In this document: one piece after another, positions 1 to 64,000 of the stretch
Position numbering within the stretch: the first letter of the stretch is position 1
How the letters are laid out: every line of letters starts with the position of its first letter
Assembly (NCBI GenBank): GCA_934635045.1
Contig: CAKTZA010000001.1
Coordinates: 82,640 to 146,639, forward strand
Source of the DNA: an uncultured Kiritimatiellota bacterium
Lineage (GTDB): Bacteria; Verrucomicrobiota; Kiritimatiellia; RFP12; UBA1067
Reading direction: 5' to 3'
DNA length: 64,000 nucleotides
The notes under the pieces: model-generated
Seen by the model: the letters and a program-made list of their open reading frames with translations, nothing else
What the model was told of the DNA's origin: nothing
Database searches by the model: none
Program-made: the position numbers and the translations under genes

Positions 1-1
1 A

Positions 2-979
2 CGGCGCGCGCTTCTCCGCTTCGGCCTGCCGACCGTCCTGATCGAAGACCAGTCCGAGCCGGGGCAGGCCCCTTGCCGCGCGGGCGTCGCCACCATCGTC
101 TGCGACCACGTCGCCGAGGGGCGGACGGCTGCGGCGTACTTCCTCTCCCGCCGCTTCAGGAACTTCGCCTTCATCGGCACCGAGCGGAAGGCCCCGTGGT
201 GCGAGCTGCGCCGGCAGGGCTTTACGTCCGCCCTCCGCGAACGGGGCCTGGACTGCGCGGTCTTCGGCGGCAGGGCCGACCTCGGAGCCTGGCTGAAGGC
301 CCTGCCCAAGCCCTGCGCCGTCTTCGCCGTGCGCGACATGCGCGCGCGCGAAGTCCTCGATGCGGCGGACATGCGCGGAATCGCCGTGCCGCAGGAAATC
401 GCCGTCCTTGGCGTCGACGACGACGAAATCCTCTGCACGACCGCGCGTCCCCCCCTTTCCAGCATTCCAACCTTCGACCGTTCGCTCGGCTATGCGGCCG
501 GGCGTGCGCTGTACGCGCTGATGACCGGGCGCTCGGACGGCGGACTGATCCGCACCCGCCATGCGAACGTCGTCTCGCGGCAATCCACCGAGACGGACAT
601 CCTTGGCGACCCGTTCGTGACGAAAGCCCTCTCCTGGATTCGCGCGCATCTGGACGCGAAGATCAACGCCGACTCCCTTGCACAGGCCATCGGCTACTCC
701 GCGCCGGCCCTGAAGAGCCGGTTCGCGCGTGCGCTCGGGACGACGGTAGGCGAGCAGGTTCGCCGAATGCGTCTCCAAGGCGCACGAGACCTGTTGACCG
801 GAACCGCCCTTCCCGTCGAGGACATCGCCCTGCGGTGCGGCTATTCCTGCACCTCGCACCTTGCGCTTCGCCTGCGCCAGGCCGAAGGCATCACGCCGCT
901 TGCCTACCGCCGACGGCACGGCAACCTGCCCGTGCGCGAGAAACCGGGGGCCCGCCCCTGCCGGGAGCCGCGCGCCTAA
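2..979 (+). CDS. XylR-like regulator, 5'-partial (LacI-type sugar-binding-like domain fused to AraC-type HTH)
   Basis: Frame 2 is open from the window edge (..VATIVCDHVAEGRTAAAYFLSRRFRNFAFIG..AVFAVRDMRAREVL..). The C-terminus has the AraC HTH pattern (SLAQAIGYSAPALKSRFARALGTTVGEQVRRMRL..IALRCGYSCTSHLALRLRQAEGITPLAYRR). Confidence 0.8.
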   Translation, partial: RRALLRFGLPTVLIEDQSEPGQAPCRAGVATIVCDHVAEGRTAAAYFLSRRFRNFAFIGTERKAPWCELRRQGFTSALRERGLDCAVFGGRADLGAWLKALPKPCAVFAVRDMRAREVLDAADMRGIAVPQEIAVLGVDDDEILCTTARPPLSSIPTFDRSLGYAAGRALYALMTGRSDGGLIRTRHANVVSRQSTETDILGDPFVTKALSWIRAHLDAKINADSLAQAIGYSAPALKSRFARALGTTVGEQVRRMRLQGARDLLTGTALPVEDIALRCGYSCTSHLALRLRQAEGITPLAYRRRHGNLPVREKPGARPCREPRA

Positions 980-1290
980 AGCGCGGCGACGTTCATCTCC
1001 TTCAGCGTCGTGCGCCCGTCGTAGAGAGCCTTTCCGACGATGGCCGCGCACAGGTTCGGGCGCTCCAGCGCCTTCAGGTTCTCGACGTCGAACGGCGACG
1101 ACACGCCGCCCGAGGCCGTGATCCGGCACGTCGGCGCGGCGTCGCAGATGGACGCCATCTGCGTGAGGTTCGGGCCGCCCAGCATGCCGTCCGTCGCCGT
1201 GTCGGTGTAGATGACCGTCTTCACGCCGAGCCGCGCGACCGCCGCCGCGAGATCCGCCGCCTTCAGAGACCGTGTCCGACGGTTTTCCCG
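976..1290 (-). pseudogene. hisA: hisA C-terminal remnant (last ~100 codons only)
   Basis: VKTVIYTDTATDGMLGGPNL..ITASGGVSSPFDVENLKAL..AAIVGKALYDGRTTLKE matches the HisA C-terminal motifs (TDxxxDG, SGGVss, GKALYeG). The frame is closed by a stop at 1291-1293 and the next gene ends at 1331, so there is no room for the N-terminal ~140 aa. Confidence 0.7.
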
Positions 1291-1330
1291 TCAAAGACGT
1301 GAAGCCGTCCACATCACTTGTTCGGCATAG

Positions 1331-2056
1331 TCACGCCTCGCTTCCCGTAAGCTGACCTAATTTTGGAAATTCGTGTGCGGGCTGCGGCTTGACGACCGAG
1401 ACGAACGCGGCGACCGGCAGCGTCAGGCCTTCGCCCGGCGCCAGGAGGACCGTCTCGCCGGTCGACGGCACGTGGACGACGCGCTCCGCCGGCTCGGCGG
1501 GCAGGTCGCCGGCCGGGGCCTTGCGGAACGTGAAGTAGGGGCAGTCGACACGCTCGGTCGGCACGGGCGGCGGGAGCGACAGGTCCATCGCCGCCAGCGC
1601 TTCCTTGACGTGAAGCGGGCGCGGCTGGCCGTCCGCGCCGACGCGCCCCCAGTCGTAGAGGCGGAACGTCGTCGTGCTCGGCTGCTGCACCTCGTAGACG
1701 CTCGTGCCCTCGCCGATCGCGTGGACGAGCCCGCCCGGGATGAAGTAGCATTCGCCGACCTTCGCGTCATGGCGCACGAGGATGTCCTCGAACGAGCCGT
1801 CCTTCACGGCCCGCTCGACGTCCGCCGCCGCCGTCCCCGGCTTCACGCCCGCGAAGATCGGGCCCGCCTTCAGGACGCACCACATCTCCGTCTTCGGGTC
1901 GCCGCCGACGGTCTTCGCCGTGACGTCGTTCGGGTGCACCTGGACGCTCAGGCGGTCGTTCGCGACGATGCGCTTCACGAGGATGCGCGGCGTGTTGACC
2001 AGCCATTCCTCGTAGCCCCAAAGGGCCTTGTGAATCTCGCGCGTCGGGCAGGTCAT
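1331..2056 (-). CDS. class I mannose-6-phosphate isomerase-like cupin
   Basis: 241-aa ORF. It has LSVQVHPND and the YFIPGGLVHAIGEG..VYEVQQPSTTTFRLYDWGR pattern typical of type I PMI. Confidence 0.75.
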   Translation of the reverse strand: MTCPTREIHKALWGYEEWLVNTPRILVKRIVANDRLSVQVHPNDVTAKTVGGDPKTEMWCVLKAGPIFAGVKPGTAAADVERAVKDGSFEDILVRHDAKVGECYFIPGGLVHAIGEGTSVYEVQQPSTTTFRLYDWGRVGADGQPRPLHVKEALAAMDLSLPPPVPTERVDCPYFTFRKAPAGDLPAEPAERVVHVPSTGETVLLAPGEGLTLPVAAFVSVVKPQPAHEFPKLGQLTGSEA

Positions 2057-2063
2057 GGCGACC

Positions 2064-3989
<1,926 letters not shown>

Positions 3990-4092
3990 ATTCGATACCT
4001 TCTAAACGCCGGAAGCCTCCGGCGAGAGGGACGCGCGAGCCGCACGGGACTGGCGATCGACTGACCCAGGCCGCCCAGACGCCCCAACCTTC

Positions 4093-4131
4093 TGAACAAA
4101 ACGAAAACGGCGGCGAACGCGCCGCCGTTCC
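4093..4131 (-). terminator. rho-independent terminator after rpsI
   Basis: The minus strand reads ACGGCGGCG-cgtt-CGCCGCCGT followed by TTTCGTTTTGTT, just downstream of the rpsI stop at 4143. Confidence 0.75.
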
Positions 4132-4142
4132 GTTTTCCGCGA

Positions 4143-4544
4143 TTAGCGCTTCGAGAACTGGAAGCGCTTGCGAGCGCCGGGCTGACCGGGTTTCTTACGT
4201 TCCTTCATGCGGCTGTCGCGCGTCATGCAGCCGGCCTTCTTGAGCGCGGCACGCGTCGTCTCGTCGGCCGCGACAAGCGCGCGGGCGAGGCCGTGGCGGA
4301 TCGCGCCCGCCTGCCCCGAAATGCCGCCGCCCTTGGCGTAGCACACGACGTCGACCTTCTCCATGTCATAGCCGGAGATCGCGACGGGCTGCTTGAGATA
4401 GTCACGCAGGGCCTCGGACGGGATGTACTTCGCGAGATCCTCGCCGTTCACCATCCAGTTGCCCGAACCCTCGACGAGATTCACGCGGGCGGTCGCGGTC
4501 TTGCGACGGCCGGTTCCGGCGGAAATTGCCTTCTTGGTAGCCAT
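4143..4544 (-). CDS. rpsI: 30S ribosomal protein S9
   Basis: MATKKAISAGTGRRKTATARV..GGGISGQAGAIRHGLARAL..ARKRFQFSKR. The internal ATG at 4544 was chosen rather than the ORF-track start at 4577. Confidence 0.93.
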   Translation of the reverse strand: MATKKAISAGTGRRKTATARVNLVEGSGNWMVNGEDLAKYIPSEALRDYLKQPVAISGYDMEKVDVVCYAKGGGISGQAGAIRHGLARALVAADETTRAALKKAGCMTRDSRMKERKKPGQPGARKRFQFSKR

Positions 4545-4560
4545 TGTAAAGATTCCCCCC

Positions 4561-4992
4561 TTAGAGCTTGATTTCAACCGGCTTCTGCGCGGCGTGGTCG
4601 TGTTCGGCGCCCGCGAAGACCTTCACGCGCGTCATCATCTTGCGCGCGATGTTGTTCTTCGGGAGCATGCCCCAGACGGCTTCCTTGATCATGCGGTCGG
4701 GATGCTTCGCGCGCATCTCGGCGGCCGTGAAGCACTTCAGGCCGTTCCGGTAGCCGGAGTAGCGCTGATATTCCTTCTGCTCTTCCTTCTTGCCCGTGAG
4801 CTTGACGAGCGCGGCATTCGTCACGATGACGAACGCGCCCGCATCGACGGAAGGATCGAACGTCGGCAGATCCTTCGCACGGAGCTTGTTGGCGATGACG
4901 ACGGCGAGGCGGCCAAGCGGCTGGCCCTTCGCGTCGATGAGGAACCACGCGCGGTTGTCGCCCGGGTTCGGAGCACGATAGCTCTTCTGCAT
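4561..4992 (-). CDS. rplM: 50S ribosomal protein L13
   Basis: 143 aa with WFLIDAKGQPLGRLAVVIANKLRAK..VIVTNA..KEYQRYSGYRNGLK..MLPKN. Confidence 0.95.
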   Translation of the reverse strand: MQKSYRAPNPGDNRAWFLIDAKGQPLGRLAVVIANKLRAKDLPTFDPSVDAGAFVIVTNAALVKLTGKKEEQKEYQRYSGYRNGLKCFTAAEMRAKHPDRMIKEAVWGMLPKNNIARKMMTRVKVFAGAEHDHAAQKPVEIKL

Positions 4993-5097
4993 CTTTACTT
5001 TTCTCTTTCTTTTGTGCGGATTTGTGCCCTTTATCCAGGGTTTTGCCCGCCGTTTACCTGTCGCCGCCGGTTAGCCCCCGACGACGAATGAGCGCGT

Positions 5098-5106
5098 ATT
5101 ATAGCA
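5098..5106 (-). promoter_or_regulatory. extended -10 (TGCTATAAT) upstream of rplM-rpsI
   Basis: Plus-strand attatagca is the reverse complement of TGCTATAAT. It lies ~105 nt upstream of the rplM ATG, implying a long leader. Confidence 0.55.
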
Positions 5107-5175
5107 AAAACCGTCGCTTTGTGGCAAGTGGGGCACTCGCGCGGCAAAATCGCGCGCAATACCCCCGGAGAGAAG

Positions 5176-5260
5176 TGCCGGAGACGGGACTCGAACCCGT
5201 ACGTCAAATACTTGACAAGGGATTTTAAGTCCCTGGTGTCTGCCATTCCACCACTCCGGC
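5176..5260 (-). tRNA. tRNA-Leu (anticodon UAA)
   Basis: The 85-nt reverse complement folds by hand into a cloverleaf. Acceptor GCCGGAG/CTCCGGC+A; anticodon stem AGGGA/TCCCT with loop CTTAAAA; long variable arm GTCAA/TTGAC; T arm ACGGG-TTCGAGT-CCCGT. No encoded CCA. Confidence 0.9.
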
Positions 5261-5274
5261 GCAAGGTGAGCCAT

Positions 5275-5283
5275 ATTATAGCA
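5275..5283 (-). promoter_or_regulatory. extended -10 (TGCTATAAT) for tRNA-Leu
   Basis: Reverse complement of attatagca. The -10 ends 14 nt upstream of the mature tRNA 5' end at 5260. Confidence 0.6.
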
Positions 5284-5349
5284 AATTTGCGCCGCGCCTT
5301 CTCCCCCCGACCCATTGCGCCGCGCATCCGAGCGAGAAGGCGAACCGCC

Positions 5350-5379
5350 TTGCCAGCGCGCCGCGAAAGATGATATAAT
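5350..5379 (+). promoter_or_regulatory. sigma70-type promoter (TTGCCA-18-TGATATAAT)
   Basis: ttgcca at 5350-5355 and tgatataat at 5371-5379, upstream of the ATPase gene. Confidence 0.55.
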
Positions 5380-5456
5380 CCCCCTTGTTCGGAAATGCGC
5401 AGTTCCGAACGGGCCAGTTCCGAACTCAACCCACCCCCAAGGCGCATGCAAACGAA

Positions 5457-6776
5457 ATGAAATTCTTTGACCGAGAAAACGAAATCGCAAAGCTGCGGGA
5501 CATCCGCGCACGGTCGCGCGAATCCGCGACGCTGACGGTGATGACCGGGCGGCGGCGCGTCGGCAAGACCGAGCTCATCAAGCGGGCGTTTGCGGACGAG
5601 CCGTTCGTCTACCTGTTCGTCACGCGCTCGGCGGAGGCCGACCTCTGCGACGGATTCAAGAGCCGCATCGAGGCTTTCTCCGGGCGGACAATTCCCGGCC
5701 GCGTCACGAAGTTCCGCGACCTGTTCAGCCATCTGCTCGAACTCGCGCGCGAACGTCCGCTGACGGTCGTCATCGACGAGTTCCAGGACATTTTCCGCGT
5801 CAACCCGGCAATCTTCAGCGAAATGCAGCGCGAATGGGACGAACTGTCGTCGCATGCGCAGATCAACCTCGTCGTGACGGGCAGCGTCAACACGCTGATG
5901 AACAAGATCTTCAAGGAACGGAAGGAACCACTCTACGGACGCGACACCGACCGCCTGACGGTGCGCCCTTTCGGCGTGTCAGTGCTGAAGGAGATTCTCG
6001 ACTTCTACCATCCCCGGCATACGGCGGATGACCTGCTCGCGCTCTGGACGTTCACGGGCGGCGTCGCCAAGTACGTCTCGCTCCTGATGAACCGCAAGGC
6101 CTTTTCGCGGCGCAAGATGATCGACGTCCTGATCGAGGAGGATTCGTATTTCCTCGACGAGGGATGGGCTGTGCTGGTCGAGGAATTCGGAAAGGACTAC
6201 GGCACGTACTTCTCGATCCTCTCGGCCATCGCGCGCGGCAAGACGTCACGCGCGGAAATCATGAACGAAATCGCCGGAGACGTCGGCGGCTACCTGACGC
6301 GGCTCGAAGACCAGTACGGCCTCATCGCCAAGAACCAGCCGATCTTCGAGCCGACGGCCAACAAGAACTGCCGATACAGGCTGAACGACAACTTCTTCCG
6401 CTTCTGGTTCCGGTTCGTCTTCAAGTACCAGTATCTCGTCCAGGTGCGGATGTTCGACGAGTTGCGCGAACTCGTCGCGCGCGACTACGAGGTGTTTTCC
6501 GGGCTGGCGCTGGAGGGCTTCTTCCGCTCGCGCTTCGCCGAACGGCACGCCTATTCGCGGATGGGCGGCTGGTGGGATCGAAGAGGCGAGAACGAGATCG
6601 ACCTCGTCTGCGAAAACGAGTTCAAGGGAACGCTCGACTTCTACGAGGTCAAGCGCGACGCGAAACGCTTCGACCGCCGCGCGCTTGAAGCAAAGGTCGA
6701 CGCATTCTTTCACAAGAACCCCGAGAAGCGCAACCGCATCCTCTCGCTCGCCGGGCTGTCGCTGGCGGACATCTGA
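5457..6776 (+). CDS. AAA+ ATPase of the archaeal-ATPase/DUF234 type
   Basis: MKFFDRENEIAKLRDI..; Walker A (MTGRRRVGKTELI); Walker B (LTVVIDEFQDI); C-terminal ..GGWWDRRGENEIDLV..LDFYEVK typical of the DUF234 tail. Start moved to the ATG at 5457 (track gives a TTG at 5385). Confidence 0.8.
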   Translation: MKFFDRENEIAKLRDIRARSRESATLTVMTGRRRVGKTELIKRAFADEPFVYLFVTRSAEADLCDGFKSRIEAFSGRTIPGRVTKFRDLFSHLLELARERPLTVVIDEFQDIFRVNPAIFSEMQREWDELSSHAQINLVVTGSVNTLMNKIFKERKEPLYGRDTDRLTVRPFGVSVLKEILDFYHPRHTADDLLALWTFTGGVAKYVSLLMNRKAFSRRKMIDVLIEEDSYFLDEGWAVLVEEFGKDYGTYFSILSAIARGKTSRAEIMNEIAGDVGGYLTRLEDQYGLIAKNQPIFEPTANKNCRYRLNDNFFRFWFRFVFKYQYLVQVRMFDELRELVARDYEVFSGLALEGFFRSRFAERHAYSRMGGWWDRRGENEIDLVCENEFKGTLDFYEVKRDAKRFDRRALEAKVDAFFHKNPEKRNRILSLAGLSLADI

Positions 6777-6877
6777 CAAAAAGATGCATTTTTATTCATC
6801 GCGAACTCAGAAAATGATGCACTTTCTTTGCCTTGAATTATTCGAAATGATGCTATTTGACCAAATTATGATGAATA

Positions 6878-6886
6878 TGGTATAAT
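6878..6886 (+). promoter_or_regulatory. extended -10 (TGGTATAAT)
   Basis: tggtataat lies 25 nt upstream of the ATG at 6911. GGAGG is at 6901-6905. Confidence 0.5.
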
Positions 6887-6910
6887 TCAGTCCGTTAGCG
6901 GAGGGTGGCA

Positions 6911-7231
6911 ATGACACTTAAGCGAAAGTTCTATGATTTCCTTGTTTCATGGAAAAAGACCAAGCGACAGGAATGCCTTTTGGTCAATGGCGCGCGGCAG
7001 GTCGGCAAGACGTTCGTCATCGAGCAGTTTGGGCGCGAGCAGTACGAGAGCTTCATCGAGATCAACTTTGCCTTGGAGCCTGAGTTCATTCCCGTCTTTG
7101 ACGGCAGCTTGACCGTTCGGGCCATCTGCGAGGGCATTACGGCGTTGCGCGGCGACGTGAAATTCGTTCCCGGCAAGACGCTGCTGTTTCTGGACGAGAT
7201 TCAGAACCGCAACAAGCCAGCCGCACCATGA
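6911..7231 (+). pseudogene. N-terminal fragment (~106 aa) of an AAA_14/DUF4143-type ATPase
   Basis: Walker A (VNGARQVGKTFVI) and Walker B (LLFLDEIQN), then a premature stop. Family members are normally ~400 aa. The region has visibly lower GC. Confidence 0.65.
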
Positions 7232-7258
7232 TTGTGACTGAATGTCCATGCTCATTTT

Positions 7259-7267
7259 TGCTATAAT
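7259..7267 (+). promoter_or_regulatory. extended -10 (TGCTATAAT), leaderless configuration
   Basis: tgctataat ends 6 nt before the ATG at 7274. Confidence 0.55.
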
Positions 7268-7273
7268 GGCCGC

Positions 7274-7891
7274 ATGAGAAACACAGCCCTTGTCCTTATC
7301 CTCGCGCTCCTGTCTGCGATGTGCGCATCGAATGGTGCAGTCAACTACGTGCCGTGGAAGGATCCCCTTTATCACAATGGCGTCCTAAAGGAATACTTTC
7401 CGAGTCATGCACTGCCGCAACCCTATTTCTGCTTTCTGTCCGTCAGGGAATATCGCGCCCCCAAGACGAAGCGCCTCTTCAAGATCTCAATGCGCTATCA
7501 GGATTATGACAGGTTGAAAGGCTCAAAGGGATACGTCAAAGACCCGCGCCACGCACTTGAGACAGGGCGAGCCATCGTGAAGGATCTCGGCAGACGGCTT
7601 GGCGTTCCCCTACAGGAGATTAGGCTCTTTCGCCAGATTTGGCCGTACCATCCGGGCGTGAAGATGTCGACCTGCTGGAGTGGGGCAATTCCTGAGAACT
7701 ATGTCTGCACGGAGGAGGAATGGCTCAGGTCACGACATGGGTTCGCGCACTCGCGGACGTGGTCAGGGGATTATTTCATCCACGTCTCGATCGAGAAGAT
7801 CTACTATGACGAGTACACCTTCAGCGTGACTGTTGAAGACGCGAAAGAATTGGCAAACGCCCAGAGGGAGTTTGAAGAGGCGGCATCTTGA
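7274..7891 (+). CDS. hypothetical lipoprotein
   Basis: Signal peptide with lipobox (MRNTALVLILALLSAMC). The 205-aa ORF lies in a lower-GC patch. No recognisable domain. Confidence 0.6.
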   Translation: MRNTALVLILALLSAMCASNGAVNYVPWKDPLYHNGVLKEYFPSHALPQPYFCFLSVREYRAPKTKRLFKISMRYQDYDRLKGSKGYVKDPRHALETGRAIVKDLGRRLGVPLQEIRLFRQIWPYHPGVKMSTCWSGAIPENYVCTEEEWLRSRHGFAHSRTWSGDYFIHVSIEKIYYDEYTFSVTVEDAKELANAQREFEEAAS

Positions 7892-7892
7892 G

Positions 7893-8039
7893 GCGGGGCC
7901 AGGCGCGCACGTCGAGGAAGAGCTTTTCCCCGGCGTCCACAGCGACGTCGGCGGTCTCTACGAGGACGACCACGCGCTCGCGGACGCGGCACGCGCGTGG
8001 GTCGCCGCGCCGACGGTCGAACGCGGCCTCCGCGCTTCG
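7893..8039 (+). pseudogene. C-terminal remnant of a DUF2235 (Tle1-like alpha/beta hydrolase) gene
   Basis: EELFPGVHSDVGGLYEDDHALADAARAWVAAPTVERGL matches the DUF2235 C-terminal hallmark (W)F(P/A)GVHSDVGGGY. Only ~48 codons remain. GC rises abruptly at ~7892. Confidence 0.5.
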
Positions 8040-8045
8040 CAGCCT

Positions 8046-9053
8046 TCACAGCCGTTCGACTGCCGAATCGACGACGGTGCGACTCTCCTTCGAGAACGCA
8101 AAGCCGCCCGCGATCCACGCGCGCAGGTCGGCGAGGGGACGCATGCCATCCGTCGCGCCGCACGCCGAGAGCGCGCCGACCGCCGCCGTTGCGCCGCACG
8201 TCAGGATCTCGGCTTCGGACAGGCCCCGGTAGATGCCGACAAGCGCGCCGGCGCAATAGGCGTCGCCCGCGCCGGTCTTGCCCTTGATGAAGCCGCAGGG
8301 CAGGTCGCAGGACGGCGCTTCGGTCCACGTGCCGTCCCGCCGAAGGGAAACGCCCTTCGCGGGCAGATGGATGATGACGCGCCTCTGCACGCCAAGGTCC
8401 AGCAGCGCGCGCGCGACCGTCTTCAGGTCCGCCGTCGCCGGAAGCCCCGCGATGCGCGCGGCCTCCGTCTCGTTGACGATGAGGTGATCGACAAACGGCA
8501 GCACGTCGCGCACGAGCCCATAGCGGTCGGAATTCTCGCTCACGAGGTCGATCGCCGTCTCGGCGCCGCGCGCCTTCAGCTCCTTCAGGATGCGCCGCCC
8601 GTCGCCCGCGTCGACCTTCGCGAGCAGGAGGAAATAGCCGAGGAGCACGATGTCGCCCGCATTCACGCGGCCGAAGGGGAAGTCGTCATAGCCCCAGTCC
8701 GCGCTCGCGCCCGGATAGGTGAAGAACGTGCGCTCGCACGAGGCGGCGGCAACGCTCATCACGTCCGTAAACGACGTCGCGCCGCGCTTGACGACGACGC
8801 CCGCCGTGTCGAGGCCGCGCCGCGCCAGCTCGGACACGGCGAAGCGGCCAAGGTCGTCATCCCCGACCGCGCCGAACGCGCAGACGGGGATGTCGGGATC
8901 GAGGATGTGGATGTCGCAGCCGGTGTTCGGCACAAGCCCGCCCGGAACCTGGGCGAACGAGCGGATCTGCGTCAGTTCGCCCGCTTTCGGATAGGCGTCG
9001 ATCTCGTTGATCTTGTCGACGAGAATCGACCCGGCTGCGACGATCTTGCGCAT
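8046..9053 (-). CDS. PfkB-family carbohydrate kinase
   Basis: 335 aa. N-terminal GSILVD..GG pattern and C-terminal GAGDAYCAGALVG (PfkB signature 2). Confidence 0.85.
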   Translation of the reverse strand: MRKIVAAGSILVDKINEIDAYPKAGELTQIRSFAQVPGGLVPNTGCDIHILDPDIPVCAFGAVGDDDLGRFAVSELARRGLDTAGVVVKRGATSFTDVMSVAAASCERTFFTYPGASADWGYDDFPFGRVNAGDIVLLGYFLLLAKVDAGDGRRILKELKARGAETAIDLVSENSDRYGLVRDVLPFVDHLIVNETEAARIAGLPATADLKTVARALLDLGVQRRVIIHLPAKGVSLRRDGTWTEAPSCDLPCGFIKGKTGAGDAYCAGALVGIYRGLSEAEILTCGATAAVGALSACGATDGMRPLADLRAWIAGGFAFSKESRTVVDSAVERL

Positions 9054-9056
9054 CGC

Positions 9057-10001
9057 TCAGTTCGCCTCCGCCACCAGCGGGCCCGCGAGCTCCTTGAGGA
9101 AGAACAGGCGACCGGGGATGGTCGGGATGTAGGACGAGGTGATCCAACGCGTCGGCCCGTAGCGGAGCGTCATCCAGAGGGACATGCCCTGCCACTGCAT
9201 GCCGCGGCCGAAGATGCCGTCCGCGCCGCCGATCGCGTAGTCCGCCTGGAACATGAGGCCGGGGCCCATCGTGTTCGCACGGCACGGCACGAGCGTCGTG
9301 CGCGACTTGAACGAGGTCTGCGCGTTCTGCTCGACCGTGAGCGGATGCAGCTGCACCGCGATGCGGTAGGGCTGCTTCAGCCATTCCGCGTCGGTCTTGA
9401 ACTCGGCGCCGATCGTCGGCTCCCAGAACGCGATGTGGCACATGCGGCCGATGCCGTAGACGAGGACGAGCTTCGCGCCCTCCTTCTTCAGCGCGGCGAG
9501 CTTCTTCGGATAGGTCGGCAGGTTCTTCTTCGTCGCGAAGTTGCGGTGGTCGACGGGAACCGTCAGCTTGCCGAGCGGGTTGTAGAACGCCTGCTCCATC
9601 GCGTACTGGAAGCTCGCGTCGCCGACGAGCGTGTTGCCCTTCGCGTCCGCCCACTCGTCCATGTTGAAGCACCAGACGTGCTCGCAGGAGACGTTCCACT
9701 CCTTCAGGAAGTAGACCGCCCACTTGTACATGCCCATCGGGCCGACCGGCAGGATGAACGCGATCTTCTCGCCCGCGTCCTTCGCCTTCTTGATCTCGGC
9801 GGCGATCTCGTGGCCCATCTTGACCTCGAACTCGACGAGGTCGTTGCACGGCACCGGCTCGAACTTCTTGTTCCAGAACTTCTGCGGCTTGCAGACGTCT
9901 TCCGGCTTGTTCGCGCAGCACTTGTCGATCTTCTTCATGTCCCACCCGGCGGGATAGAAGCCCTCCAAGAGGGAACCTTTCACGGTCGAAGCAAAATCCA
10001 T
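9057..10001 (-). CDS. glucosamine-6-phosphate deaminase/isomerase-like (NagB/SugarP_isomerase family) protein
   Basis: [31 protein letters not shown] resembles the NagB G-x-TP..F.lDEY core. The ATG at 10001 is preceded by AAAGGA (track start at 10148 looks spurious). Confidence 0.65.
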
Positions 10002-10037
10002 GACGGATTGTCCTTTCTTTAGTTTTTGATGACGTGA

Positions 10038-10046
10038 ATTATAGCA
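10038..10046 (-). promoter_or_regulatory. extended -10 (TGCTATAAT)
   Basis: Reverse complement of attatagca, ~37 nt upstream of the ATG at 10001. Confidence 0.55.
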
Positions 10047-10051
10047 AAACC

Positions 10052-10654
10052 TCACCAGAATTGCCATTGCCCCGTGCGCAGCACCCACAGGCCAAGGACG
10101 AGATTCGTCGTCGCGTGCGCGACAATCGCCGCGCCGAGACCGCGCCACAGGTAGAGTCCGCCGTAGATTGCGCCGGCCAGCGCCCCGACGAGCCAGCGGT
10201 CATGCTCGACGGCGAAAAGCGCGACCATCCAGCCGAAGCCCGCAAAGCCGATCAGCCACCGGCGGAAGAACAGCTCCTCGGCGACGGAGATGACGAACGC
10301 ACTCCCGACGAGCCGCACGACAATCAGCGCCGCGCTCGCCTCCGCCACGGCCGACGTGCCGCCCTGTCCGACGATGCACCACGTGCGGTACCACGGCCAG
10401 TCAACCTGCTCTGGCAGAATCCACAGGCCGAAGACGAACAGCCCGACCAACAGCCCCCACGCGAACGCCGCGCAAGACAGGCGGGCAGGGCTGGTGCCCT
10501 CGTCCCGCCACTTCCAGACGACAACCGCCGCGAGCAGAAGCGCGACGACCGCCGTGCGCACCGCATAGCCCGTCGCCGTCGCCGGCAGCACGGCCATCAG
10601 CACCATCCACGCCGCGTAGGGCGCAATCAGCCGGACGGCCTCGCGGTTCACCAC
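10052..10654 (-). CDS. CPBP (CAAX) family intramembrane metalloprotease
   Basis: Multi-TM protein with [12 protein letters not shown] (EExxxR), FAVEH and [10 protein letters not shown] motifs. The start is uncertain: GTG at 10654 chosen to avoid a 66-nt overlap with ung; the track gives GTG at 10714. Confidence 0.7.
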
Positions 10655-11328
10655 CGGATCGGTTCCTTCCCGTGCGTCACGAGGTAGTCGTTGCACGCCT
10701 TGAAGTGTCCGCACCCGAAGAAGCCCCGGAACGCGGAAAGCGGCGACGGATGGGCACAGGCGAGGACAAGGTTCTTCGACCGGTCGACGAACGCCGCCTT
10801 GCGCTGGGCGTAGGAGCCCCAGAGCAGGTAGACGAGCCCTTCGCGTTCCTCGGCGAGCTTGCGGACGACCGCGTCGGTGAACGTCTCCCAGCCACGCCCC
10901 TGATGAGACCCGGCCATCGACGAGTCACCGCCCGCGACCGTCAGCGTCGCGTTCAGGAGCAGGACGCCCTGCTCGGCCCAGTGCGTGAGGTCGCCGTCAC
11001 GCGAGAGGAAGTCGCCGCCGAACTCGTCCTGCAGCTCCTTGTAGATGTTGACGAGCGACGGCGGCAGCTGCACGCCCTTCTGCACCGAGAAGCAGAGCCC
11101 GTGCGCCTGGCGCGGATTGTGATAGGGATCCTGTCCGAGGATGACGACCTTCACCTGGTCAAAGGGCGTGCGGTCAAAGGCGTTGAAGATCAGCTTCGCC
11201 GGCGGATAGCACACGCTCCGCGCATACGCCGCGCGGACGAATTTCACGAGCTCGGCGAAGTAGGGCTTCTCGAACTCGTCCGCCAGCACGCGCTTCCACG
11301 ACTCGTCAATGCGCACGTTCATGGCCAC
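10648..11328 (-). CDS. ung: uracil-DNA glycosylase (family 1)
   Basis: VVILGQDPYH, LLLNATLTV and HPSPLSA motifs; 226 aa. Confidence 0.93.
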   Translation of the reverse strand: MAMNVRIDESWKRVLADEFEKPYFAELVKFVRAAYARSVCYPPAKLIFNAFDRTPFDQVKVVILGQDPYHNPRQAHGLCFSVQKGVQLPPSLVNIYKELQDEFGGDFLSRDGDLTHWAEQGVLLLNATLTVAGGDSSMAGSHQGRGWETFTDAVVRKLAEEREGLVYLLWGSYAQRKAAFVDRSKNLVLACAHPSPLSAFRGFFGCGHFKACNDYLVTHGKEPIRW

Positions 11329-11329
11329 A

Positions 11330-12709
11330 TCACTTCACGAACTTGTCCAGAAGGCCGAGGAAGAAGATCACGAAGATGAGAATCGGCAGCACGTAAGTGC
11401 AGTAGACGCGCACCGGCCCGGTTGGGAAGCGCAGCCCACGCCCCGTGTTCGCCTCTAACCGAAGCTTGCCCCAGCTCCAGCCGTAGTGATGGCAGCAGTA
11501 GCACGCAAAGGCCATGCTGCCCAGCGGCAGGAACAGGCTGGAGACGAGGAAGTCCTCAAGGTCGAGGACGGACGAGTTCGCGCCAAACGGATGGAACCCG
11601 CGCCAGACGCCGAACCCGAGGATGCACGGCAGGGCGAGGACGGCGAGCGCGACGCCCGCGACGAGCCCGGCCCGGCGGCGGCTCCAGCCGAAGTAGTCCA
11701 TGAGGCACGCGAGGATGTTCTCGAAGACGGCAATGACCGCCATCAGGGACGCGCCGCTCAGGAAGGCGAAGAAAAGCGTGCCCCAGAACTGCCCGGACGG
11801 CAGGCTGTTGAAGAGGCTCGGCAACGTCGCGAAGATGAGCCCGGTTCCCTGCTTCAGATCCACGCCGCAGGCAAAGCAGGCCGGGACGACGACAGCGCCG
11901 ACCGCGAGGGCGACGAACGTGGCGATGAGCCAGACGGCCAGAGCCCCGCCAAACACCTTCCGCTCCTGGCCGATGTAGCTGCCGAAGACGGACATCGCGC
12001 CGATGCCGATCGAGAGCGTGCAGAACGACTGGTTCATCGCCTCGATGAGCACCGGGATGGGGCCGATGGCCTCCACGCGCGGGTAGTCGGGAATCAGGTA
12101 GAACTTGAGGCCCGCGAAGTCGTTGAGCCGCGCGTCCAGCCGGATGCTGTGCACGGCCAGCGCGGCAATCATCACCAGCAGGCAGGGCATCAGCCACATC
12201 GCCACGCGCACCGCGCCCTTCTGCAGCCCGCACATGCCGACGAGCGTCGTGACCGCCGTCACCGCGAGCATCGCCGTCACCATGCTGCGCGGGTCGCTGC
12301 GCAGGCCGTCAAACGCCGCGCTGACGGCGGCGGCGTCAAGGCCGACAAACGCGCCGTTCGCCATCCGCACGAGATAGATGAACATCCACCCCGTGAGCGT
12401 CGTGCAGAACATCAGCAGGACGATGCTTCCGAGGAAGCCGGCGATGCCGTGCAGGCGCCAGAGCCGCCGACGGGGCGTCAGCGTCTCGTGGAGACGCGCA
12501 ATCGAGCGCTTGGCGGCGCGGCCCGTGCCGAACTCCATAAAGAGAATCGGCAGCCCGATCAGCACCAGGAAGACGAGGTGCAGGGCGACGAACCAGCCGC
12601 CGCCGTTCTGCCCGACGACAGAGGGGAATCGCCAGACATTGCCAAGGCCGACCGCGACGCCGGCGGACAGCAGGATGAAGCCGAGACGGCTCGTCAGTTT
12701 CTCTCTCAT
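11330..12709 (-). CDS. sodium-dependent transporter (SNF/NSS family)
   Basis: RLGFILLSAGVAVGLGNVWRFP near the N-terminus. 459 aa with about 11-12 TM helices. Confidence 0.88.
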   Translation of the reverse strand: MREKLTSRLGFILLSAGVAVGLGNVWRFPSVVGQNGGGWFVALHLVFLVLIGLPILFMEFGTGRAAKRSIARLHETLTPRRRLWRLHGIAGFLGSIVLLMFCTTLTGWMFIYLVRMANGAFVGLDAAAVSAAFDGLRSDPRSMVTAMLAVTAVTTLVGMCGLQKGAVRVAMWLMPCLLVMIAALAVHSIRLDARLNDFAGLKFYLIPDYPRVEAIGPIPVLIEAMNQSFCTLSIGIGAMSVFGSYIGQERKVFGGALAVWLIATFVALAVGAVVVPACFACGVDLKQGTGLIFATLPSLFNSLPSGQFWGTLFFAFLSGASLMAVIAVFENILACLMDYFGWSRRRAGLVAGVALAVLALPCILGFGVWRGFHPFGANSSVLDLEDFLVSSLFLPLGSMAFACYCCHHYGWSWGKLRLEANTGRGLRFPTGPVRVYCTYVLPILIFVIFFLGLLDKFVK

Positions 12710-12756
12710 GCGAAAATCTCTTTCCTTTTGCTTCTTCGCTTCGTAATGAACGTCAT

Positions 12757-12765
12757 ATTATACCA
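12757..12765 (-). promoter_or_regulatory. extended -10 (TGGTATAAT)
   Basis: Reverse complement of attatacca, ~48 nt upstream of the SNF transporter ATG at 12709. Confidence 0.5.
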
Positions 12766-12772
12766 AAATCCG

Positions 12773-13843
12773 TCATCGGGAAATCGCGAAGCACCGTCCG
12801 TTGCGGCGGTTGGGGCACGTCGGCGGCTTCGCCGCGCCGGACGCGCCGGAGCACCGGTAGCAGATCTCGTTCTCCAGCGGCCCGCCGGCGAAGTAGGCGT
12901 CGAGGTTCGCGCAGGTCGTCGACGCGATGTTCGCGAGCGCCTCGCGCGTCAGGAACGCCTGGTGCGACGTCACGATGACGTTCGGCATTGAGACCAGCAG
13001 CGCGAGCACCTTGTCCTGCTTCACGCGCTGCGAGCGGTCTTCGTAGAACCAGTCGCTCTCCTCCTCGTACACGTCGAGGCCCGCACCGCCGAGCCGCCCG
13101 TCGCGCAAGGCGTCCAGAAGGGCCTCGCTCTCGATGAGGCCGCCGCGCGACGTGTTGACGAGCAGCGCGCCGGGCTTCATCTTTCCGATCGTCTCGGCGT
13201 TGAAGAGGTGATGCGTCTCCGGCGTCAGCGGACAGTGCAGCGAGACGACGTCCGACTCGGCGAGCAGCCGGTCGAGCGTCACGTAGTCGAGACCGCTCGC
13301 CGGGTTCGGGAAGGCGTCGTAGGCGAGGACGCGCATGCCGAGCCCCTTGCAGATGTCGCAGAAAATGCGCCCGATCCTGCCCGTGCCGACGACGCCCGCC
13401 GTCTTGCCGTGGAGATCCATGCCCGTCAGCCCGACGAGCGAGAAGTTGAAGTCGCGCGTCCGCGCCGCCGCCTTGTGCAGATGGCGGTTGAGCGTCATCA
13501 GGAGCGACATCGCGTGCTCCGCGACGGCGTAGGGCGAATAGGCCGGCACGCGCACGACCGTCAGCCCCTTCTCGAACGCCGCCTTGAAGTCGACGTTGTT
13601 GTAGCCCGCGCACCGCAGGGCGAGCACCTTCACGCCGCGCGAGACAAGCCCCTCGACGGTCGCCGCGTCGATCTCGTCGTTCACGAACGCGCAGACGCCC
13701 GCGCAGCCTTCCGCGAGCGGCACGGACGCCGCCCGGAGCCGCGTCTCGAAATACCGAAACTCATAACGCCCCGCATTCGCCGCGTCGAACGACGCGCGAT
13801 CATAGGGCTTTGCGTCAAACACTGCAATCTTCGTCATGGCCAC
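12773..13843 (-). CDS. ldhA: D-isomer-specific 2-hydroxyacid (D-lactate) dehydrogenase with a ~30-aa Cys-rich C-terminal tail
   Basis: MTKIAVFD..; NAD-binding GVVGTGRIGR; ..NTSRGGLI..LDVYEEE..VIVTSHQAF. The tail is CYRCSGASGAAKPPTCPNRRNGRC. Confidence 0.82.
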   Translation of the reverse strand: MAMTKIAVFDAKPYDRASFDAANAGRYEFRYFETRLRAASVPLAEGCAGVCAFVNDEIDAATVEGLVSRGVKVLALRCAGYNNVDFKAAFEKGLTVVRVPAYSPYAVAEHAMSLLMTLNRHLHKAAARTRDFNFSLVGLTGMDLHGKTAGVVGTGRIGRIFCDICKGLGMRVLAYDAFPNPASGLDYVTLDRLLAESDVVSLHCPLTPETHHLFNAETIGKMKPGALLVNTSRGGLIESEALLDALRDGRLGGAGLDVYEEESDWFYEDRSQRVKQDKVLALLVSMPNVIVTSHQAFLTREALANIASTTCANLDAYFAGGPLENEICYRCSGASGAAKPPTCPNRRNGRCFAISR

Positions 13844-13870
13844 ACCTCCCTTGATTTTGAGAACAGGGGA

Positions 13871-13879
13871 ATTCTACCA
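13871..13879 (-). promoter_or_regulatory. extended -10 (TGGTAGAAT) for ldhA
   Basis: Reverse complement of attctacca. TTTACG lies 18 nt upstream and GGGAGG precedes the ATG at 13843. Confidence 0.5.
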
Positions 13880-13881
13880 TA

Positions 13882-14010
13882 TTTCGCCCGTCCGCGTAAA
13901 GCCCGCCGCGCGTGAGCCACTGGGCCTGGGCATGAAAAGACGATCCGCTCCCTGCGAAACGGACAGTCGTTCGCATCAGTGGCCCGTCGCGCGTGTCCCT
14001 GTCGCTTGCC
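13882..14010. repeat. conserved intergenic element, copy A
   Basis: The 25-mer tttcgcccgtccgcgtaaagcccgc is identical to 16760-16784. The ~60-nt core 13919-13979 is ~85% identical to 34402-34460. The hairpin segment 13991-14008 recurs inverted at 34489-34506. Confidence 0.6.
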
Positions 14011-14167
14011 GACGTGCGACGTGCTTCGGGGCAACGGTGCTCGGCCGACCCGCCTACGCGAGTTGATTTCAGAACATTCGTCGCACATCCCGAAAGGAGC
14101 GCTCCGCCGATCAGCAAGACAGACCAGCGGCAACGTTTCAGAAACGTCTTAAACGTCAAATGCGCCC

Positions 14168-15568
14168 TTACTTCTTCGTCTTGCCTGTCGTGATGAGCGG
14201 CGACTGGACGATGTTGACGACGATGGCGCCCTTGCGGACGATTTCAAACGTGCTGCCTTTCTTGGCATAGCGCGGCGTCGCATAGCTGATGTCAATCGCC
14301 AAGTCGCCGACCTTTCCGGCGAACCACTGCGTCTTGTCGAGCCCCAGAAGCGCTTTCGTGTCGCCGAAGGTCGGGACGCCCTCGCCGTACATCTGCGCGA
14401 GCGCGGACTGCCCTTCCGCCGTGTCGGCAACGGGGATCTTCGCGCCGTATTCCGCCTCCAGCCGCGCCAGAATCTTCTGCGCCTGCGCCGCCAGTTCCTC
14501 GTCCGTGACAGCGCCGTCAAACGGACGGCGGAGCGCAAACGTTCCGAACGGCATGCCCAAGAGCCTGATGGACTGATTGACCTTGCGTTCCGTCAGGCCC
14601 TCGAAAGGCGCGTCCAGCGGCGTCCACTCCCGCGTGACGGTCGCCGACGCATTGGTCTGCCACAAGGCGGACGAGAGAACGTTCGTCTGCGTCGGCGTGT
14701 CGAGGTCGATGCCGAAAAGCCGGTTGACCGTCTCGCGCAGTCGCTTCGCCGCCTTGTGTGCCGCCTTTTGTTCCTTGGTCGGCACGAGTCCGCTGGACGT
14801 GGCCGAACACATCTCGTTCGTGTAGACGGGAATCTTGTCGCCCGGCTTGTATGAAGAGGACACATGCACCCAATGCCTCGAATATGCAACGATGATGCTG
14901 TATTCGCCCTTGTCGCTCAACATGCCGCTGACGCGGTAATCGGTCGCCGCTTTCTCACCCTGTCGCTCGCCCCCAAAATAGACAAAACCCGAAGCGAAAC
15001 TTGAGCCTCGGTCGTTCGACTCTTTGCACCGTTCAGCCAGTTGGCGAACAGATTCCTTCGCTTCCTCCTCCGTCTCATCCGTGCGGCATTGCATCTTGAT
15101 GCCTAAACGCTTTTCCATGTCCGCGGCAATCTTGCCGACCGTCTCGCGGCATTCGGCATGCGTCCTTATCTTCTTGCCGGAACAAGACGACCAACCGCCA
15201 AGCGAGAGACTGCAATGCTCGAGAGCCTTTTCCTTGCCCTTGAACGAAAGGAACATCCGTTCGCAACCGAAATACGGCGTGGCCAGTCGCGCCTCGGCGT
15301 GATGATGCCAGTTCGTGGTCGTCGTCTTCGTGCGCGGATCGTAGTTCGCATTCACGGAAGTGCGAATCAGGTCGCCGAACGTCTGCGCATATTCGGTCGA
15401 GCCGATCTCAAATTCAAAGGGCGAATCTGCGACGACGGTTCCCTGCTCGACGCGATACCCCGGTGCGCTCACGCATCCTGACAGGGCCATCGCCGCCCAT
15501 GCCGCAAAGGCCATTGTGCCCATCATCCTGACAGTCTTCATGCGCAATGTTCCTTTCGTGAGTTTCAT
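14168..15568 (-). CDS. hypothetical lipoprotein (~466 aa)
   Basis: MKLTKGTLRMKTVRMMGTMAFAAWAAMALSGC provides a signal peptide and lipobox. The start was chosen from the leaderless geometry (ATG at 15571 or 15568); the track start at 15736 is upstream of the promoter. Confidence 0.65.
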   Translation of the reverse strand: MKLTKGTLRMKTVRMMGTMAFAAWAAMALSGCVSAPGYRVEQGTVVADSPFEFEIGSTEYAQTFGDLIRTSVNANYDPRTKTTTTNWHHHAEARLATPYFGCERMFLSFKGKEKALEHCSLSLGGWSSCSGKKIRTHAECRETVGKIAADMEKRLGIKMQCRTDETEEEAKESVRQLAERCKESNDRGSSFASGFVYFGGERQGEKAATDYRVSGMLSDKGEYSIIVAYSRHWVHVSSSYKPGDKIPVYTNEMCSATSSGLVPTKEQKAAHKAAKRLRETVNRLFGIDLDTPTQTNVLSSALWQTNASATVTREWTPLDAPFEGLTERKVNQSIRLLGMPFGTFALRRPFDGAVTDEELAAQAQKILARLEAEYGAKIPVADTAEGQSALAQMYGEGVPTFGDTKALLGLDKTQWFAGKVGDLAIDISYATPRYAKKGSTFEIVRKGAIVVNIVQSPLITTGKTKK

Positions 15569-15575
15569 CATGGGC

Positions 15576-15584
15576 ATTATATCA
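15576..15584 (-). promoter_or_regulatory. extended -10 (TGATATAAT), leaderless configuration
   Basis: Reverse complement of attatatca. ATG codons at 15571 and 15568 lie 4-7 nt downstream. Confidence 0.5.
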
Positions 15585-15647
15585 TAAATCCTGTTTCGCT
15601 GTCGCAAACAGCTTTTACGTCCCTTCGAGAATTCCAATCCGCCAGAA

Positions 15648-15746
15648 TCATGCCGAGGCCGATGCATCCGCCCAAAAGAGCTTTCGCGTGACGTTTCTAT
15701 CGCCATGAAGATAGGCGATGCAGATGTTCGTGTCAATGAGAATCAT
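15648..15746 (-). pseudogene. vapC: VapC (PIN-domain toxin) stub, 32 codons
   Basis: MILIDTNICIAYLHGDRNVTRKLFWADASASA* is a canonical PIN N-terminus (xxLxDTNxxIxxL). Its ATG overlaps the antitoxin stop (ATGA), and it terminates after 32 aa. Confidence 0.6.
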
Positions 15747-15961
15747 AGGACAACGGCCCTTCCTCTCGTGCGATGCCCCTCAATGTCGCGAATGATCTCC
15801 TGGGTCGACCGCGCGTCTTTCCATGAACCAGACAATGCCTGCAAGGCAGCCCTGCGTTTCGCGCGGCCTTCATCTTCGATGGGCTTCCTCGTCTGCATGA
15901 CAGACAGCTCGTCCGTCTCATGCTTCACATGGTCGTCTACCCTAAAGTGCACTTGTGCCAT
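15743..15961 (-). CDS. type II antitoxin-like protein (VapB-type partner of the PIN stub)
   Basis: MAQVHFRVDDHVKHE..ALSGSWKDARSTQEIIRDIEGHR. It is small, sits upstream of the PIN stub and overlaps it by 4 bp. Confidence 0.55.
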   Translation of the reverse strand: MAQVHFRVDDHVKHETDELSVMQTRKPIEDEGRAKRRAALQALSGSWKDARSTQEIIRDIEGHRTRGRAVVL

Positions 15962-16046
15962 GACTTTTCTCCTCATGATGTTGTGGATGCTATACCGCAT
16001 TTCGCTTTACATTGTCAAGCGCCCAAAGCCCTGCGGATTGTCATTT

Positions 16047-16078
16047 CCATTCTCACTTTTTTTAAAAAGTGAGAATGG
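16047..16078. terminator. perfect 15-bp palindrome (bidirectional terminator-like hairpin)
   Basis: ccattctcacttttt-tt-aaaaagtgagaatgg. The A/T runs fall inside the stem ends. Confidence 0.6.
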
Positions 16079-16130
16079 AGGCTTATCGTGAAACGGGACA
16101 GGGGCAATGCAACGATTACTTTCTAATCCA

Positions 16131-16484
16131 TCAGAAAAGAATCGCCAACCCCACGACGAGAGCATACAACCACCAACGGCTGAAAATCGCCGTCGCGAGA
16201 GACGCAACCGACAGGCAGATCTCATGGCAGGCGGGCAATAGGCCATTCGGCATCAACCGCCAAAGCGTTCCACCACCCAAACCGACTCCTGACCGTCCAA
16301 CGCGACAGTAGGGTTCGTCGCCCACGAGCGCAGTCCACACCGACGCATACGCAGAGCGGTCGCTCAGCCAAGCCACGAATCCGGCAGTCAACACCAAAAG
16401 TCCGACAATCCCGATGAGGCCGAAAATCAGCCTCAAGATAAACATTCCTATGTCTCGATCATATTCTCGGACTTCAATAGACAT
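16131..16484 (-). CDS. hypothetical small membrane protein
   Basis: 117-aa ORF with two hydrophobic stretches (FILRLIFGLIGIVGLLVLTAGFVAWL and WWLYALVVGLAILF). No homology recognised. Confidence 0.35.
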   Translation of the reverse strand: MSIEVREYDRDIGMFILRLIFGLIGIVGLLVLTAGFVAWLSDRSAYASVWTALVGDEPYCRVGRSGVGLGGGTLWRLMPNGLLPACHEICLSVASLATAIFSRWWLYALVVGLAILF

Positions 16485-16496
16485 CGCAAGCGCCCT

Positions 16497-16688
16497 CTAA
16501 AAGCTCCCGATGACCTTTTCCGCCCCGTCGGGAGCGATCTCGACAATCTTGCGACCCTTGGCAACGGTAATCGAGAGCCCAGCCGCAAACGCGGCCTTCA
16601 CGGCATCGCGACTCGCGGCGCGTGCGCATTCGGCGAGCTTCTTCTCTTCTGCGCTCAGTTCCTTGCGGAATGTCACTTTCACAGGCAT
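16497..16688 (-). CDS. hypothetical small protein (63 aa)
   Basis: MPVKVTFRKELSAEEKKLAECARAASRDAVKAAFAAGLSITVAKGRKIVEIAPDGAEKVIGSF. The ATG lies 6 nt downstream of a TGCTATAAT box. Confidence 0.5.
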   Translation of the reverse strand: MPVKVTFRKELSAEEKKLAECARAASRDAVKAAFAAGLSITVAKGRKIVEIAPDGAEKVIGSF

Positions 16689-16694
16689 GGACGT

Positions 16695-16703
16695 ATTATA
16701 GCA
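16695..16703 (-). promoter_or_regulatory. extended -10 (TGCTATAAT), leaderless configuration
   Basis: Reverse complement of attatagca, 6 nt from the ATG at 16688. Confidence 0.55.
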
Positions 16704-16759
16704 CATCTTCTCATGCCCTGGGTGGATGGAGCTCGAATTGGGGGGACACGGATTCCCTG

Positions 16760-16784
16760 TTTCGCCCGTCCGCGTAAAGCCCGC
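16760..16784. repeat. conserved intergenic element, partial copy C
   Basis: 25/25 identical to 13882-13906. Confidence 0.6.
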
Positions 16785-16791
16785 TGAGAAA

Positions 16792-16800
16792 TGGTATAAT
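16792..16800 (+). promoter_or_regulatory. extended -10 (TGGTATAAT)
   Basis: tggtataat lies 8 nt upstream of the ATG at 16809. Confidence 0.5.
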
Positions 16801-16928
16801 GTTTGCGCATGGCACGCATGTGCTGTCGTCCGAATCTCAATGACCCGATAAGGAGAGGATTGACGATGAAGAAAATGCCGAACCTGTTGGATGCGATTGC
16901 CAAGTCCCTGACCGTCTGCGGACAGGCG

Positions 16929-17357
16929 ATGCGACGCACGTGGCGCACGTTGCTGGGCCAAGGCGTTTTATGCGGGCTTCTTGCCGTCGCCGGGTGCGCG
17001 CAGAAACCGCTCGATGCGCAGCTTCGTGCGGACTGTGCGGCGCAAGTTCCGCAACTGCAACCGACAGCGGCGGACGCGGCTGCCGTCGATGAGATCGTGG
17101 CGCAACTGGGCGATGGGGAAATCGACGGCGAGGCGTTGCTGGATGCGTGCCACGAGAAAGGGCTTTTCAACGCCCGCCAGACCTTCGCACTTCAAAAACG
17201 CCTTGTCGGACGCGCGATTGCGTACCGACGACTTGGCCTTGAGTCCGTTTTCGTTCAGAAGGACAAGTTGACAGCCGACGCATCTACGCCGTCCGAGAGG
17301 GCCACGCGGTTTTCGGATTCGCAGACGACTGATGAGATCCCAGCCGCAACAAAATAA
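16929..17357 (+). CDS. hypothetical lipoprotein
   Basis: MRRTWRTLLGQGVLCGLLAVAGC is a lipoprotein signal peptide. In-frame upstream ATGs at 16809 (leaderless position) and 16866 are alternative starts. Confidence 0.5.
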   Translation: MRRTWRTLLGQGVLCGLLAVAGCAQKPLDAQLRADCAAQVPQLQPTAADAAAVDEIVAQLGDGEIDGEALLDACHEKGLFNARQTFALQKRLVGRAIAYRRLGLESVFVQKDKLTADASTPSERATRFSDSQTTDEIPAATK

Positions 17358-17369
17358 GCGGATTTACAT

Positions 17370-18683
17370 TTACCCGACGACCAGCTCCTCGGTCGGGAAG
17401 CGGACGCGGCGGTTCGACTCGCGGTCGCCGATCATCATGACGACGGTCAGCGCGCCGAGGCGGCCAAAGAACATCGCGCACATGATGACGGCACGCCCCG
17501 TCGGCGAGAGCCGCGCCGTCGTGTCGCCCAGCGAGAGGCCCGTCGTCGTGACCGCCGAGATCACCTCGAAGAAAAGCGCCTCGCCGCTCAGGCCGCGCCC
17601 CGCCTCCGTGAACGACAGCACGCCGTTGACGAGCCAAATGAACGCGAGCATCACGCTCACGATGACGATGGACTCGCGGACGACGTCGTTCGGCACCGTC
17701 CGTCGCGAAATGACCGTCTCGTCCTCGCCCCGGCACATCGCGCGCAGCGTGTAGACGAGGACGGCAAGCGTCGTCACCTTGATACCGCCCGAAGAAGAGC
17801 CGGGGCCACCGCCGATGAACATGAGCGCCTCGCAGACGTTGACCGTCAGTGTCCGCAGGCTCTCAACTGGCACAACCGTGAACCCGCACGTGCGCGGCGT
17901 CACGGCCTGGTAGAACGCGACAGACAGCTTCTGGAGCGGCGCAAAGTCCTTCAGCGCGCCGTTCCATTCGAGCGCGAGAAACGCGAGAAACGCGAGCGCG
18001 AGCAGGTAGAGCGTGAACCGCAGGACGACCGCGCTGTGGAGCGAGAGGCGTCCGCGCCCGCCCGACGTGCGCCGCCGGAAGCGATATGTGCAGAGGTTGT
18101 AGAGGACGAGGAACCCGATGCCGCCCAGAATCGACTCGACCGCAAGGACGGCCAGCACATACGGGTCGGCGGCGAACGGCGCAAGCGAACCGGGGAGGAT
18201 GCCGAACCCTGCGTTGCAGAAGCTCATCACCACGTAGAACACCGACAGGAACCAGTCGTGCAGCCGCAGATAAAGCAGCCCCGCGCCCACGCCCTCCAGA
18301 ACGAGCATCGACCCGACGACCCAGAGGATCAGGCCCTTCAGGCCATGGATCCCGGCGACGCCATAGGCGTTCATGAGCGAGAACTCGCGGCTCAGCGACA
18401 GGCGGCGGCCAATCGCGACGAGCAGAAACGTGCCGCACGTCATGAGGCCGAGGCACCCGATCTCCACCAGCGTCAGCACGACGACCTGCCCCGTGCGCGA
18501 AAACTCGCGCGCGATGTCCACGACCGTCAGGCCCGTCACGCAGACCGCCGAACACGCCGTGAACAATGCGTCCAGCCAGCCGCCCCACTGCCCGTCCGCC
18601 CGCGCCCACGGCGTAGAAAGCGCACTCGCGCCGACGAGAATCAGCGCGAGGAAGCCAACGGCGATGGAAGAGCGTTTCGTCAT
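17370..18683 (-). CDS. trkH: TrkH/KtrB-family potassium uptake membrane protein
   Basis: 437 aa, multi-TM, with ..SAVCVTGLTV.., ..CNAGFGIL.., ..TPRTCGFT.. and ..TTTGLSLG.. pore-loop-like repeats. The ATG at 18683 overlaps the tatC stop (ATGA). Confidence 0.8.
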   Translation of the reverse strand: MTKRSSIAVGFLALILVGASALSTPWARADGQWGGWLDALFTACSAVCVTGLTVVDIAREFSRTGQVVVLTLVEIGCLGLMTCGTFLLVAIGRRLSLSREFSLMNAYGVAGIHGLKGLILWVVGSMLVLEGVGAGLLYLRLHDWFLSVFYVVMSFCNAGFGILPGSLAPFAADPYVLAVLAVESILGGIGFLVLYNLCTYRFRRRTSGGRGRLSLHSAVVLRFTLYLLALAFLAFLALEWNGALKDFAPLQKLSVAFYQAVTPRTCGFTVVPVESLRTLTVNVCEALMFIGGGPGSSSGGIKVTTLAVLVYTLRAMCRGEDETVISRRTVPNDVVRESIVIVSVMLAFIWLVNGVLSFTEAGRGLSGEALFFEVISAVTTTGLSLGDTTARLSPTGRAVIMCAMFFGRLGALTVVMMIGDRESNRRVRFPTEELVVG

Positions 18684-19447
18684 GCGGACTTCTTGCGGAA
18701 GCCGCCCCGCTCCTTCAGCCACACGGCCCAGATCGAGAGCTCGTAGAGGAGGCAGAGCGGAACCGCCATGAGAATCTGGCTCATCGGGTCGGGCGGCGTC
18801 AGGAACATCGCCAGCACGAACGCGATGACGATCGCCGCGCGCCGCTTCTCGCGCAGCCCCTTCGACGTCACCATGCCGAAGCAGCCGAGGACGAAGATGA
18901 TGAGCGGCATCTGGAAGACGAGGCCGAAGGCGACGATCAGCTTCAGGACGACCGGCACGTAGGTGTCGATCGTGATGATCTGCTGGGGAATGCCCATCCA
19001 GTCGCCAATCTGCCGGAACGCGACGACCACGAGCGGCACGGTCTTCATGTAGGCGAGGACGCCGCCCACGAGAAAGAGGGCCGTGCCCGCCGTGATGCCC
19101 GAAAGGATCACGAACTTCTCGCGGTTCGTCAGCGCCGGGAAGACGAAGCGCAACACGGCGAACGACATGAGCGGGAACGCCAGCACCGTGCCGCCCCAGA
19201 CCGTGATCGAAAGCCACACGTCAAAGGGAGCCGTCATGCCGACGACCTGCAGAAGCCCCTGGAACTCCGCCGCCGGCGACTTGAGGAGCGTCAGGATCTG
19301 GTTCGCGAAGACGCCCGCGATGACCATGCCGAGCGCCCAAGAGATGCCCGCGAACACAATCATGTCGCGGAGCGCGAGCAGATGAACCAAGAGCGGCTGC
19401 GGCGGATCGTTCCGCGCGTCCGGATTCTCAAGAAGCTTGATGGCCAT
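18680..19447 (-). CDS. tatC: twin-arginine translocase subunit TatC
   Basis: 255 aa, 6 TM. HLLALRDM.. at the N-terminus and FLTPPDPMSQ near the C-terminus. Confidence 0.9.
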   Translation of the reverse strand: MAIKLLENPDARNDPPQPLLVHLLALRDMIVFAGISWALGMVIAGVFANQILTLLKSPAAEFQGLLQVVGMTAPFDVWLSITVWGGTVLAFPLMSFAVLRFVFPALTNREKFVILSGITAGTALFLVGGVLAYMKTVPLVVVAFRQIGDWMGIPQQIITIDTYVPVVLKLIVAFGLVFQMPLIIFVLGCFGMVTSKGLREKRRAAIVIAFVLAMFLTPPDPMSQILMAVPLCLLYELSIWAVWLKERGGFRKKSA

Positions 19448-19802
19448 CGTCGGAAACCTTCGTCTCGGCTGAAGCCGTCGCCGCGCCAGAAGCCGTGGCG
19501 GCGGTCGAACTTGTCGGCGTCTCGTCGACCGGCTGCGTCGCCTCCGCGACTTCGCGCTCGGCGGCGCGCGCCGCTTCCTCGACTTCCTGCTCGACCTTCG
19601 CGACCTCGCGCTGGATCTCGTTGTCCATCTCCAGCAACTGGCGCTTGAAGCTCTCGGCCGCGCGACGGAACTTCGCGTAGTAGGAGCCGAACGTGCGCAA
19701 CGTGGACGGCAGGCGCTTCGGCCCCATCACGATGAGAAGAACGGCGAGCAGGACTACCCACTCGCCGGCCCCCACGCTGTCAAAGATGAGCGCGAACGCC
19801 AT
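19428..19802 (-). CDS. tatA: TatA/TatB-family translocase subunit
   Basis: N-terminal TM helix followed by VMGPKRLPSTLRTFG and an amphipathic/acidic tail. Confidence 0.85.
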   Translation of the reverse strand: MAFALIFDSVGAGEWVVLLAVLLIVMGPKRLPSTLRTFGSYYAKFRRAAESFKRQLLEMDNEIQREVAKVEQEVEEAARAAEREVAEATQPVDETPTSSTAATASGAATASAETKVSDDGHQAS

Positions 19803-19808
19803 CTATCC

Positions 19809-20375
19809 TTACTTCTGGAAGATCACGAACTCGCCGCGACGGTTCAGCGCATAGGCGCTTTCGTCATGGCCCTCGACCGCCGGCTTCTCGGCGCCATAGC
19901 TGCGCGTCTGGATGCGGTCGGACGAAATGCCGCTCTGGACGAGGTAGTTGCGGATGATGATCGCGCGGTTCTCGCCGAGCGACATGTTGTACTCGTGCGA
20001 CCCGCGCTCGTCGCAGTTGCCCTCGACGACCACGACACGGCCCGCGTTCGACGCCAGGTGCTGCGCAACGGCGTCGATCTTGCCGAGCTCGCCCGCCGGA
20101 ACGACCGTCGAGTCAAACCCGAAGTAGACCGGATTGAACGCCACATCGGCGCACCGCCGATAGAGGTCTTCAAACTTGCCCTCGCTCGCGCCCGCCAGCG
20201 AAACCTCGGACGCGTTGGTATCGGCGGCCTCGACACTCTCCGTCGTCGAGATGTCGGACGCATTCGCCGCATCGGCGCCCGTGTTCGCGCCCTTCTTCGC
20301 CTTGTCATACTTGCAGCCCGTCACGCAGAGCGCAACCGCGAGAACAGCCAGAACCGTCGAGAACTTCATTGTCAT
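19809..20375 (-). CDS. pal: peptidoglycan-associated lipoprotein (OmpA/Pal family)
   Basis: Lipobox LCVTGC. OmpA-like C-terminal domain (YFGFDSTVV..VVVEGNCDERGSHEYNMSLGENRA..YGAEKP). SD spacing favours the second ATG at 20369. Confidence 0.88.
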   Translation of the reverse strand: MTMKFSTVLAVLAVALCVTGCKYDKAKKGANTGADAANASDISTTESVEAADTNASEVSLAGASEGKFEDLYRRCADVAFNPVYFGFDSTVVPAGELGKIDAVAQHLASNAGRVVVVEGNCDERGSHEYNMSLGENRAIIIRNYLVQSGISSDRIQTRSYGAEKPAVEGHDESAYALNRRGEFVIFQK

Positions 20376-20407
20376 TGCTCCTTTGGTGAATAAAATTTGT
20401 GAAGCGT

Positions 20408-20416
20408 ATTATAGCA
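20408..20416 (-). promoter_or_regulatory. extended -10 (TGCTATAAT) for the pal-tatA-tatC-trkH string
   Basis: Reverse complement of attatagca, ~33 nt upstream of the pal ATG. Confidence 0.55.
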
Positions 20417-20417
20417 T

Positions 20418-20450
20418 AAAAAATCGCCGCAGGGCAAGACCCCACGGCGA
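20418..20450 (-). terminator. rho-independent terminator after gap
   Basis: The minus strand reads TCGCCG-tggggtcttgccctg-CGGCGA followed by TTTTTT. Confidence 0.7.
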
Positions 20451-20473
20451 CTTTTCAACAGACGCGCATGCGC

Positions 20474-21561
<1,088 letters not shown>

Positions 21562-21597
21562 TTTTTCCCGCAACCCTGTCAAGGTGGCCCGCGCGCG

Positions 21598-22113
21598 CTA
21601 CTTGCGGCGGAAGCGAATCGTCGAGACGCAGCCGGGCGAACGCAGGACGGCGTTCGTCGGCAGCGCCGCGCCCGTGAGCTCGACTTCCGTCACGAGCCGA
21701 CGCATCGCGGCGACCTCCGGCACGAGCGTCAGCCGCCAGCCGCCGTCCGGGAGCGCCGTCTCGCGAATCGCGAAGACGCCGTCGAACGCCGTGGTCTTCC
21801 CCGCGACGAACGCATCCGTCGCCGCCCGGATCTCCGCATAGTGCGGCAGTTCGTCCAGCGACTTCTCGCGCCGCCCGTCCTCGTCCACGAACACCATCGC
21901 GTTCGTCGTCATCGTGACGGACGACGCGAACGGCTCCCGAACCTCCCAGACAATGCCCGCACCCGCCTTGCAGCGCACGACGCCGGACGAGACGAGCGCG
22001 CGATCCGAGCCGTCGAGCCGCCGTTCCATCGTCCAGTCCGCCGTCGAGTTGAGCGCCGCCTGCAAGGCCGCGACGGCCGACACTGCCACCAAGATCGAAA
22101 CACTACTCACCAC
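21598..22113 (-). CDS. LolA-like lipoprotein-carrier-fold protein (ApeL-like)
   Basis: GTG at 22113/22110 overlaps the upstream stop. There is a hydrophobic N-terminus (SILVAVSAVAALQA), then a ~150-aa soluble domain whose position matches LolA-like genes of aryl-polyene-type clusters. The fold call is by context and length only. Confidence 0.5.
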   Translation of the reverse strand: MVSSVSILVAVSAVAALQAALNSTADWTMERRLDGSDRALVSSGVVRCKAGAGIVWEVREPFASSVTMTTNAMVFVDEDGRREKSLDELPHYAEIRAATDAFVAGKTTAFDGVFAIRETALPDGGWRLTLVPEVAAMRRLVTEVELTGAALPTNAVLRSPGCVSTIRFRRK

Positions 22114-23450
22114 ACCCCTCCCCTTCCCCGTTCCCCATTCTTTTCCACAAGTCCCGACGCCGCGCGTCCCGACGCGACGTCCAGCGAAAAGGCGAAGCGG
22201 CTCGCGCCTGCGCGCGTGACGGTGAGCGTCACGGCCTCCGCCGGGCGGACGAGCTTCTGGAACTTGAGCTTCCGATACGTCGCCGCCTCGGGGAAATCGG
22301 GAAACGCCTGCCTCGCGAAATGCCGCAGGAAGTAGAGCTGCGCGACGCCCGGCAGAATCGGGAAGCCGGGGAAGTGCCCCTGAAAGCACTCGCAGTCCGG
22401 CGGGAAGACGAGCGTCGCCATCAGCCGTTCCGCCGTCGCCGCCCAGTCGCCGACGACCGGCTCGCGGCACCACGCGGCCAACGCCGCGCGCACGTCCGCC
22501 GCCGTCGTCTTGCCGCGCGCGTCCGTCGGCAGTTCGCGGACGAAGCGGATGCGGCGCGGGAACGCCCGTTCGCCGAGACGAGGCAAAAGGTCGCGCCGCA
22601 GCTGCGCGGCAAGGGCCGTGTGCGTGCCCTGCGCCAGCGCCGCGCGCCCCGCGTCCGACAGCACCACGAGCAGACCGAGCCGCGCCACGTCGGTGCCGCA
22701 CGTCTCCGCCCGCGCCGCCGCGACAAGCGGATGCGCCTCAAACGCCACCTCGACGATGGGCAGCGAGACGAACTCCTCCAGAATCTTGACCTGCCGGTCG
22801 AGCCGTCCCAAGAGGCGGAACTGGTGCGGCGAGACAAATTCGACGGCATCGGACAGCGTGAGCGGCCGCGTCATCGCGTAGGGCGAATCGACGACGAGCG
22901 CACCCGTCGCCGCGTCGCGCGTTGCCGAGACGCCGCACTGCAGGGTAAAGGACGCGCCCTCGGACGAACGGCGCCACGCGACCGTGCCCGCCTCCGTCGA
23001 ACCGTAGATTTCGAGGGGACAGACCCCCAAGATCGCGTGCAGGGCCTTGGCCGTCGCCGGACGCAGCGCGCCGCCCGAGACGACGAGATGCGTCAGCCGT
23101 CCCTTCAGCGTCGGGAAATCGGGATGCTTCACGGCCTTTTCGAGGAAGGACGGCGTCGTGACGAACAGGACGCCGTGCATCGTCGCCGCACAGGCCTCGG
23201 ACAGCTCCTCGACGGAAATGACGACGCCGGGCCGCACAGCGCAGCCGGCGAGACGCGGCGCGCGCTGGCACCAGAGATGGCCGAGCATGTGTTCGGGACG
23301 CGCCGAGGTGACGACCAACGGACGGCTCGCCCAGATGTCGGGGAACGCCGCGACGAGCGCGCGGGCGTCTGCCGCCAGCGAGGCGTCCGTGCGCACGATT
23401 TCCTTCGGCGCGCCGGTCGTGCCGGACGACTGGAAGACGACGTCAGCCAC
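22107..23450 (-). CDS. fusion of an N-terminally minimal AMP-dependent ligase (ANL) and a FabA/FabZ-like hot-dog dehydratase
   Basis: Starts (GTG) at MADVVFQSSGTTGAPK, the ANL A3 motif. Also ..EIYGSTEAG.. (A5) and ..GRLDRQVKI.. (A8-like). The C-terminal ~100 aa carry FQGHFPGFPILPGV (hot-dog HxxxGxxxxP). Confidence 0.75.
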   Translation of the reverse strand: MADVVFQSSGTTGAPKEIVRTDASLAADARALVAAFPDIWASRPLVVTSARPEHMLGHLWCQRAPRLAGCAVRPGVVISVEELSEACAATMHGVLFVTTPSFLEKAVKHPDFPTLKGRLTHLVVSGGALRPATAKALHAILGVCPLEIYGSTEAGTVAWRRSSEGASFTLQCGVSATRDAATGALVVDSPYAMTRPLTLSDAVEFVSPHQFRLLGRLDRQVKILEEFVSLPIVEVAFEAHPLVAAARAETCGTDVARLGLLVVLSDAGRAALAQGTHTALAAQLRRDLLPRLGERAFPRRIRFVRELPTDARGKTTAADVRAALAAWCREPVVGDWAATAERLMATLVFPPDCECFQGHFPGFPILPGVAQLYFLRHFARQAFPDFPEAATYRKLKFQKLVRPAEAVTLTVTRAGASRFAFSLDVASGRAASGLVEKNGERGRGGVW

Positions 23451-23856
23451 GGCGCACCCTCCGGCGCACGAGCCATTCGCCCGCGAACATCGCCCCCATC
23501 AACAGATAGGCGAGACAGCCATTGTAGAACGCCCAGACCTCGCGGCGCGCAAACACCGTCGCGACCGTCACGGCGAGATGGGCCGACAGGAAGACGACCC
23601 ACGCGACCGTCACCTTGCGGCAGTAGGCGACGCCGCGCGCGTCCAGAACCTCGCCCATCCCGCGCGCGAAACGCTCCACCAGCGGCGTACGGAAGAGCGA
23701 AATGGCGAATGCGGCGAGGGCGACCGCGATGACAACCGCCGGATACAGCCGAAACCAGACGTTCGCCTTCAGCAGATAGAGAACCCAGACGAGCGCGACC
23801 GCACACGCGAGGCGCAGGGCCGTTTTCGCGGTTCGCCCGCCCATCGCGCGCCTCAC
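23443..23856 (-). CDS. small 4-TM membrane protein (cluster-associated)
   Basis: 137 aa with four hydrophobic helices. It overlaps both neighbours (4 nt and 8 nt). Confidence 0.6.
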   Translation of the reverse strand: MRRAMGGRTAKTALRLACAVALVWVLYLLKANVWFRLYPAVVIAVALAAFAISLFRTPLVERFARGMGEVLDARGVAYCRKVTVAWVVFLSAHLAVTVATVFARREVWAFYNGCLAYLLMGAMFAGEWLVRRRVRRG

Positions 23857-24110
23857 TTCGCCTGTTCGGCCGCGAGCTTCACGATGACGTCGGCGACGTC
23901 GCCGAGCGTGCGGATCGCCTTGAAGTCCTCGGCCTTGACCTTGAGGCCCGTCTGCTGCTGCAAGCGCACGACGAGATCGACCGCATCGATCGAATCGAGA
24001 TCCAAGTCCTCAAAAAGCTTCGCCTCGGGCACGAGCTTCGCCCGATCCAGCTCGAACTCCGAGACCAGAACGTCCGCAATCGCCGCCAGCACTTCCTCTT
24101 TCGTCTTCAT
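23853..24110 (-). CDS. acyl carrier protein
   Basis: 85 aa with the LDLDSIDAVDLVV phosphopantetheine-Ser motif. Confidence 0.85.
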   Translation of the reverse strand: MKTKEEVLAAIADVLVSEFELDRAKLVPEAKLFEDLDLDSIDAVDLVVRLQQQTGLKVKAEDFKAIRTLGDVADVIVKLAAEQAK

Positions 24111-24115
24111 CCTCG

Positions 24116-24394
24116 TCAGTCCTCCAACGTTTCGCCCAAGTTCGCCGCGATGAAGTTCGCGAGCGACGCAATCGACTTGAAATGAACCTTGTTCTCCGCC
24201 GCATTCGCCTTGAACTTCACCTGAAACTTCTTGCGCAGCGCCGCACCGATCTCCAGGGCGTCGATCGAGTCAAGCCCGACGCCCTCGCCGAACAGCGGTG
24301 CTTCCGCCGGCAAGTCCGCCGCCGTGAGGCCGTCGACCTCCACGCTCGAAAGAATCACCTGACGAATCTCCTCTTCCAAATCCGCTCTTTTCAT
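24116..24394 (-). CDS. acyl carrier protein (second, tandem)
   Basis: 92 aa with the VGLDSIDALEIGAAL motif. Confidence 0.85.
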   Translation of the reverse strand: MKRADLEEEIRQVILSSVEVDGLTAADLPAEAPLFGEGVGLDSIDALEIGAALRKKFQVKFKANAAENKVHFKSIASLANFIAANLGETLED

Positions 24395-24401
24395 GGCGCG
24401 T

Positions 24402-24416
24402 ATTATATCATATAAT
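24402..24416. promoter_or_regulatory. back-to-back divergent -10 boxes in a 31-bp intergenic region
   Basis: The minus strand has TGATATAAT (24402-24410), 7 nt from the ACP ATG at 24394. The plus strand has TATAAT (24411-24416), 9 nt from the GT2 ATG at 24426. Confidence 0.5.
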
Positions 24417-24425
24417 ATTCTGCCT

Positions 24426-25118
24426 ATGCCGAACCAGATTCTTGTCCTGCCGGCCTATGAGCCGAGCCCCCAATTGCCGCAGCTCATGCGCGCGCTTTCG
24501 GACGCCTTTGCCGCCGTTGTCGTCGTGGACGACGGGTCGCGGCGCACCGCCGACGTCTTCGCCGAGACCGCCGCCCTGCCAGGCGTCCGACTCCTCCGCC
24601 ATGCGGCGAATCGCGGCAAGGGCGCCGCGCTCAAGACCGCGTTTGCCGACGTCCTCCGCGCCTTCCCGGACGCGGCAGGCGTCGTCACGGCCGACGCGGA
24701 CGGCCAGCATCTGCCGGAGGACATCCGCCGCGTCGCCGCCGCGACGGACGCGCATCCGGATCGCGTGACGCTCGGCGTGCGGTCGTTCGGCGGACGCGAC
24801 GTGCCCTTCCGCAGCCGGCTCGGCAACCTCTGGACGTGCGGCGAATTCTTCCTGCTCACGGGCACGTGGATCCGCGACACGCAGACGGGGCTGCGCGGCA
24901 TTCCGCGCGCGCTGCTGCCGCGCTTCGCCGCGCTCGCGGGCGACCGCTACGACTACGAGTCGCGCATGCTCGTCACGGCGACGAAGCTGCCACAACCGCC
25001 CGTGCAGATCCCGATCACGACCGTCTACGAAAGCGGCAACGCCACGAGCCACTACCGTCCGCTCGCCGACACGCTCAGCACACAGGCGGCGCTCGTCCGC
25101 GCGGCGCTCTTTGGATGA
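24426..25118 (+). CDS. family 2 glycosyltransferase (short, ~230 aa)
   Basis: ILVLPAYEPSPQL..VVVVDDGS..ANRGKGAAL..TADADGQH (DxD-like). Confidence 0.8.
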   Translation: MPNQILVLPAYEPSPQLPQLMRALSDAFAAVVVVDDGSRRTADVFAETAALPGVRLLRHAANRGKGAALKTAFADVLRAFPDAAGVVTADADGQHLPEDIRRVAAATDAHPDRVTLGVRSFGGRDVPFRSRLGNLWTCGEFFLLTGTWIRDTQTGLRGIPRALLPRFAALAGDRYDYESRMLVTATKLPQPPVQIPITTVYESGNATSHYRPLADTLSTQAALVRAALFG

Positions 25119-25179
25119 GCAGAAAACCGCCTGCCGTGTTCGCCCAGCGCCGCGATTTAAAGTTTTCAAAAATACCCCC

Positions 25180-25209
25180 TTGCGCGTTTTCGCCAAATTA
25201 TGTTATACT
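25180..25209 (+). promoter_or_regulatory. promoter for the tRNA-Asp/tRNA-Gln pair (TTGCGC-18-TGTTATACT)
   Basis: ttgcgc at 25180-25185 and tgttatact at 25201-25209. The tRNA 5' end is at 25232. Confidence 0.55.
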
Positions 25210-25231
25210 ACGCATCACTTTTCGGAGCAAC

Positions 25232-25308
25232 GGGGTTGTGGCGCAATTGGTTAGCGCACTGGACTGTCGATCCGGGGGTTGCGGGTTCGAGCCCCGTCGA
25301 CCCCGCCA
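25232..25308 (+). tRNA. tRNA-Asp (anticodon GUC)
   Basis: Acceptor GGGGTTG/CGACCCC. Anticodon stem CTGGA/TCCGG with loop CTGTCGA. T arm GCGGG-TTCGAGC-CCCGT. Encoded GCCA end. Confidence 0.9.
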
Positions 25309-25329
25309 ATCTTGAAAAGTAAGCGAGCT

Positions 25330-25403
25330 TGCCTCGTGGTGTAATGGTAGCACCGCAGATTCTGATTCTGCTTGTTGGGGTTCGAGTCCCTGCGAGGCAA
25401 CCA
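25330..25403 (+). tRNA. tRNA-Gln (anticodon CUG)
   Basis: Acceptor TGCCTCG/CGAGGCA. Anticodon stem GCAGA/TCTGC with loop TTCTGAT. T loop GGTTCGAGTCC. Encoded ACCA end. Confidence 0.88.
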
Positions 25404-25422
25404 AGTTAAAGAAGGTGAAAGG

Positions 25423-25447
25423 AACTCGGCGTTGCCGAGTTTTTTTG
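25423..25447 (+). terminator. rho-independent terminator after the tRNA pair
   Basis: AACTCGGC-gttg-CCGAGTT followed by TTTTTTG. Confidence 0.8.
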
Positions 25448-25468
25448 TTTTGATGAGACAGGCTTTCT

Positions 25469-26428
25469 TCAGCGGTTTAGCAACCCTTCCTGGCGAAGCG
25501 TCTTGCGCGTCGCAGTCGTGAGCGGAACTTCGCGCGGATTCCGAAACTCGGCATCGCTCCGAAGAGCCTTCAGCGTCCGCTGCTCGAGCCGGAAATGCGA
25601 AAAGACCTGCGTGAGGTCGCCGACGGGTTCGACAATCGGCAGTTCCCACAGGCCCTTCAGCAGACCGCCCGCGCGATTCTGCACGAGGAGGACACGTCCC
25701 TCGGCATCCGTCACGAGAATGGCTGTCGTCCGCCGCACGGGCAGTTCCTTCTTGGCCGCCTTCACGGGAAACGTCGCTTGCGTACCGTGCCGCGACGCGC
25801 CGCAGACCGCCGCGAGCGGACAGTCCGGGCAGGCTGGATTCGTCGGCGTGCAGACGAGCGCGCCCAACTCCATCATCGCCTGGTTGAAGTCGCCGGGTAC
25901 GGCCGCGCGGTCGATTTCGGACTGCAGCCGCGCCGCCAGCTTCTGCCGCGCGGGCAACTTCTTGAAGTCGTCCGCAAGTTCCCACACGCGCGCGAAGACG
26001 CGCGCAACGTTGCCGTCCACGACCGGCACACGTTCGCCGAGCAGGACGCTCGCGAGCGCCGCCGCCGTGTAGGGGCCGACGCCTGGCACCTTCGCCCACG
26101 CCGCCGCACTGTCCGGCCAGACGGCGCGGCCGGACACCGCAAACGACTTCGCCGCATTCAGGAGGTTGCGCGCGCGCGCGTAGTAGCCCAGCCCCTCCCA
26201 CGCCTTCAGCACGTCGCTTTCGTCCGCCGCCGCCAGCGTCTCGACCGTCGGGAACTTCGCGAGGAACCGCTCGTAGTACGGCAAGACCGAGGCGTAGGTT
26301 GTCTGCTGCATCATGATCTCCGACAGCCAGCAGACATACGGCGTCGGGTTCTTGCGCCACGGCATCGGACGCTTCACCGCCGCAAACCACGTTTCCAGGG
26401 CCTTGGCAATCTCAATTCGCTTTTTCAT
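25469..26428 (-). CDS. mutY: A/G-specific adenine DNA glycosylase
   Basis: MKKRIEIAKALETWF..RPMPWRKNPTPYVCWLSEIMMQQT..; HhH-GPD (VPGVGPYTAAA); 4Fe-4S Cys cluster (C..CTPTNPACPDCPL); NUDIX-like C-terminus. Confidence 0.9.
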   Translation of the reverse strand: MKKRIEIAKALETWFAAVKRPMPWRKNPTPYVCWLSEIMMQQTTYASVLPYYERFLAKFPTVETLAAADESDVLKAWEGLGYYARARNLLNAAKSFAVSGRAVWPDSAAAWAKVPGVGPYTAAALASVLLGERVPVVDGNVARVFARVWELADDFKKLPARQKLAARLQSEIDRAAVPGDFNQAMMELGALVCTPTNPACPDCPLAAVCGASRHGTQATFPVKAAKKELPVRRTTAILVTDAEGRVLLVQNRAGGLLKGLWELPIVEPVGDLTQVFSHFRLEQRTLKALRSDAEFRNPREVPLTTATRKTLRQEGLLNR

Positions 26429-27659
26429 CTTGTGCGCAAAAGGACAATTTGCGCGATAGTATAGCATATCGCGAACGGAGCCACAAACCACCCGCCGCAG
26501 ATAACGGCTTCGTCGCGACTTCGGTCGTCGCGGCAATCGCCGTCGGCAGACCCGTTTTCGCGTCCGTCGCCGCAATCCCGCCGAACGTGCCGCGCACGTA
26601 AACAAGCGCATAGCGTTCGCCGTCCCGCACCGTCGAGCCGTCCGCGTAGCGGTCTGGCCCCGGCGTCGAGAACGTGACGAGGAGATTCGACGCATCGCCA
26701 AAGCAAAGGCCCGCCGCCGCCGCGTTGAAGAGGGTCGCGACCGTGACGGGCTTGCCGTCAATGTCCGCGAACGGGACTGCGAGAATCGTCAGCGCGTTCT
26801 TCGCGACCTGAACGACGCCAACCTTAACAATCTCCATCTCCTTCGTCTCCGTCGTCCCATCCTGCGCCATCTTCGCCCGCAATCGACACCGTGGCCTTGC
26901 CGGCGTTGGTATTCGTCAGCGTCTTGCCGTTCAGGTCGAGCGTTACCCTTTCTTCACGCCGAAGGTGCTTTCGCTATACGTTGTCGGGATGTAACCTTCC
27001 GCACAATACGCCTCGTCAATCGCCGTGGAGAACACGCCGCCGTAGCCCGCCTCGGACGTCACCGCACTTTCGTTTTTCAGTGTGACCGTGTTCCCTGTCG
27101 TCGTGCCGTTCGTGAAGAGACCATGCATCTTGTCGCCCGTCGTCGTCAGCGGCGCGGTTGTCAGCGTGACCCCATCGAGCGTGAGGGACTTGTTCGAGCC
27201 GCAGACCGCTGCGCCATGCCAAGAGGTCTTGATCGTGCCGTTCAAGATTTCCAGCGTCTTGGTCTCTGTGTCACTCTCGTTCTCGCCAACCGCACCCATC
27301 ACAATCGCCGGGTTCCTACCACCGTAGGACTTGATCGTATGCCCGTTCAGGTTCAGCTTTGCCGAAGCGAACGAGCCCGACGACGGCACTTTCACCGCGC
27401 CCTCGGAGTCCGTGCAGTACCAGTCGTTCAAGAGCGTGACCTCCAAGCCGTTCGCATGGGTGAACGCCGTCTCAGATTCACCGTAAATCCACTTTTACCC
27501 GTCCTCTTCAACGAGCAAGCCACCATCATTGTTGACCGCATCGCGAGGCGCAACCGTACGCGCACCCTTGTTGAGGACGACCTTGCCGCTCCGATTGTTG
27601 CTACCGACCTCGAAGGTCAAGTCGTCAGCAAGGACAAGGGTTAGCGTCTTTGTGCTTTT
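26412..27659 (-). pseudogene. decayed beta-helix/adhesin-like surface protein gene
   Basis: Segments 27498-27659 and 26943-27494 share one frame and are separated only by TAA at 27495-27497. Repeated L(N/D)LNG(H/K)T.. / LTLDGVTLTT strands are present. A further piece (TLDLNGKTLTNTNAGKATVSIAG, 26883-26945) and ORF 26412-26882 lie in other frames. No start or signal peptide was found. Confidence 0.5.
26458..26466 (-). promoter_or_regulatory. extended -10 (TGCTATACT) for mutY
   Basis: Reverse complement of agtatagca, ~30 nt upstream of the ATG at 26428. Confidence 0.45.
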
Positions 27660-27671
27660 CCCCCCCCCCCC
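27660..27671. repeat. homopolymeric C12 (G12 on the coding strand) tract
   Basis: 12 consecutive C at 27660-27671, exactly at the junction between the decayed ATPase and the adhesin-like reading frame. Confidence 0.9.
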
Positions 27672-28535
27672 AGAAACTGCACGAAACACGCACACATCAA
27701 CGTCTTTGTTGCAGTTTACGTGCCAGTCACGCAATGTGCCGTCCGCCTCGACCGTCACGAAGTCCGCCTCCCGACCATACGGCGTGTAGACTTTCTCATG
27801 CGTCCGCCGCAGTTCCAGATACAGCTCGTTGAGCGCGACGCGCTCCGCCTCAAATGTCGGCGCCGCGCCAAACCGCCACGCCCGCAACGCGAGATCCGTG
27901 TAGAACAGGCGCACGCCGCACTTCGGGATGACGCGCTTCTCGAACACGTCGAAGACTTCCGACGCCTCGACGAGATAGCACAGTTCCAGCGCCTTGCGGT
28001 AGGCGCGGATGGAATTCGCCGCAATCGCCCGTCCGCACACGCGCAGTTCCGCCGCGACCTCGCGCAGGGTCGTCCGGCTCGCCCAGATGGTCGGACAGGA
28101 ACTCCGCCAACGCCTCCTTCGCCCGAATGTCCGGGTGGTTCACGCAACAGGCGACATCGCGCATGAAAATCTGGCACCAGATCCGCTCCAGTTCGCACGG
28201 CGAGCGCGACAGGTGCGGATCCGTCCACTGCCGGAACGCGCACACCCACGGGTACGGACGAAACGCCTCGTCGCCCGCGCCGACGGCGGTGGCCGTGGAC
28301 GACGCGACCCAGACATTCCACGCCGGCAGCTCGTGCAGGCGACGCAACAGTTCGGCGTGTTCGCCGACGCGGCTGATCTCGTCGAGAAACAGGTAGCGCG
28401 GCATCGCGCACCCGTCTTGTTCGCGCCGCGCACGCCGACAATCGCCTTGATGCGCGCATCCTCCAGATGGGCCGCCGCCCAACTCTTCAGGTCACGCGCG
28501 GACGTCTCGTCCATCGTCTTCCCGTCGCCTGTCAT
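27672..28535 (-). pseudogene. AAA_14/DUF4143-type ATPase, frameshifted and internally deleted
   Basis: Three frames carry consecutive parts. First: ..IKAIVGVRGANKTG (Walker A). Second: MPRYLFLDEISRVGEH.. (Walker B). Third: ..RVIPKCGVRLFYTDLAL..YTPYGREADFVTVE (DUF4143 tail). Confidence 0.65.
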
Positions 28536-30799
28536 CGGTTCGCCTTCGCGGCGGGCGCATCCAGGACACGACGGCAGGAAAGAACTTTCTCAAGGACATC
28601 GCGCGGCACGAAGAAGTAGTGGTTTGACGACTCGTAGCCGATGCGGCTGTCGGCGCGCACGAGCGGCCAGTACGCCTTGGCCCGATCCAGCTCAGTCCGC
28701 GCGAGACGGCGCATCTCCGCATCGTCGCCGGCGTCACGCGCCATCACGAAGCGCGCCTGGTCACGGCAGGCGGCGAAATGCATCTGCTCGGCCCTGAAGA
28801 GGTCAAGCTCGCGGTGATCGGCCACGCCCGCCAGCAGACGGCAGCCCTCGGCAAAGCCGTCCGCGACCTTTCCGATCAGCTCGGCGTACGTCGCGCGCGG
28901 ATACTGCGCGCGCCAGCCGTCGAGGTCGTCATAGGGAATACCGACCATCGTCGCGGCGTAGCCCGTCTTCGTCGCGTAGAGCGGATTCGCCGGGCCCCAC
29001 TGCTGTGGGCCGTCGTAAATCGTCTGGCAGGAGAACGGATAGTTCGCAAAGCCGTCCGAAAACGCCTTCCACGCCGCCCGGACGCGCGACACGTTCGCCT
29101 CCCCGTAGAGCCGCGCCGCAAGGCGGTTCAGGACGCCCTCCTTGTCCGTCTCGCCCTTGCGGATTTCGCTGTACACGCTCAGGTTCGGCGAGGGGCAGCA
29201 GCCGAGCGACCACGAGAGCATGACGCCGTCCAGTCCCGCGTTCGCCAGATTCGCGGCATGCTGCGCGACAAGATCCATCGCCGGGATGTACGGAAACGAA
29301 GCGAGTTCCCACGAGTTCGCGGCCTGAACCTTCGCAACGGCGGGAATCCCCGCCTCCTGTGCGTAGCGCCAAAGCCGCAGGGCGTTCTCGCCCGGACCGA
29401 CGATCGAGATCGAGTAGTCGTTCTCGACGGCATCAACGCCGCCGCGACGGATCTTCATCGCGTTCTCGCTCACCGCCATCAGCCGACAGTTGCGCGTCGG
29501 CAGCTGGCGGACGATCTCCCCCTCCTCGTCCTTCGGCCACTGCCAGTTCCAGATCAGCGCCTCGGCCGTCGGCTCGCCTTTCGCCATGCCCTCGACCATC
29601 GCGCGGTTGACCTCCGCGAGAATGTCGCCCGTCTTTCGGTCGCGGCAGCGCGGACACCCCGCCTTGCCGTGACGCGAGGCGCAGTTCGTGAGGTTTTCGC
29701 TCATCGTGATCGTGAAGATGCCGCCAAGGCCGGGAACTTGCGAGAAGACCTGCGTCAGCGACTCGCGCAGCCAGCGCAGCACTTCGGGATGCGACGTGCA
29801 GAGCGCGAACTGATCGCCGGACTTCGTGCCCTTGAACGCCTGACGTTCGGGACAGGCCGCGAAGAACGCCTCCGGCAGCGCGCGCGGCTCGTTCATGTAG
29901 AGGAAGACGCGGATGCCGTACTTGCGGCAACGGGCGACAAGCGTGCGCAGGTTGGCGATTCGGTTCTCGCAGCCCGCGCCGAACTCGGGGTACTTCGGAT
30001 CCTTCGCGAGCGTGCGGAGCACCGTATGCAGCCACACGGCGTTCACGCCGTCGGCGGCGAGCTTCTGCAGAAGCCCTTCGGGGAACGAGCCGACCGCCGG
30101 ATCGGCAAGCGGGTCGCCGTAATCCGCAAAATACGAGAAGATGAGCCGGAAGCCAAACGGCGAATCGCCCGGCTGCGGCAGGCGAAACGCGGGATCCGCC
30201 GTCGCGATGTCGCGCACGAAGGCAAAGCGCGGCTCTTCCGGCGCGGACGGGTCAAGCCCCTCTTCCTTCAATGTGGCCGCGATCTTCAGGCGCGCGTCCC
30301 TGCCGCGTACCGCAGCGTCCGCGTTCCACGCCAGCCGTGCGCAGGCCGGCTTGACATTGCCGAGCTTGGTCCACAGGAAATCGTCCTCCATCAGCGCGAA
30401 TCGCAGCTCCTCGCGCGTCTTGCCCAGAAGCGTCATCAGCTGGTCATAGGGCAGCAGATGCCAGTTGCGCCGCAGCACCGTGATGTAGCCTTTCGTCTTC
30501 CATTCGGGCAGCACGGCCGGGTCGGGCGCAAGCCCCATCTGCACGGCCATCGCCGTCAGGTCGTCCGCCGTCGCCCCGACGACCTCGGCCAGCTTCGCCT
30601 TCTCGACAAGCCCCCAGTTTCGCCAGACGAACGCGCTCATCCGATCGGGGAAGGGATCAGGCGCAAGGGCCGGCTTCGCCTCGGCGGCGTTCTCGCCCGG
30701 CAAGGGACAGACCTCCGCCCATGCCGTGGAGGCGGCTAAGGCAATCGCAAACAGCGGGCAGGAAACGACGAACGGACGCAGTGAATGGATTTCTCGCAT
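28532..30799 (-). CDS. secreted hypothetical protein, probable glycoside-hydrolase-like TIM-barrel (family not identified)
   Basis: 755 aa from the ATG at 30799. Signal peptide MREIHSLRPFVVSCPLFAIALAASTAWA. The central region (VNAVWLHTVL..IRVFLYMNEPRA..GGIFTITMSENLTNC) looks like a (beta/alpha)8 hydrolase. Confidence 0.6.
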   Translation of the reverse strand: MREIHSLRPFVVSCPLFAIALAASTAWAEVCPLPGENAAEAKPALAPDPFPDRMSAFVWRNWGLVEKAKLAEVVGATADDLTAMAVQMGLAPDPAVLPEWKTKGYITVLRRNWHLLPYDQLMTLLGKTREELRFALMEDDFLWTKLGNVKPACARLAWNADAAVRGRDARLKIAATLKEEGLDPSAPEEPRFAFVRDIATADPAFRLPQPGDSPFGFRLIFSYFADYGDPLADPAVGSFPEGLLQKLAADGVNAVWLHTVLRTLAKDPKYPEFGAGCENRIANLRTLVARCRKYGIRVFLYMNEPRALPEAFFAACPERQAFKGTKSGDQFALCTSHPEVLRWLRESLTQVFSQVPGLGGIFTITMSENLTNCASRHGKAGCPRCRDRKTGDILAEVNRAMVEGMAKGEPTAEALIWNWQWPKDEEGEIVRQLPTRNCRLMAVSENAMKIRRGGVDAVENDYSISIVGPGENALRLWRYAQEAGIPAVAKVQAANSWELASFPYIPAMDLVAQHAANLANAGLDGVMLSWSLGCCPSPNLSVYSEIRKGETDKEGVLNRLAARLYGEANVSRVRAAWKAFSDGFANYPFSCQTIYDGPQQWGPANPLYATKTGYAATMVGIPYDDLDGWRAQYPRATYAELIGKVADGFAEGCRLLAGVADHRELDLFRAEQMHFAACRDQARFVMARDAGDDAEMRRLARTELDRAKAYWPLVRADSRIGYESSNHYFFVPRDVLEKVLSCRRVLDAPAAKANR

Positions 30800-30808
30800 A
30801 ACGTCAAT

Positions 30809-30817
30809 ATGATACCA
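30809..30817 (-). promoter_or_regulatory. extended -10 (TGGTATCAT), near-leaderless
   Basis: Reverse complement of atgatacca, 9 nt from the ATG at 30799. Confidence 0.45.
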
Positions 30818-30895
30818 AAATCGCACCGAGCCCCGCAATGTGAAACTTTGCATTCTCGGATGGGAAATCTGCACCTTGCCCACAAGACCGCCGCT

Positions 30896-32659
30896 TTAGG
30901 GCCCCTTCGTCTGCATGATCACGGCACAGCACGAGAGGTCAAGGCTCGTCGGCATCTGTCCGTTCTTCCCATAGGCGGTCAGCTCTTTCACGATCAGATC
31001 CCTCGCCGTGTCAAGCGGCCAGACGGCATCCTTTGCCCGCAAGTCAAATGTCCGATTGTTCAAGTCGACCTCGCTGAAGTTGACGGCGTTCAGGATGCGC
31101 GTGACGCAGTCCGTTACGTCAAATTCGTCATTTTCGCCCGCCGCATCTCCCCGCAGCACGACAATCCACTTGTCTTGACGACGTTCGCACGAGACGCGCC
31201 AAGAATCCAAAGGCCGCAGACGCGAATAGCTCGTGATCGGAATCGTCTCCTTGCGCGGCAGCTGAAACCGTATCGACCTCCAAGTCAGAGAGGAGGTCCT
31301 GTCCGAGAGCGTCTCCTCGTCGAGGCCCAGCAGCAACGGCAACGAGGTGCATTCGGCCTTGCGTTCGCGGCTCCGTGCAGCAACCGTCTCGCTCAATCGG
31401 GCCATGAACGCCGGACGATGCCAGACCGTGGGCCTTAGGTCTTGACCGTCAACCAGGTAGTTCCAGGCCCCAACGATGATCTTGGCATCGGCTTTTGGAA
31501 TCGGAACGTTCGGCTTGAGGGACAGCGCGTCCCCCTGCAACAGGCCGTTTCGCGCCAACGCCGCCTTGAGACGGGCCTCCTGGTTGCGAATCGGAACATC
31601 GATGACGTTCAGTGGCGTAACCGTAAACACGATTCCCGCCACGGCCATGAACACGAACAGCCCGTGGGGACGGCGATTCAGCGCCGCCAGAATGAGCGCA
31701 ACAATCCCGAAGGAAAGCGTGACCATTCCGGCAAAGCGCGTCGCCGAAAGGCCATACGCCTGATAGCGGATGACGATGCCCACGACCTGCGCCGCAAGAA
31801 CCGGCAGAAGCAACGCCCAGCCCCACCGCACGAACAGGCGAAAGAACGGACGCGACGAGTCTCGCAGCGCCAGCCAGAAGAACACGTAGGCGGCGATGGC
31901 CACCGAACCGAACCAGTTCAACGTGCCATTGGGCATCGAGCGCGTCCAGACGATCTTTCCAAGATAGAGGTACAGGATTCCCAACAAGATCAGAGACGCC
32001 GGAAGGAGCAGCCAGAAAAGAAACGCCACCGCCCGGTCGGACGCGCCATCGTCACGGCTCCGCCCCGGAAGAAGCGACAGGAACCCAATCGAAAAGACGA
32101 GAATCCACAAGGCCCCTGCAACATCGGCGTAAATCTTATCGTTCACGGCCATGACCAACTTGTCGAACGCCAGAATGCACAGCATCAGGCTCCCGATCAG
32201 AATCATGGCCGACCCGCTTGCTCCGAACGCATTGAGCGTCAGGCGCGAGACGAGCGTGCGTTCGTCCGCCACGCGGTACAGCACGGCCACGGACGCGGCG
32301 ACAAGGGAAAAGCACGTCCCCCAATAGAGCATGCCCCAAAGCCGATAGCGCGGGAACCCTTCCACGTGCGTCAGCCAGAACCAGCAGCCGAGCGCTCCGA
32401 CCACAAGCGTGACGAGCCCAACGAGAAGATGACGATACGGCCATGCGCGCCATTCACAGAGCAGCTGGACGAACACCCCGGACAGCGCACCCCAGAAAAT
32501 GCCAAGCGACACATTCGCCAGCATCGCCTCGCTGATGACGCCGTGGTTCTCCAGCACAAAGAGCACTGCAACTGCAAGCGCACAAAGGTTAAAGATTCCG
32601 AACCGGCGGAAACCACGCCGAAACCGATCAAACGCCAACGCCAAAGACTTCCTGATCAT
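30896..32659 (-). CDS. DUF4153-like polytopic membrane protein with C-terminal soluble domain
   Basis: 587 aa from the ATG at 32659 (AGGAG is 7 nt upstream). About 10 TM helices are followed by a ~200-aa soluble tail. Confidence 0.6.
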   Translation of the reverse strand: MIRKSLALAFDRFRRGFRRFGIFNLCALAVAVLFVLENHGVISEAMLANVSLGIFWGALSGVFVQLLCEWRAWPYRHLLVGLVTLVVGALGCWFWLTHVEGFPRYRLWGMLYWGTCFSLVAASVAVLYRVADERTLVSRLTLNAFGASGSAMILIGSLMLCILAFDKLVMAVNDKIYADVAGALWILVFSIGFLSLLPGRSRDDGASDRAVAFLFWLLLPASLILLGILYLYLGKIVWTRSMPNGTLNWFGSVAIAAYVFFWLALRDSSRPFFRLFVRWGWALLLPVLAAQVVGIVIRYQAYGLSATRFAGMVTLSFGIVALILAALNRRPHGLFVFMAVAGIVFTVTPLNVIDVPIRNQEARLKAALARNGLLQGDALSLKPNVPIPKADAKIIVGAWNYLVDGQDLRPTVWHRPAFMARLSETVAARSRERKAECTSLPLLLGLDEETLSDRTSSLTWRSIRFQLPRKETIPITSYSRLRPLDSWRVSCERRQDKWIVVLRGDAAGENDEFDVTDCVTRILNAVNFSEVDLNNRTFDLRAKDAVWPLDTARDLIVKELTAYGKNGQMPTSLDLSCCAVIMQTKGP

Positions 32660-32689
32660 GTTTCTCCTGTTTTCATCTTTACTGGAAGC

Positions 32690-32698
32690 ATTGTACCA
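32690..32698 (-). promoter_or_regulatory. extended -10 (TGGTACAAT)
   Basis: Reverse complement of attgtacca, ~31 nt upstream of the ATG at 32659. Confidence 0.5.
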
Positions 32699-32867
32699 TA
32701 TTTCCCCTTTCGTCCGCAAGCCGCAGACGTTGGTTCTTCGCTCGCACCATCGCAAAACACGGGAGGATTCGCGCCAAAGGCAGGCGGCCAAAGGCGAAAA
32801 CGTGTCGCAAGACCCCTGGAAAAAGCGGTCTTTGCCGACCGCCCGTCGCCCCTGCCCACTTACTTTT

Positions 32868-33302
32868 TCAATCGACAGATTCCCTGATATCCATCGGATT
32901 GAATATCCGCAGCATCGGATAAAGCGTCTTGTAATCGCTCTCGTTGCGGGTGATGAGGCCGCCTTTCGCAAGCGCATATGCGCCAATCATCACATCGGCG
33001 ATTGGCCGTTTGACGATTTCTCCGGCACGCTTTCGCAGGATGTGCTCATTCCACGCCCGATGCGCCTGAAGGACGATGCTTCTGCTCCCCGAAAACTCGC
33101 AATCAACTCCCAACTCAAGGAGGAATTCATCTTGCAACTCTGCGTCGCCATTGAACGACGGCGACAGCTCCACGTATGTTAACGGCGAAATCAGAAGCCC
33201 CTCTTCGCGCTTCAAATCGAGAGCGGTCGCCGAAGCCTCCGCGAAGTCGCGGTCGCCGCGTGCCACATCAATAAAAACGCACGTATCAACGACCCAGTTC
33301 AA
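32868..33302 (-). CDS. vapC: PIN-domain toxin VapC
   Basis: MNWVVDTCVFIDV..; conserved acidic residues (D6, E.., D..); 144 aa; 4-bp overlap with the upstream antitoxin. Confidence 0.85.
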   Translation of the reverse strand: MNWVVDTCVFIDVARGDRDFAEASATALDLKREEGLLISPLTYVELSPSFNGDAELQDEFLLELGVDCEFSGSRSIVLQAHRAWNEHILRKRAGEIVKRPIADVMIGAYALAKGGLITRNESDYKTLYPMLRIFNPMDIRESVD

Positions 33303-33586
33303 TCCGATTCCCCTTCGCGGAGTTCGTGCATGATGTCGGCCGTAGAGCGGTATTCAGGGTGGAAGCGCCGACAATACCCAATCAAATCATGCGCGGATTT
33401 CGGCTTCGCCGTGGGAGTCTCTGCCTGGTCGAGTTTGACGAGGATGACCTGATAGAGGCCACTCTCCGGGATCGAAAGGGACAACGAACCGCGATGCCCC
33501 ATGACGTTTTCAGACCACACGCGGCCGGACGAGCCGACATTGGCGACGGTTCGCATCCAGTCCTTCTTCTCCATCAGCCTTGGCAT
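33299..33586 (-). CDS. putative VapB-type antitoxin
   Basis: 95 aa, upstream of vapC and overlapping it. C-terminal ..STADIMHELREGESD resembles antitoxin tails. AAGGAGG SD. Confidence 0.6.
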   Translation of the reverse strand: MPRLMEKKDWMRTVANVGSSGRVWSENVMGHRGSLSLSIPESGLYQVILVKLDQAETPTAKPKSAHDLIGYCRRFHPEYRSTADIMHELREGESD

Positions 33587-33639
33587 GGCATCATCCTCCT
33601 TTCTCGTAATCGATCTTCCCTGTCATCGAAAGCATTTAG

Positions 33640-33648
33640 ATTATACCA
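33640..33648 (-). promoter_or_regulatory. extended -10 (TGGTATAAT) for vapBC
   Basis: Reverse complement of attatacca, ~54 nt upstream of the ATG at 33586. Confidence 0.5.
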
Positions 33649-33707
33649 TATTCTTCTCTCTCCACGCAATCGACACGCGCCGTACGTACTTCATCGGCAA
33701 GGGAACG

Positions 33708-34315
33708 CTAAATGCCGTTTCCTCTGCGGTTCAGGCGCATGAGGGACAGGATCGCGTAGACGGCCACGGCGGCTTCGGCGAGCGGAATCGCCCACCAGAG
33801 CGCCGCGCCGCCGAAGAGGGGCGGCTGCGCCGCCTGCCCCACGCCATAGCCACAGCACTGCACGAACGTGCCGACCATCACGATCACGCCATAGACGGCC
33901 AGCTCGTCCGTGCCGAGGTACTTGAGGATCTGGCGGTTGAACAGCACCGTGAGGACGCCCATCGCGATGTCGATGAGGAAGACGGAAAAGCCGACCTCCA
34001 CGATCTTGCGCGAGAACAGGACGGGCGCAAGCGGCAGGTCCAGCCGCAGGGTGTTGCGGCGGTGGAAGAAGTGCGAGACCATGACGAGAATGGCGACAGC
34101 CTCGCCGATCACCGTCGCGAGACCCGCGCCGAAGATGCCCATATGGCGGACGCGACCGAGAGTGCGATGCCCATCAGGAGCGCGGCGGTGAAGTAACGGT
34201 TGGCCGGGGCGGTCGAGACGCGCGCGCCGCGCCGGACGGCGTACAGGACCGAGCCGAATGCGGCGACCAGATACTTCCGGTAAACGCCGAAGATATTGTC
34301 CGTCAACACGTTCAT
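33708..34315 (-). pseudogene. MATE-family efflux transporter remnant (frameshift plus large internal deletions)
   Basis: N-terminus MNVLTDNIFGVYRKYLVAAFGSVLY (34109-34315) is in one frame. MGIFGAGLATVIGEAVAILVMVSHFF.. and the C-terminal helices are in another. About 200 of the expected ~450 codons remain. Confidence 0.6.
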
Positions 34316-34354
34316 GAATCATTCTCCTTTCAATATGATGATGAACTGCGGCGT

Positions 34355-34363
34355 ATTGTATCA
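34355..34363 (-). promoter_or_regulatory. extended -10 (TGATACAAT)
   Basis: Reverse complement of attgtatca, upstream of the MATE remnant. Confidence 0.4.
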
Positions 34364-34401
34364 TACGTGTCAAGGGGGCTAATAAGCGTCCGCCAGGCTT
34401 C

Positions 34402-34509
34402 GGCATAAAACGATGATCCGCTCTTGCGAGACAGACTGTCGTTCGCAATTTGGCCCGTCGGCTCCTCCGGGCCACAGGCGGCTTGCGCCGCACGTCGGCA
34501 AGCGACAGG
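34402..34509. repeat. conserved intergenic element, copy B
   Basis: See copy A. The core ggcataaaacgatgatccgctcttgcgagacagactgtcgttcgcaatttggcccgtcg is followed by an inverted copy of the 18-nt hairpin segment. Confidence 0.6.
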
Positions 34510-34549
34510 CCAATGATGCGGACGGACTTATAGAAAGCGAATCATCTTT

Positions 34550-35119
34550 TTATGCTAAAACCCCGCCCGGATTGAGCACCTTGTCAACGAGCGGCTGAGC
34601 GCGCGCCACGTCTGACGGATGGACGGCGACGCACATCCGCGTACCCAAGCCACCGTTCCCCCTCCGATGAAAGGCGGTGTCGATGACTGTCTGGCGCAAC
34701 GCAAAGCGAATGCCCTCGGCCTTAAACAGCCGCACGAGTTCGTTCACCTCTAAAACCGAGGCATCCGGCACGAGCAGCACACCGTCCAGCGGTCGCGCGG
34801 ACGCCTCATCTGGCTTTATCGCCAGGGCGACCGTCCGCCCTTCATATCCGCGCGTGAAGTCCGTCTCGCGACGGCGATTCCGCCAAGAGATGCACCACAA
34901 GGGAATCGCCACACCAACAACAATGGCGCCGACAAGGAGAAAGAGTTGCCAGAACGGATCGTTCGGATCAATCGACAGGCACAAGCCCTCTTGCATCAGC
35001 GAGCCTTGTCCCGCGCGAACAAGTTTCACGCCCGCCACGACGCACAGCGTGACAAGAAACGCCACAAGCGGCAACCGCGCCAACGCGCCCCACGTTGTCG
35101 AGCTCGCAGTCTCGTTCAT
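34550..35119 (-). CDS. membrane-anchored protein with DUF2007-like C-terminal domain
   Basis: Two TM helices, then ..VLLVPDASVLEVNELVRLFKAEGIRFAL..VAVHPSDVARAQPLV (DUF2007 pattern). The start is uncertain: ATG at 35119, or GTG codons nearer the AAAGGAG at ~35150. Confidence 0.5.
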   Translation of the reverse strand: MNETASSTTWGALARLPLVAFLVTLCVVAGVKLVRAGQGSLMQEGLCLSIDPNDPFWQLFLLVGAIVVGVAIPLWCISWRNRRRETDFTRGYEGRTVALAIKPDEASARPLDGVLLVPDASVLEVNELVRLFKAEGIRFALRQTVIDTAFHRRGNGGLGTRMCVAVHPSDVARAQPLVDKVLNPGGVLA

Positions 35120-35168
35120 TTCTATTTCGCTTCTGTCAACATTCACCACACGGACTCCTTTGGACGGC

Positions 35169-35177
35169 ATTATAGCA
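35169..35177 (-). promoter_or_regulatory. extended -10 (TGCTATAAT)
   Basis: Reverse complement of attatagca, upstream of the 34550-35119 gene. Confidence 0.5.
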
Positions 35178-35221
35178 TAATCCGAGCGCGGCGCAGTCGC
35201 CGGATAAGAAAGCACGCCCCC

Positions 35222-35251
35222 TTGACATGGTTAGATATCTAATGATATACT
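35222..35251 (+). promoter_or_regulatory. consensus promoter TTGACA-18-TGATATACT, leaderless marR
   Basis: ttgaca at 35222-35227 and tgatatact at 35243-35251. The ATG at 35259 is 7 nt after the -10. Confidence 0.65.
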
Positions 35252-35258
35252 ACGCGCC

Positions 35259-35714
35259 ATGAACCACAACATGGGAATGCTGATCGCGCGTCTGCATGAA
35301 CAGGCGCATCGCTGGCTCGTCGGCGAGCTGTCGCGGGCAGGGCTTTCGGGCCTTGCGCCGTCCCACGGAGACGTGCTGGCGCTTCTGTTTCTGCGCGGCG
35401 AGGCGACGATGCACGAGATCGCCGCGTTCGCGCACCGCACCCGTCCGACGATGACTGTCCTCATCGACAAGCTTGCGGACAGGGGGCTTGTCGTGCGCGA
35501 GAAGTCCGCCGTGGACGCCCGCAGTCTCGTGGTGCGGCTGACCGCCGCCGGCGCGGCATTGCGTCCCGACTTCGAGGCCCTTTCGCGTCGCTACCGTGCG
35601 CGCCTCTACAAGGGTCTCTCCGCCGAAGAGGCCGCGACGCTCGAACGACTTCTCGAAAAAGTCTTGGCCAACCAAGAAACAAAACAGACAAAACAGAAAG
35701 GAACAAGGAAATGA
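35259..35714 (+). CDS. MarR-family transcriptional regulator
   Basis: 151 aa with a winged-HTH pattern (..MHEIAAFAHRTRPTMTVLIDKLADRGLVVREKSAVDARS..). Confidence 0.85.
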   Translation: MNHNMGMLIARLHEQAHRWLVGELSRAGLSGLAPSHGDVLALLFLRGEATMHEIAAFAHRTRPTMTVLIDKLADRGLVVREKSAVDARSLVVRLTAAGAALRPDFEALSRRYRARLYKGLSAEEAATLERLLEKVLANQETKQTKQKGTRK

Positions 35715-36160
35715 AAGACATCAAGACAACGGCAGACCTTGCCAACGCCACGGCAATCGACTTCGGACCGCTTGCCGAAATCAAGGACTACGTATTTGAA
35801 CTCGGCCCTGAGGTGAAGATACCCGGAAAGGTGTTCGGCGGCGCGGCGATCAAGGCCGGCGGCGCGGATTTCTCCTTTCAGGTCTTCGCACCGGGAACGG
35901 AAGGGGGATTCTACCACACGCACAGGAACAACGAGGAACTGTACTTCTTCCTTTCGGGCAGTGGCGAGTATCAGGTTGACGGCGTGAACATCCCCGTGAA
36001 GGAGGGAACCGTCATCCGCGTCGCGCCGAACGGGAAGCGTGCCGTCCGCAACACGGGCGACAAGCCGCTGACGATGCTCTGCGTCCAGTATGTCGCGGGG
36101 GCGGCTGGAAGCGTCAACGCCGCTGACGGCACGATTCTCAACGAGCCTGTGAAGTGGTGA
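35711..36160 (+). CDS. cupin-domain protein
   Basis: 149 aa with G..HTH.NNEELYFFLSGSGEYQVDG (cupin motif 1) and ..IRVAPNGKRAVRN (motif 2). 4-bp overlap with marR. Confidence 0.75.
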   Translation: MKDIKTTADLANATAIDFGPLAEIKDYVFELGPEVKIPGKVFGGAAIKAGGADFSFQVFAPGTEGGFYHTHRNNEELYFFLSGSGEYQVDGVNIPVKEGTVIRVAPNGKRAVRNTGDKPLTMLCVQYVAGAAGSVNAADGTILNEPVKW

Positions 36161-36246
36161 CCGGCGCAAGGGCCGCTTGCGAAACGTGTGCGCTGTGGGT
36201 TGCGGTCGCATCCTGTGCCCGCCGGCCCGGCAACGCACTCGATAGA

Positions 36247-36313
36247 CTCACACGGGGTAACGGAGGCCCGGAGATCGGCTGGGACGCTCCGTGCCTCCGT
36301 GGCTCCGTGTGAG
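36247..36313. repeat. REP-like inverted repeat of the CTCCGTG-heptad family
   Basis: ctcacacggggtaacggaggcccggag (36247-36273) faces ctccgtgcctccgtggctccgtgtgag (36287-36313). Related copies lie at 52861-52889, 56704-56728 and 56844-56868. Confidence 0.7.
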
Positions 36314-36329
36314 ACCACTCTTGTTGTTT

Positions 36330-36623
36330 CTATAAGGACTCGACGAGCGGGCGAACCTTCTCAAGCCACTTCGCCTTCTCCGACTCAAAATAGATCGTTT
36401 CCGAACGATTGGTTTGCAGCGAATCCCAATAACACTTGGGACGAATGCCTGCACAGCCGCACGGCACGTACGCCTCACAGCACCTCTCACCGTAGCGAGC
36501 GACAAGCCCGATCTTGTCATGCTCCTCATTCGGCGCGAAGACATAGGCTAACTCGTCCGGCGCGCGCGCATCGAAAGGGATGCGCGCGCGGCGAACGGTT
36601 CGGACCGATTCCTTTAGGCGCGG
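36330..36623 (-). other. 97-codon Cys-rich open frame with no canonical start, in-frame with the upstream QueD-like gene across its TGA
   Basis: Translation: PRLKESVRTVRRARIPFDARAPDELAYVFAPNEEHDKIGLVARYGERCCEAYVPCGCAGIRPKCYWDSLQTNRSETIYFESEKAKWLEKVRPLVESL*. There is no ATG/GTG/TTG before codon ~53. Confidence 0.4.
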
Positions 36624-37217
36624 TCAGGCGCGATAGCCGCACTTCGGACAGACGCCGTCCTTGAGAGCGATGCCGCAGAGCGGGCAGCGGTCAAGCGACA
36701 GGTGCGACGGGAACGACGCCGTCGCCACGTTGACGCCGCTCGTGAAGGTGATCTTCACGATGTTGAGCTTGTCCTTCAGCAGCTCGTACACCATCTTGAT
36801 GAACCCCTCGACGGTCATCGTCTCCTTCGTGACGACGAGCCGGCATTCAGGATAGGCGGTGCAGAGCTCCGTCTTGAACGCGGGCCCCTTCATCGTGTTC
36901 GTCGGCGTGCCGTTGCGGATGCCCTCCTGCTCGTAGACGGCGAGGACGGCCGGCAGAAGCGGATCGTCTTCGCGCAGGACGAGCGCATGGTCGAAGTTCT
37001 TGAGAACCTCCCAGGCCGTCTTCTGGATCTCGTTGCAGGGGAACACCATGTTGACGCCGGGATTGACCGAATCCTCGACCTCGATGGTCAGTCCGCCGGT
37101 GTGCCCGTGCAAGTATCGGGCCTCGCCCCTGAATCCGTAGAAGCGGTGGGCATACTGGATGTCGAGGTGCGCGACGGAGCGGATGGTGGTGCAGGTGCAG
37201 TTCTTGTTCGTGTTCAT
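36624..37217 (-). CDS. 6-pyruvoyl-tetrahydropterin synthase/QueD-family protein with C-terminal zinc ribbon
   Basis: ..HLDIQYAHRFYGF.GEARYLHGHTGGLTIEV.. (PTPS-like His/Glu pattern). C-terminal CPLCGIALKDGVCPKCG. Start at the ATG at 37217. Confidence 0.6.
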   Translation of the reverse strand: MNTNKNCTCTTIRSVAHLDIQYAHRFYGFRGEARYLHGHTGGLTIEVEDSVNPGVNMVFPCNEIQKTAWEVLKNFDHALVLREDDPLLPAVLAVYEQEGIRNGTPTNTMKGPAFKTELCTAYPECRLVVTKETMTVEGFIKMVYELLKDKLNIVKITFTSGVNVATASFPSHLSLDRCPLCGIALKDGVCPKCGYRA

Positions 37218-37418
37218 GTGCGTGTTCCTTTCTTGTTTGTGGTTGTGCCGAGAGAGACGTTCTCCCGACACCGCACAGAATACATTATTCCCCCCGCGCC
37301 TGTCCGTTGGAATTACAACCTCACGCATGGGCTTTTCGCCGACACATCGGCAGTCAATCACGACCACGCAGAGACATGTGCCACGAATTCCCCAACGCAT
37401 CTACCAGACAAGAAAATC

Positions 37419-39167
37419 TTGGTCACGGCAGATGGCCCTCAAAAGACTTACTGCGAAGGCGAGACGGCCAAACTCTCCTTCGCATTCACCGAAATGTTCA
37501 ATTATTCTGACGGCTACCTGTTCCTTGAACCGATTGACGGGCCGTCACGCGCGCTTGTCGATTGCCCTGTTGCGTTCACAAAAGGCATTAGGATTTCTGC
37601 CTATTCAGCCTCGGCGATGCCCACCTATCTCGCGTTGAGGGACGGCTGGCCGAATTGTGCGCTCTCGTACAAAGTCATCGTGCGCAGCACACCAGATCCG
37701 AACGACGATACGAACATCATCGCCGACTGGGATTCGGATGTCATTACGCTCAACGTGACAAACGCCGTTCCGTCCGTGCTCTCGGTCTCGATGATGGATG
37801 GCGCTTTCATATATGGGACGAGCGGAGGAATGGCACAGGCCGTCGTGGGCATACAGAACGTGTTCGAGGTTGAAGCCTACGATCCGAGCGACATCGACCT
37901 TGAAGACGATGGCTTCGAGACGATCGTCCGCTTCTATGAGAATGGCTCGGTCTCGAAGACCGTAACGCTGTATGGGAACCCATACGGACAGCAGATCCCA
38001 CATGCATTCTCGGCAATCGGCAGGAACAAGATGACCGTTCAAGTCTACGACAAAGACATGTCGCCTGACGAAAGGCTTGCGGCGGACGAGAATCCCTTTA
38101 CGGTCTTCGTCGAAACGCTGAACGCGCCGACCATCGCGCTGACTTCTCTCAACAACAGTGCCGTCTTCGACGAAACCGAGACAGGAAGTACACGAGGTCG
38201 CATCAACGTAGCCCTCACTGTACCGCCAACCATGCTGGGTGCGGGACGCCTTACCGTCCACCTTGACGTTGAGCGCGTGGGTACAGATGACGGCAACTAC
38301 GCATTACCCGTCCTGAACACCACGGACTTGCAGTTCCAGAGCCCCGTCACGCAGCAAAGCGTCTTCTTCACTGCGCTTGACGGCACGCCACAGTGCGCAA
38401 GTGCGGGTTTCCGCCTCCGGGCGCGTGTGACAACGAACACGCCGTCGCTGGATGCGACGAAGACATTGGCTGAGTGCTACCAAGAGGGCACGTTCTCCTT
38501 CACGGTTCAGAATGTCGCGCCAGAGATCGGTACGGACGAAGCAACGCAGAGCATGATTCCCGCCACAATTGGCACGCCTTATTCGCTTGCCTGGACGGTA
38601 GACGATGTGGAGAACGACCAAAAAGCGATGAGTGTCTGTTGGGAGTACGAGGGAACCTCTGAAAAATCCACGATAGACGTGAGTGCCAGCAAACTCACAA
38701 AGGCGATCACGTTTACGACTGTGGGAGCGAAGCGCGTACGCCTCAGCGCATATGACAAGGATGGTGGCGCATGTGTTCGCGACTATTGCTTTTACGTCCA
38801 TCCTGTTTCTGAAGTGGTGGATGTGGGCGACAGCAAAACGGTGACAGTTCCCGGCGACTGGCTTGGGCAGAAGACGGTGCGAACAGCGGCAGACGTGGCG
38901 GCGAACGGACGGAAAGTCTGGGAATGCTATCTGCTGGGGTGTGACCCAGAACAAGCAGACGACGACTTTCGCATCATCTCATTCGAGCTGAAAGACGGAA
39001 AGCCAATCTTCACGTTCAGCCACACGGAAGACGGCTCTGGCTCATCGCTCGCACCACGTATCCGCACACTGGGCAAGGCGCGGATTGAAGACGCGGACTG
39101 GTCGGAAGTACCCGACGGCAACGAATCAGCGTTCCGATTCTTCAAGGCCGAAGTCGTATTGCCTTAA
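37419..39167 (+). CDS. C-terminal portion of a large PKD/Ig-like repeat surface protein; no credible start or signal peptide (probably 5'-truncated)
   Basis: Repeated ..KMTVQVYDKD.. and ..RVRLSAYDKDGG.. PKD-like strands. The C-terminal W.CYLLGCDPEQADDDFRIISF...RFFKAEVVLP module resembles tails of PVC-group surface proteins. Lower GC. The first in-frame start after the divergent promoter region is a TTG at 37419. Confidence 0.5.
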   Translation: MVTADGPQKTYCEGETAKLSFAFTEMFNYSDGYLFLEPIDGPSRALVDCPVAFTKGIRISAYSASAMPTYLALRDGWPNCALSYKVIVRSTPDPNDDTNIIADWDSDVITLNVTNAVPSVLSVSMMDGAFIYGTSGGMAQAVVGIQNVFEVEAYDPSDIDLEDDGFETIVRFYENGSVSKTVTLYGNPYGQQIPHAFSAIGRNKMTVQVYDKDMSPDERLAADENPFTVFVETLNAPTIALTSLNNSAVFDETETGSTRGRINVALTVPPTMLGAGRLTVHLDVERVGTDDGNYALPVLNTTDLQFQSPVTQQSVFFTALDGTPQCASAGFRLRARVTTNTPSLDATKTLAECYQEGTFSFTVQNVAPEIGTDEATQSMIPATIGTPYSLAWTVDDVENDQKAMSVCWEYEGTSEKSTIDVSASKLTKAITFTTVGAKRVRLSAYDKDGGACVRDYCFYVHPVSEVVDVGDSKTVTVPGDWLGQKTVRTAADVAANGRKVWECYLLGCDPEQADDDFRIISFELKDGKPIFTFSHTEDGSGSSLAPRIRTLGKARIEDADWSEVPDGNESAFRFFKAEVVLP

Positions 39168-39193
39168 CGTTACCGTATCTCAGACACACGCTC

Positions 39194-40103
39194 TCACGCA
39201 GTGCGCGTCGTTCGAGAGATTTTCTCGGCCCGTTCCTGTATGAGCTGAAGGACAGATGCGCAGCCCTGCGGAAGTCCGAGCGCATGAACGGTTGCATCGC
39301 ACACGCCTTTGCAAAGCGTCTGAAGACGCTTGAGGAGTTGCGGAAAACCAAGATGGAGTTCAGCGGACATCTTTTTCCAATGCCCATAGCAGATTGAGTC
39401 GATGGAGTCGCTGCCGCCGATCTTCATGGCCGGGCTTTTGGCGAGGGTCGGCCAGAAGACAGTCGACACAAGATCGTACCCCGGCGCCAACCGCCGCGCA
39501 CCTGAACGGTAAAGCATCGAATAGTTCTTGCCGTGGGCGTCTGCATTCCCAATGACGGCATTGAACATCAGCAAGTCCACGAACGCCAACACATCAAGCG
39601 CAGGAGCCGTCGACCAGCCAGAGCGGATGAGGCGCACGACTTCGCGCACGGCGAAGGCCACGCTCGCCAACCAGCAACGGACGAAGCGGGAGCGTCTCGA
39701 TGAGGTCAGCGAGTTCGGACACAGTCTTTGGAACAAACCCGTTTGCACATTGGCTTGGCGTTGCGTTCTGCGGAAGAATTGTCAATGCGCCCGCACATTC
39801 ACCACCAAGTGCCTCCAAAAAGGCGAAGTCATTTGTCTCGGCAATTCCAAGGTAAGAGGCAATTCGGCTTCTTTGAGATTCCTCAGGAAGAAGCCCCGCA
39901 AAGAACGGACGCAGTTCAGGGCCGCTGAACGGTTCCTCTCGAAGGGGGAGCGAGTGCGAGATGGGTTGCGCAACCGCAGAAGACAGATACCCCTTGTCAT
40001 AGGTAAACTGCTCTGAACCGCTCACAAACTTGTCGTAGAATCCGACACGCGAAGTGCCCCAATAAACGTCAAGCGTCTTGGAAATGCTGTCCTTCATGAT
40101 CAA
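39194..40103 (-). pseudogene. hipA: hipA (Ser/Thr kinase toxin), internally deleted and frameshifted
   Basis: N-terminal domain (39594-40103: ..SHSLPL..FFAGLLPEE..GGECAGALTI) and C-terminal kinase part (39194-39748: ..FNAVIGNADAHGKNYSML..LAPGYDLVST) lie in different frames. About 300 of ~440 codons remain and the SLAGxQxK region is missing. Confidence 0.7.
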
Positions 40104-40309
40104 AGCCGGGCGGTATCGTTTACGTCAAGCTGCATGCCTAATGCGGCCATGACTTGCAGCACTTTCCCGATCTGGCAGGTTGACTTTCCAGCTTCCAGAT
40201 CGACAATAAACCGAAGCCCCGTTCCGGCGACAAAAGCCAGTGCTGGTTGCGTCAGCCCTTGTCTCCTGCGAGCTTCACGGATTTTCAGTCCTATTTCACC
40301 TGATGTCAT
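40100..40309 (-). CDS. hipB: HipB-like XRE-family HTH antitoxin/regulator
   Basis: MTSGEIGLKIREARRRQGLTQPALAFVAGTGLRFIVDLEAGKSTCQIGKVLQVMAALGMQLDV; 69 aa; 4-bp overlap with hipA. Confidence 0.8.
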   Translation of the reverse strand: MTSGEIGLKIREARRRQGLTQPALAFVAGTGLRFIVDLEAGKSTCQIGKVLQVMAALGMQLDVNDTARL

Positions 40310-40312
40310 ATC

Positions 40313-40332
40313 AATTTCCCGAACGGTATAAT
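40313..40332. promoter_or_regulatory. operator site 1 (half-degenerate palindrome overlapping the -10)
   Basis: aatttcccgaacggtataat. The left half is identical to site 2. It overlaps the minus-strand -10 TGCTATTAT (40328-40336). Confidence 0.5.
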
Positions 40333-40362
40333 AGCATAATCCCGACGGCCTTTCAACGGCGA

Positions 40363-40382
40363 AATTTCCCGAACGGGAAATT
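40363..40382. promoter_or_regulatory. operator site 2 (perfect 20-bp palindrome)
   Basis: AATTTCCCGAACGGGAAATT is a perfect inverted repeat (9+2+9). Confidence 0.6.
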
Positions 40383-40412
40383 AGCCTCTCGCAAGGCAAG
40401 ATCTCGGCAAGA

Positions 40413-40432
40413 AATTTACCGTTCGGGAAATT
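40413..40432. promoter_or_regulatory. operator site 3 (near-perfect palindrome)
   Basis: AATTTACCGTTCGGGAAATT. The centres of sites 1, 2 and 3 are exactly 50 bp apart. Confidence 0.55.
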
Positions 40433-41092
40433 TTAAGCGGTCTGTCCGGAAGTCGTCTCTCGCCGCTCCCAGTCGCGGCGGTTGAGGCGCTCGCGAAGGT
40501 CTTTCCAGCCGGGGAGGCGTGCGTCCATCAGCGCATAGAACGCCGGGCCGTGTCCATGGACGGCGAAATGCGTCAGCTCGTGGACGACGACATACTCGAC
40601 CAGTTCGCGCGGCGCGTGCGCCAGCGCCTCGTTGTAGGTGATGTACCGCTTGCTCCAATGGCAGCAGCCCCAGACGGACGTCACCTTGCGGATCCGCCAC
40701 GTGACGTCGCGTTCGCCGAACCGCGCCGCCCACGTGGCGTTGAGTTCGTCCAGCCGCGCAGACAGGGCGGCGCGTTCCGCCTCCGTCACGGGTGCGCGCA
40801 CGATCGGCGGACGCGCCAGCACCTCGCGGCGTGCCTTCAGGGCCCAGTCCCACTTCTCCTTCAGGAACGCCTCGCCTTGCGCGAGCGTCACGCCGCGATC
40901 CGGCAGGGAAAGGCGCAACGTGCCGTCCGAGGCGATGCGGAGGTTGATTCGCCGAATGCGCTTGCGGACGACCTCGACCGGCACGCCGTCGATCTCGTTC
41001 CGCCCGACGCACAGCATCTGCTCGGAGGGCCGCCTGTTCGATCGCCAGCAGAACGCCCCCACGCAGTACCGAGTCATGTCTTCTGTCGTCAT
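40433..41092 (-). CDS. YgjP-like (DUF45/M48-type) metal-dependent hydrolase
   Basis: ..SVWGCCHWSKRYITYNEALAHAPRELVEYVVVHELTHFAVHGHGPAFYALMDARLPGW.. (HExxH plus the WG(s)C pattern of DUF45). Confidence 0.75.
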   Translation of the reverse strand: MTTEDMTRYCVGAFCWRSNRRPSEQMLCVGRNEIDGVPVEVVRKRIRRINLRIASDGTLRLSLPDRGVTLAQGEAFLKEKWDWALKARREVLARPPIVRAPVTEAERAALSARLDELNATWAARFGERDVTWRIRKVTSVWGCCHWSKRYITYNEALAHAPRELVEYVVVHELTHFAVHGHGPAFYALMDARLPGWKDLRERLNRRDWERRETTSGQTA

Positions 41093-41100
41093 GGCTGAAG

Positions 41101-41109
41101 ATTATACCA
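41101..41109 (-). promoter_or_regulatory. extended -10 (TGGTATAAT), leaderless configuration
   Basis: Reverse complement of attatacca, 8 nt from the ATG at 41092. Confidence 0.55.
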
Positions 41110-41136
41110 CATTCGCGACCGACGCTGAAGCGCGCG

Positions 41137-41919
41137 TCACCGCGTCTCGTCCAGCGGCGCGGGGCGGCGCTCGCGGAACAGGAGCGAGGGATTCCCCTTC
41201 AGCTCACCGGCGAGATCCTTGAGCGAGGACGCCGCGTCCGACAGGTTCTCCGCGACTTTCTCGATGTCGCCCTGGCAGGTCTCCATCATCGTCTGAACCG
41301 TCAGCATCGTCTTGGACATCGACGAGACGGACGCATTGACGTTGCTCCAGACCGAGGCGAGATCCATCGTGTTGATCTGGTTCATGACGCGCGTCGCCGC
41401 ATCGGAGAAGTTGTCCAGCAGGGAGATCTTCTGCGGCACGAACGGGTGCCGGGGCTTCCATGCGAACGTCTCCGCCGGCGCGACGCCCCTGTTGAGATTG
41501 CACTCGATGCGGGAGAGCCCCGTGATGCCGCTCGCCGTGACGGACGCCCGGAGGCCGCGTTCCTTCACGAGATAGGCGACGGCGTCCGCCGCCGCAATGC
41601 CCTCGTCCTCGAAATAGCCGAGCTTTTTCGGATTGAGCGCCATCAGGATGTAGATGCGCAGGTTGTCCGCGCCCTTCGCCTCGTACTTGTTGCCGACGAA
41701 GTCGATCTCGCGCACCTCGCCGATCTTCACGCCTCGGAAGTTGACGGAACTGCCGACGGACAGGCCGCTCACCTCGCGGTCATAGTAGGTCTCGACGAAG
41801 ATCTCGTTTCGATGGCCCCGCAGTCCGCCAAGATAGATGAGCGTGACGGCCGTCGCCACCGTCGCGGCGAGGATTGCGAAACCGATGCGGGCGTAGCTCG
41901 CATGATTGTCATTTGCCAT
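41137..41919 (-). CDS. mlaD: MCE/MlaD-family substrate-binding protein
   Basis: N-terminal TM anchor, then ..VSGLSVGSSVNFRGVKIGEVREI.. (MCE core). C-terminal coiled region. Confidence 0.8.
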   Translation of the reverse strand: MANDNHASYARIGFAILAATVATAVTLIYLGGLRGHRNEIFVETYYDREVSGLSVGSSVNFRGVKIGEVREIDFVGNKYEAKGADNLRIYILMALNPKKLGYFEDEGIAAADAVAYLVKERGLRASVTASGITGLSRIECNLNRGVAPAETFAWKPRHPFVPQKISLLDNFSDAATRVMNQINTMDLASVWSNVNASVSSMSKTMLTVQTMMETCQGDIEKVAENLSDAASSLKDLAGELKGNPSLLFRERRPAPLDETR

Positions 41920-42661
41920 TGTCTTCCCCCCTGTTGAAGAACTTGCGGACGAACGGGTCGTCCGACGTGTTCCGAAGCTCGCGCGGCGAACCGAGCGCGA
42001 TCATCGCCTGACGGGCCTTGTCGAACATCGCCGCGCGGTCGCCGATCTTGAAGACGCTCGGCAGCTCGTGCGTGACGACGACGAACGTCATACCCTTCTC
42101 CGCGCGCAGCCTCAGGATAAGGTCGTCAAGCGCGGCGGACGTGATCGGATCCAGCCCCGCACTCGGCTCGTCAAGGAAGACGACCTCGGGGTCGAGCGCC
42201 ATCGCCCGCGCGATCGCGACGCGCTTGCACATGCCGCCCGAGATCTCGCTCGGCATCTTGTCCGCCGCGTCCTCAAGCTCCACGTCCCGCAACCGTTCCA
42301 GCGCGCGCGTCCGCCGCGCCGTCTTCGAGAGACCCGAAAACTCCTCCAACGGCAACAGCACGTTCTCCAGGCAGGTCATCGAGCCGAAGAGGGCGCCCGA
42401 CTGGTACATGACGCCGATCTTGCGGCACAGCTCCGCCCGCGTCCGCACGCTCCATTCGAGCCCCGCGACGGTCAGCCGTCCCCCAAGGATGGGGTTGAGG
42501 CCCGTCATGTGCTTCATGACCGTCGACTTGCCGCAGCCGGACCCGCCGAGCAGAATGAAGATCTCGCCACGCGCAACCTCAAACGAGATGTCGCGCAGGA
42601 TCACCGCGCCGGGATAGCCGGCGTCGACATGCTCCAAGACGACAATGGGCTCACGTTTCAT
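41909..42661 (-). CDS. mlaF: MlaF-like ABC transporter ATP-binding protein
   Basis: Walker A GGSGCGKST, signature ISGGMCKRVAIARA, Walker B VVFLDEPSAGLD. 11-nt overlap with mlaD. Confidence 0.85.
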   Translation of the reverse strand: MKREPIVVLEHVDAGYPGAVILRDISFEVARGEIFILLGGSGCGKSTVMKHMTGLNPILGGRLTVAGLEWSVRTRAELCRKIGVMYQSGALFGSMTCLENVLLPLEEFSGLSKTARRTRALERLRDVELEDAADKMPSEISGGMCKRVAIARAMALDPEVVFLDEPSAGLDPITSAALDDLILRLRAEKGMTFVVVTHELPSVFKIGDRAAMFDKARQAMIALGSPRELRNTSDDPFVRKFFNRGEDNGK

Positions 42662-42670
42662 CGGACACCG

Positions 42671-43636
42671 CTACCTTGCCAACTTGATCTCAATCGGCAC
42701 GAAGAGATCCGGATTGAAGGCCCGCCGCCGGATCTTGTCCGCATACTCGTCCGAGTAATAGCGATCCGTCGCCGTCCGGTCCCGGCGACCGTTATAGCGG
42801 CGAAGCGCCTGATGCCATCCGTCGAAGGATCCGCGCGGCCGTTCGGCGGCCGGTCGTGCGGCGGACGAGAAGCCCTTGCGCGCGAGATAGCGAATCGCCG
42901 CGCGGACATTCTGCTCCGCCGTGCCCTCGTTTCGCTTTTCGGGTTTCTTCAGACCGACCAGCTCCTTTTCCGCACCCCAGTCGCCGGGCACGTTGACCTG
43001 CAGCGGATCGACCGCCCAGGCCGCCTTCGAGCGCGGGCCGTTCCCGCCCGTCTCCTCGATCATGTGCGCCTTGACCAGCGCCGGCAGGAGGTCGGCAATC
43101 GCCTCGGCCTGTCCGGGCGTACCGCCGCAGCCCTCGGCCTTGTTCGCGTTGAACTCGGCCGTCAGGCGCGCAATCAGTCCGTCATGCTCCTGATAGCGCG
43201 CCGCCTCGAATCCGCGAAAGATCGGAAGCCCGGCCTCGCCCGACTCGCGACGCGGACGCGGATGCCGCTTCGTCTGAGCCGGAAACCACTTCGCGATCCA
43301 GCGCTCGATCGCCCGGACGGTCTTCATCTCCTCGTCCGTCACAAAACGGCGGTCGACATAAAGCTCGCCCCAGTCGTTGAACGCCAGTTCGCCCAGCCCC
43401 GCCGTATCGACGACATGGCGACGGCCCTCGCTCGGCGGAATCTCCGCAATGCCCTTGCGGCGCAATTCGGCTTCGTGCGCCGCTTCGCGCGCGGTCGCCC
43501 GCGCGAAGACGTCCGCCGCGTCAAACACCAGCGGCAGGATCTCCATCACGGCCCTCGGATCGACCGCCACGTGCGCATCCGCCACACGCGGCGCGACGGC
43601 CAACACCGCCAGTCCAAGCAGGGCGCACACCGTCAC
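42671..43636 (-). CDS. secreted protein with lytic-transglycosylase (SLT)-like domain
   Basis: Signal peptide MTVCALLGLAVLAVAPRVADA. ..AHMIEETGGNG..DPLQVNVPGDW..NVRAAIRYLA..ALRRYNG resembles the SLT E-S/T .. GLMQ .. AYNAG layout. The assignment is tentative. Confidence 0.5.
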   Translation of the reverse strand: MTVCALLGLAVLAVAPRVADAHVAVDPRAVMEILPLVFDAADVFARATAREAAHEAELRRKGIAEIPPSEGRRHVVDTAGLGELAFNDWGELYVDRRFVTDEEMKTVRAIERWIAKWFPAQTKRHPRPRRESGEAGLPIFRGFEAARYQEHDGLIARLTAEFNANKAEGCGGTPGQAEAIADLLPALVKAHMIEETGGNGPRSKAAWAVDPLQVNVPGDWGAEKELVGLKKPEKRNEGTAEQNVRAAIRYLARKGFSSAARPAAERPRGSFDGWHQALRRYNGRRDRTATDRYYSDEYADKIRRRAFNPDLFVPIEIKLAR

Positions 43637-43646
43637 GGCCTTGACC

Positions 43647-45008
43647 TCACGCCAACTTGGCGAGCTTCGCGGCGAGGCCGATGTAGTTCGCGGGCGTCAT
43701 CTTGAGGAGGCGCTCCCTGTCGGCCTTCGGCAGCGGCAGGGCCTTCACGAAATCGCGCATGATCTCCGCCGTCACGCGGCGGCCGCGCGTCAGCTCCTTC
43801 AGCCGCTCATACGGATGATCCATGCCGACCTTGCGCATCACGGTCTGGATCGGCTCGGCGAGGACCTCCCAGTTATGGTCGAGGTCTTCCGCGAGACGCG
43901 CCTCGTTGAGCTCCAGCTTGCCGAGGCCCTTCTGGGTCGAGCGGATGGCGATGAGCGTGTAGCCGAAGCCGACGCCCATGTTGCGGAGCGTCGTCGAGTC
44001 CGTGAGGTCGCGCTGCATCCGCGAGATCGCGAGCTTGCGCGCCATGAAGCCGAGGACGGCGTTCGCGAGCCCAAGGTTGCCCTCCGAGTTCTCGAAGTCT
44101 ATCGGGTTCACCTTGTGTGGCATCGTCGACGAGCCGATCTCGCCCTTGACCGTGCGCTGCCTGAAGTAGCCCATCGAGACGTACATCCAGATGTCGCGGT
44201 CGAAGTCGAGCAGCACCGAGTTCCAGCGCGCGAGCGCGTCGAAGAGCTCGGCGATGCCGTCGTGCGACTCGATCTGCGTCGTGAGGCGGTTCTGGCGGAG
44301 GCCGAGCGAGCGAATCACCTTCGCGGACAGCTTCTCCCAGTCGACATCCGGGTAGGCGGAGAGGTGCGCGTTGAAGTTGCCGACCGCGCCGTTCATCTTC
44401 GCGGGCATGACGAGCCGATCGATCTCCGCCGCCTGGCGCTTCAGCCGCGCCGAGACGACCGCAAGCTCCTTGCCGACCGTCGTCGGCGAGGCGGGCTGGC
44501 CGTGCGTGTGCGCGAGCATCGGGACCTTCGCCGTCGCCTTCGCCATCTGCGCAATCGTCGCCGTCATCTCGTCCTGCGCCGCGCGCAGGATCCGCTGGCC
44601 GTCGCGCAGCATAAGCGCGTGGGACATGTTGTTGATGTCCTCCGACGTGCAGCCGAAGTGGATGAACTCCGTGCGCGTCTTGAGCGAGGACTTCGCGACC
44701 TGCTCCTTCAGGAAATACTCGACCGCCTTGACGTCGTGGTTCGTCGTCTTCTCGATCTCCTTCACGCGGCGGGCGTCGTCGAGCGAGAAGTCGGCCGCGA
44801 TCTTGCGGAGCGCGGCGCGCTCCTTCGCGGACAGCGCCTTGCATTCCGCAATGCGCGCATCGTCGCACAGGGCCTCCAGCCACGTGCATTCGACGAGCAC
44901 GCGCCGCTTGATGAGGCCGTACTCGGAGAACACCTCCTGAAATTCCGCACACTTGTTCGCATAACGCCCGTCAATCGGGCTGATCGCCAGTAGAGTATCG
45001 AGATTCAT
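43647..45008 (-). CDS. purB: adenylosuccinate lyase
   Basis: MNLDTLLAISPIDGRYANK.. parallels the known PurB N-terminus (..SPVDGRY..). Also ..SSTMPHKVNP.. Start re-assigned to the ATG at 45008 because the ORF-track ATG at 45017 lies inside the TATAAT box. Confidence 0.9.
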   Translation of the reverse strand: MNLDTLLAISPIDGRYANKCAEFQEVFSEYGLIKRRVLVECTWLEALCDDARIAECKALSAKERAALRKIAADFSLDDARRVKEIEKTTNHDVKAVEYFLKEQVAKSSLKTRTEFIHFGCTSEDINNMSHALMLRDGQRILRAAQDEMTATIAQMAKATAKVPMLAHTHGQPASPTTVGKELAVVSARLKRQAAEIDRLVMPAKMNGAVGNFNAHLSAYPDVDWEKLSAKVIRSLGLRQNRLTTQIESHDGIAELFDALARWNSVLLDFDRDIWMYVSMGYFRQRTVKGEIGSSTMPHKVNPIDFENSEGNLGLANAVLGFMARKLAISRMQRDLTDSTTLRNMGVGFGYTLIAIRSTQKGLGKLELNEARLAEDLDHNWEVLAEPIQTVMRKVGMDHPYERLKELTRGRRVTAEIMRDFVKALPLPKADRERLLKMTPANYIGLAAKLAKLA

Positions 45009-45015
45009 GTTCTGC

Positions 45016-45024
45016 ATTATATCA
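45016..45024 (-). promoter_or_regulatory. extended -10 (TGATATAAT), leaderless purB
   Basis: Reverse complement of attatatca, 7 nt from the ATG at 45008. Confidence 0.55.
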
Positions 45025-45029
45025 AAACC

Positions 45030-45737
45030 TCACGAGTCGTTGTGCACGGGGTCGGCGCCGGTGTTGCGCAAGTGGCGCTCCAGCTTGCCGAGGAGCCACG
45101 TGAACGTCATCACGAGGGCGAGATAGATCGCCGCGACCGTCAGGTACGGCGTGTAGACGGAATACGTCTGCGAACGGATGATGTCGCCGCCCTTCGCGAG
45201 GTCGCAGAGCGCGATATAGCCGACGATCGACGTGTCCTTCATCAGCACGATGAACTCGTTGCCGAGCGCGGGCAGCACGTTGCGGATCGCCTGCGGCAGG
45301 ATGATCTTGAGCATCGTCTTCCAGTAGCCGAGGCCGAGCGCGCGCCCCGCCTCCATCTGGCCGGGGTCGATGGACATGATGCCCGCGCGCAGGATCTCCG
45401 CCTGGTACGCGCCCGAGTTGATGCCGAACGCGAGAATCGCGACGACCACCTTGTCGAGCGACTTCAGGATGATGAAGTAGCAGATGAGAAGCTGCACCAC
45501 CATCGGCGTGCCGCGAATGATCGTCAGGTACACCTTCGCCAGCGCGTTGAGGACGGGGAAGCGTCCGTACTTGTCGTGCGACGAGCGGATGATCGCGACG
45601 AGGAAGCCGATCAGGAGGCCGAGCGCAATCGCCGTCAGCGCGACTTCCAGCGTGACGCCAAGCCCGTTCCACAGGTAATGCCAGCGTCCATTCTTGACGA
45701 AGCAGAGCTGAAAGTCGTCTATCAGGGACTGTATCAT
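45030..45737 (-). CDS. polar amino-acid ABC transporter permease (HisM/GlnP type)
   Basis: 235 aa with ..IIRGTPMVVQLL.. and EAGRALGLGYWKTMLKIILPQA (EAA loop). Confidence 0.88.
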   Translation of the reverse strand: MIQSLIDDFQLCFVKNGRWHYLWNGLGVTLEVALTAIALGLLIGFLVAIIRSSHDKYGRFPVLNALAKVYLTIIRGTPMVVQLLICYFIILKSLDKVVVAILAFGINSGAYQAEILRAGIMSIDPGQMEAGRALGLGYWKTMLKIILPQAIRNVLPALGNEFIVLMKDTSIVGYIALCDLAKGGDIIRSQTYSVYTPYLTVAAIYLALVMTFTWLLGKLERHLRNTGADPVHNDS

Positions 45738-45763
45738 GCGATCTCTTCAACGCGCGGTTCGCG

Positions 45764-45860
45764 CATTCGCCATTCGTTCATTCGACGATTCGATTATTCG
45801 ATTATTCGACAATTCGCGATTCGACAATTCGACGATTCGATTATTCGACAATTCGATTAT
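45764..45860. repeat. tandem array (~12 units) of ATTCGAnn octamers
   Basis: cattcgc cattcgtt cattcgac gattcgatt attcgatt attcgaca attcgc gattcgaca attcgac gattcgatt attcgaca attcgatt. The array abuts the stop codon (45857-45859) of the upstream SBP gene. Confidence 0.9.
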
Positions 45861-46597
45861 TTCTCCTTCAGCCGATCCGCCTCGGCCGTGTAGTCGGCGA
45901 CCCACTTCGCGAGTCGTCCGTCGGCCTTGAGCTCGGCAATCGTCTCGTTGATCGCCTTCAGCAGCTCCGGCTGGCCCTTGCGAATCGCGACGGCATATTC
46001 CTCGGTCGTGATGAAGTCGGAAATCGCAAGGTCGGCCTCGCCCTTCACGCAGTTCTTCGCGGGATCGATGTCCGCAATGACGACATCGACGCGCCCGGCC
46101 TTCAGCGCCGCAACGGCCGCCGCCGGCGAGTCGAAGCGCTCCGGCTGCTGCTTGAGCTCGTCCGTCACGAACGCCTCGCTCGTCGTGCCGCTCTGCACGC
46201 CAACCTTCTTGCCTTTCGCGTCCGCACCCTTCGCGTAGGGGGTCGCCTTCTTGTAGACGAAGACGACGCCCGTCTTCACGTAGGGAACCGAGAAGTCGAC
46301 GTTCTTCTTGCGGTCTTCCGTCACCGTGATGCCGGCGGCCGCGAGATCGGCCTTGCCCGAAATGACCGTCGGAATGACGGAATCGAAATTCACCGACTCG
46401 ACCGCAAACGCCCGGCCGAGCTTCGCCGCGACAGCCTTGCAGATCTCGACGTCGATGCCGACGATCTCCTGTCCGCGCAGGAATTCATACGGAGGGAACG
46501 TCGCCTCGGTGATCATCTTGAGCGTCTCGTCCTTCTTCGCGCAGCCTGCGAGCAGGGCCGCCGCCGCCAACGCAACCATCAGTTTCTTCATTTTCAT
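45857..46597 (-). CDS. amino-acid ABC transporter substrate-binding lipoprotein (copy 1)
   Basis: MKMKKLMVALAAAALLAGC lipobox. ..TEATFPPYEF..DVEICKAVA..SGKADLAAAGITVTEDRKK.VDFS.. Confidence 0.88.
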   Translation of the reverse strand: MKMKKLMVALAAAALLAGCAKKDETLKMITEATFPPYEFLRGQEIVGIDVEICKAVAAKLGRAFAVESVNFDSVIPTVISGKADLAAAGITVTEDRKKNVDFSVPYVKTGVVFVYKKATPYAKGADAKGKKVGVQSGTTSEAFVTDELKQQPERFDSPAAAVAALKAGRVDVVIADIDPAKNCVKGEADLAISDFITTEEYAVAIRKGQPELLKAINETIAELKADGRLAKWVADYTAEADRLKEK

Positions 46598-46648
46598 TTT
46601 TGCCTTTTCCGTTCTTGCCTTTTTCTTGATTTCAAATTTCAGATCTCA

Positions 46649-46684
46649 AATTCGACCATTCGATTATTCGATCATTCGATTATT
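46649..46684. repeat. ATTCGAnn octamer array (4 units)
   Basis: aattcgac cattcgatt attcgatc attcgatt. It overlaps the stop codon at 46680-46682. Confidence 0.85.
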
Positions 46685-47417
46685 TCTTCAGCGCATCCGC
46701 TTCCTTCGTGTACTGCGCGCGAATCGCCGCCATCTTGCCGCTCGCCTTGAGCTCGGCAATCGTCTCGTTGATCGCCTTCAGCAGTTCGGGACGCCCCTTC
46801 TTGATCGCGATGGCGTATTCCTCCAGGTTGATCGGCGTCGGCGCGATTGCGAGTTCGGCCTCGCCGAGCACGCAGTTCTTCGCCGGCTCCACGTCGACAA
46901 GCACGCCGTCGCAGCGGCCCGCCTTCAGCGCGGCGCACGCCTCGGCCGCCGAGCGGAAGCGCTCCGGCTCCTGCTTGAACTGCTCGATCACGATCGTCTC
47001 GGCGGTGTTGCCGCCCTGCACGCCGATGCGCTTGCCCTTGCAGTCCGCCGCCGTCAGGAGCGGCGCGGACTTCTTGTAGATGAGGACGATCTCCGTCTTC
47101 GCGTAGACGTCGGAGAAGTCAACGTTCTTCTTGCGGTCTTCCGTCACCGTGATGCCCGCCGCCGCGATGTCGGCCTTGCCGGACATGACCGAGGGGATGA
47201 CCGAGTCGAAGTCGACGTTCTCGACCGCGAACGTCTTGCCCATCTTCGCCGCGACGGCCTTGCAGATCTCGACGTCAATGCCGACGATCTCCTGTCCGCG
47301 CAGGAACTCGTACGGCGGGAAGGTCGCCTCGGTGATCATCTTGAGGGTGTTCGCGTCATTCTTCGCGCAGCCGCAGAGGGTCGCCGCCGCCGCCAATGCA
47401 ATCATCAGTTTCTTCAT
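46680..47417 (-). CDS. amino-acid ABC transporter substrate-binding lipoprotein (copy 2, paralog)
   Basis: MKKLMIALAAAATLCGC lipobox. About 60% identical by eye to copy 1 over the full length. Confidence 0.88.
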   Translation of the reverse strand: MKKLMIALAAAATLCGCAKNDANTLKMITEATFPPYEFLRGQEIVGIDVEICKAVAAKMGKTFAVENVDFDSVIPSVMSGKADIAAAGITVTEDRKKNVDFSDVYAKTEIVLIYKKSAPLLTAADCKGKRIGVQGGNTAETIVIEQFKQEPERFRSAAEACAALKAGRCDGVLVDVEPAKNCVLGEAELAIAPTPINLEEYAIAIKKGRPELLKAINETIAELKASGKMAAIRAQYTKEADALKK

Positions 47418-47470
47418 TTTCGTTTTCTCCTTGTTTTCTGTTTTCAGATTTCAAATTTCAGATTTTCAAT

Positions 47471-47519
47471 CATTCATCAATTCGATTATTCGATTATTCG
47501 TCAATTCGACCATTCGATC
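47471..47519. repeat. ATTCGAnn octamer array (6 units)
   Basis: cattcatc aattcgatt attcgatt attcgtc aattcgac cattcgatc. It abuts the NhaC stop codon at 47518-47520. Confidence 0.85.
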
Positions 47520-49332
47520 ACTTCCCCTCCATCTGCCGCACCTTGTGGCTGATCGCGTCCTCCGCGCCATCCGCCGGGCCCTTCAGAATGAGCTTGAGGA
47601 AGAAGAGCGTCGCGAGCATGAGCGCAATCGCGAGCGGCAGCGCGATCCACACCGTCCCGACGAACGGCGCGGCGATGTAGGCGACGAACGAGACCGCCGC
47701 GACCGTCAGCGCATACGGCAACTGCGTGTTCACGTGCACGATGTGGTTGCACTGCGCGCCCGCCGAGGCCATGATCGTCGTGTCGGAAATCGGCGAACAG
47801 TGGTCGCCGCACACCGCGCCCGCCATGCAGGCCGACACCGCAATAATCGTCATGGAACTGCCGGGAATCGCCGCGAGGACGATCGGGATCAGAATGCCGA
47901 ACGTGCCCCAGCTCGTACCCGTCGAGAACGCGAGGATGACCGCGATCACGAAGATGATCGCCGGCAGGAAGTTGAAGAGGCCCGCCGCCGGCCCGTTGAT
48001 GAGGTCGGAGATGAAGACCTTCGCGCCCAGCGCGTCCGTCATGCCCTTCAGCGTCCACGCGCAGCAGAGGATCATGATCGCCGGCACCATCGCCTTGAAG
48101 CCTTCCGGGAAGCCGTCCATGCAGTCGCGGAACGAGATGACGCGGCGGCAGACGTAGAAGACGACCGCGAAGACGAGCGCGACGATCGAGCCGAGCGTGA
48201 GGCCGACCGAGGCGTCGGAGTTCGAGAACGCGACGACGAAGTTGCGGTGCGCCTCGCCCTCGGCGAAGAAGCCGCCCGAGTAGATCATGCCGACGACGCA
48301 CGCGGCGATCAGCACGAGGACGGGGATCACGAGGTCGATGACACGGCCCCGGTCGTTCTTCGTGAGCACTTCCGTCGCCGTCTCCAGCGCGCCGAGGTCG
48401 GGCTTGCCGGCGGCGACATCCGCCTCATGGCGGCGCATCGGGCCGAAGTCGAACTTCATGAGCGCGAGCGCGAACATCGTGACGATCGTCAGGATCGCGT
48501 AGAAGTTGTAGGGAATCGCGGCGATGAAGAGCGAGAAGCCGCTTTCCGCGCCCGCGCCCTTCGCGAAGCCGGCGACGGCCGCCGCCCAGCTGGAGATCGG
48601 CGCGATGATGCAGATCGGCGCCGCCGTCGCGTCGATGAGGTACGAGAGCTTCGCGGCCGAGACCCTCTTCGCCTTCGTGACCGGGTGCATGACCGAGCCG
48701 ACCGTCAGGCAGTTGAAGTAGTCGTCGACGAAGATGAGCATGCCGAGGACGATCGTCGCGACCTGCGCGCCGACGCGCGACTTGATGTGCGTCTGCGCCC
48801 AGCGGCCGAACGCCGCCGAGGCGCCCGTCTTGTTCATCATCGCCACGAGCGCGCCGAGGAGGACGAGGAAGATCAGGATGCCCACGTTGTAGGCGTCAGC
48901 GATCTTCGCGATGAAGCCCGCCTGCACGACGTGCGTGAGCGCCGTCTCGAACATGCCGACGAGCCCGTCGGCCTTCGTCGCGTAGAGGACGCCGCCCGAG
49001 ACGATGCCGAGGAAGAGCGACGAGTAGACCTCCTTCGTGACGAGCGCCAGCACGATCGCGAGGAGCGGCGGGAAGATCGCCCACCACGTGCCGAACAGCG
49101 GCTCGGCCTGACGCACCGTCGCGAGCGCCGTCGCCTCGTGCGCCTTGAAGTCCCTGTCGGCCTGCACGTTGTCGGCGTACGCCTCGACGTAGGCCTTCGC
49201 GTCTTCGGCCTTCGCGAGCGCGTAGGTCTTGGCGGAATCCCCCTCGCCAACGACGATCTTGTTTTCTTCAGCGGCCCACAGGCCGCCACACAGGGCGACG
49301 AGCGCCGCACAGCAGAGGAGTTTTCGTTTCAT
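47518..49332 (-). CDS. NhaC-family Na+/H+ antiporter-like membrane protein with N-terminal secreted extension
   Basis: 604 aa. Signal-like N-terminus (MKRKLLCCAALVALCGGLWA), a ~70-aa extension, then a 12+ TM core typical of NhaC-type transporters. Confidence 0.7.
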   Translation of the reverse strand: MKRKLLCCAALVALCGGLWAAEENKIVVGEGDSAKTYALAKAEDAKAYVEAYADNVQADRDFKAHEATALATVRQAEPLFGTWWAIFPPLLAIVLALVTKEVYSSLFLGIVSGGVLYATKADGLVGMFETALTHVVQAGFIAKIADAYNVGILIFLVLLGALVAMMNKTGASAAFGRWAQTHIKSRVGAQVATIVLGMLIFVDDYFNCLTVGSVMHPVTKAKRVSAAKLSYLIDATAAPICIIAPISSWAAAVAGFAKGAGAESGFSLFIAAIPYNFYAILTIVTMFALALMKFDFGPMRRHEADVAAGKPDLGALETATEVLTKNDRGRVIDLVIPVLVLIAACVVGMIYSGGFFAEGEAHRNFVVAFSNSDASVGLTLGSIVALVFAVVFYVCRRVISFRDCMDGFPEGFKAMVPAIMILCCAWTLKGMTDALGAKVFISDLINGPAAGLFNFLPAIIFVIAVILAFSTGTSWGTFGILIPIVLAAIPGSSMTIIAVSACMAGAVCGDHCSPISDTTIMASAGAQCNHIVHVNTQLPYALTVAAVSFVAYIAAPFVGTVWIALPLAIALMLATLFFLKLILKGPADGAEDAISHKVRQMEGK

Positions 49333-49342
49333 AAGTTCGTGT

Positions 49343-49351
49343 ATTATAGCA
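49343..49351 (-). promoter_or_regulatory. extended -10 (TGCTATAAT), near-leaderless
   Basis: Reverse complement of attatagca, 10 nt from the ATG at 49332. Confidence 0.5.
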
Positions 49352-49382
49352 AAAACGCGCGTACGCCGCAGTCGCCAACGGG

Positions 49383-49461
49383 TGCACCTGGAGGGACTCG
49401 AACCCCCACGCTTGCGCAGTGGAACCTAAATCCACCGTGTCTGCCATTCCACCACAGGTGC
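49383..49461 (-). tRNA. tRNA-Leu (anticodon UAG)
   Basis: Acceptor GCACCTG/CAGGTGC+A. D region GGTGGAATGGCAGAC nearly identical to the other tRNA-Leu. Anticodon stem GTGGA/TCCAC with loop TTTAGGT. T arm GGGGG-TTCGAGT-CCCTC. Short variable arm. Confidence 0.8.
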
Positions 49462-49476
49462 GCGGATGCCGCGTCT

Positions 49477-50805
49477 TCAGGCCACGCCCGGAATCGGGGA
49501 CTTCGTGCGGCGGCCGGAGAAGCAAAGCGAACAGAACACCGCGAGGGCGAGAAGCGGCTGGTAGTACAGGCATTTCAGGAGCGAGAGCGAATCGACCGTC
49601 AGGTCAAGCCCGCGCGCGACGCCGATGGCAATCAGGATCTGCGCGCCGTAGGGAATGAGCCCCTGAATGACGCAGGAGGCCGTGTCGAGGACGGACGCGA
49701 TCCGCACGGGATTCGCCCCGAACTTCTCGGAGCATTCCTTCGCGATTGGCCCCGCGATGACGATTGCGACCGTGTTGTTCGCCGTGAAGCAGTTGACCGC
49801 CGACACGAGGAAGAAGACCCCCAGCTCGCACGTGCGCGGCCCGCGAATCACCTTCGCGATCTTCTCCGTGAGCCACAGGACGCCGCCGTTCGCCTGCACG
49901 CTCCGGAAGAGCCCGCCCGCGAGCAGCGCGACAATCAGCGTCTCGCCCATGCCGAGCGTCCCCTTGCCGAGAAGATCCATCGCGTCGAAGAACGCGAACT
50001 TGCCGAGGCAGCCGCCGATCACCGCCGACAGCACCGTGCCCGAGAAGAGGAGCATCATCACGTTGTAGCCGACGAGCGCCAGCACGAGGACGAACACGTA
50101 CGGCAGGACGAGGACGAGGTGCTGCCACGTCACGGCCGGCGCCTCGACCGCCCCCGCCGAGAAGCCGGAGACCGCATAGAGGAACAGCGCGACCAGCGCG
50201 GCCGGCGCGGCAATGAGGCCGTTCGCGAGGAACTTGTCCTTCATGCGTACGCCCTGCGTGCGCGTCGCGGCAATCGTCGTGTCGGAAATCATCGAGAGGT
50301 TGTCGCCGAACATCGAGCCGCCGATGACCGCGCCCATCAGGAGCGCGGGGCTGAGTCCGAGCGGCCCCGCAAAGCCCAGCGCAATCGGCGTGACGGCCGC
50401 AATCGTGCCGCAGGACGTCCCGATCGCGAGCGAGATGAGGCATGAGACGAGAAAGACGCCCGCGACCATCAGCCGCGCCGGCACGAGGGACTGCGCGATC
50501 GTCACCGCCGCATCGACCGCGCCGGAGCCCTTCGCGATCGTCGCGAACGCCCCGGCGAGGATGAAGATGAGGCACATGATCATGATGTTCGGCTCGCCCA
50601 TCCCGCGCGCGTACGTCTCGACCTTCTCGTCGAGCTTCGCCTGGCCGATCAGCAGCGACACGGCCGAAGCGACGAGGAACGCCACCGGCATCGAGACCTT
50701 GTACCACGGCATCTCGAAGCCGAGCTGCCCGGCCCAGAGGGAAAGCCCCACGTAGAACGCGGCGAAAACGAGGAACGGAACGAGCGCGAGGCCTCTGGGT
50801 TTCAT
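49477..50805 (-). CDS. NhaC-family Na+/H+ antiporter-like membrane protein (second)
   Basis: 442 aa, polytopic. ..GSGAVDAAV.. and ..MISDTTIAATRTQG.. parallel ..PISDTTIMASAGAQ.. in the first copy. Confidence 0.7.
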   Translation of the reverse strand: MKPRGLALVPFLVFAAFYVGLSLWAGQLGFEMPWYKVSMPVAFLVASAVSLLIGQAKLDEKVETYARGMGEPNIMIMCLIFILAGAFATIAKGSGAVDAAVTIAQSLVPARLMVAGVFLVSCLISLAIGTSCGTIAAVTPIALGFAGPLGLSPALLMGAVIGGSMFGDNLSMISDTTIAATRTQGVRMKDKFLANGLIAAPAALVALFLYAVSGFSAGAVEAPAVTWQHLVLVLPYVFVLVLALVGYNVMMLLFSGTVLSAVIGGCLGKFAFFDAMDLLGKGTLGMGETLIVALLAGGLFRSVQANGGVLWLTEKIAKVIRGPRTCELGVFFLVSAVNCFTANNTVAIVIAGPIAKECSEKFGANPVRIASVLDTASCVIQGLIPYGAQILIAIGVARGLDLTVDSLSLLKCLYYQPLLALAVFCSLCFSGRRTKSPIPGVA

Positions 50806-50824
50806 GTCGTGCTTTCTGTCTGCC

Positions 50825-52039
50825 TTACTTGCGGAGCTTGTCGCGGTGCGAGAAGAAGATGCGCGTCTTGTTCGCGAAGGACTGCGCCTCCGGGTAGTTC
50901 GCGGTGGAGGCGAGCTTCTGGAACTCCTCCAGCGCGGCCTTCTGCCGCCGGTCGAGGTTCGCGGGCACCTCGAAGACGACGCGCGCGTCGAGATCGCCCG
51001 CCGCGCCGCCGCGCAGCGACGGCACGCCCTTGCCGCGCAGGCGGAAGACCTTGCCGTTCGGCGTCCCCGCCGGAATCTTCAGCTGCGCCTCGCCCTCCGG
51101 CGTCGGCACGGCAATCGTGCCGCCCAGCGCCGCCGTCACGGGCGAGACGGGCACGTCCACGAAAAGATGCTGGCCCTCGCGCTCGAAGATGTCGCTGTCG
51201 CGCACGCCGATGAGAACGTAGAGATCGCCGGGACGCCCGCCGCGCAGGCCGCCCGCCCCCTTGCCCGCGAGCCGCAGCCGCGAGCCGCTGTCGACGCCCG
51301 CCGGAATCTTCAGCGCGATGTGCTGAGGTTGCGTGACGCGCCCCGAACCCCGGCACCGACGACACGGCTTCTCGATGACCGTTCCCTCGCCGCCGCACGT
51401 CGGACACGTCTGCTGGATGCGCAGGAAGCCGCCGCCGCCCATGACGACGCCGTGGCCGCCGCACGTCTTGCACGTCACGCGCCGCGCACCGTCGGCCGCG
51501 CCCGTGCCGTGGCAGTCGGGACACTGCGCCGGAAGGTCGAGGTCAAGCGTCCGCTCGCTGCCGAACAGAGCCTCGTCAAAGTCGATGTCGAGGCGGAAGG
51601 TCATGTCGTCGCCGTCCTGCGGCCCGTTCGGGTCGGCACGGTAGGCGCGCCCGCCCCCGCCGCCGCCGAAGAGATCCTCAAAGCCGCCGAAACCGCCGCG
51701 CGCGCTCCGCGCGCCGCCGCGACCGCCGAAGATGTCGCCGAACATGGAGAAGATGTCATCCATGTTCATGCCGCCCGCGCCAAAACCGCCAGCCCCGCCC
51801 GCGCCATTCGCGAACGCCTGATGCCCGAACTGGTCGTAGCGCTGGCGCTTCTCGGCGTCATGCAGCACGTCGTACGCCTCGGCCGCCTCCTTGAACTTCT
51901 CCTCGGCCGCCTTGTCGCCCGGATTGCGATCCGGGTGGTACTTCATCGCGAGCTTGCGGTAGGCGGACTTGATCTCGTCCGCCGTCGCCGTCTTGGACAC
52001 GCCCAAGACCTCGTAGTAGTCTCTCTTTTCTGATGCCAT
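50825..52039 (-). CDS. dnaJ: molecular chaperone DnaJ
   Basis: J domain ([34 protein letters not shown]), G/F region, and four CxxCxGxG zinc-finger repeats. Confidence 0.95.
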
Positions 52040-52060
52040 ACCGTTAAGCTAAAAGGGAAA

Positions 52061-52084
52061 AAGGATGAAGGATGAAGGATGAAG
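52061..52084. repeat. AAGGATG x3 heptamer array (pyrimidine-rich on the mRNA strand)
   Basis: aaggatg aaggatg aaggatg aag, in the grpE-dnaJ spacer. Confidence 0.9.
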
Positions 52085-52140
52085 TGCGGTGCTGCACACC
52101 TTCTTCTTGCGTCGAAGCCATCAACCGCCGACCTCCATGC

Positions 52141-52182
52141 TTCTTCCTTCTTCCTTCTTCCTTCTTACTTCTTACTTCTTAC
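52141..52182. repeat. TTCTTCC x3 + TTCTTAC x3 heptamer array
   Basis: On the mRNA strand this reads GUAAGAA x3 then GGAAGAA x3. The first UAA is the grpE stop (52179-52181). Confidence 0.9.
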
Positions 52183-52850
52183 TTTTTACCCGACGACACG
52201 ACGACCTGCGCGGCGCGCAGCACCTTGTCCTTCAGCATCCAGCCCTTCTTCGACTCGATCGAGACCTTGCCCTCGGGAATCTCCGCGTGCGGCAGATGGG
52301 CGATCGCATCCATCCGTTCCGTGTCGAGATCGAGCCCGACGGAATCGAACGGCTCCGCGCCATGATCCTTCAACGACTTCAGGAGCGTGTCGTGCACCAT
52401 CTGCACGCCCTTCACGAAGGGGTCGTCGGCCTTGTCCTTCGCGTTCGCGAGCGCGAGCTGGAGGTTGTCGACCGCCGGCAGGACGTCCTTCAGGATGTCG
52501 GCCTCGGCGTAGCGGTACGTGTCCTCACGATCACGCGCCGCGCGCTTCTTGTAGTTGTCGAAGTCGGCGAGCGTCAGAGCGTAGAGCGTCTTCCAGTCGG
52601 GCTCCTTCGGCGTTTCGGCCTTGGGCGGCTCGGCAGCAGACGGCTCGGCTTTCGGCTCGGTTTCGGGTTCGGCGGGCGAGGCGGACGCGGACGCAGAAGA
52701 CGCGCAGGACGGTTCGCCGTCTTCAGTTTTCTTTTCAGAGGGCTTCGCCGTCTCGGCTGTTTCGCCCGAAGTCTCCGCTGTCGTTTCAGCCTTCTGGGCC
52801 TCAGCGGCTTTCGCCGCCTCGGCCGTTTCCTCTTTCTTCTCTTCGCTCAT
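52179..52850 (-). CDS. grpE: nucleotide exchange factor GrpE
   Basis: Acidic/Ala-rich N-terminus, ..DFDNYKKRAARD.., and C-terminal ..GWMLKDKVLRAAQVVVS. Confidence 0.9.
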   Translation of the reverse strand: MSEEKKEETAEAAKAAEAQKAETTAETSGETAETAKPSEKKTEDGEPSCASSASASASPAEPETEPKAEPSAAEPPKAETPKEPDWKTLYALTLADFDNYKKRAARDREDTYRYAEADILKDVLPAVDNLQLALANAKDKADDPFVKGVQMVHDTLLKSLKDHGAEPFDSVGLDLDTERMDAIAHLPHAEIPEGKVSIESKKGWMLKDKVLRAAQVVVSSGKK

Positions 52851-52860
52851 CGTCCGATTT

Positions 52861-52889
52861 CCTCCGTGTCACCGTGGCTCCGTGTGAGA
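52861..52889. repeat. single-arm copy of the CTCCGTG-heptad REP-like element
   Basis: cctccgtgtcaccgtggctccgtgtgaga lies between the argG stop and the grpE start. Its reverse complement supplies the GGAGG upstream of the grpE ATG. Confidence 0.65.
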
Positions 52890-52910
52890 AAAGCCGCGTG
52901 CGAAACCGCC

Positions 52911-54143
52911 TTACGCCTTAATCTGCCCGGCCTTCGCGAGCATCTTCGCCTCGACGGACTGGATCTCGGCAAAGCCCTGCGAGCTGTGCGGATTCAGGCC
53001 GTTCGACGCCTCCATCGAGCTGTCGGCCTCGTTGTAAATCGTCGCCTTGAGGCCCTTGAGGCTCTCGAAGAAGATGTTGCCCTTGTAGAGGCCGAGCGTG
53101 ACTTCGGCCGTCGCCTTGTCGGCCCAGACCTGAATCGCCGCGCGCGCCGCCTGGGTCGCCGGATCGAACCAGCGGCCGTCGTAGATCTGGTCGCTGACGA
53201 GCTTCGAGAGCTGCTGGAAGAGGAGCGTCGAGCGACGGTCCATGATGCCCTCGTAGATGTACTTGAGGCCCCAGCTCAGCACCTCCATGCCCGGCGCCTC
53301 GTAGACGCCACGGCTCTTCGTGCCGATGATGCGGTTCTCCAGCGCGTGCTTCATGCCGATGCCGTTGCGGCCGCCGACCTTGTTCATCTCCAGCATGACC
53401 TCATACGGCGTCATCTTCTGGCCGTTCACCGCGACGCAGCGGCCCTTCTCGAACTTCAGCGTGACCTTCTCGACCTTGTTCGGGGCCTTGTCGGGCCACA
53501 CGCCCATCGTGGGCTTCACGATGCGCATCGACGTCTCCATCGACTCCAGGTCCTCCGCCTCGTGCGAGAGGCCCGCGAGGTTCGCGTCGGTCGAGTACTT
53601 CTTCTTCGTGCCGACGAACGCCGTGATGCCGCGTTCGGCGAGGAACGCGACCATCTGCGTGCGGCCGGGGAACTTCTTCAGCAGGTCCGCGTCGCGCCAC
53701 GGGGCGTAGACGCCGAACTTCGGATCCATCACGTTCGTGTAGCGCTCGAAGCGCATCTGGTCGTTGCCGCGCCCCGTCGCACCGTGGACGAGCACCGTGC
53801 AGCCGGCCTTCTTCATCGCCGGGAGGAGCTTCTGCACCGTGACGGCGCGGGCGATGCCCGTCGAGTTCCAGTAGCCGCCGTCGTACATCGCCTGGCACTT
53901 CACGGTCTCGAAGCAGATGTCGGCCATTTCCTTCGTGACGTCGACGATCGTCGTCTCGACGCCGGTCGGGGCCATCTTCTTCTTGATGTCGTTGATGTCC
54001 TTCTCGTCCGGCTGGCCGACGTTGGCCGAGAACGCCTTGACGTTCACGCCCGCGTCCTTCAGCACGCAGCAGATGGTCTTCGAGTCGAGTCCGCCGCTGA
54101 CGCACACGCCAACGGTCTTGCCCTTGAGGTCTTCGAGTTTCAT
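52911..54143 (-). CDS. argG: argininosuccinate synthase
   Basis: ..VGVCVSGGLDS.. (ATP PPase motif) and ..HGATGRGNDQMRFE..; 410 aa. Confidence 0.93.
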   Translation of the reverse strand: MKLEDLKGKTVGVCVSGGLDSKTICCVLKDAGVNVKAFSANVGQPDEKDINDIKKKMAPTGVETTIVDVTKEMADICFETVKCQAMYDGGYWNSTGIARAVTVQKLLPAMKKAGCTVLVHGATGRGNDQMRFERYTNVMDPKFGVYAPWRDADLLKKFPGRTQMVAFLAERGITAFVGTKKKYSTDANLAGLSHEAEDLESMETSMRIVKPTMGVWPDKAPNKVEKVTLKFEKGRCVAVNGQKMTPYEVMLEMNKVGGRNGIGMKHALENRIIGTKSRGVYEAPGMEVLSWGLKYIYEGIMDRRSTLLFQQLSKLVSDQIYDGRWFDPATQAARAAIQVWADKATAEVTLGLYKGNIFFESLKGLKATIYNEADSSMEASNGLNPHSSQGFAEIQSVEAKMLAKAGQIKA

Positions 54144-54178
54144 GTTGGATTCTCCTTCTGTTCGAAAATCAGGCGCGT

Positions 54179-54187
54179 ATTATAGCA
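54179..54187 (-). promoter_or_regulatory. extended -10 (TGCTATAAT) for argG
   Basis: Reverse complement of attatagca, ~36 nt upstream of the ATG at 54143. GAAGGAGAA SD. Confidence 0.55.
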
Positions 54188-54214
54188 CGTTCGCCGAACA
54201 TCGGCAAACGTGCT
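54184..54214 (-). terminator. 14-bp-stem hairpin after the porin gene, overlapping the argG -10
   Basis: The minus strand reads AGCACGTTTGCCGA-tgt-TCGGCGAACGTGCT, and the 3' arm runs directly into TATAAT. Confidence 0.55.
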
Positions 54215-54241
54215 GCGCAGCAGACGGAACTCTCCGTTGCC

Positions 54242-55552
54242 TTAGAAGTTCCAGGCCAGCTCGACGCGGCCGAAGAGCGCCGCGTGGTCGGAGCCGTCCT
54301 TGAAGTAGTCGCCCTTCCCGAAATATTCGCCCTGGAAGGAAATCTTGCCGCCCTTGAGGAGGTCGGCGCCGAGCAGCTTCGCCGGGCTGACCGTGTACTT
54401 GACCTGCGCATACGTGCCGCGGAACGTGCCCGCGTCCTCCTCCTTCACGGCGGTGAACATCGGGCCGGCCTGCACCTTGACGGACGAGAACGAGCCGACG
54501 TTGCAGCCGAACGCGAGGTGCGGGTAGACGAGGTTCGTGTAGTCGTACTTGTTGTACATCGGCGCGAGCGATTCGCCGAGACCCGTCTCGCGGTTGAAGA
54601 CCGCGTGCCAGGCGTGTTCGCCGCGATCGCCGTCCTTGTCGCCGGAGAGGATCCAGCACGCGCCGGTGAACGTCGGCTTGCAGCCGACCTTGGGCGCGTA
54701 AGTGAGGCCGCCGTAGGCCTGACCCGCGAAGAGGTCATACGAGCCGGCCTGGCCCGCGAACTCGAACTCGCCGCTCAGCGTCTCGGTGAAGCGCGGCAGC
54801 AGGCGCACGCCGACCGTGTGGGTGTCGGCGCGCTCGCCTTCCTTGCGGTACTTCGAGTCGCGGTTGCGGATCTCGCTCTTCGCCACGTAGTAGGCGTCGT
54901 AGCCGAAGTCCGCGTTCGCGCGGTCCTGCCAGTAGAGGCCGGCGCCGAACTCGTCCTGCCAGTAGCCCGTCGTGTCATAGGCGTGGGGCTCCTTGCCGTT
55001 CTCGTGCTCCTTGCCCAAGGTCGGCATCCAGTCCTTCTTCGCCTGATAGAGGGCGAAGGCGTCGAGCGTCCGCTTCTCGCCCGCGTGCCACGTGAGGCGC
55101 ACCGCGTCGAAGTAGGCGGATCGCGAGCCGTCGCCGCCCGTGCCGTCCGAGAGGATGCGCTTCGCGCCGAAGGCCATGTCCTGACGGCCGATCTTCAGGT
55201 CAAGCGCGCCGTCGAAGAGGCGGTTCGCCGTGAAGTAGAGGTTGTCGATGAAGAGGACGTCCGGCCAGCGCTGCTTCGCGGAGTTCGACTCCGGGCGGTT
55301 GTAGTAGCGGAACTCGTCCGCGAGGCGCAGGAAGATGCCGCAGTCCGCGTACGCCGCGCGGATCCACGGACGGATCCGGACGCGGGCGTAGTTGGAGTCG
55401 CCCGACTCGCCGCGCTTGGCGTTCGGCAGGTTGTCCGTCACGTCGTAGCGCAGGCGCACGTCCGCGCCGGCCTTGACGGAGAGGTTCGTGCCGTCCGCGA
55501 CGGCCGCCGAAGCGGCCAGCGCGAACAGGGGGACGAGAGACAATCGGTTCAT
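54242..55552 (-). CDS. outer-membrane beta-barrel porin (alginate-export/AlgE-like family), adjacent to pstS
   Basis: Signal peptide MNRLSLVPLFALAASAAVA. ..LKIGRQDMAFGAKRIL..YFDAVRL.. pattern. Alternating beta-strand sequence ending ..VELAWNF. Confidence 0.65.
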   Translation of the reverse strand: MNRLSLVPLFALAASAAVADGTNLSVKAGADVRLRYDVTDNLPNAKRGESGDSNYARVRIRPWIRAAYADCGIFLRLADEFRYYNRPESNSAKQRWPDVLFIDNLYFTANRLFDGALDLKIGRQDMAFGAKRILSDGTGGDGSRSAYFDAVRLTWHAGEKRTLDAFALYQAKKDWMPTLGKEHENGKEPHAYDTTGYWQDEFGAGLYWQDRANADFGYDAYYVAKSEIRNRDSKYRKEGERADTHTVGVRLLPRFTETLSGEFEFAGQAGSYDLFAGQAYGGLTYAPKVGCKPTFTGACWILSGDKDGDRGEHAWHAVFNRETGLGESLAPMYNKYDYTNLVYPHLAFGCNVGSFSSVKVQAGPMFTAVKEEDAGTFRGTYAQVKYTVSPAKLLGADLLKGGKISFQGEYFGKGDYFKDGSDHAALFGRVELAWNF

Positions 55553-55586
55553 TGTTTCGTTCCTTTTGGTGGTGTTTCAGGTGACG

Positions 55587-56477
55587 TTAGCGTGCGACGG
55601 GGAGGTAGTGGAGCTTCTTCGCGGTCTCGCCGCCGTTCGCGAAGCACCAGTCGAAGTAGGCCTGAAGCGCGGCCTTCTTCTCCGCCGGCGTGTCGTTGCG
55701 CGTCAGGATGTAGGTCTTGCCGAGGATCGGCCAGTCGGCGGCGTCCGGCGCGGCGGTCTTGCCGTTGACGGCGAGGTGCGCGACGCTCAGCTTCGACTCC
55801 AGCGCGAAGGTGTATTCGGTGTAGCCGATCGCGCCCTTGATGCGCCGCACGTTGTTGCAGACGCCGGGGTTCTTCTGTCCGGCGATGCCGCACGGCCACT
55901 TCAGCTGGGTCGCCGCGCCGAAGCGCTCCTTCCACTCGGGCGAAACCGTCGAGAGGTAGGTCGTGAAGATGTGGGTCGTGCCCGAGCCGTCGCCGCGGTG
56001 GACGACCGTGATCTTCAGGTTCGGCAGGGCGAGGCCGGGATTGAGCGCCGCGATCTTCGCATCGTTCCAGCGCGTGATCTTGCCGAGGTAGATGTCGGCG
56101 AGAGTCGCGCCGTCCAGCGTGAGCGCGCCGCTCGCGACGCCCGGCAGGTTCACGGCCGGGACGACGGCGCCGGAGACCATGTGGAACTGCGCGAGCCCGG
56201 CTTCCTTGCAGGCGTCGGCGGTGAGCGGCGCGTCCGTGCCCGCGAAGTCGACCGTGCCCGCCTTGATCTGGCTGATGCCGGCGGACGAGCCGACGGACTG
56301 GTAGTTGACCTTCGCGCCGAGGCCGCTCTGCGTGTAGGCGTAGCTCCAGGCCTGATAGAGCGGAGCCGGGAAGCTGCCGCCGGCGCCGTTGAGTTCGAGG
56401 CGGTCGGCCGCAAACGCCGCCGAGGCCGCGCAGACCGCGCTCAGCGCGGCAAGAGTTGATTTCGTCTTCGTGTTCAT
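55587..56477 (-). CDS. pstS: phosphate ABC transporter substrate-binding protein PstS
   Basis: Signal peptide MNTKTKSTLAALSAVCAASAAFA. ..NGAGGSFPAPLY.. and ..YQSVGSSAGI..GTVDFAGTDAP... Start at the ATG at 56477 with an AAAGGAG SD. Confidence 0.9.
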   Translation of the reverse strand: MNTKTKSTLAALSAVCAASAAFAADRLELNGAGGSFPAPLYQAWSYAYTQSGLGAKVNYQSVGSSAGISQIKAGTVDFAGTDAPLTADACKEAGLAQFHMVSGAVVPAVNLPGVASGALTLDGATLADIYLGKITRWNDAKIAALNPGLALPNLKITVVHRGDGSGTTHIFTTYLSTVSPEWKERFGAATQLKWPCGIAGQKNPGVCNNVRRIKGAIGYTEYTFALESKLSVAHLAVNGKTAAPDAADWPILGKTYILTRNDTPAEKKAALQAYFDWCFANGGETAKKLHYLPVAR

Positions 56478-56551
56478 TTTCTTTTCTCCTTTTTTCTTTG
56501 TTGCCTCGCCGGAATTGGCAGGCGTTTTCCTTTTTCTTGTCTGTGCCGCGT

Positions 56552-56596
56552 AGTATGGAATTTCTTTGTTAGGTGCAAATAAGGTCTTCATGAAAA
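56552..56596 (-). promoter_or_regulatory. Pho-box-type promoter of pstS
   Basis: The minus strand reads TTCATGAAGACCTTATTTGCACCTAACAAAGAAATTCCATACT. A 26-nt stretch is identical to the pstC promoter. Confidence 0.55.
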
Positions 56597-56656
56597 TTGC
56601 GTTAAATCTGTTTCGATGAGATAATCAAACTCCGATCCGTATGTCGGAGTTTGAGT

Positions 56657-56905
56657 TTTAACCTAAATGCGGCAGTTGAAGTTCACCCGAATCTTTATAA
56701 GCGCACACGGAGGCACGGAGACACGGAGTTTCTTCAAGATATCACACTCCGTGGCGCAACACGCGCTTTCACCCGTTGGGTGAACAGACAGACCACAGAC
56801 GAGATGTGTTAGTTGCTAAAATCGACTTGAAATCCACGCATCTCTCCGTGTCTCCGTGCCTCCGTGTGAGACATTCGTTTCTCAACTGCTTTTTTAGGTT
56901 TAACG
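56657..56905. repeat. MITE-like element with ~70-bp imperfect terminal inverted repeats
   Basis: 25-bp perfect inverted repeat cacacggaggcacggagacacggag (56704-56728) / ctccgtgtctccgtgcctccgtgtg (56844-56868). Outer pairs are gcagttga/tcaactgc and aacctaaa/tttaggtt. There is an internal hairpin TTCACCC-gtt-GGGTGAA. Confidence 0.55.
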
Positions 56906-56908
56906 AAA

Positions 56909-56953
56909 TCCTCACAAAGACCTTATTTGCACCTAACAAAGAAAACGCATACT
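56909..56953 (+). promoter_or_regulatory. Pho-box-type promoter of pstCA (leaderless)
   Basis: TCCTCACAAAGACCTTATTTGCACCTAACAAAGAAAACGCATACT. The -10 (CATACT) ends 8 nt before the ATG at 56962. Confidence 0.55.
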
Positions 56954-56961
56954 GTGCGGCG

Positions 56962-57819
56962 ATGAAAACGAAAGTCGATACCATGTTCAAGTCCGTCTGC
57001 TTTGTCGGCGCGGCCTTGGGGCTTGTCCTCGCCGTCGCGCTCGTGTGCGAACTGGGGTTCGCCTCGTCCGGCATCTGGCGCGCGGAGGGCCTCAAGTTCC
57101 TCTTCTCGTCGAACTGGGATCCGGGCGCCGGCGCGTTCGGCGCGGCCGGGGCCGTCGTCGGCACGCTCGCGACGACCGCGCTCGCGCTCCTGCTCGCCGT
57201 GCCGCTCGCCTTCGCCGCCGCGCTCTTCGTGAACGACGCGCCGCCGTGGGCGGCGAAGCCCCTCGCGCACGCGCTCGACCTGCTTGCGGCGATTCCGAGC
57301 GTCATCTACGGCATGTGGGGGCTGTTCGTCCTCTGTCCGCTCCTTCAGGACGCCCTCGCGCGGCTCGGCGTCGAGACGACGGGCTTCGGGCTCCTGCCGG
57401 CGGCGCTCGTCCTGACCTTGATGGTGCTGCCCTACATCTCCGCCGTCATGCGCGACGTGCTCGCGCAGGCGCCCGTCGCCCTCGTCGAAGCGGCGCGGGG
57501 CATCGGCTGCACGCGCTGGGAGGCCACCTGGCACGTCGTCGTGCGCGCCCAGCGGCGCGGCCTCGTCGGCGGCATCCTCATCGGCCTCGGACGCGCCCTC
57601 GGCGAGACGATGGCCGTCCTCTTCGTCTGCGGCGGCGTGACGGAGATCCCGACGGGGCTCTTCGAGGGCTGCACGACGATCGCCGCCACGCTCGCGAACG
57701 ACTTCGCCGAAGCGGACGGCCTCCACAAGAGCGCGCTCTTCGGGCTCGGCGCGATCCTGCTCGTGCTGGAGTTCGGCATTCAAATCATCACCCAGAGCCT
57801 GGTCAAGAACAAGGCCTAA
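56962..57819 (+). CDS. pstC: phosphate ABC transporter permease PstC
   Basis: 285 aa with ..GAFGAAGAVVGTL.. and ..EAARGIGCTRWEATWHVVV.. (EAA loop). Confidence 0.9.
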   Translation: MKTKVDTMFKSVCFVGAALGLVLAVALVCELGFASSGIWRAEGLKFLFSSNWDPGAGAFGAAGAVVGTLATTALALLLAVPLAFAAALFVNDAPPWAAKPLAHALDLLAAIPSVIYGMWGLFVLCPLLQDALARLGVETTGFGLLPAALVLTLMVLPYISAVMRDVLAQAPVALVEAARGIGCTRWEATWHVVVRAQRRGLVGGILIGLGRALGETMAVLFVCGGVTEIPTGLFEGCTTIAATLANDFAEADGLHKSALFGLGAILLVLEFGIQIITQSLVKNKA

Positions 57820-57855
57820 ATTCAAAACCGACAACAAACGACAGAAGGAGCTTTC

Positions 57856-58704
57856 ATGACGACACGACCCGCGACGTTCCGAAAGGCGACCGACTGCGCG
57901 ATGCGCGGCTTCTCCGCGTGCGCGACGGCGCTTGCGCTCGGCCTCATGGCCTGGATCCTCTACGTGCTCGTGCGCGAGGGCGCGCCCGCCCTCTCGTGCG
58001 AACTGTTGACGCACGTCTCAAAGCCCTACGGCGAAGCGGACGGCGGCATTGCGAATGCGCTGCTCGGCACGGCGCTCATCACGGGCGGCGCGGCGATTCT
58101 CGCGATTCCGCCCGCCCTCGCCGCCGGCATCTACCTCGCCGAGTTCGGGCGCGAGGGGCGTTTCGCGGCATTCGTCCGCTTCACGGTAAACGCGCTGATG
58201 GGCGTGCCGAGCGTCATCGTCGGCCTCTTCGTCTACGGCATTCTCGTCGCGACGACCGGCCACTTCTCGGGGTTCGCCGGCTCGGTCGCGCTCGCGATCC
58301 TCATGTTCCCGGTCGTCGTGCGCACGGCCGAAGACCAGCTCGCAGGCGTGCCCGACACGCTGCGCGAATCGGGGCTCGCGCTCGGCGCGACGCGCGCGCG
58401 CGTCACGCTCGGCCTCGTCTGCCGCGCGGCGAAGGGCGGGCTGCTGACGGGCATTCTGCTCGCCGTCGCGCGCGTCTCGGGCGAGACGGCCCCGCTGCTC
58501 TTCACCGCGCTCTACGCCGACGCCTGGCCGACAAACTACTTCTCGGGGCCGACGGCGTCCGCGCCCGTCTTCATCACGAACGCCACGATGGACTCGCCGT
58601 TCGAGGCGATGCACCGCGTCGGCTGGGGCGCGGCGCTCGTCGTCGCGGGCGCGATTCTCGCGCTGAACATCATCGTTCGCGCCCTCGCCCAGCGCCGCCG
58701 CTGA
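57856..58704 (+). CDS. pstA: phosphate ABC transporter permease PstA
   Basis: 282 aa with ..GGIANALLGT.. and ..ESGLALGATRARVTLGLV.. (EAA loop). Confidence 0.9.
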   Translation: MTTRPATFRKATDCAMRGFSACATALALGLMAWILYVLVREGAPALSCELLTHVSKPYGEADGGIANALLGTALITGGAAILAIPPALAAGIYLAEFGREGRFAAFVRFTVNALMGVPSVIVGLFVYGILVATTGHFSGFAGSVALAILMFPVVVRTAEDQLAGVPDTLRESGLALGATRARVTLGLVCRAAKGGLLTGILLAVARVSGETAPLLFTALYADAWPTNYFSGPTASAPVFITNATMDSPFEAMHRVGWGAALVVAGAILALNIIVRALAQRRR

Positions 58705-58707
58705 AGA

Positions 58708-58833
58708 AAGGTTCTCGGCCTTGCGGCGAGAACCGCAGGACGGCCGCGATAGCCGAAGCCCGCCGCGCCGCCGAAGGAAGGTTCTCGGCCTCGCGGCGAG
58801 AACCGCAGGACGGCCGCGATAGCCAAAGCCCGC
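58708..58833. repeat. tandem duplication of a 56-bp hairpin-containing unit (period 70 bp)
   Basis: 58708-58763 and 58778-58833 differ at 2 positions. Each contains GGTTCTCG-gcct(t/c)gcgg-CGAGAACC. Confidence 0.85.
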
Positions 58834-58899
58834 GCCGACCTGCCCGCCGATTGCCGTCCTGACGCGACGCCGCGAGGCCGTCGCGCCATTCTAACCAAA

Positions 58900-58944
58900 T
58901 CTTCACAAACCCCTTATCAGCCCCTAACAAAGAAAGCGCATACT
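58900..58944 (+). promoter_or_regulatory. Pho-box-type internal promoter of pstB-phoU (leaderless)
   Basis: TCTTCACAAACCCCTTATCAGCCCCTAACAAAGAAAGCGCATACT is ~80% identical to the pstC promoter over ~68 nt. The -10 ends 8 nt before the ATG at 58953. Confidence 0.55.
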
Positions 58945-58952
58945 ACCCGACG

Positions 58953-59714
58953 ATGAAACCGAACTACAAGATCGTCACGAAGAACCTCAACTTCTTTTAC
59001 GGCGAACACCAGGCGCTGTTCGACAACGACCTCGCCATCGAGGCGAACAAGATCACCGCCATCATCGGCCCGTCGGGCTGCGGCAAGTCGACCCACCTGC
59101 GCATCTACAACCGCATCTACGAGCTCCATCGCGGCCAGCGGGCGGAAGGCGAAGTGCTGCTCGACGGCCAGAACATCCTCGCGCCCGACGTCGACCGCCT
59201 CGACCTGCGGCGGCGCATCGGCATGATCTTCCAGAAGCCGACGCCGTTCCCGATGAGCGTCTTCGACAACGTCGCCTACCCGCTCAAGCTTCATTTCAAG
59301 ATGAACCGCCGCGAAATCGCCCATCGCGTCGAGGAGGCCCTGCGCGGCGCGGCGCTCTGGGACGAAGTCAAGGACAAGCTCGACGAGCCCGGCACGGCCC
59401 TCTCGGGCGGACAGCAGCAACGGCTCTGCATCGCCCGCGCCCTCGCCGCCGAGCCGGAAGTCCTGCTCATGGACGAGCCGACGAGCGCGATCGACCCCGT
59501 CGGCACGCTGAAGATCGAAGAGCTGATGGCGCGTCTGCGCAACCGCTTCACGATCGTCATCGTCACGCACAACATGCAGCAGGCCTCGCGCATTTCGGAC
59601 GTCACCGCCTTCTTCTACAAGGGCCGCATCGTCGAGGTCGGCCCGACCAAGGAAATCTTCACTAACCCCAAGAACAAGCAAACGGAAGACTACGTCTCCG
59701 GGAGATTCGGCTAA
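58953..59714 (+). CDS. pstB: phosphate ABC transporter ATP-binding protein PstB
   Basis: Walker [10 protein letters not shown], signature [14 protein letters not shown], Walker [13 protein letters not shown]. Confidence 0.95.
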
Positions 59715-59715
59715 C

Positions 59716-60099
59716 ATGACCATGAAAGTACACTTCGAAGAGGCCCTCGCGGCCCTCAAGAACGACCTGCGGGAAAACGCGGAACGCGCCGAGGCCGCCG
59801 TCAAGGCGGCTCTCCGCGCCCTGGAGCGCGAGGACGCGGCCCTCGCCGACGCCGTCATCGACGGCGACACGGCCATCGACCTCGCCGAGAACGCCATCGA
59901 GGAGAAGTGCCTCGACATTCTCGCGCTCTACCAGCCCGTCGCGACCGACCTCCGGCGCGTCGTCACCATCCTCAAGACGAATGGGCAAATCGAGCGGCTC
60001 GGCGACCTCGCGACCAACATCGCCGAGGACGTCATCTACCTGAAGCGCGCCGAGATCGTGCGGCACGAGCTGCCGAAGGCTCCGCACACGCCCGCCTGA
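59716..60099 (+). CDS. phoU: PhoU-family protein, half-length (single PhoU repeat, 127 aa)
   Basis: ..AVIDGDTAIDLAENAIEEKCLDILALYQPVATDLRRVVTILKTNGQIERLGDLATNIAE.. is one PhoU repeat. The reading frame ends at 60099 and the next gene converges. Confidence 0.75.
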   Translation: MTMKVHFEEALAALKNDLRENAERAEAAVKAALRALEREDAALADAVIDGDTAIDLAENAIEEKCLDILALYQPVATDLRRVVTILKTNGQIERLGDLATNIAEDVIYLKRAEIVRHELPKAPHTPA

Positions 60100-60118
60100 C
60101 GAGCGCGTTGGCGCGCCG

Positions 60119-60490
60119 CTACAAGGTCGCGACGAAGCGCGCGACGGCGGCGGCCACGCCCGCCTCGTCCATCGCGTCGACGTCGCCAAGCCCACCGAGA
60201 AACAGCGTGAACGACCGCCACGAGGCGTCAAGCCACGCGGTGATTTCGGCTTCGCACGTCTTGTCGGGATCGTAGCGCACGAGCAGGTTCCCCGTCACGA
60301 GGCAAAGTTCGGCATCCGTCACGCCCGGACGCTTCAGGACGCAGTCGCGGAAGATCCCCGCGAACTTCGCCGCAAGTTCGGGATACTGGCGTACGCCGCC
60401 GATCGCGACGCGGACGCGCCCCGGCAGCGAATGCACGATGCGGATGCCGCCGACGCATTTCAGATAGGCCTGAATGAACGGATTCATCAT
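60119..60490 (-). CDS. HMA_2-like small protein (paralog B)
   Basis: 123 aa. The N-terminal IVHSLPGRVRVAI..L..A..F... pattern is shared with the upstream gene. Confidence 0.6.
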   Translation of the reverse strand: MMNPFIQAYLKCVGGIRIVHSLPGRVRVAIGGVRQYPELAAKFAGIFRDCVLKRPGVTDAELCLVTGNLLVRYDPDKTCEAEITAWLDASWRSFTLFLGGLGDVDAMDEAGVAAAVARFVATL

Positions 60491-60493
60491 CGT

Positions 60494-60997
60494 TCAGTCT
60501 CCCGTGCGCGAAAGGGAGCGATGCAGCCACCAGAGCACCGCGAGCGGCGAGAACTTCGGGCCGCCGCGCCCCGTGATGCCGCGCACGAACGTGACGATCA
60601 GCAGCACCGTCATCAGCGCGGGGATGTCAAGGACGCCGCCCGAACGGCGCAGCACCGCCTGGTTGAGCGCATAGTGAATGGCGTTCAGCTCGCCGCCCAC
60701 AAGCGAGCGGTGGCTGCGGAACGCCGTCTCGAAGTCGAAGCCGTGCGTCGCGGCGGCCACCACGAGCGACGGCGTGAGCTTCGCCGCGTCATAGCGAACG
60801 AGCGTCGTGCCGAGGGTCGGGTTCACCGAGACCGCCGAAATGCCGTCGAGCCGCTTCAGGCTCGCGGCGAACTCCGCCATCGCCCGCGCCCGCTGCGCGA
60901 GAGACGGAATCCTCAGCCTCAGCCGACCGGGCAGCGCATGCACGACCTCCAGCACGCCCGTGAACGAGACGATTTGCTTTACTGCGTTTTTCATCAT
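60494..60997 (-). CDS. HMA_2-like small protein with C-terminal TM segment (paralog A)
   Basis: 167 aa. VVHALPGRLRLRIPSL..A..F.ASLKRLDGISAVSVNPTLGTTLVRYD. Later DIPALMTVLLIVTFVRGI is hydrophobic. Confidence 0.6.
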   Translation of the reverse strand: MMKNAVKQIVSFTGVLEVVHALPGRLRLRIPSLAQRARAMAEFAASLKRLDGISAVSVNPTLGTTLVRYDAAKLTPSLVVAAATHGFDFETAFRSHRSLVGGELNAIHYALNQAVLRRSGGVLDIPALMTVLLIVTFVRGITGRGGPKFSPLAVLWWLHRSLSRTGD

Positions 60998-61004
60998 GTC
61001 AGAT

Positions 61005-61035
61005 AGTTTATCATGCTGTACTTTGCCGCGTCAAG
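61005..61035 (-). promoter_or_regulatory. promoter TTGACG-19-TGATAAACT, leaderless
   Basis: The minus strand has TTGACG (61030-61035) and TGATAAACT (61005-61013). The ATG at 60997 is 7 nt after the -10. The promoter overlaps the rsmB stop. Confidence 0.45.
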
Positions 61036-62257
61036 GACGAACCGCCCCTTCTGCGGCTTCAGGTCTCGCGGAACCGTCCTGCCGGACGAGCGCGGCGGCG
61101 AAAGCCCCGTCGTGTCCCGTCTCGAACGGCACGGACTCCGACGTCTCACGCAACGTGAAGTCGGGGTGGCGCGCGAGGAACGCCTCGACCTGTTCGCCGT
61201 TTTCCTCCGGCTCGTTCGAGCACGTCGAATAGACGAGCGTGCCGCCCAGCGCGACATGCGCCGCCGCCGCGTCGAGGATCTCCGCCTGAAGACTCACGAG
61301 CTCGGCGAGCTTCGCCTCGCTCCAGTTCCACCGCGCATCGGGCCGCCGCCGGAAGACCCCCGTGTTGGAGCACGGCGCATCGACGAGAACCTTGGGGAAA
61401 TGATCGAATGGTCGAATCGTCGAATAATCGAATGTCTGAGAATTGAGCCGCTTGTCCCTCACGTCACGCAAGTCCCCAACGACTTTCACGTCCGCGAGCT
61501 TCAGCCGCCGCAGGTTCTCCTCCAGCCGCGCGCGGCGGCGCGGGTTGATCTCGCACGCCGTCACGTCCGCCCCGCGCCACGCGAGCTGGACGGTCTTGCC
61601 GCCCGGCGCCGCGCAGGCGTCGAGGATGCGTTCGCCCGGCTGCGGATCGAGCAGCGCGACCGCGAGGTGCGTGCCCGGATCCTGCACGATGAAGTCGCCC
61701 GTCGCAAAGCCGGGCACGTCGGACACCTTCTGTCCGCGTTCGAGCTGCGTGAACGTGCCGTCCTTGCGCGCAAGGTAGGTGACGGCCGGCGCGTTGTGCC
61801 ACGCGGCGAGCCGTTCGGCGTTCGCCGCGCCGAACCGCGCCGTCCAGCGGCGCACGAGCGCCGTGGGGAACGTCTCCAGCTCCGTGCCGAGCGAGACGGA
61901 TGCGCGCTGGCGGATGAGATTGCGCAGAACGCCGTTGACGACGCGCGCAATGGACGGGTTCTCGCACGCCTTCGCCGCGCTGACCGTCTCGTTGACCGCC
62001 GCGAAGTCGGGCACGTCGTCCATGTAGAGAACCTGCGCCGCGCCGACGTAGAGCAGGGCCTCCAGCTCGCCCTTCGGCCACTGCTTCACGAACGCGCCGA
62101 GGATGTGCCGCAGGGGGCGCAGCCGCCGGATCACCGTGTAGACGAGATCCTGCACGAACGCGCGATCCGGCCCATCGGGCAGGAGGTTCGCGGGGAACTC
62201 CTTCGTGAGCAGCCAGCGGGCGACGACGAACGCCGCCGTGCGACGCGCGTTCGTCAC
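61031..62257 (-). CDS. rsmB: 16S rRNA (cytosine-C5)-methyltransferase RsmB/Sun family
   Basis: NusB-like N-terminus and SAM MTase core (ILDACAAPGGKT .. VLVDAPCSNTGVFRRRPDARW .. LVYSTCS). GTG start at 62257 overlaps the upstream stop (GTGA). Confidence 0.85.
   Translation of the reverse strand: MTNARRTAAFVVARWLLTKEFPANLLPDGPDRAFVQDLVYTVIRRLRPLRHILGAFVKQWPKGELEALLYVGAAQVLYMDDVPDFAAVNETVSAAKACENPSIARVVNGVLRNLIRQRASVSLGTELETFPTALVRRWTARFGAANAERLAAWHNAPAVTYLARKDGTFTQLERGQKVSDVPGFATGDFIVQDPGTHLAVALLDPQPGERILDACAAPGGKTVQLAWRGADVTACEINPRRRARLEENLRRLKLADVKVVGDLRDVRDKRLNSQTFDYSTIRPFDHFPKVLVDAPCSNTGVFRRRPDARWNWSEAKLAELVSLQAEILDAAAAHVALGGTLVYSTCSNEPEENGEQVEAFLARHPDFTLRETSESVPFETGHDGAFAAALVRQDGSARPEAAEGAVRP
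61394..61434. repeat. octamer-array element embedded in the rsmB coding sequence
   Basis: The plus strand reads GGGGAAATGATCGAATGGTCGAATCGTCGAATAATCGAAT, which is 37/40 identical to the reverse complement of 47488-47527. In rsmB it encodes ..FDYSTIRPFDHFP.. Confidence 0.85.
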
Positions 62258-63591
62258 TCCGCCCCCAGTGCGAGGCCGACCTTCGCGAGATCCTTCGCGT
62301 CGAGCGCGTAGACGGGATCGATCTCGATCGGCACGTCCTTCGGAACCGTCATGCCGATCTCGGCGAACCACTTTGTCCACTTCGCCCGCAGGTCGGCCTG
62401 GCACGTCGCGGGCGAGTCATTGCCCTCGGCGTTCTTGACCGGCGAGAACTCCTCCTTTTGGTCGAACGCGAGAAACGCCGCGCGCTTCGCCTTCGGCAGG
62501 ATGTCGAAGATGAACTTCTCGAACTTGTAGCCGTTAGGCTCCTTCGGCTGGACGACCTTGCCCTTCTCGACGAACGGAATCTTCTTGAACGCGAGGTGGA
62601 GCGGCATCGCCTTCGCGGCCTCGCGGGCGAGGAACGCGCGGTCGAAGACATGGATCGCTGGCGAGCCGTAGAGGAAGTAGAGCTTGCCGTCCTTCTCGCG
62701 CAGGCACTGCTCCTTCGTCATCTCGGTGTACTCGACCATGCGGAAGGTCTTGCCGAACTGCATCGGGATGCCGACCTTCTCGAACGGGTCGCGCTTCGCG
62801 CAGAGCTTGAGCGAATACTCCGACTTCTGGAGCACGTGGTAGCCGATGAACGCCGGGTCGGCGATCTCGACGAGCGGGTTGTCGACCTGGAAGAAGAAGA
62901 CGGACTTGATGCCGCGCGCGCGCATGTCGTCCAGCGCGCCCGAGCGACGGAGCGCCGCGAGCAGGCCACCGTGCCCGTCCGGGCTCATGAAGATGTGTCC
63001 GGGACGGTCGAGGATGATCTTGCCGTCCTTCGTCATGCCGGGCCACATGCCCTGCGTGAAGAAGAAGACGTTCTTCGGGTCGAGACCGAAAAAGTCGTTC
63101 TCCTCAAAGCACCGCTGCGTCGCCGCGTTGTTCGCCTCGCTCGTCATCACGTAGAACGGGATCGTCGCGCCGTAGCGGATCGACCGCGCGAGAATCTTGC
63201 GCGCGTGGAAGTAGAAGAGCGGCGCGCCGGTGATCGGGCCGATCGCGTAGCAGCCCTTCGGGCCGTCGTAGCCGAGACGCGAACCCTGCCCGCCCGCGAC
63301 GAGGAGCGCCGCGACGCGCCCGGTGCGCAGTTCCTTCTCGCCGGCGGCAATCGCCTTCTTCAGCGCCGCGCCCGACAGCTCGGCGACCTTCGGCGCCAGC
63401 CCCGTCGAGGAGTCGAAGCGGTCACCGCCCGTCTCCAGCGCCGCCGCGCACTGCTTCAGGCTCTTCGGCTCGATCGTCGCGATCTGCGCGAGCAGTTCCT
63501 TGCGCTCGTTCTTCGCGAGCCTCTTCCAATAGGCGAGCACGTGTTCCTGCCCGCACGACTTCAGCAGCCTCTCGGCCTCGGTGTAGTTCAT
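62254..63591 (-). CDS. UDP-sugar pyrophosphorylase of the UDPGP (eukaryotic UAP1/UGP-like) family
   Basis: 445 aa with ..LLVAGGQGSRLGYDGPKGCY.. and ..PDGHGG.. motifs. Confidence 0.8.
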   Translation of the reverse strand: MNYTEAERLLKSCGQEHVLAYWKRLAKNERKELLAQIATIEPKSLKQCAAALETGGDRFDSSTGLAPKVAELSGAALKKAIAAGEKELRTGRVAALLVAGGQGSRLGYDGPKGCYAIGPITGAPLFYFHARKILARSIRYGATIPFYVMTSEANNAATQRCFEENDFFGLDPKNVFFFTQGMWPGMTKDGKIILDRPGHIFMSPDGHGGLLAALRRSGALDDMRARGIKSVFFFQVDNPLVEIADPAFIGYHVLQKSEYSLKLCAKRDPFEKVGIPMQFGKTFRMVEYTEMTKEQCLREKDGKLYFLYGSPAIHVFDRAFLAREAAKAMPLHLAFKKIPFVEKGKVVQPKEPNGYKFEKFIFDILPKAKRAAFLAFDQKEEFSPVKNAEGNDSPATCQADLRAKWTKWFAEIGMTVPKDVPIEIDPVYALDAKDLAKVGLALGAE

Positions 63592-63617
63592 CGACTGGTC
63601 TCCTTGATCATGTTGAC

Positions 63618-63626
63618 ATTATACCA
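63618..63626 (-). promoter_or_regulatory. extended -10 (TGGTATAAT)
   Basis: Reverse complement of attatacca, ~27 nt upstream of the ATG at 63591. AAGGAG SD. It overlaps the 3' end of the upstream EamA gene. Confidence 0.5.
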
Positions 63627-64000
63627 TAAAGGGACGCCCTCTCGCCTCCAGCACGCCGGACAGGACGACGAACGCCGTGCCGAGCCACTGGAGCGGCGTT
63701 GCGGTCTCGCCGAGGAACAGCACGGCCAGCGCGACGGCGACGACCGGCGTGAAGTAGGCACTCACGCCGAGCACGGACATCGGCAGGTACTTCTGCGCAG
63801 CGTTCCACGTCCAGAACGGCAGAAGCGTCGAGACGAGGCCGAGCGTCGCCACGAGCAGCCAGGCCTGCACCGTCATCGGCCACGCGAGGTCAAGAAACGG
63901 CAGGAAGAGCCCAAGCGCCGCCGCGCCGACCAGCATCGTCAGCAGCGTGAAGAGCGACGAGCCGAGGCGCGCGATCGGCTCGCGTCCGTAGACGGTGTAG
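63619..64000 (-). CDS. EamA/DMT-family transporter, 5'-partial (runs off the window)
   Basis: TM-rich ..LLPFWTWNAAQKYLPMSVLGVSAYFTPVVAVALAVLFLGE..; the frame is open to position 64000. Confidence 0.7.
   Translation of the reverse strand, partial: YTVYGREPIARLGSSLFTLLTMLVGAAALGLFLPFLDLAWPMTVQAWLLVATLGLVSTLLPFWTWNAAQKYLPMSVLGVSAYFTPVVAVALAVLFLGETATPLQWLGTAFVVLSGVLEARGRPFMV

Follow-up and report, generated by a model that had tools for sequence, protein, structure and literature searches.

In a 64-kb window of DNA (the whole stretch analyzed) from a human-gut Kiritimatiellae bacterium, six intact genes lie between gap (20474-21490) on one side and two tRNA genes, tRNA-Asp (25232-25308) and tRNA-Gln (25330-25403), on the other. 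The original prediction for this DNA had named the same gene set, coordinates, and limits, all of which were borne out. Housekeeping genes surround the locus (gap, pal, tatABC, and mutY). The six open reading frames are uninterrupted and have the lengths of their homologues. At least nine independently assembled metagenome contigs from several studies carry this string of genes, with unchanged neighbors and identical module sequence; the locus is therefore not an assembly artifact. Compared with the related locus L010, the module is under purifying selection, with dN/dS values of 0.06 to 0.24 in five genes, including the hot-dog domain described below (ACP1, 0.12; ACP2, 0.06; ApeG-like protein, 0.17; hot-dog domain, 0.19; glycosyltransferase, 0.22).

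Two minus-strand genes encode acyl carrier proteins, ACP1 (24116-24394, 92 aa), of the ApeE starter type, and ACP2 (23853-24110, 85 aa), of the ApeF type. ACP1 matches Pfam PP-binding (E = 9e-8) and NCBIfam PRK09184 (73.8 bits; cutoff, 70), and ACP2 matches PP-binding (E = 5e-12) and PRK05350 (104.4 bits; cutoff, 65), these being the two NCBIfam families of aryl-polyene (ape) ACPs, with curated cutoffs that both proteins pass. Identity to the Escherichia coli CFT073 counterparts is 49% over 76 aa for ApeE (E = 9e-25) and 46% over 82 aa for ApeF. The DSID serine motif claimed for both proteins is present, as GLDSIDALE in ACP1 and DLDSIDAVD in ACP2. Next to them is a gene for a small ApeG-like membrane protein (23443-23856, minus strand), with 137 aa from a GTG start or 133 aa if translation begins at ATG 23844; the predicted 23853/23856 overlap with ACP2 holds only if the GTG is chosen. 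This protein has no Pfam or NCBIfam match and is equivalent to a C-terminal stretch of 112 aa in the 193-aa ApeG (40% identity to CFT073 residues 78-189, E = 1e-21). Its stop overlaps the start of the following ligase gene by 8 bp, and the two proteins form one chain in P0122, P0141, P0172, P0234, P0261, and L096.

The only plus-strand gene of the module encodes a GT2 glycosyltransferase (24426-25118, 230 aa, or 241 aa from another possible ATG at 24393), which matches Pfam Glycos_transf_2 (E = 7e-14) and has the polyprenyl-phospho-GalNAc synthase PpgS as its best NCBIfam match, under the cutoff of that family. Its ApeJ counterpart is the N-terminal part of 231 aa (28% identity to CFT073 ApeJ 1-231, E = 3e-16), and L010 has a GT2 gene at the same divergent position. 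The AT-rich spacer between GT2 and ACP1 has the predicted 31 bp (24395-24425) if GT2 starts at ATG 24426, as used for the 230-aa homologues. Shortly before this ATG the spacer has a TATAAT (24411-24416), part of a promoter-like TTTTCA-17-TATAAT that is a consensus match only. At the other end of the module, a LolA_3-like (ApeL-type) protein (21598-22113, minus strand) matches PF19574 with 31.4 bits (cutoff, 23) and flexirubin LolA2 weakly. Its hydrophobic N terminus, read by eye, is probably a signal peptide. In related loci a LolA-like gene takes the ApeL position, after H-I, and in P0127 the LolA-like protein is fused to the short ligase/hot-dog protein.

That ligase/hot-dog protein is, in the window, a fusion of 447 aa (22107-23450, minus strand) with AMP-binding and ApeI-like (PF22818) domains. 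Its first residues are MADVVFQSSGTTGAPK, and residues 356-369 include FQGHFPGFPILPGV. Residues 1 to ~325 (22476-23450, minus strand) form an ApeH-type adenylating part, an acyl-ACP synthetase with a truncated N terminus, with 29% identity to CFT073 ApeH residues 139-445. The ligase starts 8 residues before the P-loop, and Pfam AMP-binding covers only profile positions 170-335 of 384. K16, E153, D201, R216, K222, and K314 are invariant in short and long ligase forms. The AF2 model, a confident one (pLDDT, 93.1; pTM, 0.87), gave aryl-acid and other ANL ligases as top Foldseek matches, with PDB 4GS5 also among the matches.

The truncation of the ligase is genuine and conserved. In the window, an in-frame stop precedes the ligase start by 16 codons. 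In all related Kiritimatiellia, an in-frame stop precedes the P-loop by 10 to 47 codons, as it also does in gut Melainabacteria with complete clusters. These conserved stops agree with the original prediction that the fusion begins at the A3 motif/P-loop without the usual N-terminal part. A frameshifted N-terminal exon had been named as a possible refutation; an HMM built from long-form N termini found no remnant in any frame of the window (best E value, 2.2). A minimal adenylase of this kind, described there as unrecognized, has precedents in short ANL proteins, namely, 4GS5 from Dyadobacter fermentans (358 aa) and the MenE-type PRK07824 (362 aa), whose P-loop is ~40 to 50 residues from the N terminus. 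Like the window ligase, they keep the remaining ANL fold and the C-terminal subdomain, and residues 3-321 of the window protein align with residues 40-351 of 4GS5. Unlike them, the window protein starts closer to the P-loop and adds a hot-dog domain.

This ApeI-type hot-dog domain (residues ~330-437; 22140-22463, minus strand; GHFPGFPILPGV) matches PF22818 with 29.4 bits (cutoff, 28.5) and is 31% identical to CFT073 ApeI; PDB sequence matches are 3esi and 6qsr. His359 is invariant, and a Tyr stands at His+14, the position of the catalytic Glu in FabZ. The FabZ model falls far short, with 20.7 bits against a cutoff of 113. The fusion had been considered an undescribed arrangement; it has been characterized in Acinetobacter baumannii, where ApeI is fused to the ApeH C terminus and pairs with ApeP to give a dehydratase heterodimer with only one active site (PMC8041823), the AasS-like N-terminal part being known as ApeH-Nt (PMC8358021). 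Almost all of ~55 proteobacterial loci sampled encode it in one open frame, and most ~565-aa representatives have it too, the domain order of these homologues being that of the window protein. A. baumannii ApeH and the window protein both join a starter-loading ligase and a following ApeI hot-dog protomer in one polypeptide, whereas the latter is ~130 residues shorter N-terminally and has no ApeP gene nearby. Other fusions (ApeG-ApeH-ApeI, ApeH-ApeI-ApeP, and the short H'I-LolA, where H'I is the truncated ligase with its hot-dog domain) indicate that the parts are functionally tied together.

Taken protein by protein, the window has homologues of CFT073 ApeE, F, G, H, I, and L and of the N-terminal half of ApeJ, in an order colinear with ape except for GT2, so the assignment as ape type holds. 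Like the ape clusters (ApeA-R) of E. coli CFT073 and Xenorhabdus doucetiae, the module has tandem specialized ACPs and an AasS-like starter-loading ligase, and it keeps the order E-F-G-H-I...L. ApeH needs no CoA intermediate to load ApeE with 4-hydroxybenzoate (PMC8253772, PMC12624758). APE lipids have a glycerol-phosphate-GalNAc backbone (bioRxiv 10.1101/2020.12.19.423268), which the resemblance of the window GT2 to a GalNAc-phosphate-type transferase fits. In contrast to the ape cluster, the window locally lacks ApeB, C, D, K, M, N, O, P, Q, and R; its ApeH lacks the first ~138 residues and is fused to ApeI; its ApeG-like protein lacks ~55 N-terminal residues of ApeG; and its ApeJ is the GT2 half only, which is transcribed divergently and lies upstream of ACP1 instead of following ApeI. 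The other half of ApeJ is fused to an exporter in the Kiritimatiellia locus L012.

We used all 18 CFT073 Ape proteins and the exporter and ketosynthase (KS) of the Kiritimatiellia locus L006 as tblastn queries against the 64-kb window with a cutoff of E < 1e-4. Nothing further was found beyond the module, so the absence of KS, ketoreductase (KR), ApeP, thioesterase, acyltransferase, and exporter genes from the window is real, as had been claimed for KS, KR, and exporter. Adjacent KS, KR, or exporter genes, which would have spoken against that claim, were found neither in an independent assembly, over ~3 kb on both sides, nor in the window itself, which extends ~21 kb beyond the module in one direction and ~39 kb in the other. 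In a search for KS homologues, the matches listed all had at least 67% identity, and none was linked to this lineage.

Among the sampled Kiritimatiellia loci, the arrangements form a graded series. Only L012 (MAG JAZSLQ01) has a full contiguous set. Like the window, it has the E-F-G-H'I-L string with a short fusion (58% identical to that of the window), but the string runs straight on from the LolA-like gene into an exporter that carries a fused ApeJ-C-terminal-like domain, an ApeO-like KS, ApeP-like DH, ApeQ-like KR, ApeR-like KS, CLF, and ApeD-like acyltransferase; unlike the window, it has no adjacent GT2. L006, L017, L018, and L020 have E-F-G-H'I-L-exporter-KS, the window, L004, L013, and L016 have E-F-G-H'I-L alone, and L010 has J|E-F-G-H'I. 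ACP-ACP-ApeG-H'I is the core of all intact loci sampled but L017, in which no ApeG-like match was found. In MAG JAFPUH01, the core is on contig 22 and the exporter and KS are on contig 24. Gut contigs, those from Hadza among them, carry a solitary exporter, and a KS stands alone elsewhere; the solitary exporter P0328 is tied to this clade only by composition (TNF r = 0.975; GC, 67% against 64%) and shared sample sources. The closest relative sampled, a sister lineage, has a 96% identical relic from which two deletions have removed both ACPs, ApeG, the P-loop, and the hot-dog domain; this copy lies in a different genomic context and was seen on at least 23 contigs. Pathway loss in this clade is therefore possible. 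Among close relatives, the genomic context of the module varies.

The locus is probably the starter-loading, carrier, and handling subcluster of a dispersed ape-type (aryl-polyene-lipid-like) type II PKS/FAS pathway, and the other pathway genes are most likely elsewhere on the chromosome. For this genome, we infer the biochemical steps, starter, product, and partner genes as follows. The shortened ApeH-type synthetase would adenylate a carboxylic acid starter, aromatic by analogy, and load it directly on ACP1, while ACP2 would carry malonyl extender units or a second chain. The C-terminal hot-dog domain would be half of a heterodimeric dehydratase, with the ApeP partner, ketosynthases with chain-length factor, and ketoreductase supplied in trans. 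The ApeG-like protein, translationally coupled to the ligase and fused to it elsewhere, may hold the loading enzyme at the membrane. GT2 would build a sugar-phosphate head group, and the finished lipid would be shuttled toward the outer membrane by the LolA-like protein and an exporter encoded elsewhere.

The original prediction had left two alternatives, a split cluster, which the comparative data favor, and a self-sufficient loading and delivery unit. For the latter, the six genes alone would charge the dedicated ACP with a short acyl or aryl acid, borrow any elongation from housekeeping FAS II, use no dedicated KS, KR, or exporter, and place the product on a GT2-made sugar-phosphate lipid for outward delivery by the LolA-like protein. 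The window and L010 lineages both keep the genes under purifying selection with no ape partner within 10 kb in L010 or ~21/39 kb in the window, the core recurs in nearly all intact loci, and ApeH-type enzymes, being AasS-like, might in principle make use of exogenous acids by salvage (PMC8358021). Nevertheless, we consider such a unit unlikely, as the ApeI type is reported to act solely in a heterodimer with ApeP (PMC8041823), a Tyr replaces the catalytic Glu of FabZ, and isolated-core loci are halves of split clusters in JAFPUH01. Moreover, the acyl-transfer half of ApeJ and any acyltransferase are missing, and therefore no part of the module could take the acyl group off the ACP.

The eroded copy in the sister lineage, the missing partner genes, and the variable context would also suit an intact but functionless leftover of a pathway being lost in the gut lineage. 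This is improbable given six intact frames of homologue-like length, catalytic residues that are all kept, dN/dS values of 0.06 to 0.24 against the L010 lineage, and the identical sequence on at least nine contigs from several studies. That ordinary FAS II or lipid A genes have been overinterpreted, a refutation that had been foreseen, is very improbable. ACP, hot-dog, and AMP-ligase folds are common in primary lipid metabolism and the neighbors are housekeeping genes, but the two ACPs score 20.9 and 40.2 bits with AcpP TIGR00517 (cutoff, 70.45), the FabZ score is likewise far under its cutoff, the best matches are ape-specific families and CFT073 Ape proteins, and no Lpx or Fab genes are adjacent. 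The locus is most likely one piece of a scattered pathway and would therefore represent a modest variant of the known ape-type outer-membrane lipid pathway.

Five minus-strand genes, packed tightly, and one divergently transcribed gene make up the module, which is flanked by gap (20474-21490, minus strand) and the genes for tRNA-Asp and tRNA-Gln (25232-25403), in a window with a GC content of 63.8%. Pfam assigned two PP-binding proteins, and these tandem ApeE- and ApeF-type ACPs also passed the curated NCBIfam cutoffs of PRK09184 (73.8 bits versus 70) and PRK05350 (104.4 bits versus 65), respectively. The 137-aa membrane protein had no family match in Pfam or NCBIfam. The 447-aa protein (22107-23450, minus strand) is covered by AMP-binding over profile positions 170 to 335 of 384 only, followed by an ApeI-like hot-dog domain (PF22818, 29.4 bits versus a cutoff of 28.5). 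The fifth gene encodes a LolA_3-like protein (PF19574, 31.4 bits versus a cutoff of 23), and the divergent gene encodes a GT2. All sequence motifs quoted in the original prediction were found, and its 31-bp divergent spacer holds provided that the GT2 gene starts at ATG 24426, as it does in 230-aa homologues. The spacer is AT-rich and includes TATAAT.

With the ape cluster of Escherichia coli CFT073 as the reference, BLASTP matched ACP1 to ApeE (49% identity), ACP2 to ApeF (46%), the membrane protein to ApeG residues 78 to 189 (40%), the N-terminal part of the fusion to ApeH residues 139 to 445 (29%), its C-terminal part to ApeI (31%), and the GT2 to ApeJ residues 1 to 231 (28%); the match of the LolA-like protein to ApeL was marginal (E = 0.03). 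The minus-strand order E, F, G, H'I (the short ApeH/ApeI fusion), L is colinear with E-F-G-H-I ... L of CFT073. This order is canonical, and the assignment to the ape-type family was therefore right. An origin from ordinary FAS II or lipid A genes was rejected, as the equivalog models scored far under their cutoffs. A sigma-70 consensus with a perfect 12/12 match (TTGACA-18-TATAAT) is located at 21553-21582 on the minus strand, in the interval separating the LolA-like gene from gap. This site, presumably the promoter of gap, delimits the module's operon on its downstream side; past the LolA-like gene, nothing resembling a terminator was found.

The core set that Grammbitter et al. use served as the reference for membership in the ape family. 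The other genes of the window were covered by reading translations by eye and by tblastn with Ape queries only. No further ape-type gene was found in the 64-kb window using all 18 Ape proteins and the exporter and ketosynthase (KS) of the Kiritimatiellia locus L006 as tblastn queries. Specifically, ApeO, ApeR, and ApeC gave no match at E<1e-4 with the CFT073 queries and the L006 KS, and neither ApeP and ApeQ nor the RND/MMPL-type exporter ApeM was detected in the window by tblastn. ApeJ of CFT073 combines a GT2 and a C-terminal acyl-transfer domain in one protein, whereas the window protein corresponds to residues 1 to 231 only. Elsewhere in the window, reading by eye showed two small overlapping ORFs (144 and 95 aa; 32868-33586, minus strand) resembling a PIN-domain toxin/antitoxin pair, and a 463-aa ATPase-like ORF followed by a 108-aa ORF resembling the N-terminal fragment of another ATPase (5385-7231, plus strand), which may be a truncated duplicate.

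The ligase part of the fusion starts 8 residues before the P-loop. It retains the ANL motifs SSGTTGAPK (A3), YGSTEAG (A5), D201 (A7), GRLDRQVK (A8), and GK314 (A10 lysine), and residues K16, E153, D201, R216, K222, and K314 are invariant in short and long forms in two alignments (A1 and A2). AMP-binding scored 55.3 bits (cutoff, 29.9), and ANL fold matches reached E values down to 3e-17. The full ANL N-terminal domain with A1 and A2, about 130 to 170 residues before A3, is missing: the Pfam match begins at profile position 170, and the ApeH alignment begins at ApeH residue 139. A frameshifted or upstream N-terminal ligase exon was ruled out, since an HMM built from 38 long-form N termini gave a best E value of 2.2 over all six frames of the window and the reading frame is closed by a stop 16 codons upstream of the fusion start. 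An in-frame stop is found 10 to 47 codons upstream of the P-loop in every locus of the window clade of Kiritimatiellia and 15 to 39 codons upstream in the Gastranaerophilales/Melainabacteria loci. The missing N terminus reported originally is thus genuine and conserved, with no remnant in any frame of the window. The AlphaFold model of the fusion is confident (pLDDT 93.1, pTM 0.87) and resembles aryl-acid and other ANL ligases and also the short, 350-residue ANL protein 4GS5; a 362-aa MenE-type NCBIfam model aligns to the fusion from model position 46. Based on the conserved stops, the lack of a remnant, the invariant catalytic residues, the confident model, and the short ANL matches, the "minimal adenylase" truly is a lineage variant, and one for which structural precedents exist. 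It had been put forward as an unrecognized arrangement, which does not hold for ANL enzymes in general given these precedents; for ApeH, a minimal form is not known to have been described. A DVU_1553-family short ligase was ruled out on score (26.5 bits versus a cutoff of 300 in NCBIfam) and context.

A short ligase/hot-dog fusion was also seen in gut Gastranaerophilales/Melainabacteria (loci L029, L030, L031, L034, and L035, around 10001-11200), where it shares only about 30% identity with the window protein. The ape-like clusters of L029 and L030 are otherwise complete, and part of the set was detected in L031, L034, and L035; KS, ketoreductase (KR), ApeP, and ACP gave no matches in L031 and L034. 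The ligase was truncated either long ago or on two separate occasions.

The fusion of ligase and dehydratase had likewise been presented as an arrangement not previously recognized. This was mistaken: in Acinetobacter baumannii, the C terminus of ApeH carries a fused ApeI (PMC8041823), the portion ahead of ApeI being termed ApeH-Nt (PMC8358021), and ApeH-ApeI pairs with ApeP in a heterodimer that has one active site and works both as an acyl-ACP synthetase and as a dehydratase (PMC8041823). Of about 55 proteobacterial loci sampled, nearly all encode the P-loop and the GHF hot-dog motif in one open frame, and an ApeI-like chain in the PDB (6QSR) bears the name "AMP-dependent synthetase and ligase." Searched with HMMER, 1.84 billion representatives yielded 4,368 matches to the fusion in two classes, one of about 437 aa aligning to the query end to end and one of about 565 aa whose residues from about 130 to 560 align to query residues 4 to 435. 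The hot-dog His359 is present and invariant, and position His+14, which varies within the family, is Tyr in the window and Asp in E. coli ApeI. The FabZ/FabA-type combination of His with Glu at His+14 and a score above the cutoff is not found in the fusion, on which the FabZ models scored 20.7 and 19.6 bits (cutoffs, 113 and 155).

Other single-chain proteins link further parts of the module. ApeG, ApeH, and ApeI form one chain in four representative clusters, ApeG is joined to the short H'I in protein P0122 and locus L096, the short H'I is joined to a LolA-like protein in P0127, and ApeH, ApeI, and ApeP form one chain in P0249 (766 aa, representative library). The ligase of P0249 thereby carries the two halves of the heterodimeric dehydratase. 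The ApeG-ligase fusions elsewhere argue that ApeG is a physical partner of the ligase, and in the window this fits the 8 bp by which their genes overlap. Because the fusion recurs, it argues for a membrane-anchoring role of ApeG over the proposed energy-supplying pyrophosphatase role. The fusions also connect ApeI with ApeP, and they place the LolA-like protein in the same process.

Homologues of the fusion at 54 to 97% identity are all 436 to 461 aa long and all from Kiritimatiellae, and synteny in Kiritimatiellia shows a graded series of arrangements. In L012, E-F-G-H'I-L is followed by a 1,001-aa exporter with an ApeJ-C-terminal-like domain and then by an ApeO-like KS, an ApeP-like dehydratase, an ApeQ-like KR, an ApeR-like KS, a chain-length factor (CLF), and an ApeD-like acyltransferase. 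Four loci (L006, L017, L018, and L020) end with the exporter and a KS, four others (the window, L004, L013, and L016) have E-F-G-H'I-L only, and L010 has J beside E-F-G-H'I. The metagenome-assembled genome JAFPUH01 has the core on contig 22 (L013) and the exporter and KS on contig 24 (L100), which is a split cluster inside one assembly. KS/CLF genes are thus present in relatives (L012 and L100), and solitary exporter genes and solitary KS genes were also found. The solitary exporter P0328, from Hadza and other gut samples, has a GC content of 67% and a TNF r of 0.975 against the window, its tie to the window clade being one of composition only. Among the KS homologues listed (at least 67% identity), none was linked to the window clade. 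Reports of yellow color and ape genes concern only a distant isolate, Pontiella desulfatans F1 (PMC7356697).

The L012 exporter (3161-6166, roughly 1,000 aa) consists of an ApeM-like part (residues about 236 to 731) and a domain similar to ApeJ residues 339 to 544 (about 816 to 996); the exporter therefore carries the acyl-transfer half of a split ApeJ. Fragments of this family are labeled "LPLAT superfamily acyltransferase" or "exporter" by JGI. In L004 (6424-9046), lipid-transport genes of the MlaE/MlaF/MlaD type sit immediately upstream of the ACPs; in L100 (17467-19739), they are a few kilobases from the exporter and KS. MlaD- and MlaF-like ORFs were seen in the window at 41137-42661, about 17 kb from the module (by eye, with a tblastn match for the ATPase).

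We consider the locus an ape-type subcluster that most likely belongs to a dispersed pathway. The original prediction was confirmed in its observations and only partly supported in its interpretation, which had left open a self-sufficient unit or a split cluster. We regard a self-sufficient module and a decaying remnant as unlikely, both to the same degree. Missing adjacent genes and an assembly artefact were excluded by the identical arrangement, with the same neighbors, on at least nine independent contigs; Hadza gut assemblies in NCBI and ENA hold the identical 447-aa protein on contigs as long as 200 kb. Decay does occur in L011, the closest GTDB representative, where a module relic at 9469-11444, between rlmN and asd, retains 96% nucleotide identity over the remainder (compare window 21590-25106). 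Its two deletions, corresponding to window 23390-24567 and 22081-22477, have eliminated the P-loop, the hot-dog domain, ApeG, both ACPs, and a portion of the GT2. This relic (L011 and L102 to L109) was recovered in independent assemblies, on at least 23 contigs that stem from several studies and assemblers, and is either a paralogue of the same genome or a sister-strain allele. Against the L010 lineage, dN/dS of the intact module was 0.06 to 0.24 for every gene, the hot-dog domain included.

Homology, conservation, and selection were observed here; from them, and by analogy to known ape systems, we infer all of the module's chemistry. In a dispersed ape-type pathway, the short ligase would put a starter acid on ACP1, and ACP2 would carry extender units or a second chain. 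The hot-dog domain would partner with an ApeP encoded elsewhere, with KS, CLF, and KR supplied in trans, the GT2 may provide a sugar-phosphate head group, and ApeG, the LolA-like protein, and an exporter would serve membrane steps and export. A bolder and still less probable idea is that the four-gene core of gut Kiritimatiellae (two ACPs, an ApeG-like anchor, and the minimal fusion), with the GT2 and LolA-like protein, would need no dedicated KS. Its membrane-docked synthetase would capture exogenous acids, such as dietary phenolic acids, and pass them via a private ACP to an envelope glycolipid, with ApeG structurally replacing the missing N-terminal subdomain of the ligase.

Ape clusters are considered one of the most widespread families of bacterial gene clusters. 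How their late steps proceed and what ApeG, ApeI, and ApeL do is still poorly understood. In two gut lineages, the starter-loading ligase tolerates the absence of the entire first subdomain, and the short form offers a compact enzyme for biochemical study. The antiSMASH arylpolyene rule is keyed on KS models, and such cluster-based miners probably miss or misscore the ape pathway of Kiritimatiellae, which is scattered among housekeeping genes. The locus refines annotation and does not overturn current understanding; what deserves note is that a minimal ApeH is conserved, that ApeG fusions recur, and that the pathway is scattered.

Follow-up and report, generated by a model that had tools for sequence, protein, structure and literature searches.

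The rsmB gene and its repeat-bearing loop

The window analyzed here, a stretch of 64,000 nucleotides from an uncultured Kiritimatiellota bacterium, carries on its minus strand the gene rsmB (61031..62257, 408 codons plus stop), which encodes a protein of the 16S rRNA m5C967 methyltransferase family. This assignment is based on the Pfam domains of the ORF (Methyltr_RsmB-F and NusB), on the best-matching homologue, E. coli Fmu/RsmB (1SQF, E=2e-47 by sequence), and on a Foldseek comparison of the RsmB model with 1SQF (TM 0.84). The catalytic motifs of RsmB are intact. The conserved start is a GTG at 62257 and overlaps the stop codon of the UDPGP-family gene that lies upstream. The same start was called independently on a near-identical metagenome contig, confirming the 408-codon open frame described in the first-pass annotation of this DNA. 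The minus-strand ORF is free of stops over 61031-62404 and reads ...NSQTFDYSTIRPFDHFPKVLVDAPCSNTG... / ...LNSQTFDYSTIRPFDHFPKVLVDAPCSNTG... through a repeat.

On the plus strand, positions 61394-61433 read GGGGAAATGA TCGAATGG TCGAATCG TCGAATAA TCGAAT. The segment starts with an element head, GGGGAAATGA (61394..61403, plus strand), which matches the consensus GGAAATAA/GGAAATGA of the family heads that precede arrays. The head is followed by four TCGAAT cores at 8-nt spacing, TCGAATGG TCGAATCG TCGAATAA TCGAAT (61404..61433, plus strand), which were recovered by an octamer scan and by TRF (period 8, 4.5 copies at 61399-61434). The cores are antisense to rsmB and encode FDYSTIRPFD, while the head supplies, on the minus strand, the RsmB codons for (D)HFP. 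As reported initially, the minus-strand translation of 61394-61433 is FDYSTIRPFDHFP, lies directly upstream of the DAPCS strand of RsmB and leaves the ORF intact.

The loop insert comprises RsmB residues 261-288, and the E. coli protein is 12 residues shorter at this place. An AlphaFold2 model of RsmB, built with 47 orthologues, had a mean pLDDT of 90.4. The sole internal segment with a pLDDT below 50 was formed by residues 269-284 (KRLNSQTFDYSTIRPF), located between the strands 258-260 and 287-293. The first-pass annotation had proposed to examine whether the segment forms a surface loop; in the model the insert is the only internal loop predicted with low confidence. Strand 287-293 leads into DAPCS, and since the insert thereby abuts the motif IV strand (KVLVDAPCS), it may affect RsmB activity.

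Most species of the genus have a loop of 9-15 residues between ..VKVV and KVLVDAPCS, usually ending with F-D. The insert is lacking in the homologues from E. coli, Thermus and Pyrococcus and in about 35 other species of the genus. All species whose rsmB loop contains array sequence group in a single clade, and its sister L063 is short-looped. The octamer family itself is abundant in the genomes of the closest species, L001-L009 and L055 (4-163 pattern matches each), with no match in 23 of the 24 other sampled genomes of the genus; the 16 genomes sampled from other families of the order lack it altogether. The repeat segment is a lineage-specific insert in rsmB that derives from a dispersed family, and the proposal of a lineage-specific insertion in a conserved, intact gene was thus borne out.

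A dispersed family of head-plus-octamer arrays

The plus-strand segment 61394-61433 is identical to the reverse complement of 47488-47527 at 37 of 40 positions (three mismatches). This match, the starting point of the first-pass annotation, held on recount, and it is the sole one in the window with at most three mismatches to the rsmB 40-mer; no further match was found at this threshold, and none was expected from 100 shuffles. The second site lies at the end of a gene of the Na+/H+ antiporter family (NhaC), whose last codons at 47518-47527 (..M E G K stop) contain GGGGAA, again as described. GGGGAA is however not a non-repeat flank, as had been assumed, but the conserved head of the whole repeat family of 57 arrays. 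The NhaC-end copy (47480..47527, minus strand) consists of the head-like GGGGAAGTGA (G K stop) and five TCGAAT units, with the array itself spanning 47480-47517, and is sense to the operon mRNA. Two more copies lie on the minus strand of the window. At 46650..46688 (array 46650-46679) the head AAGAAATAA precedes four TCGAAT units, and its TAA is the stop of a first binding-protein gene. At 45772..45866 (array 45772-45856) the head GGAGAAATAA is followed by about eleven octamer units in two blocks, and its TAA is the stop of a second binding-protein gene. All three minus-strand arrays of the window thus start exactly at stop codons, namely those of the Na+/H+ antiporter-family gene and of two genes for family-3 solute-binding proteins. 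In total, 19 octamer-pair matches were observed in the window, compared to 0.55 expected.

The genome (3.69 Mb, 65% G+C) contains 57 arrays of at least three TCGAATNN units. When these were lined up in sense orientation, the eight positions before the array revealed the consensus G G A A A T A A, kept in 36, 43, 43, 51, 53, 53, 40 and 44 of the 57 arrays, respectively. Members of the family thus combine a conserved purine-rich head (GGAAATAA-like) with TCGAATNN octamers in tandem downstream of it. The rsmB copy has at least three tandem units, a period of 8 nt, the TCGAAT core and a head directly 5' of the first unit. Convergent array pairs with the heads outward occur at eight or more loci of the genome. 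A strict rule, by which the head belongs exclusively to the element, was rejected, as 21 of the 33 GGAAATAA sites are without an array.

The close match between rsmB and the NhaC end could mean that a 40-nt segment moved directly between the two sites, for example by ectopic gene conversion. The NhaC-end array is the closest of all genomic arrays, with three mismatches to the rsmB 40-mer (the next copies have 4, 5, 5, 5, 5, 5 and 5), and the loop swap between near-identical strains described below shows that array exchange is possible at the rsmB site. However, 34 of the 40 positions belong to the family-invariant head or core, leaving the spacers and a few head bases to discriminate between copies, and 27 genomic sites lie within seven mismatches. 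Since 57 arrays share the same head and the next copies differ by only 4, 5, 5 and so on, the 37/40 match is the top of a family continuum and no evidence for a private transfer. Furthermore, the rsmB array is almost unchanged in species L001 (three differences over the 84-nt loop), while L103 and L104 have NhaC-end arrays very unlike that of the window, and therefore the two sites do not share a common history. The sequence GAG GGG AAG TGA at the NhaC end is native coding sequence, as the array-less relative L109 ends the gene alike (..VDGK stop), and the rsmB insert, judged from its relatives, began as a convergent array pair. We consider a direct copy very improbable. What remains of the claim that a repeat was copied into a housekeeping gene without destroying it is the repeat-derived insert in an intact rsmB; a direct exchange between the NhaC end and rsmB is not supported, given 57 arrays with the same head and the different histories of the two sites.

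The position of the arrays relative to genes is far from random. At 20 of the 43 non-coding arrays, a coding-like ORF (at least 100 codons) on the same strand ends 0-23 nt upstream, whereas the figure for random positions, used as a control, is 2.4% (odds ratio 35, p=2e-20). Five of these 20 ORFs end exactly at the head's own stop. Coding-embedded copies beyond rsmB, which the first-pass annotation had suggested to look for, exist as well: 14 arrays, that of rsmB among them, lie within genes, in a frame with coding-type GC3 both before and after the repeat. In-frame arrays are carried by at least ten genes, and Pfam domains were recognized next to or across the array in those for RsmB, an amidohydrolase, CarB, a DEAH helicase, EtfA, a prepilin peptidase, an ABC ATPase, ThrC (threonine synthase), Era and PyrK. 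The same head-array architecture was seen in PyrK, Era, CarB and an OppC-like permease. The antisense orientation of the rsmB copy is not a rule, since seven of the 14 in-gene arrays are sense and seven antisense.

An AA or GA spacer after the final T of a sense-oriented core yields TAA or TGA. The 8-nt period rotates the frame, and therefore three units with AA/GA spacers stop all three frames. Such stop-capable spacers were less frequent in embedded arrays (31% vs. 51%, p=0.02). Embedded sense arrays carry TGG, TTG or TCG at the stop-prone phases and encode peptides such as IEWSNGRMVEWSNGRI. The antisense unit ATTCGANN yields a stop only with the rare spacers TA or CA; antisense arrays encode the peptide pattern I-R-x-F-D-x-S-x, and RsmB shows the same pattern. 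For genome annotation it follows that low-GC patches of such repeats inside genes are neither frameshifts nor assembly errors.

History and turnover of the rsmB loop

In L003, L004, L005, L055 and P0020 (L006/L007 lineage), the rsmB loop consists of GGGAAATAA-(TCGAATNN)n, a spacer and (NNATTCGA)n-TTTCCCC. The left arm of this double array reads GGGAAATAA-TCGAATGG-CCGAATCG-TCGAATAA-TCGAAT and is followed by the short spacer; the right arm reads ATTCGATT-ATTCGATT-...-ATTCGATC-ATTTCCCC. The double array is in frame and encodes the peptide NNRMAESSNNRI...RPFDYSIIPSFDHFP. L006 has the left (sense) arm only, while L007, the window and L001 have the right (antisense) arm only. On the basis of these comparisons, the rsmB copy of the window is best read as the surviving arm, with head and four units, of an older convergent double element. 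DNA comparison with L003, L004, L005 and L055 delimits the left part of the loop in the window (61434..61477, minus strand), which encodes GDLRDVRDKRLNSQ and part of a T; at this position the four relatives carry the sense arm, GGGAAATAA plus TCGAAT units. The left part would, judging from these relatives, have replaced a decayed sense arm. Its sequence, GGGGACTTGCGTGACGTGAGGGACAAGCGGCTCAATTCTCAGAC, is unlike any array, and a search across the genome for a second copy or donor found none.

Other relatives carry entirely different repeats in the same loop. We found CCAAACNN octamers (QTSQTF...) in L002, P0016 and P0017, a AATCAAAC-type array in L009 and an array of ACTTTCA heptamers in L075. 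The right boundary, TTCCCC followed by AAG, is kept in all loop alleles of the clade. L002 was considered as an ancestral empty site and rejected, because its DNA holds a different octamer array, CCAAACNN, with the TTCCCC boundary, i.e., a replacement. Replacement was also found between strains. The contig L207 from a human gut metagenome has flanks 99.5% identical to the window (eight mismatches over about 1750 nt), and its loop is a wholly different 108 nt of antisense GGAAGAR/GGATGAR heptamers (ESLTPETAPRPPASSPHPSSLFPHPSSFFLLPSSFP). The GGAAGAR heptamer family is also dispersed in the genome; an exact donor for the L207 loop was not found in the genome search, in which the best match was 55/60.

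The nearest relative of the window changes along rsmB: it is L002 for the 5' two thirds (0.96-0.99 identity) and L001 for the loop and the 3' part. The gene is thus a mosaic among its closest species, which makes allelic exchange of the loop by homologous recombination plausible. One loop of PyrK behaves alike: four genomes have a TCGAAT double array there and another four CCAAACNN arrays, while the loop of the remaining relatives comprises 3-8 residues. The rsmB loop is a hot spot in which the array content turns over between species and strains. A single enzyme loop can thus act as a landing pad whose repeat family is exchanged from strain to strain, which turns such loops into natural experiments in insertion tolerance. 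Loops of the RsmB/PyrK type also offer sensitive strain markers for gut Kiritimatiellia.

Eleven other same-species variants, found on 28 contigs, all have the TCGAAT allele, 408 residues and the same loop length, with only two point changes. This exact conservation fits short-term neutrality, and it fits selection as well. The array might be a functional element, either a frameshift-prone on/off switch of rsmB, given that gain or loss of one 8-nt unit shifts the frame, or an antisense site that couples the rsmB mRNA to the arrays at 3' ends. In favor of such a role, the loop length is identical in the 11 variants, and strong duplexes with sense arrays are predicted (-53 to -83 kcal/mol). The duplex between rsmB and the NhaC-end array RNA has a predicted energy of -83 kcal/mol, compared to -31 +/- 5 kcal/mol with a shuffled partner. 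The complementarity of about 40 nt between the two mRNAs that had been noted is hence real. It is not specific, since other sense arrays are predicted to pair with rsmB too (-53 and -56 kcal/mol), which makes the RNA duplex a property of the family. Against a switch speaks that no unit-number variant was seen among the 11 variants and 28 contigs, although such a set of predicted proteins could contain too few frameshifted alleles. In P0014, the only variant with a frameshift, the break lies downstream of the array. Moreover, the heterogeneity of the units disfavors slippage, and relatives freely replace or lose the array. We therefore give a functional role of the array very little credence.

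Origin of the arrays and comparison with known repeat systems

Our preferred reading, to which we assign a probability of roughly 0.8, is that the rsmB segment is the surviving arm of a clade-specific head-plus-octamer element, a tolerated passenger that originated through slippage or template switching and was disseminated by recombination. According to this reading, the ancestor of a small species group of gut Kiritimatiellia would have gained a convergent array pair in the length-variable RsmB loop, between the strand ending with VKVV and the motif IV strand (KVLVDAPCS). The insert would persist because the antisense unit ATTCGANN is nearly stop-free, the net length is a multiple of three and the loop is disordered and tolerant. 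Arrays would then decay and be remodelled, with lineages retaining the left arm, the right arm, both arms or other repeat families, and whole loop alleles would pass between strains and species via homologous recombination. The peptide in RsmB probably has no function of its own.

The arrays themselves would arise and change without a transposase, with GGRGAA-like motifs seeding slippage during replication or template switching. We infer this origin because the spacers of the two arms differ, composite arrays mixing several unit types exist, the genome has an excess of period-8 repeats and head-like motifs occur as native sequence. Genome-wide there are 554 period-8 triplets but only 93 with period 7 and 63 with period 9, and the excess is seen across several unrelated unit sequences. 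Transposition is disfavored because no target-site duplication was visible at the rsmB or PyrK boundaries in comparison with array-less orthologues, and no Y1 transposase is linked: of seven weak PF01797 matches (Y1/RAYT) in the genome, none has an octamer pair within 2.5 kb. The head might belong to a mobile unit or be a native target; NhaC, and perhaps the sister lineage's rsmB, has a head-like motif of native origin.

Slippage could also have acted purely locally, so that the rsmB array grew in place from the native TTC GAC (F-D of FDKVLVDAPCS), with no insertion at all. The native TTC GAC context already holds the repeat core ATTCGA. In line with this, the array-less L014 reads ..CAG ACA TTC GAC AAG.., matching the antisense unit CATTCGAC over 7-8 nt, and the window reads CAG ACA TTC GAT TAT TCG ACG.... 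Growth in place would however leave unexplained the head TTTCCCC at the outer edge, the sense arm with its own head in L003, L004, L005 and L055, and the like architecture in PyrK, Era, CarB and the OppC-like permease. In addition, the array is confined to genomes that carry the family elsewhere. We regard a local origin as quite improbable and retain the surviving-arm reading, within which microhomology may have guided where the array settled.

A further possibility concerns the G-rich head (GGRGAA...), which may be an anchor and not cargo, with 7- and 8-nt arrays being repeatedly rewritten there in this lineage. Three unrelated repeat families (TCGAATNN, GTTTGGNN and GGAAGAR) all begin at the CTTGGGGAA boundary in the RsmB and PyrK loops, one strain differs from the window solely by the swapped array, and the NhaC end and the outgroup PyrK contain native head-like motifs. 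We think such an anchor unlikely; if it were true, it would imply an active, site-anchored generation of repeats, by a dedicated enzyme or by very specific template switching, and would also explain the caps at stop codons.

Among known systems, the closest precedents of the rsmB repeat are Rickettsia palindromic elements (RPE) and TAACTGA repeats. RPE were reportedly described by Ogata et al. in Science in 2000. They are in-frame selfish repeats in many genes (MITE review, PMC10969869). Like RPE, the present repeats are a dispersed, hairpin-capable family found between genes and in frame in unrelated housekeeping genes, where the host protein stays intact and gains a peptide. RPE are however units of 100-150 bp with unique sequence in an intracellular alphaproteobacterium, whereas here, in free-living gut Kiritimatiellia, a head is followed by a variable number of 8-nt units, often in convergent pairs, and the non-coding copies are tied to stop codons. 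This comparison is one of unit structure.

TAACTGA heptamers are direct repeats that are mostly intergenic and occur in Beggiatoaceae, Cyanobacteria and Bacteroidetes (MacGregor 2015, PMC4679880). Forward TAACTGA repeats have stops in all three frames, so that only an overlap with gene ends is possible, while reverse sets are found inside ORFs, in one case where an RNA polymerase beta-prime-like protein has a variable surface loop (PMC4679880). Both properties, stopping of the frames in one orientation and translatability in the other, hold for the oriented short tandem repeats of TCGAATNN as well. The TAACTGA unit differs in length (7 nt), sequence and position, which is mostly just upstream of start codons. 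The TCGAATNN unit has 8 nt, its arrays start at or after stop codons, sense copies are embedded too, the head is conserved and convergent pairs are common.

The inverted pairs of short, hairpin-capable repeats and the many decayed single copies are shared with REP/REPIN sequences. Unlike REP/REPINs with their RAYT, no Y1-transposase-like gene has an array within 2.5 kb here, and the arms are tandem arrays with spacers unmatched between them. The two convergent, outward-headed arrays in relatives and at eight or more genomic loci might correspond to the terminal inverted repeats of MITEs, but the rsmB copy of the window is one-armed. A target-site duplication, as in MITEs, is not visible at the rsmB and PyrK boundaries. 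The heptamers of cyanobacterial STRRs are comparable short-unit repeats, and both they and long simple sequence repeats share with our family a lineage-specific excess of tandem repeats with 7-8-nt units. As far as the account in PMC4679880 goes, long simple sequence repeats with units of 5-11 nt (Mrazek, Guo and Shah 2007) have in-gene units that are mostly multiples of three. In contrast, the 8-nt units described here are in frame in at least ten genes and have a fixed head.

A literature search on repeats in Kiritimatiellae found no paper. The present analysis adds the ancestral double array in rsmB, the number of in-gene copies and their confirmation in sense and antisense orientation, the RsmB and PyrK hot spots that receive several repeat families, and the loop swap at strain level. 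The octamer family provides a handle on the long-unexplained origin of bacterial repeat families with 7-8-nt units. The case shows that, in an uncultured gut lineage, essential genes can take up in-frame tandem repeats with unit lengths not divisible by three, irrespective of orientation.

The RsmB loop in a conspecific allele and in other relatives

The RsmB loop that carries the antisense TCGAAT array in the window is filled differently in another allele of the same species. This allele (L207:1501-2751), which originates from a Hadza gut metagenome contig, is 99.5% identical in its flanks to window 61031-62257, but instead of the 84-nt loop it has antisense GGAAGAR/GGATGAR heptamers spanning 108 nt. 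This allele also occurs in a second genetic background, represented by P0024. The rsmB of genome G003 (L075), from a species devoid of TCGAAT arrays, carries a heptamer array, ACTTTCA/ACTTTAA, at the equivalent loop, where it is translated as FQLSTLNFKLF.

Compared with the related sequences L001 and L002, the window rsmB (61031-62257) is a mosaic: the 5' two thirds are nearest to L002, and the loop together with the 3' part is nearest to L001. This pattern suggests interspecies recombination. Two frameshifted rsmB versions were also observed, both with the lesion away from the array, in P0014 after ..NTGVFRRR and in L055:3001-4139 upstream of the SAM-binding motif. These versions are either assembly errors or pseudogenes.

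Arrays in and next to other genes

Among the pyrK orthologues (L183-L204; C98:4254-4283 in the genome under study), four genomes have a TCGAAT double array in one of the PyrK loops, and four others have CCAAACNN arrays at the same position. Elsewhere among the orthologues this loop comprises only 3-8 residues, and one outgroup sequence shows a native AAGGGGAAA at the array site. An amidohydrolase gene about 2 kb past the right end of the window contains a further array, in sense orientation (C1:148684-148729). This array consists of six perfect TCGAATGG units, translated as IEWSNGRMVEWSNGRI, and is the most homogeneous of the TCGAAT family and therefore the most slippage-prone.

In many relatives (L107, L108, L110, L114 and others) the antiporter-family gene runs on into a C-terminal domain of about 95 residues, reading ..FRKFAQSVN..ADGKID..EESA.., whereas in the clade of the window (47518-47580) the gene ends after about 19 residues (..HKVRQMEGK). 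A domain has been gained or lost where the arrays begin.

Further repeat families

Octamers of a second family, CACGGAGN / CTCCGTGN, lie at window 36287-36309, 52862-52884, 56705-56728 and 56843-56867. This family is the commonest period-8 repeat genome-wide; a third has the unit GTGGAANN. Heptamer arrays are found in a spacer at window 52061-52084 (AAGGATG, 3.4 copies) and 52140-52189 (CTTCTTA, 7.1 copies), and are of the same kind as those replacing the rsmB loop in L207. Finally, a 70-bp unit is present in two copies at window 58696-58833 (94% match, TRF score 248).
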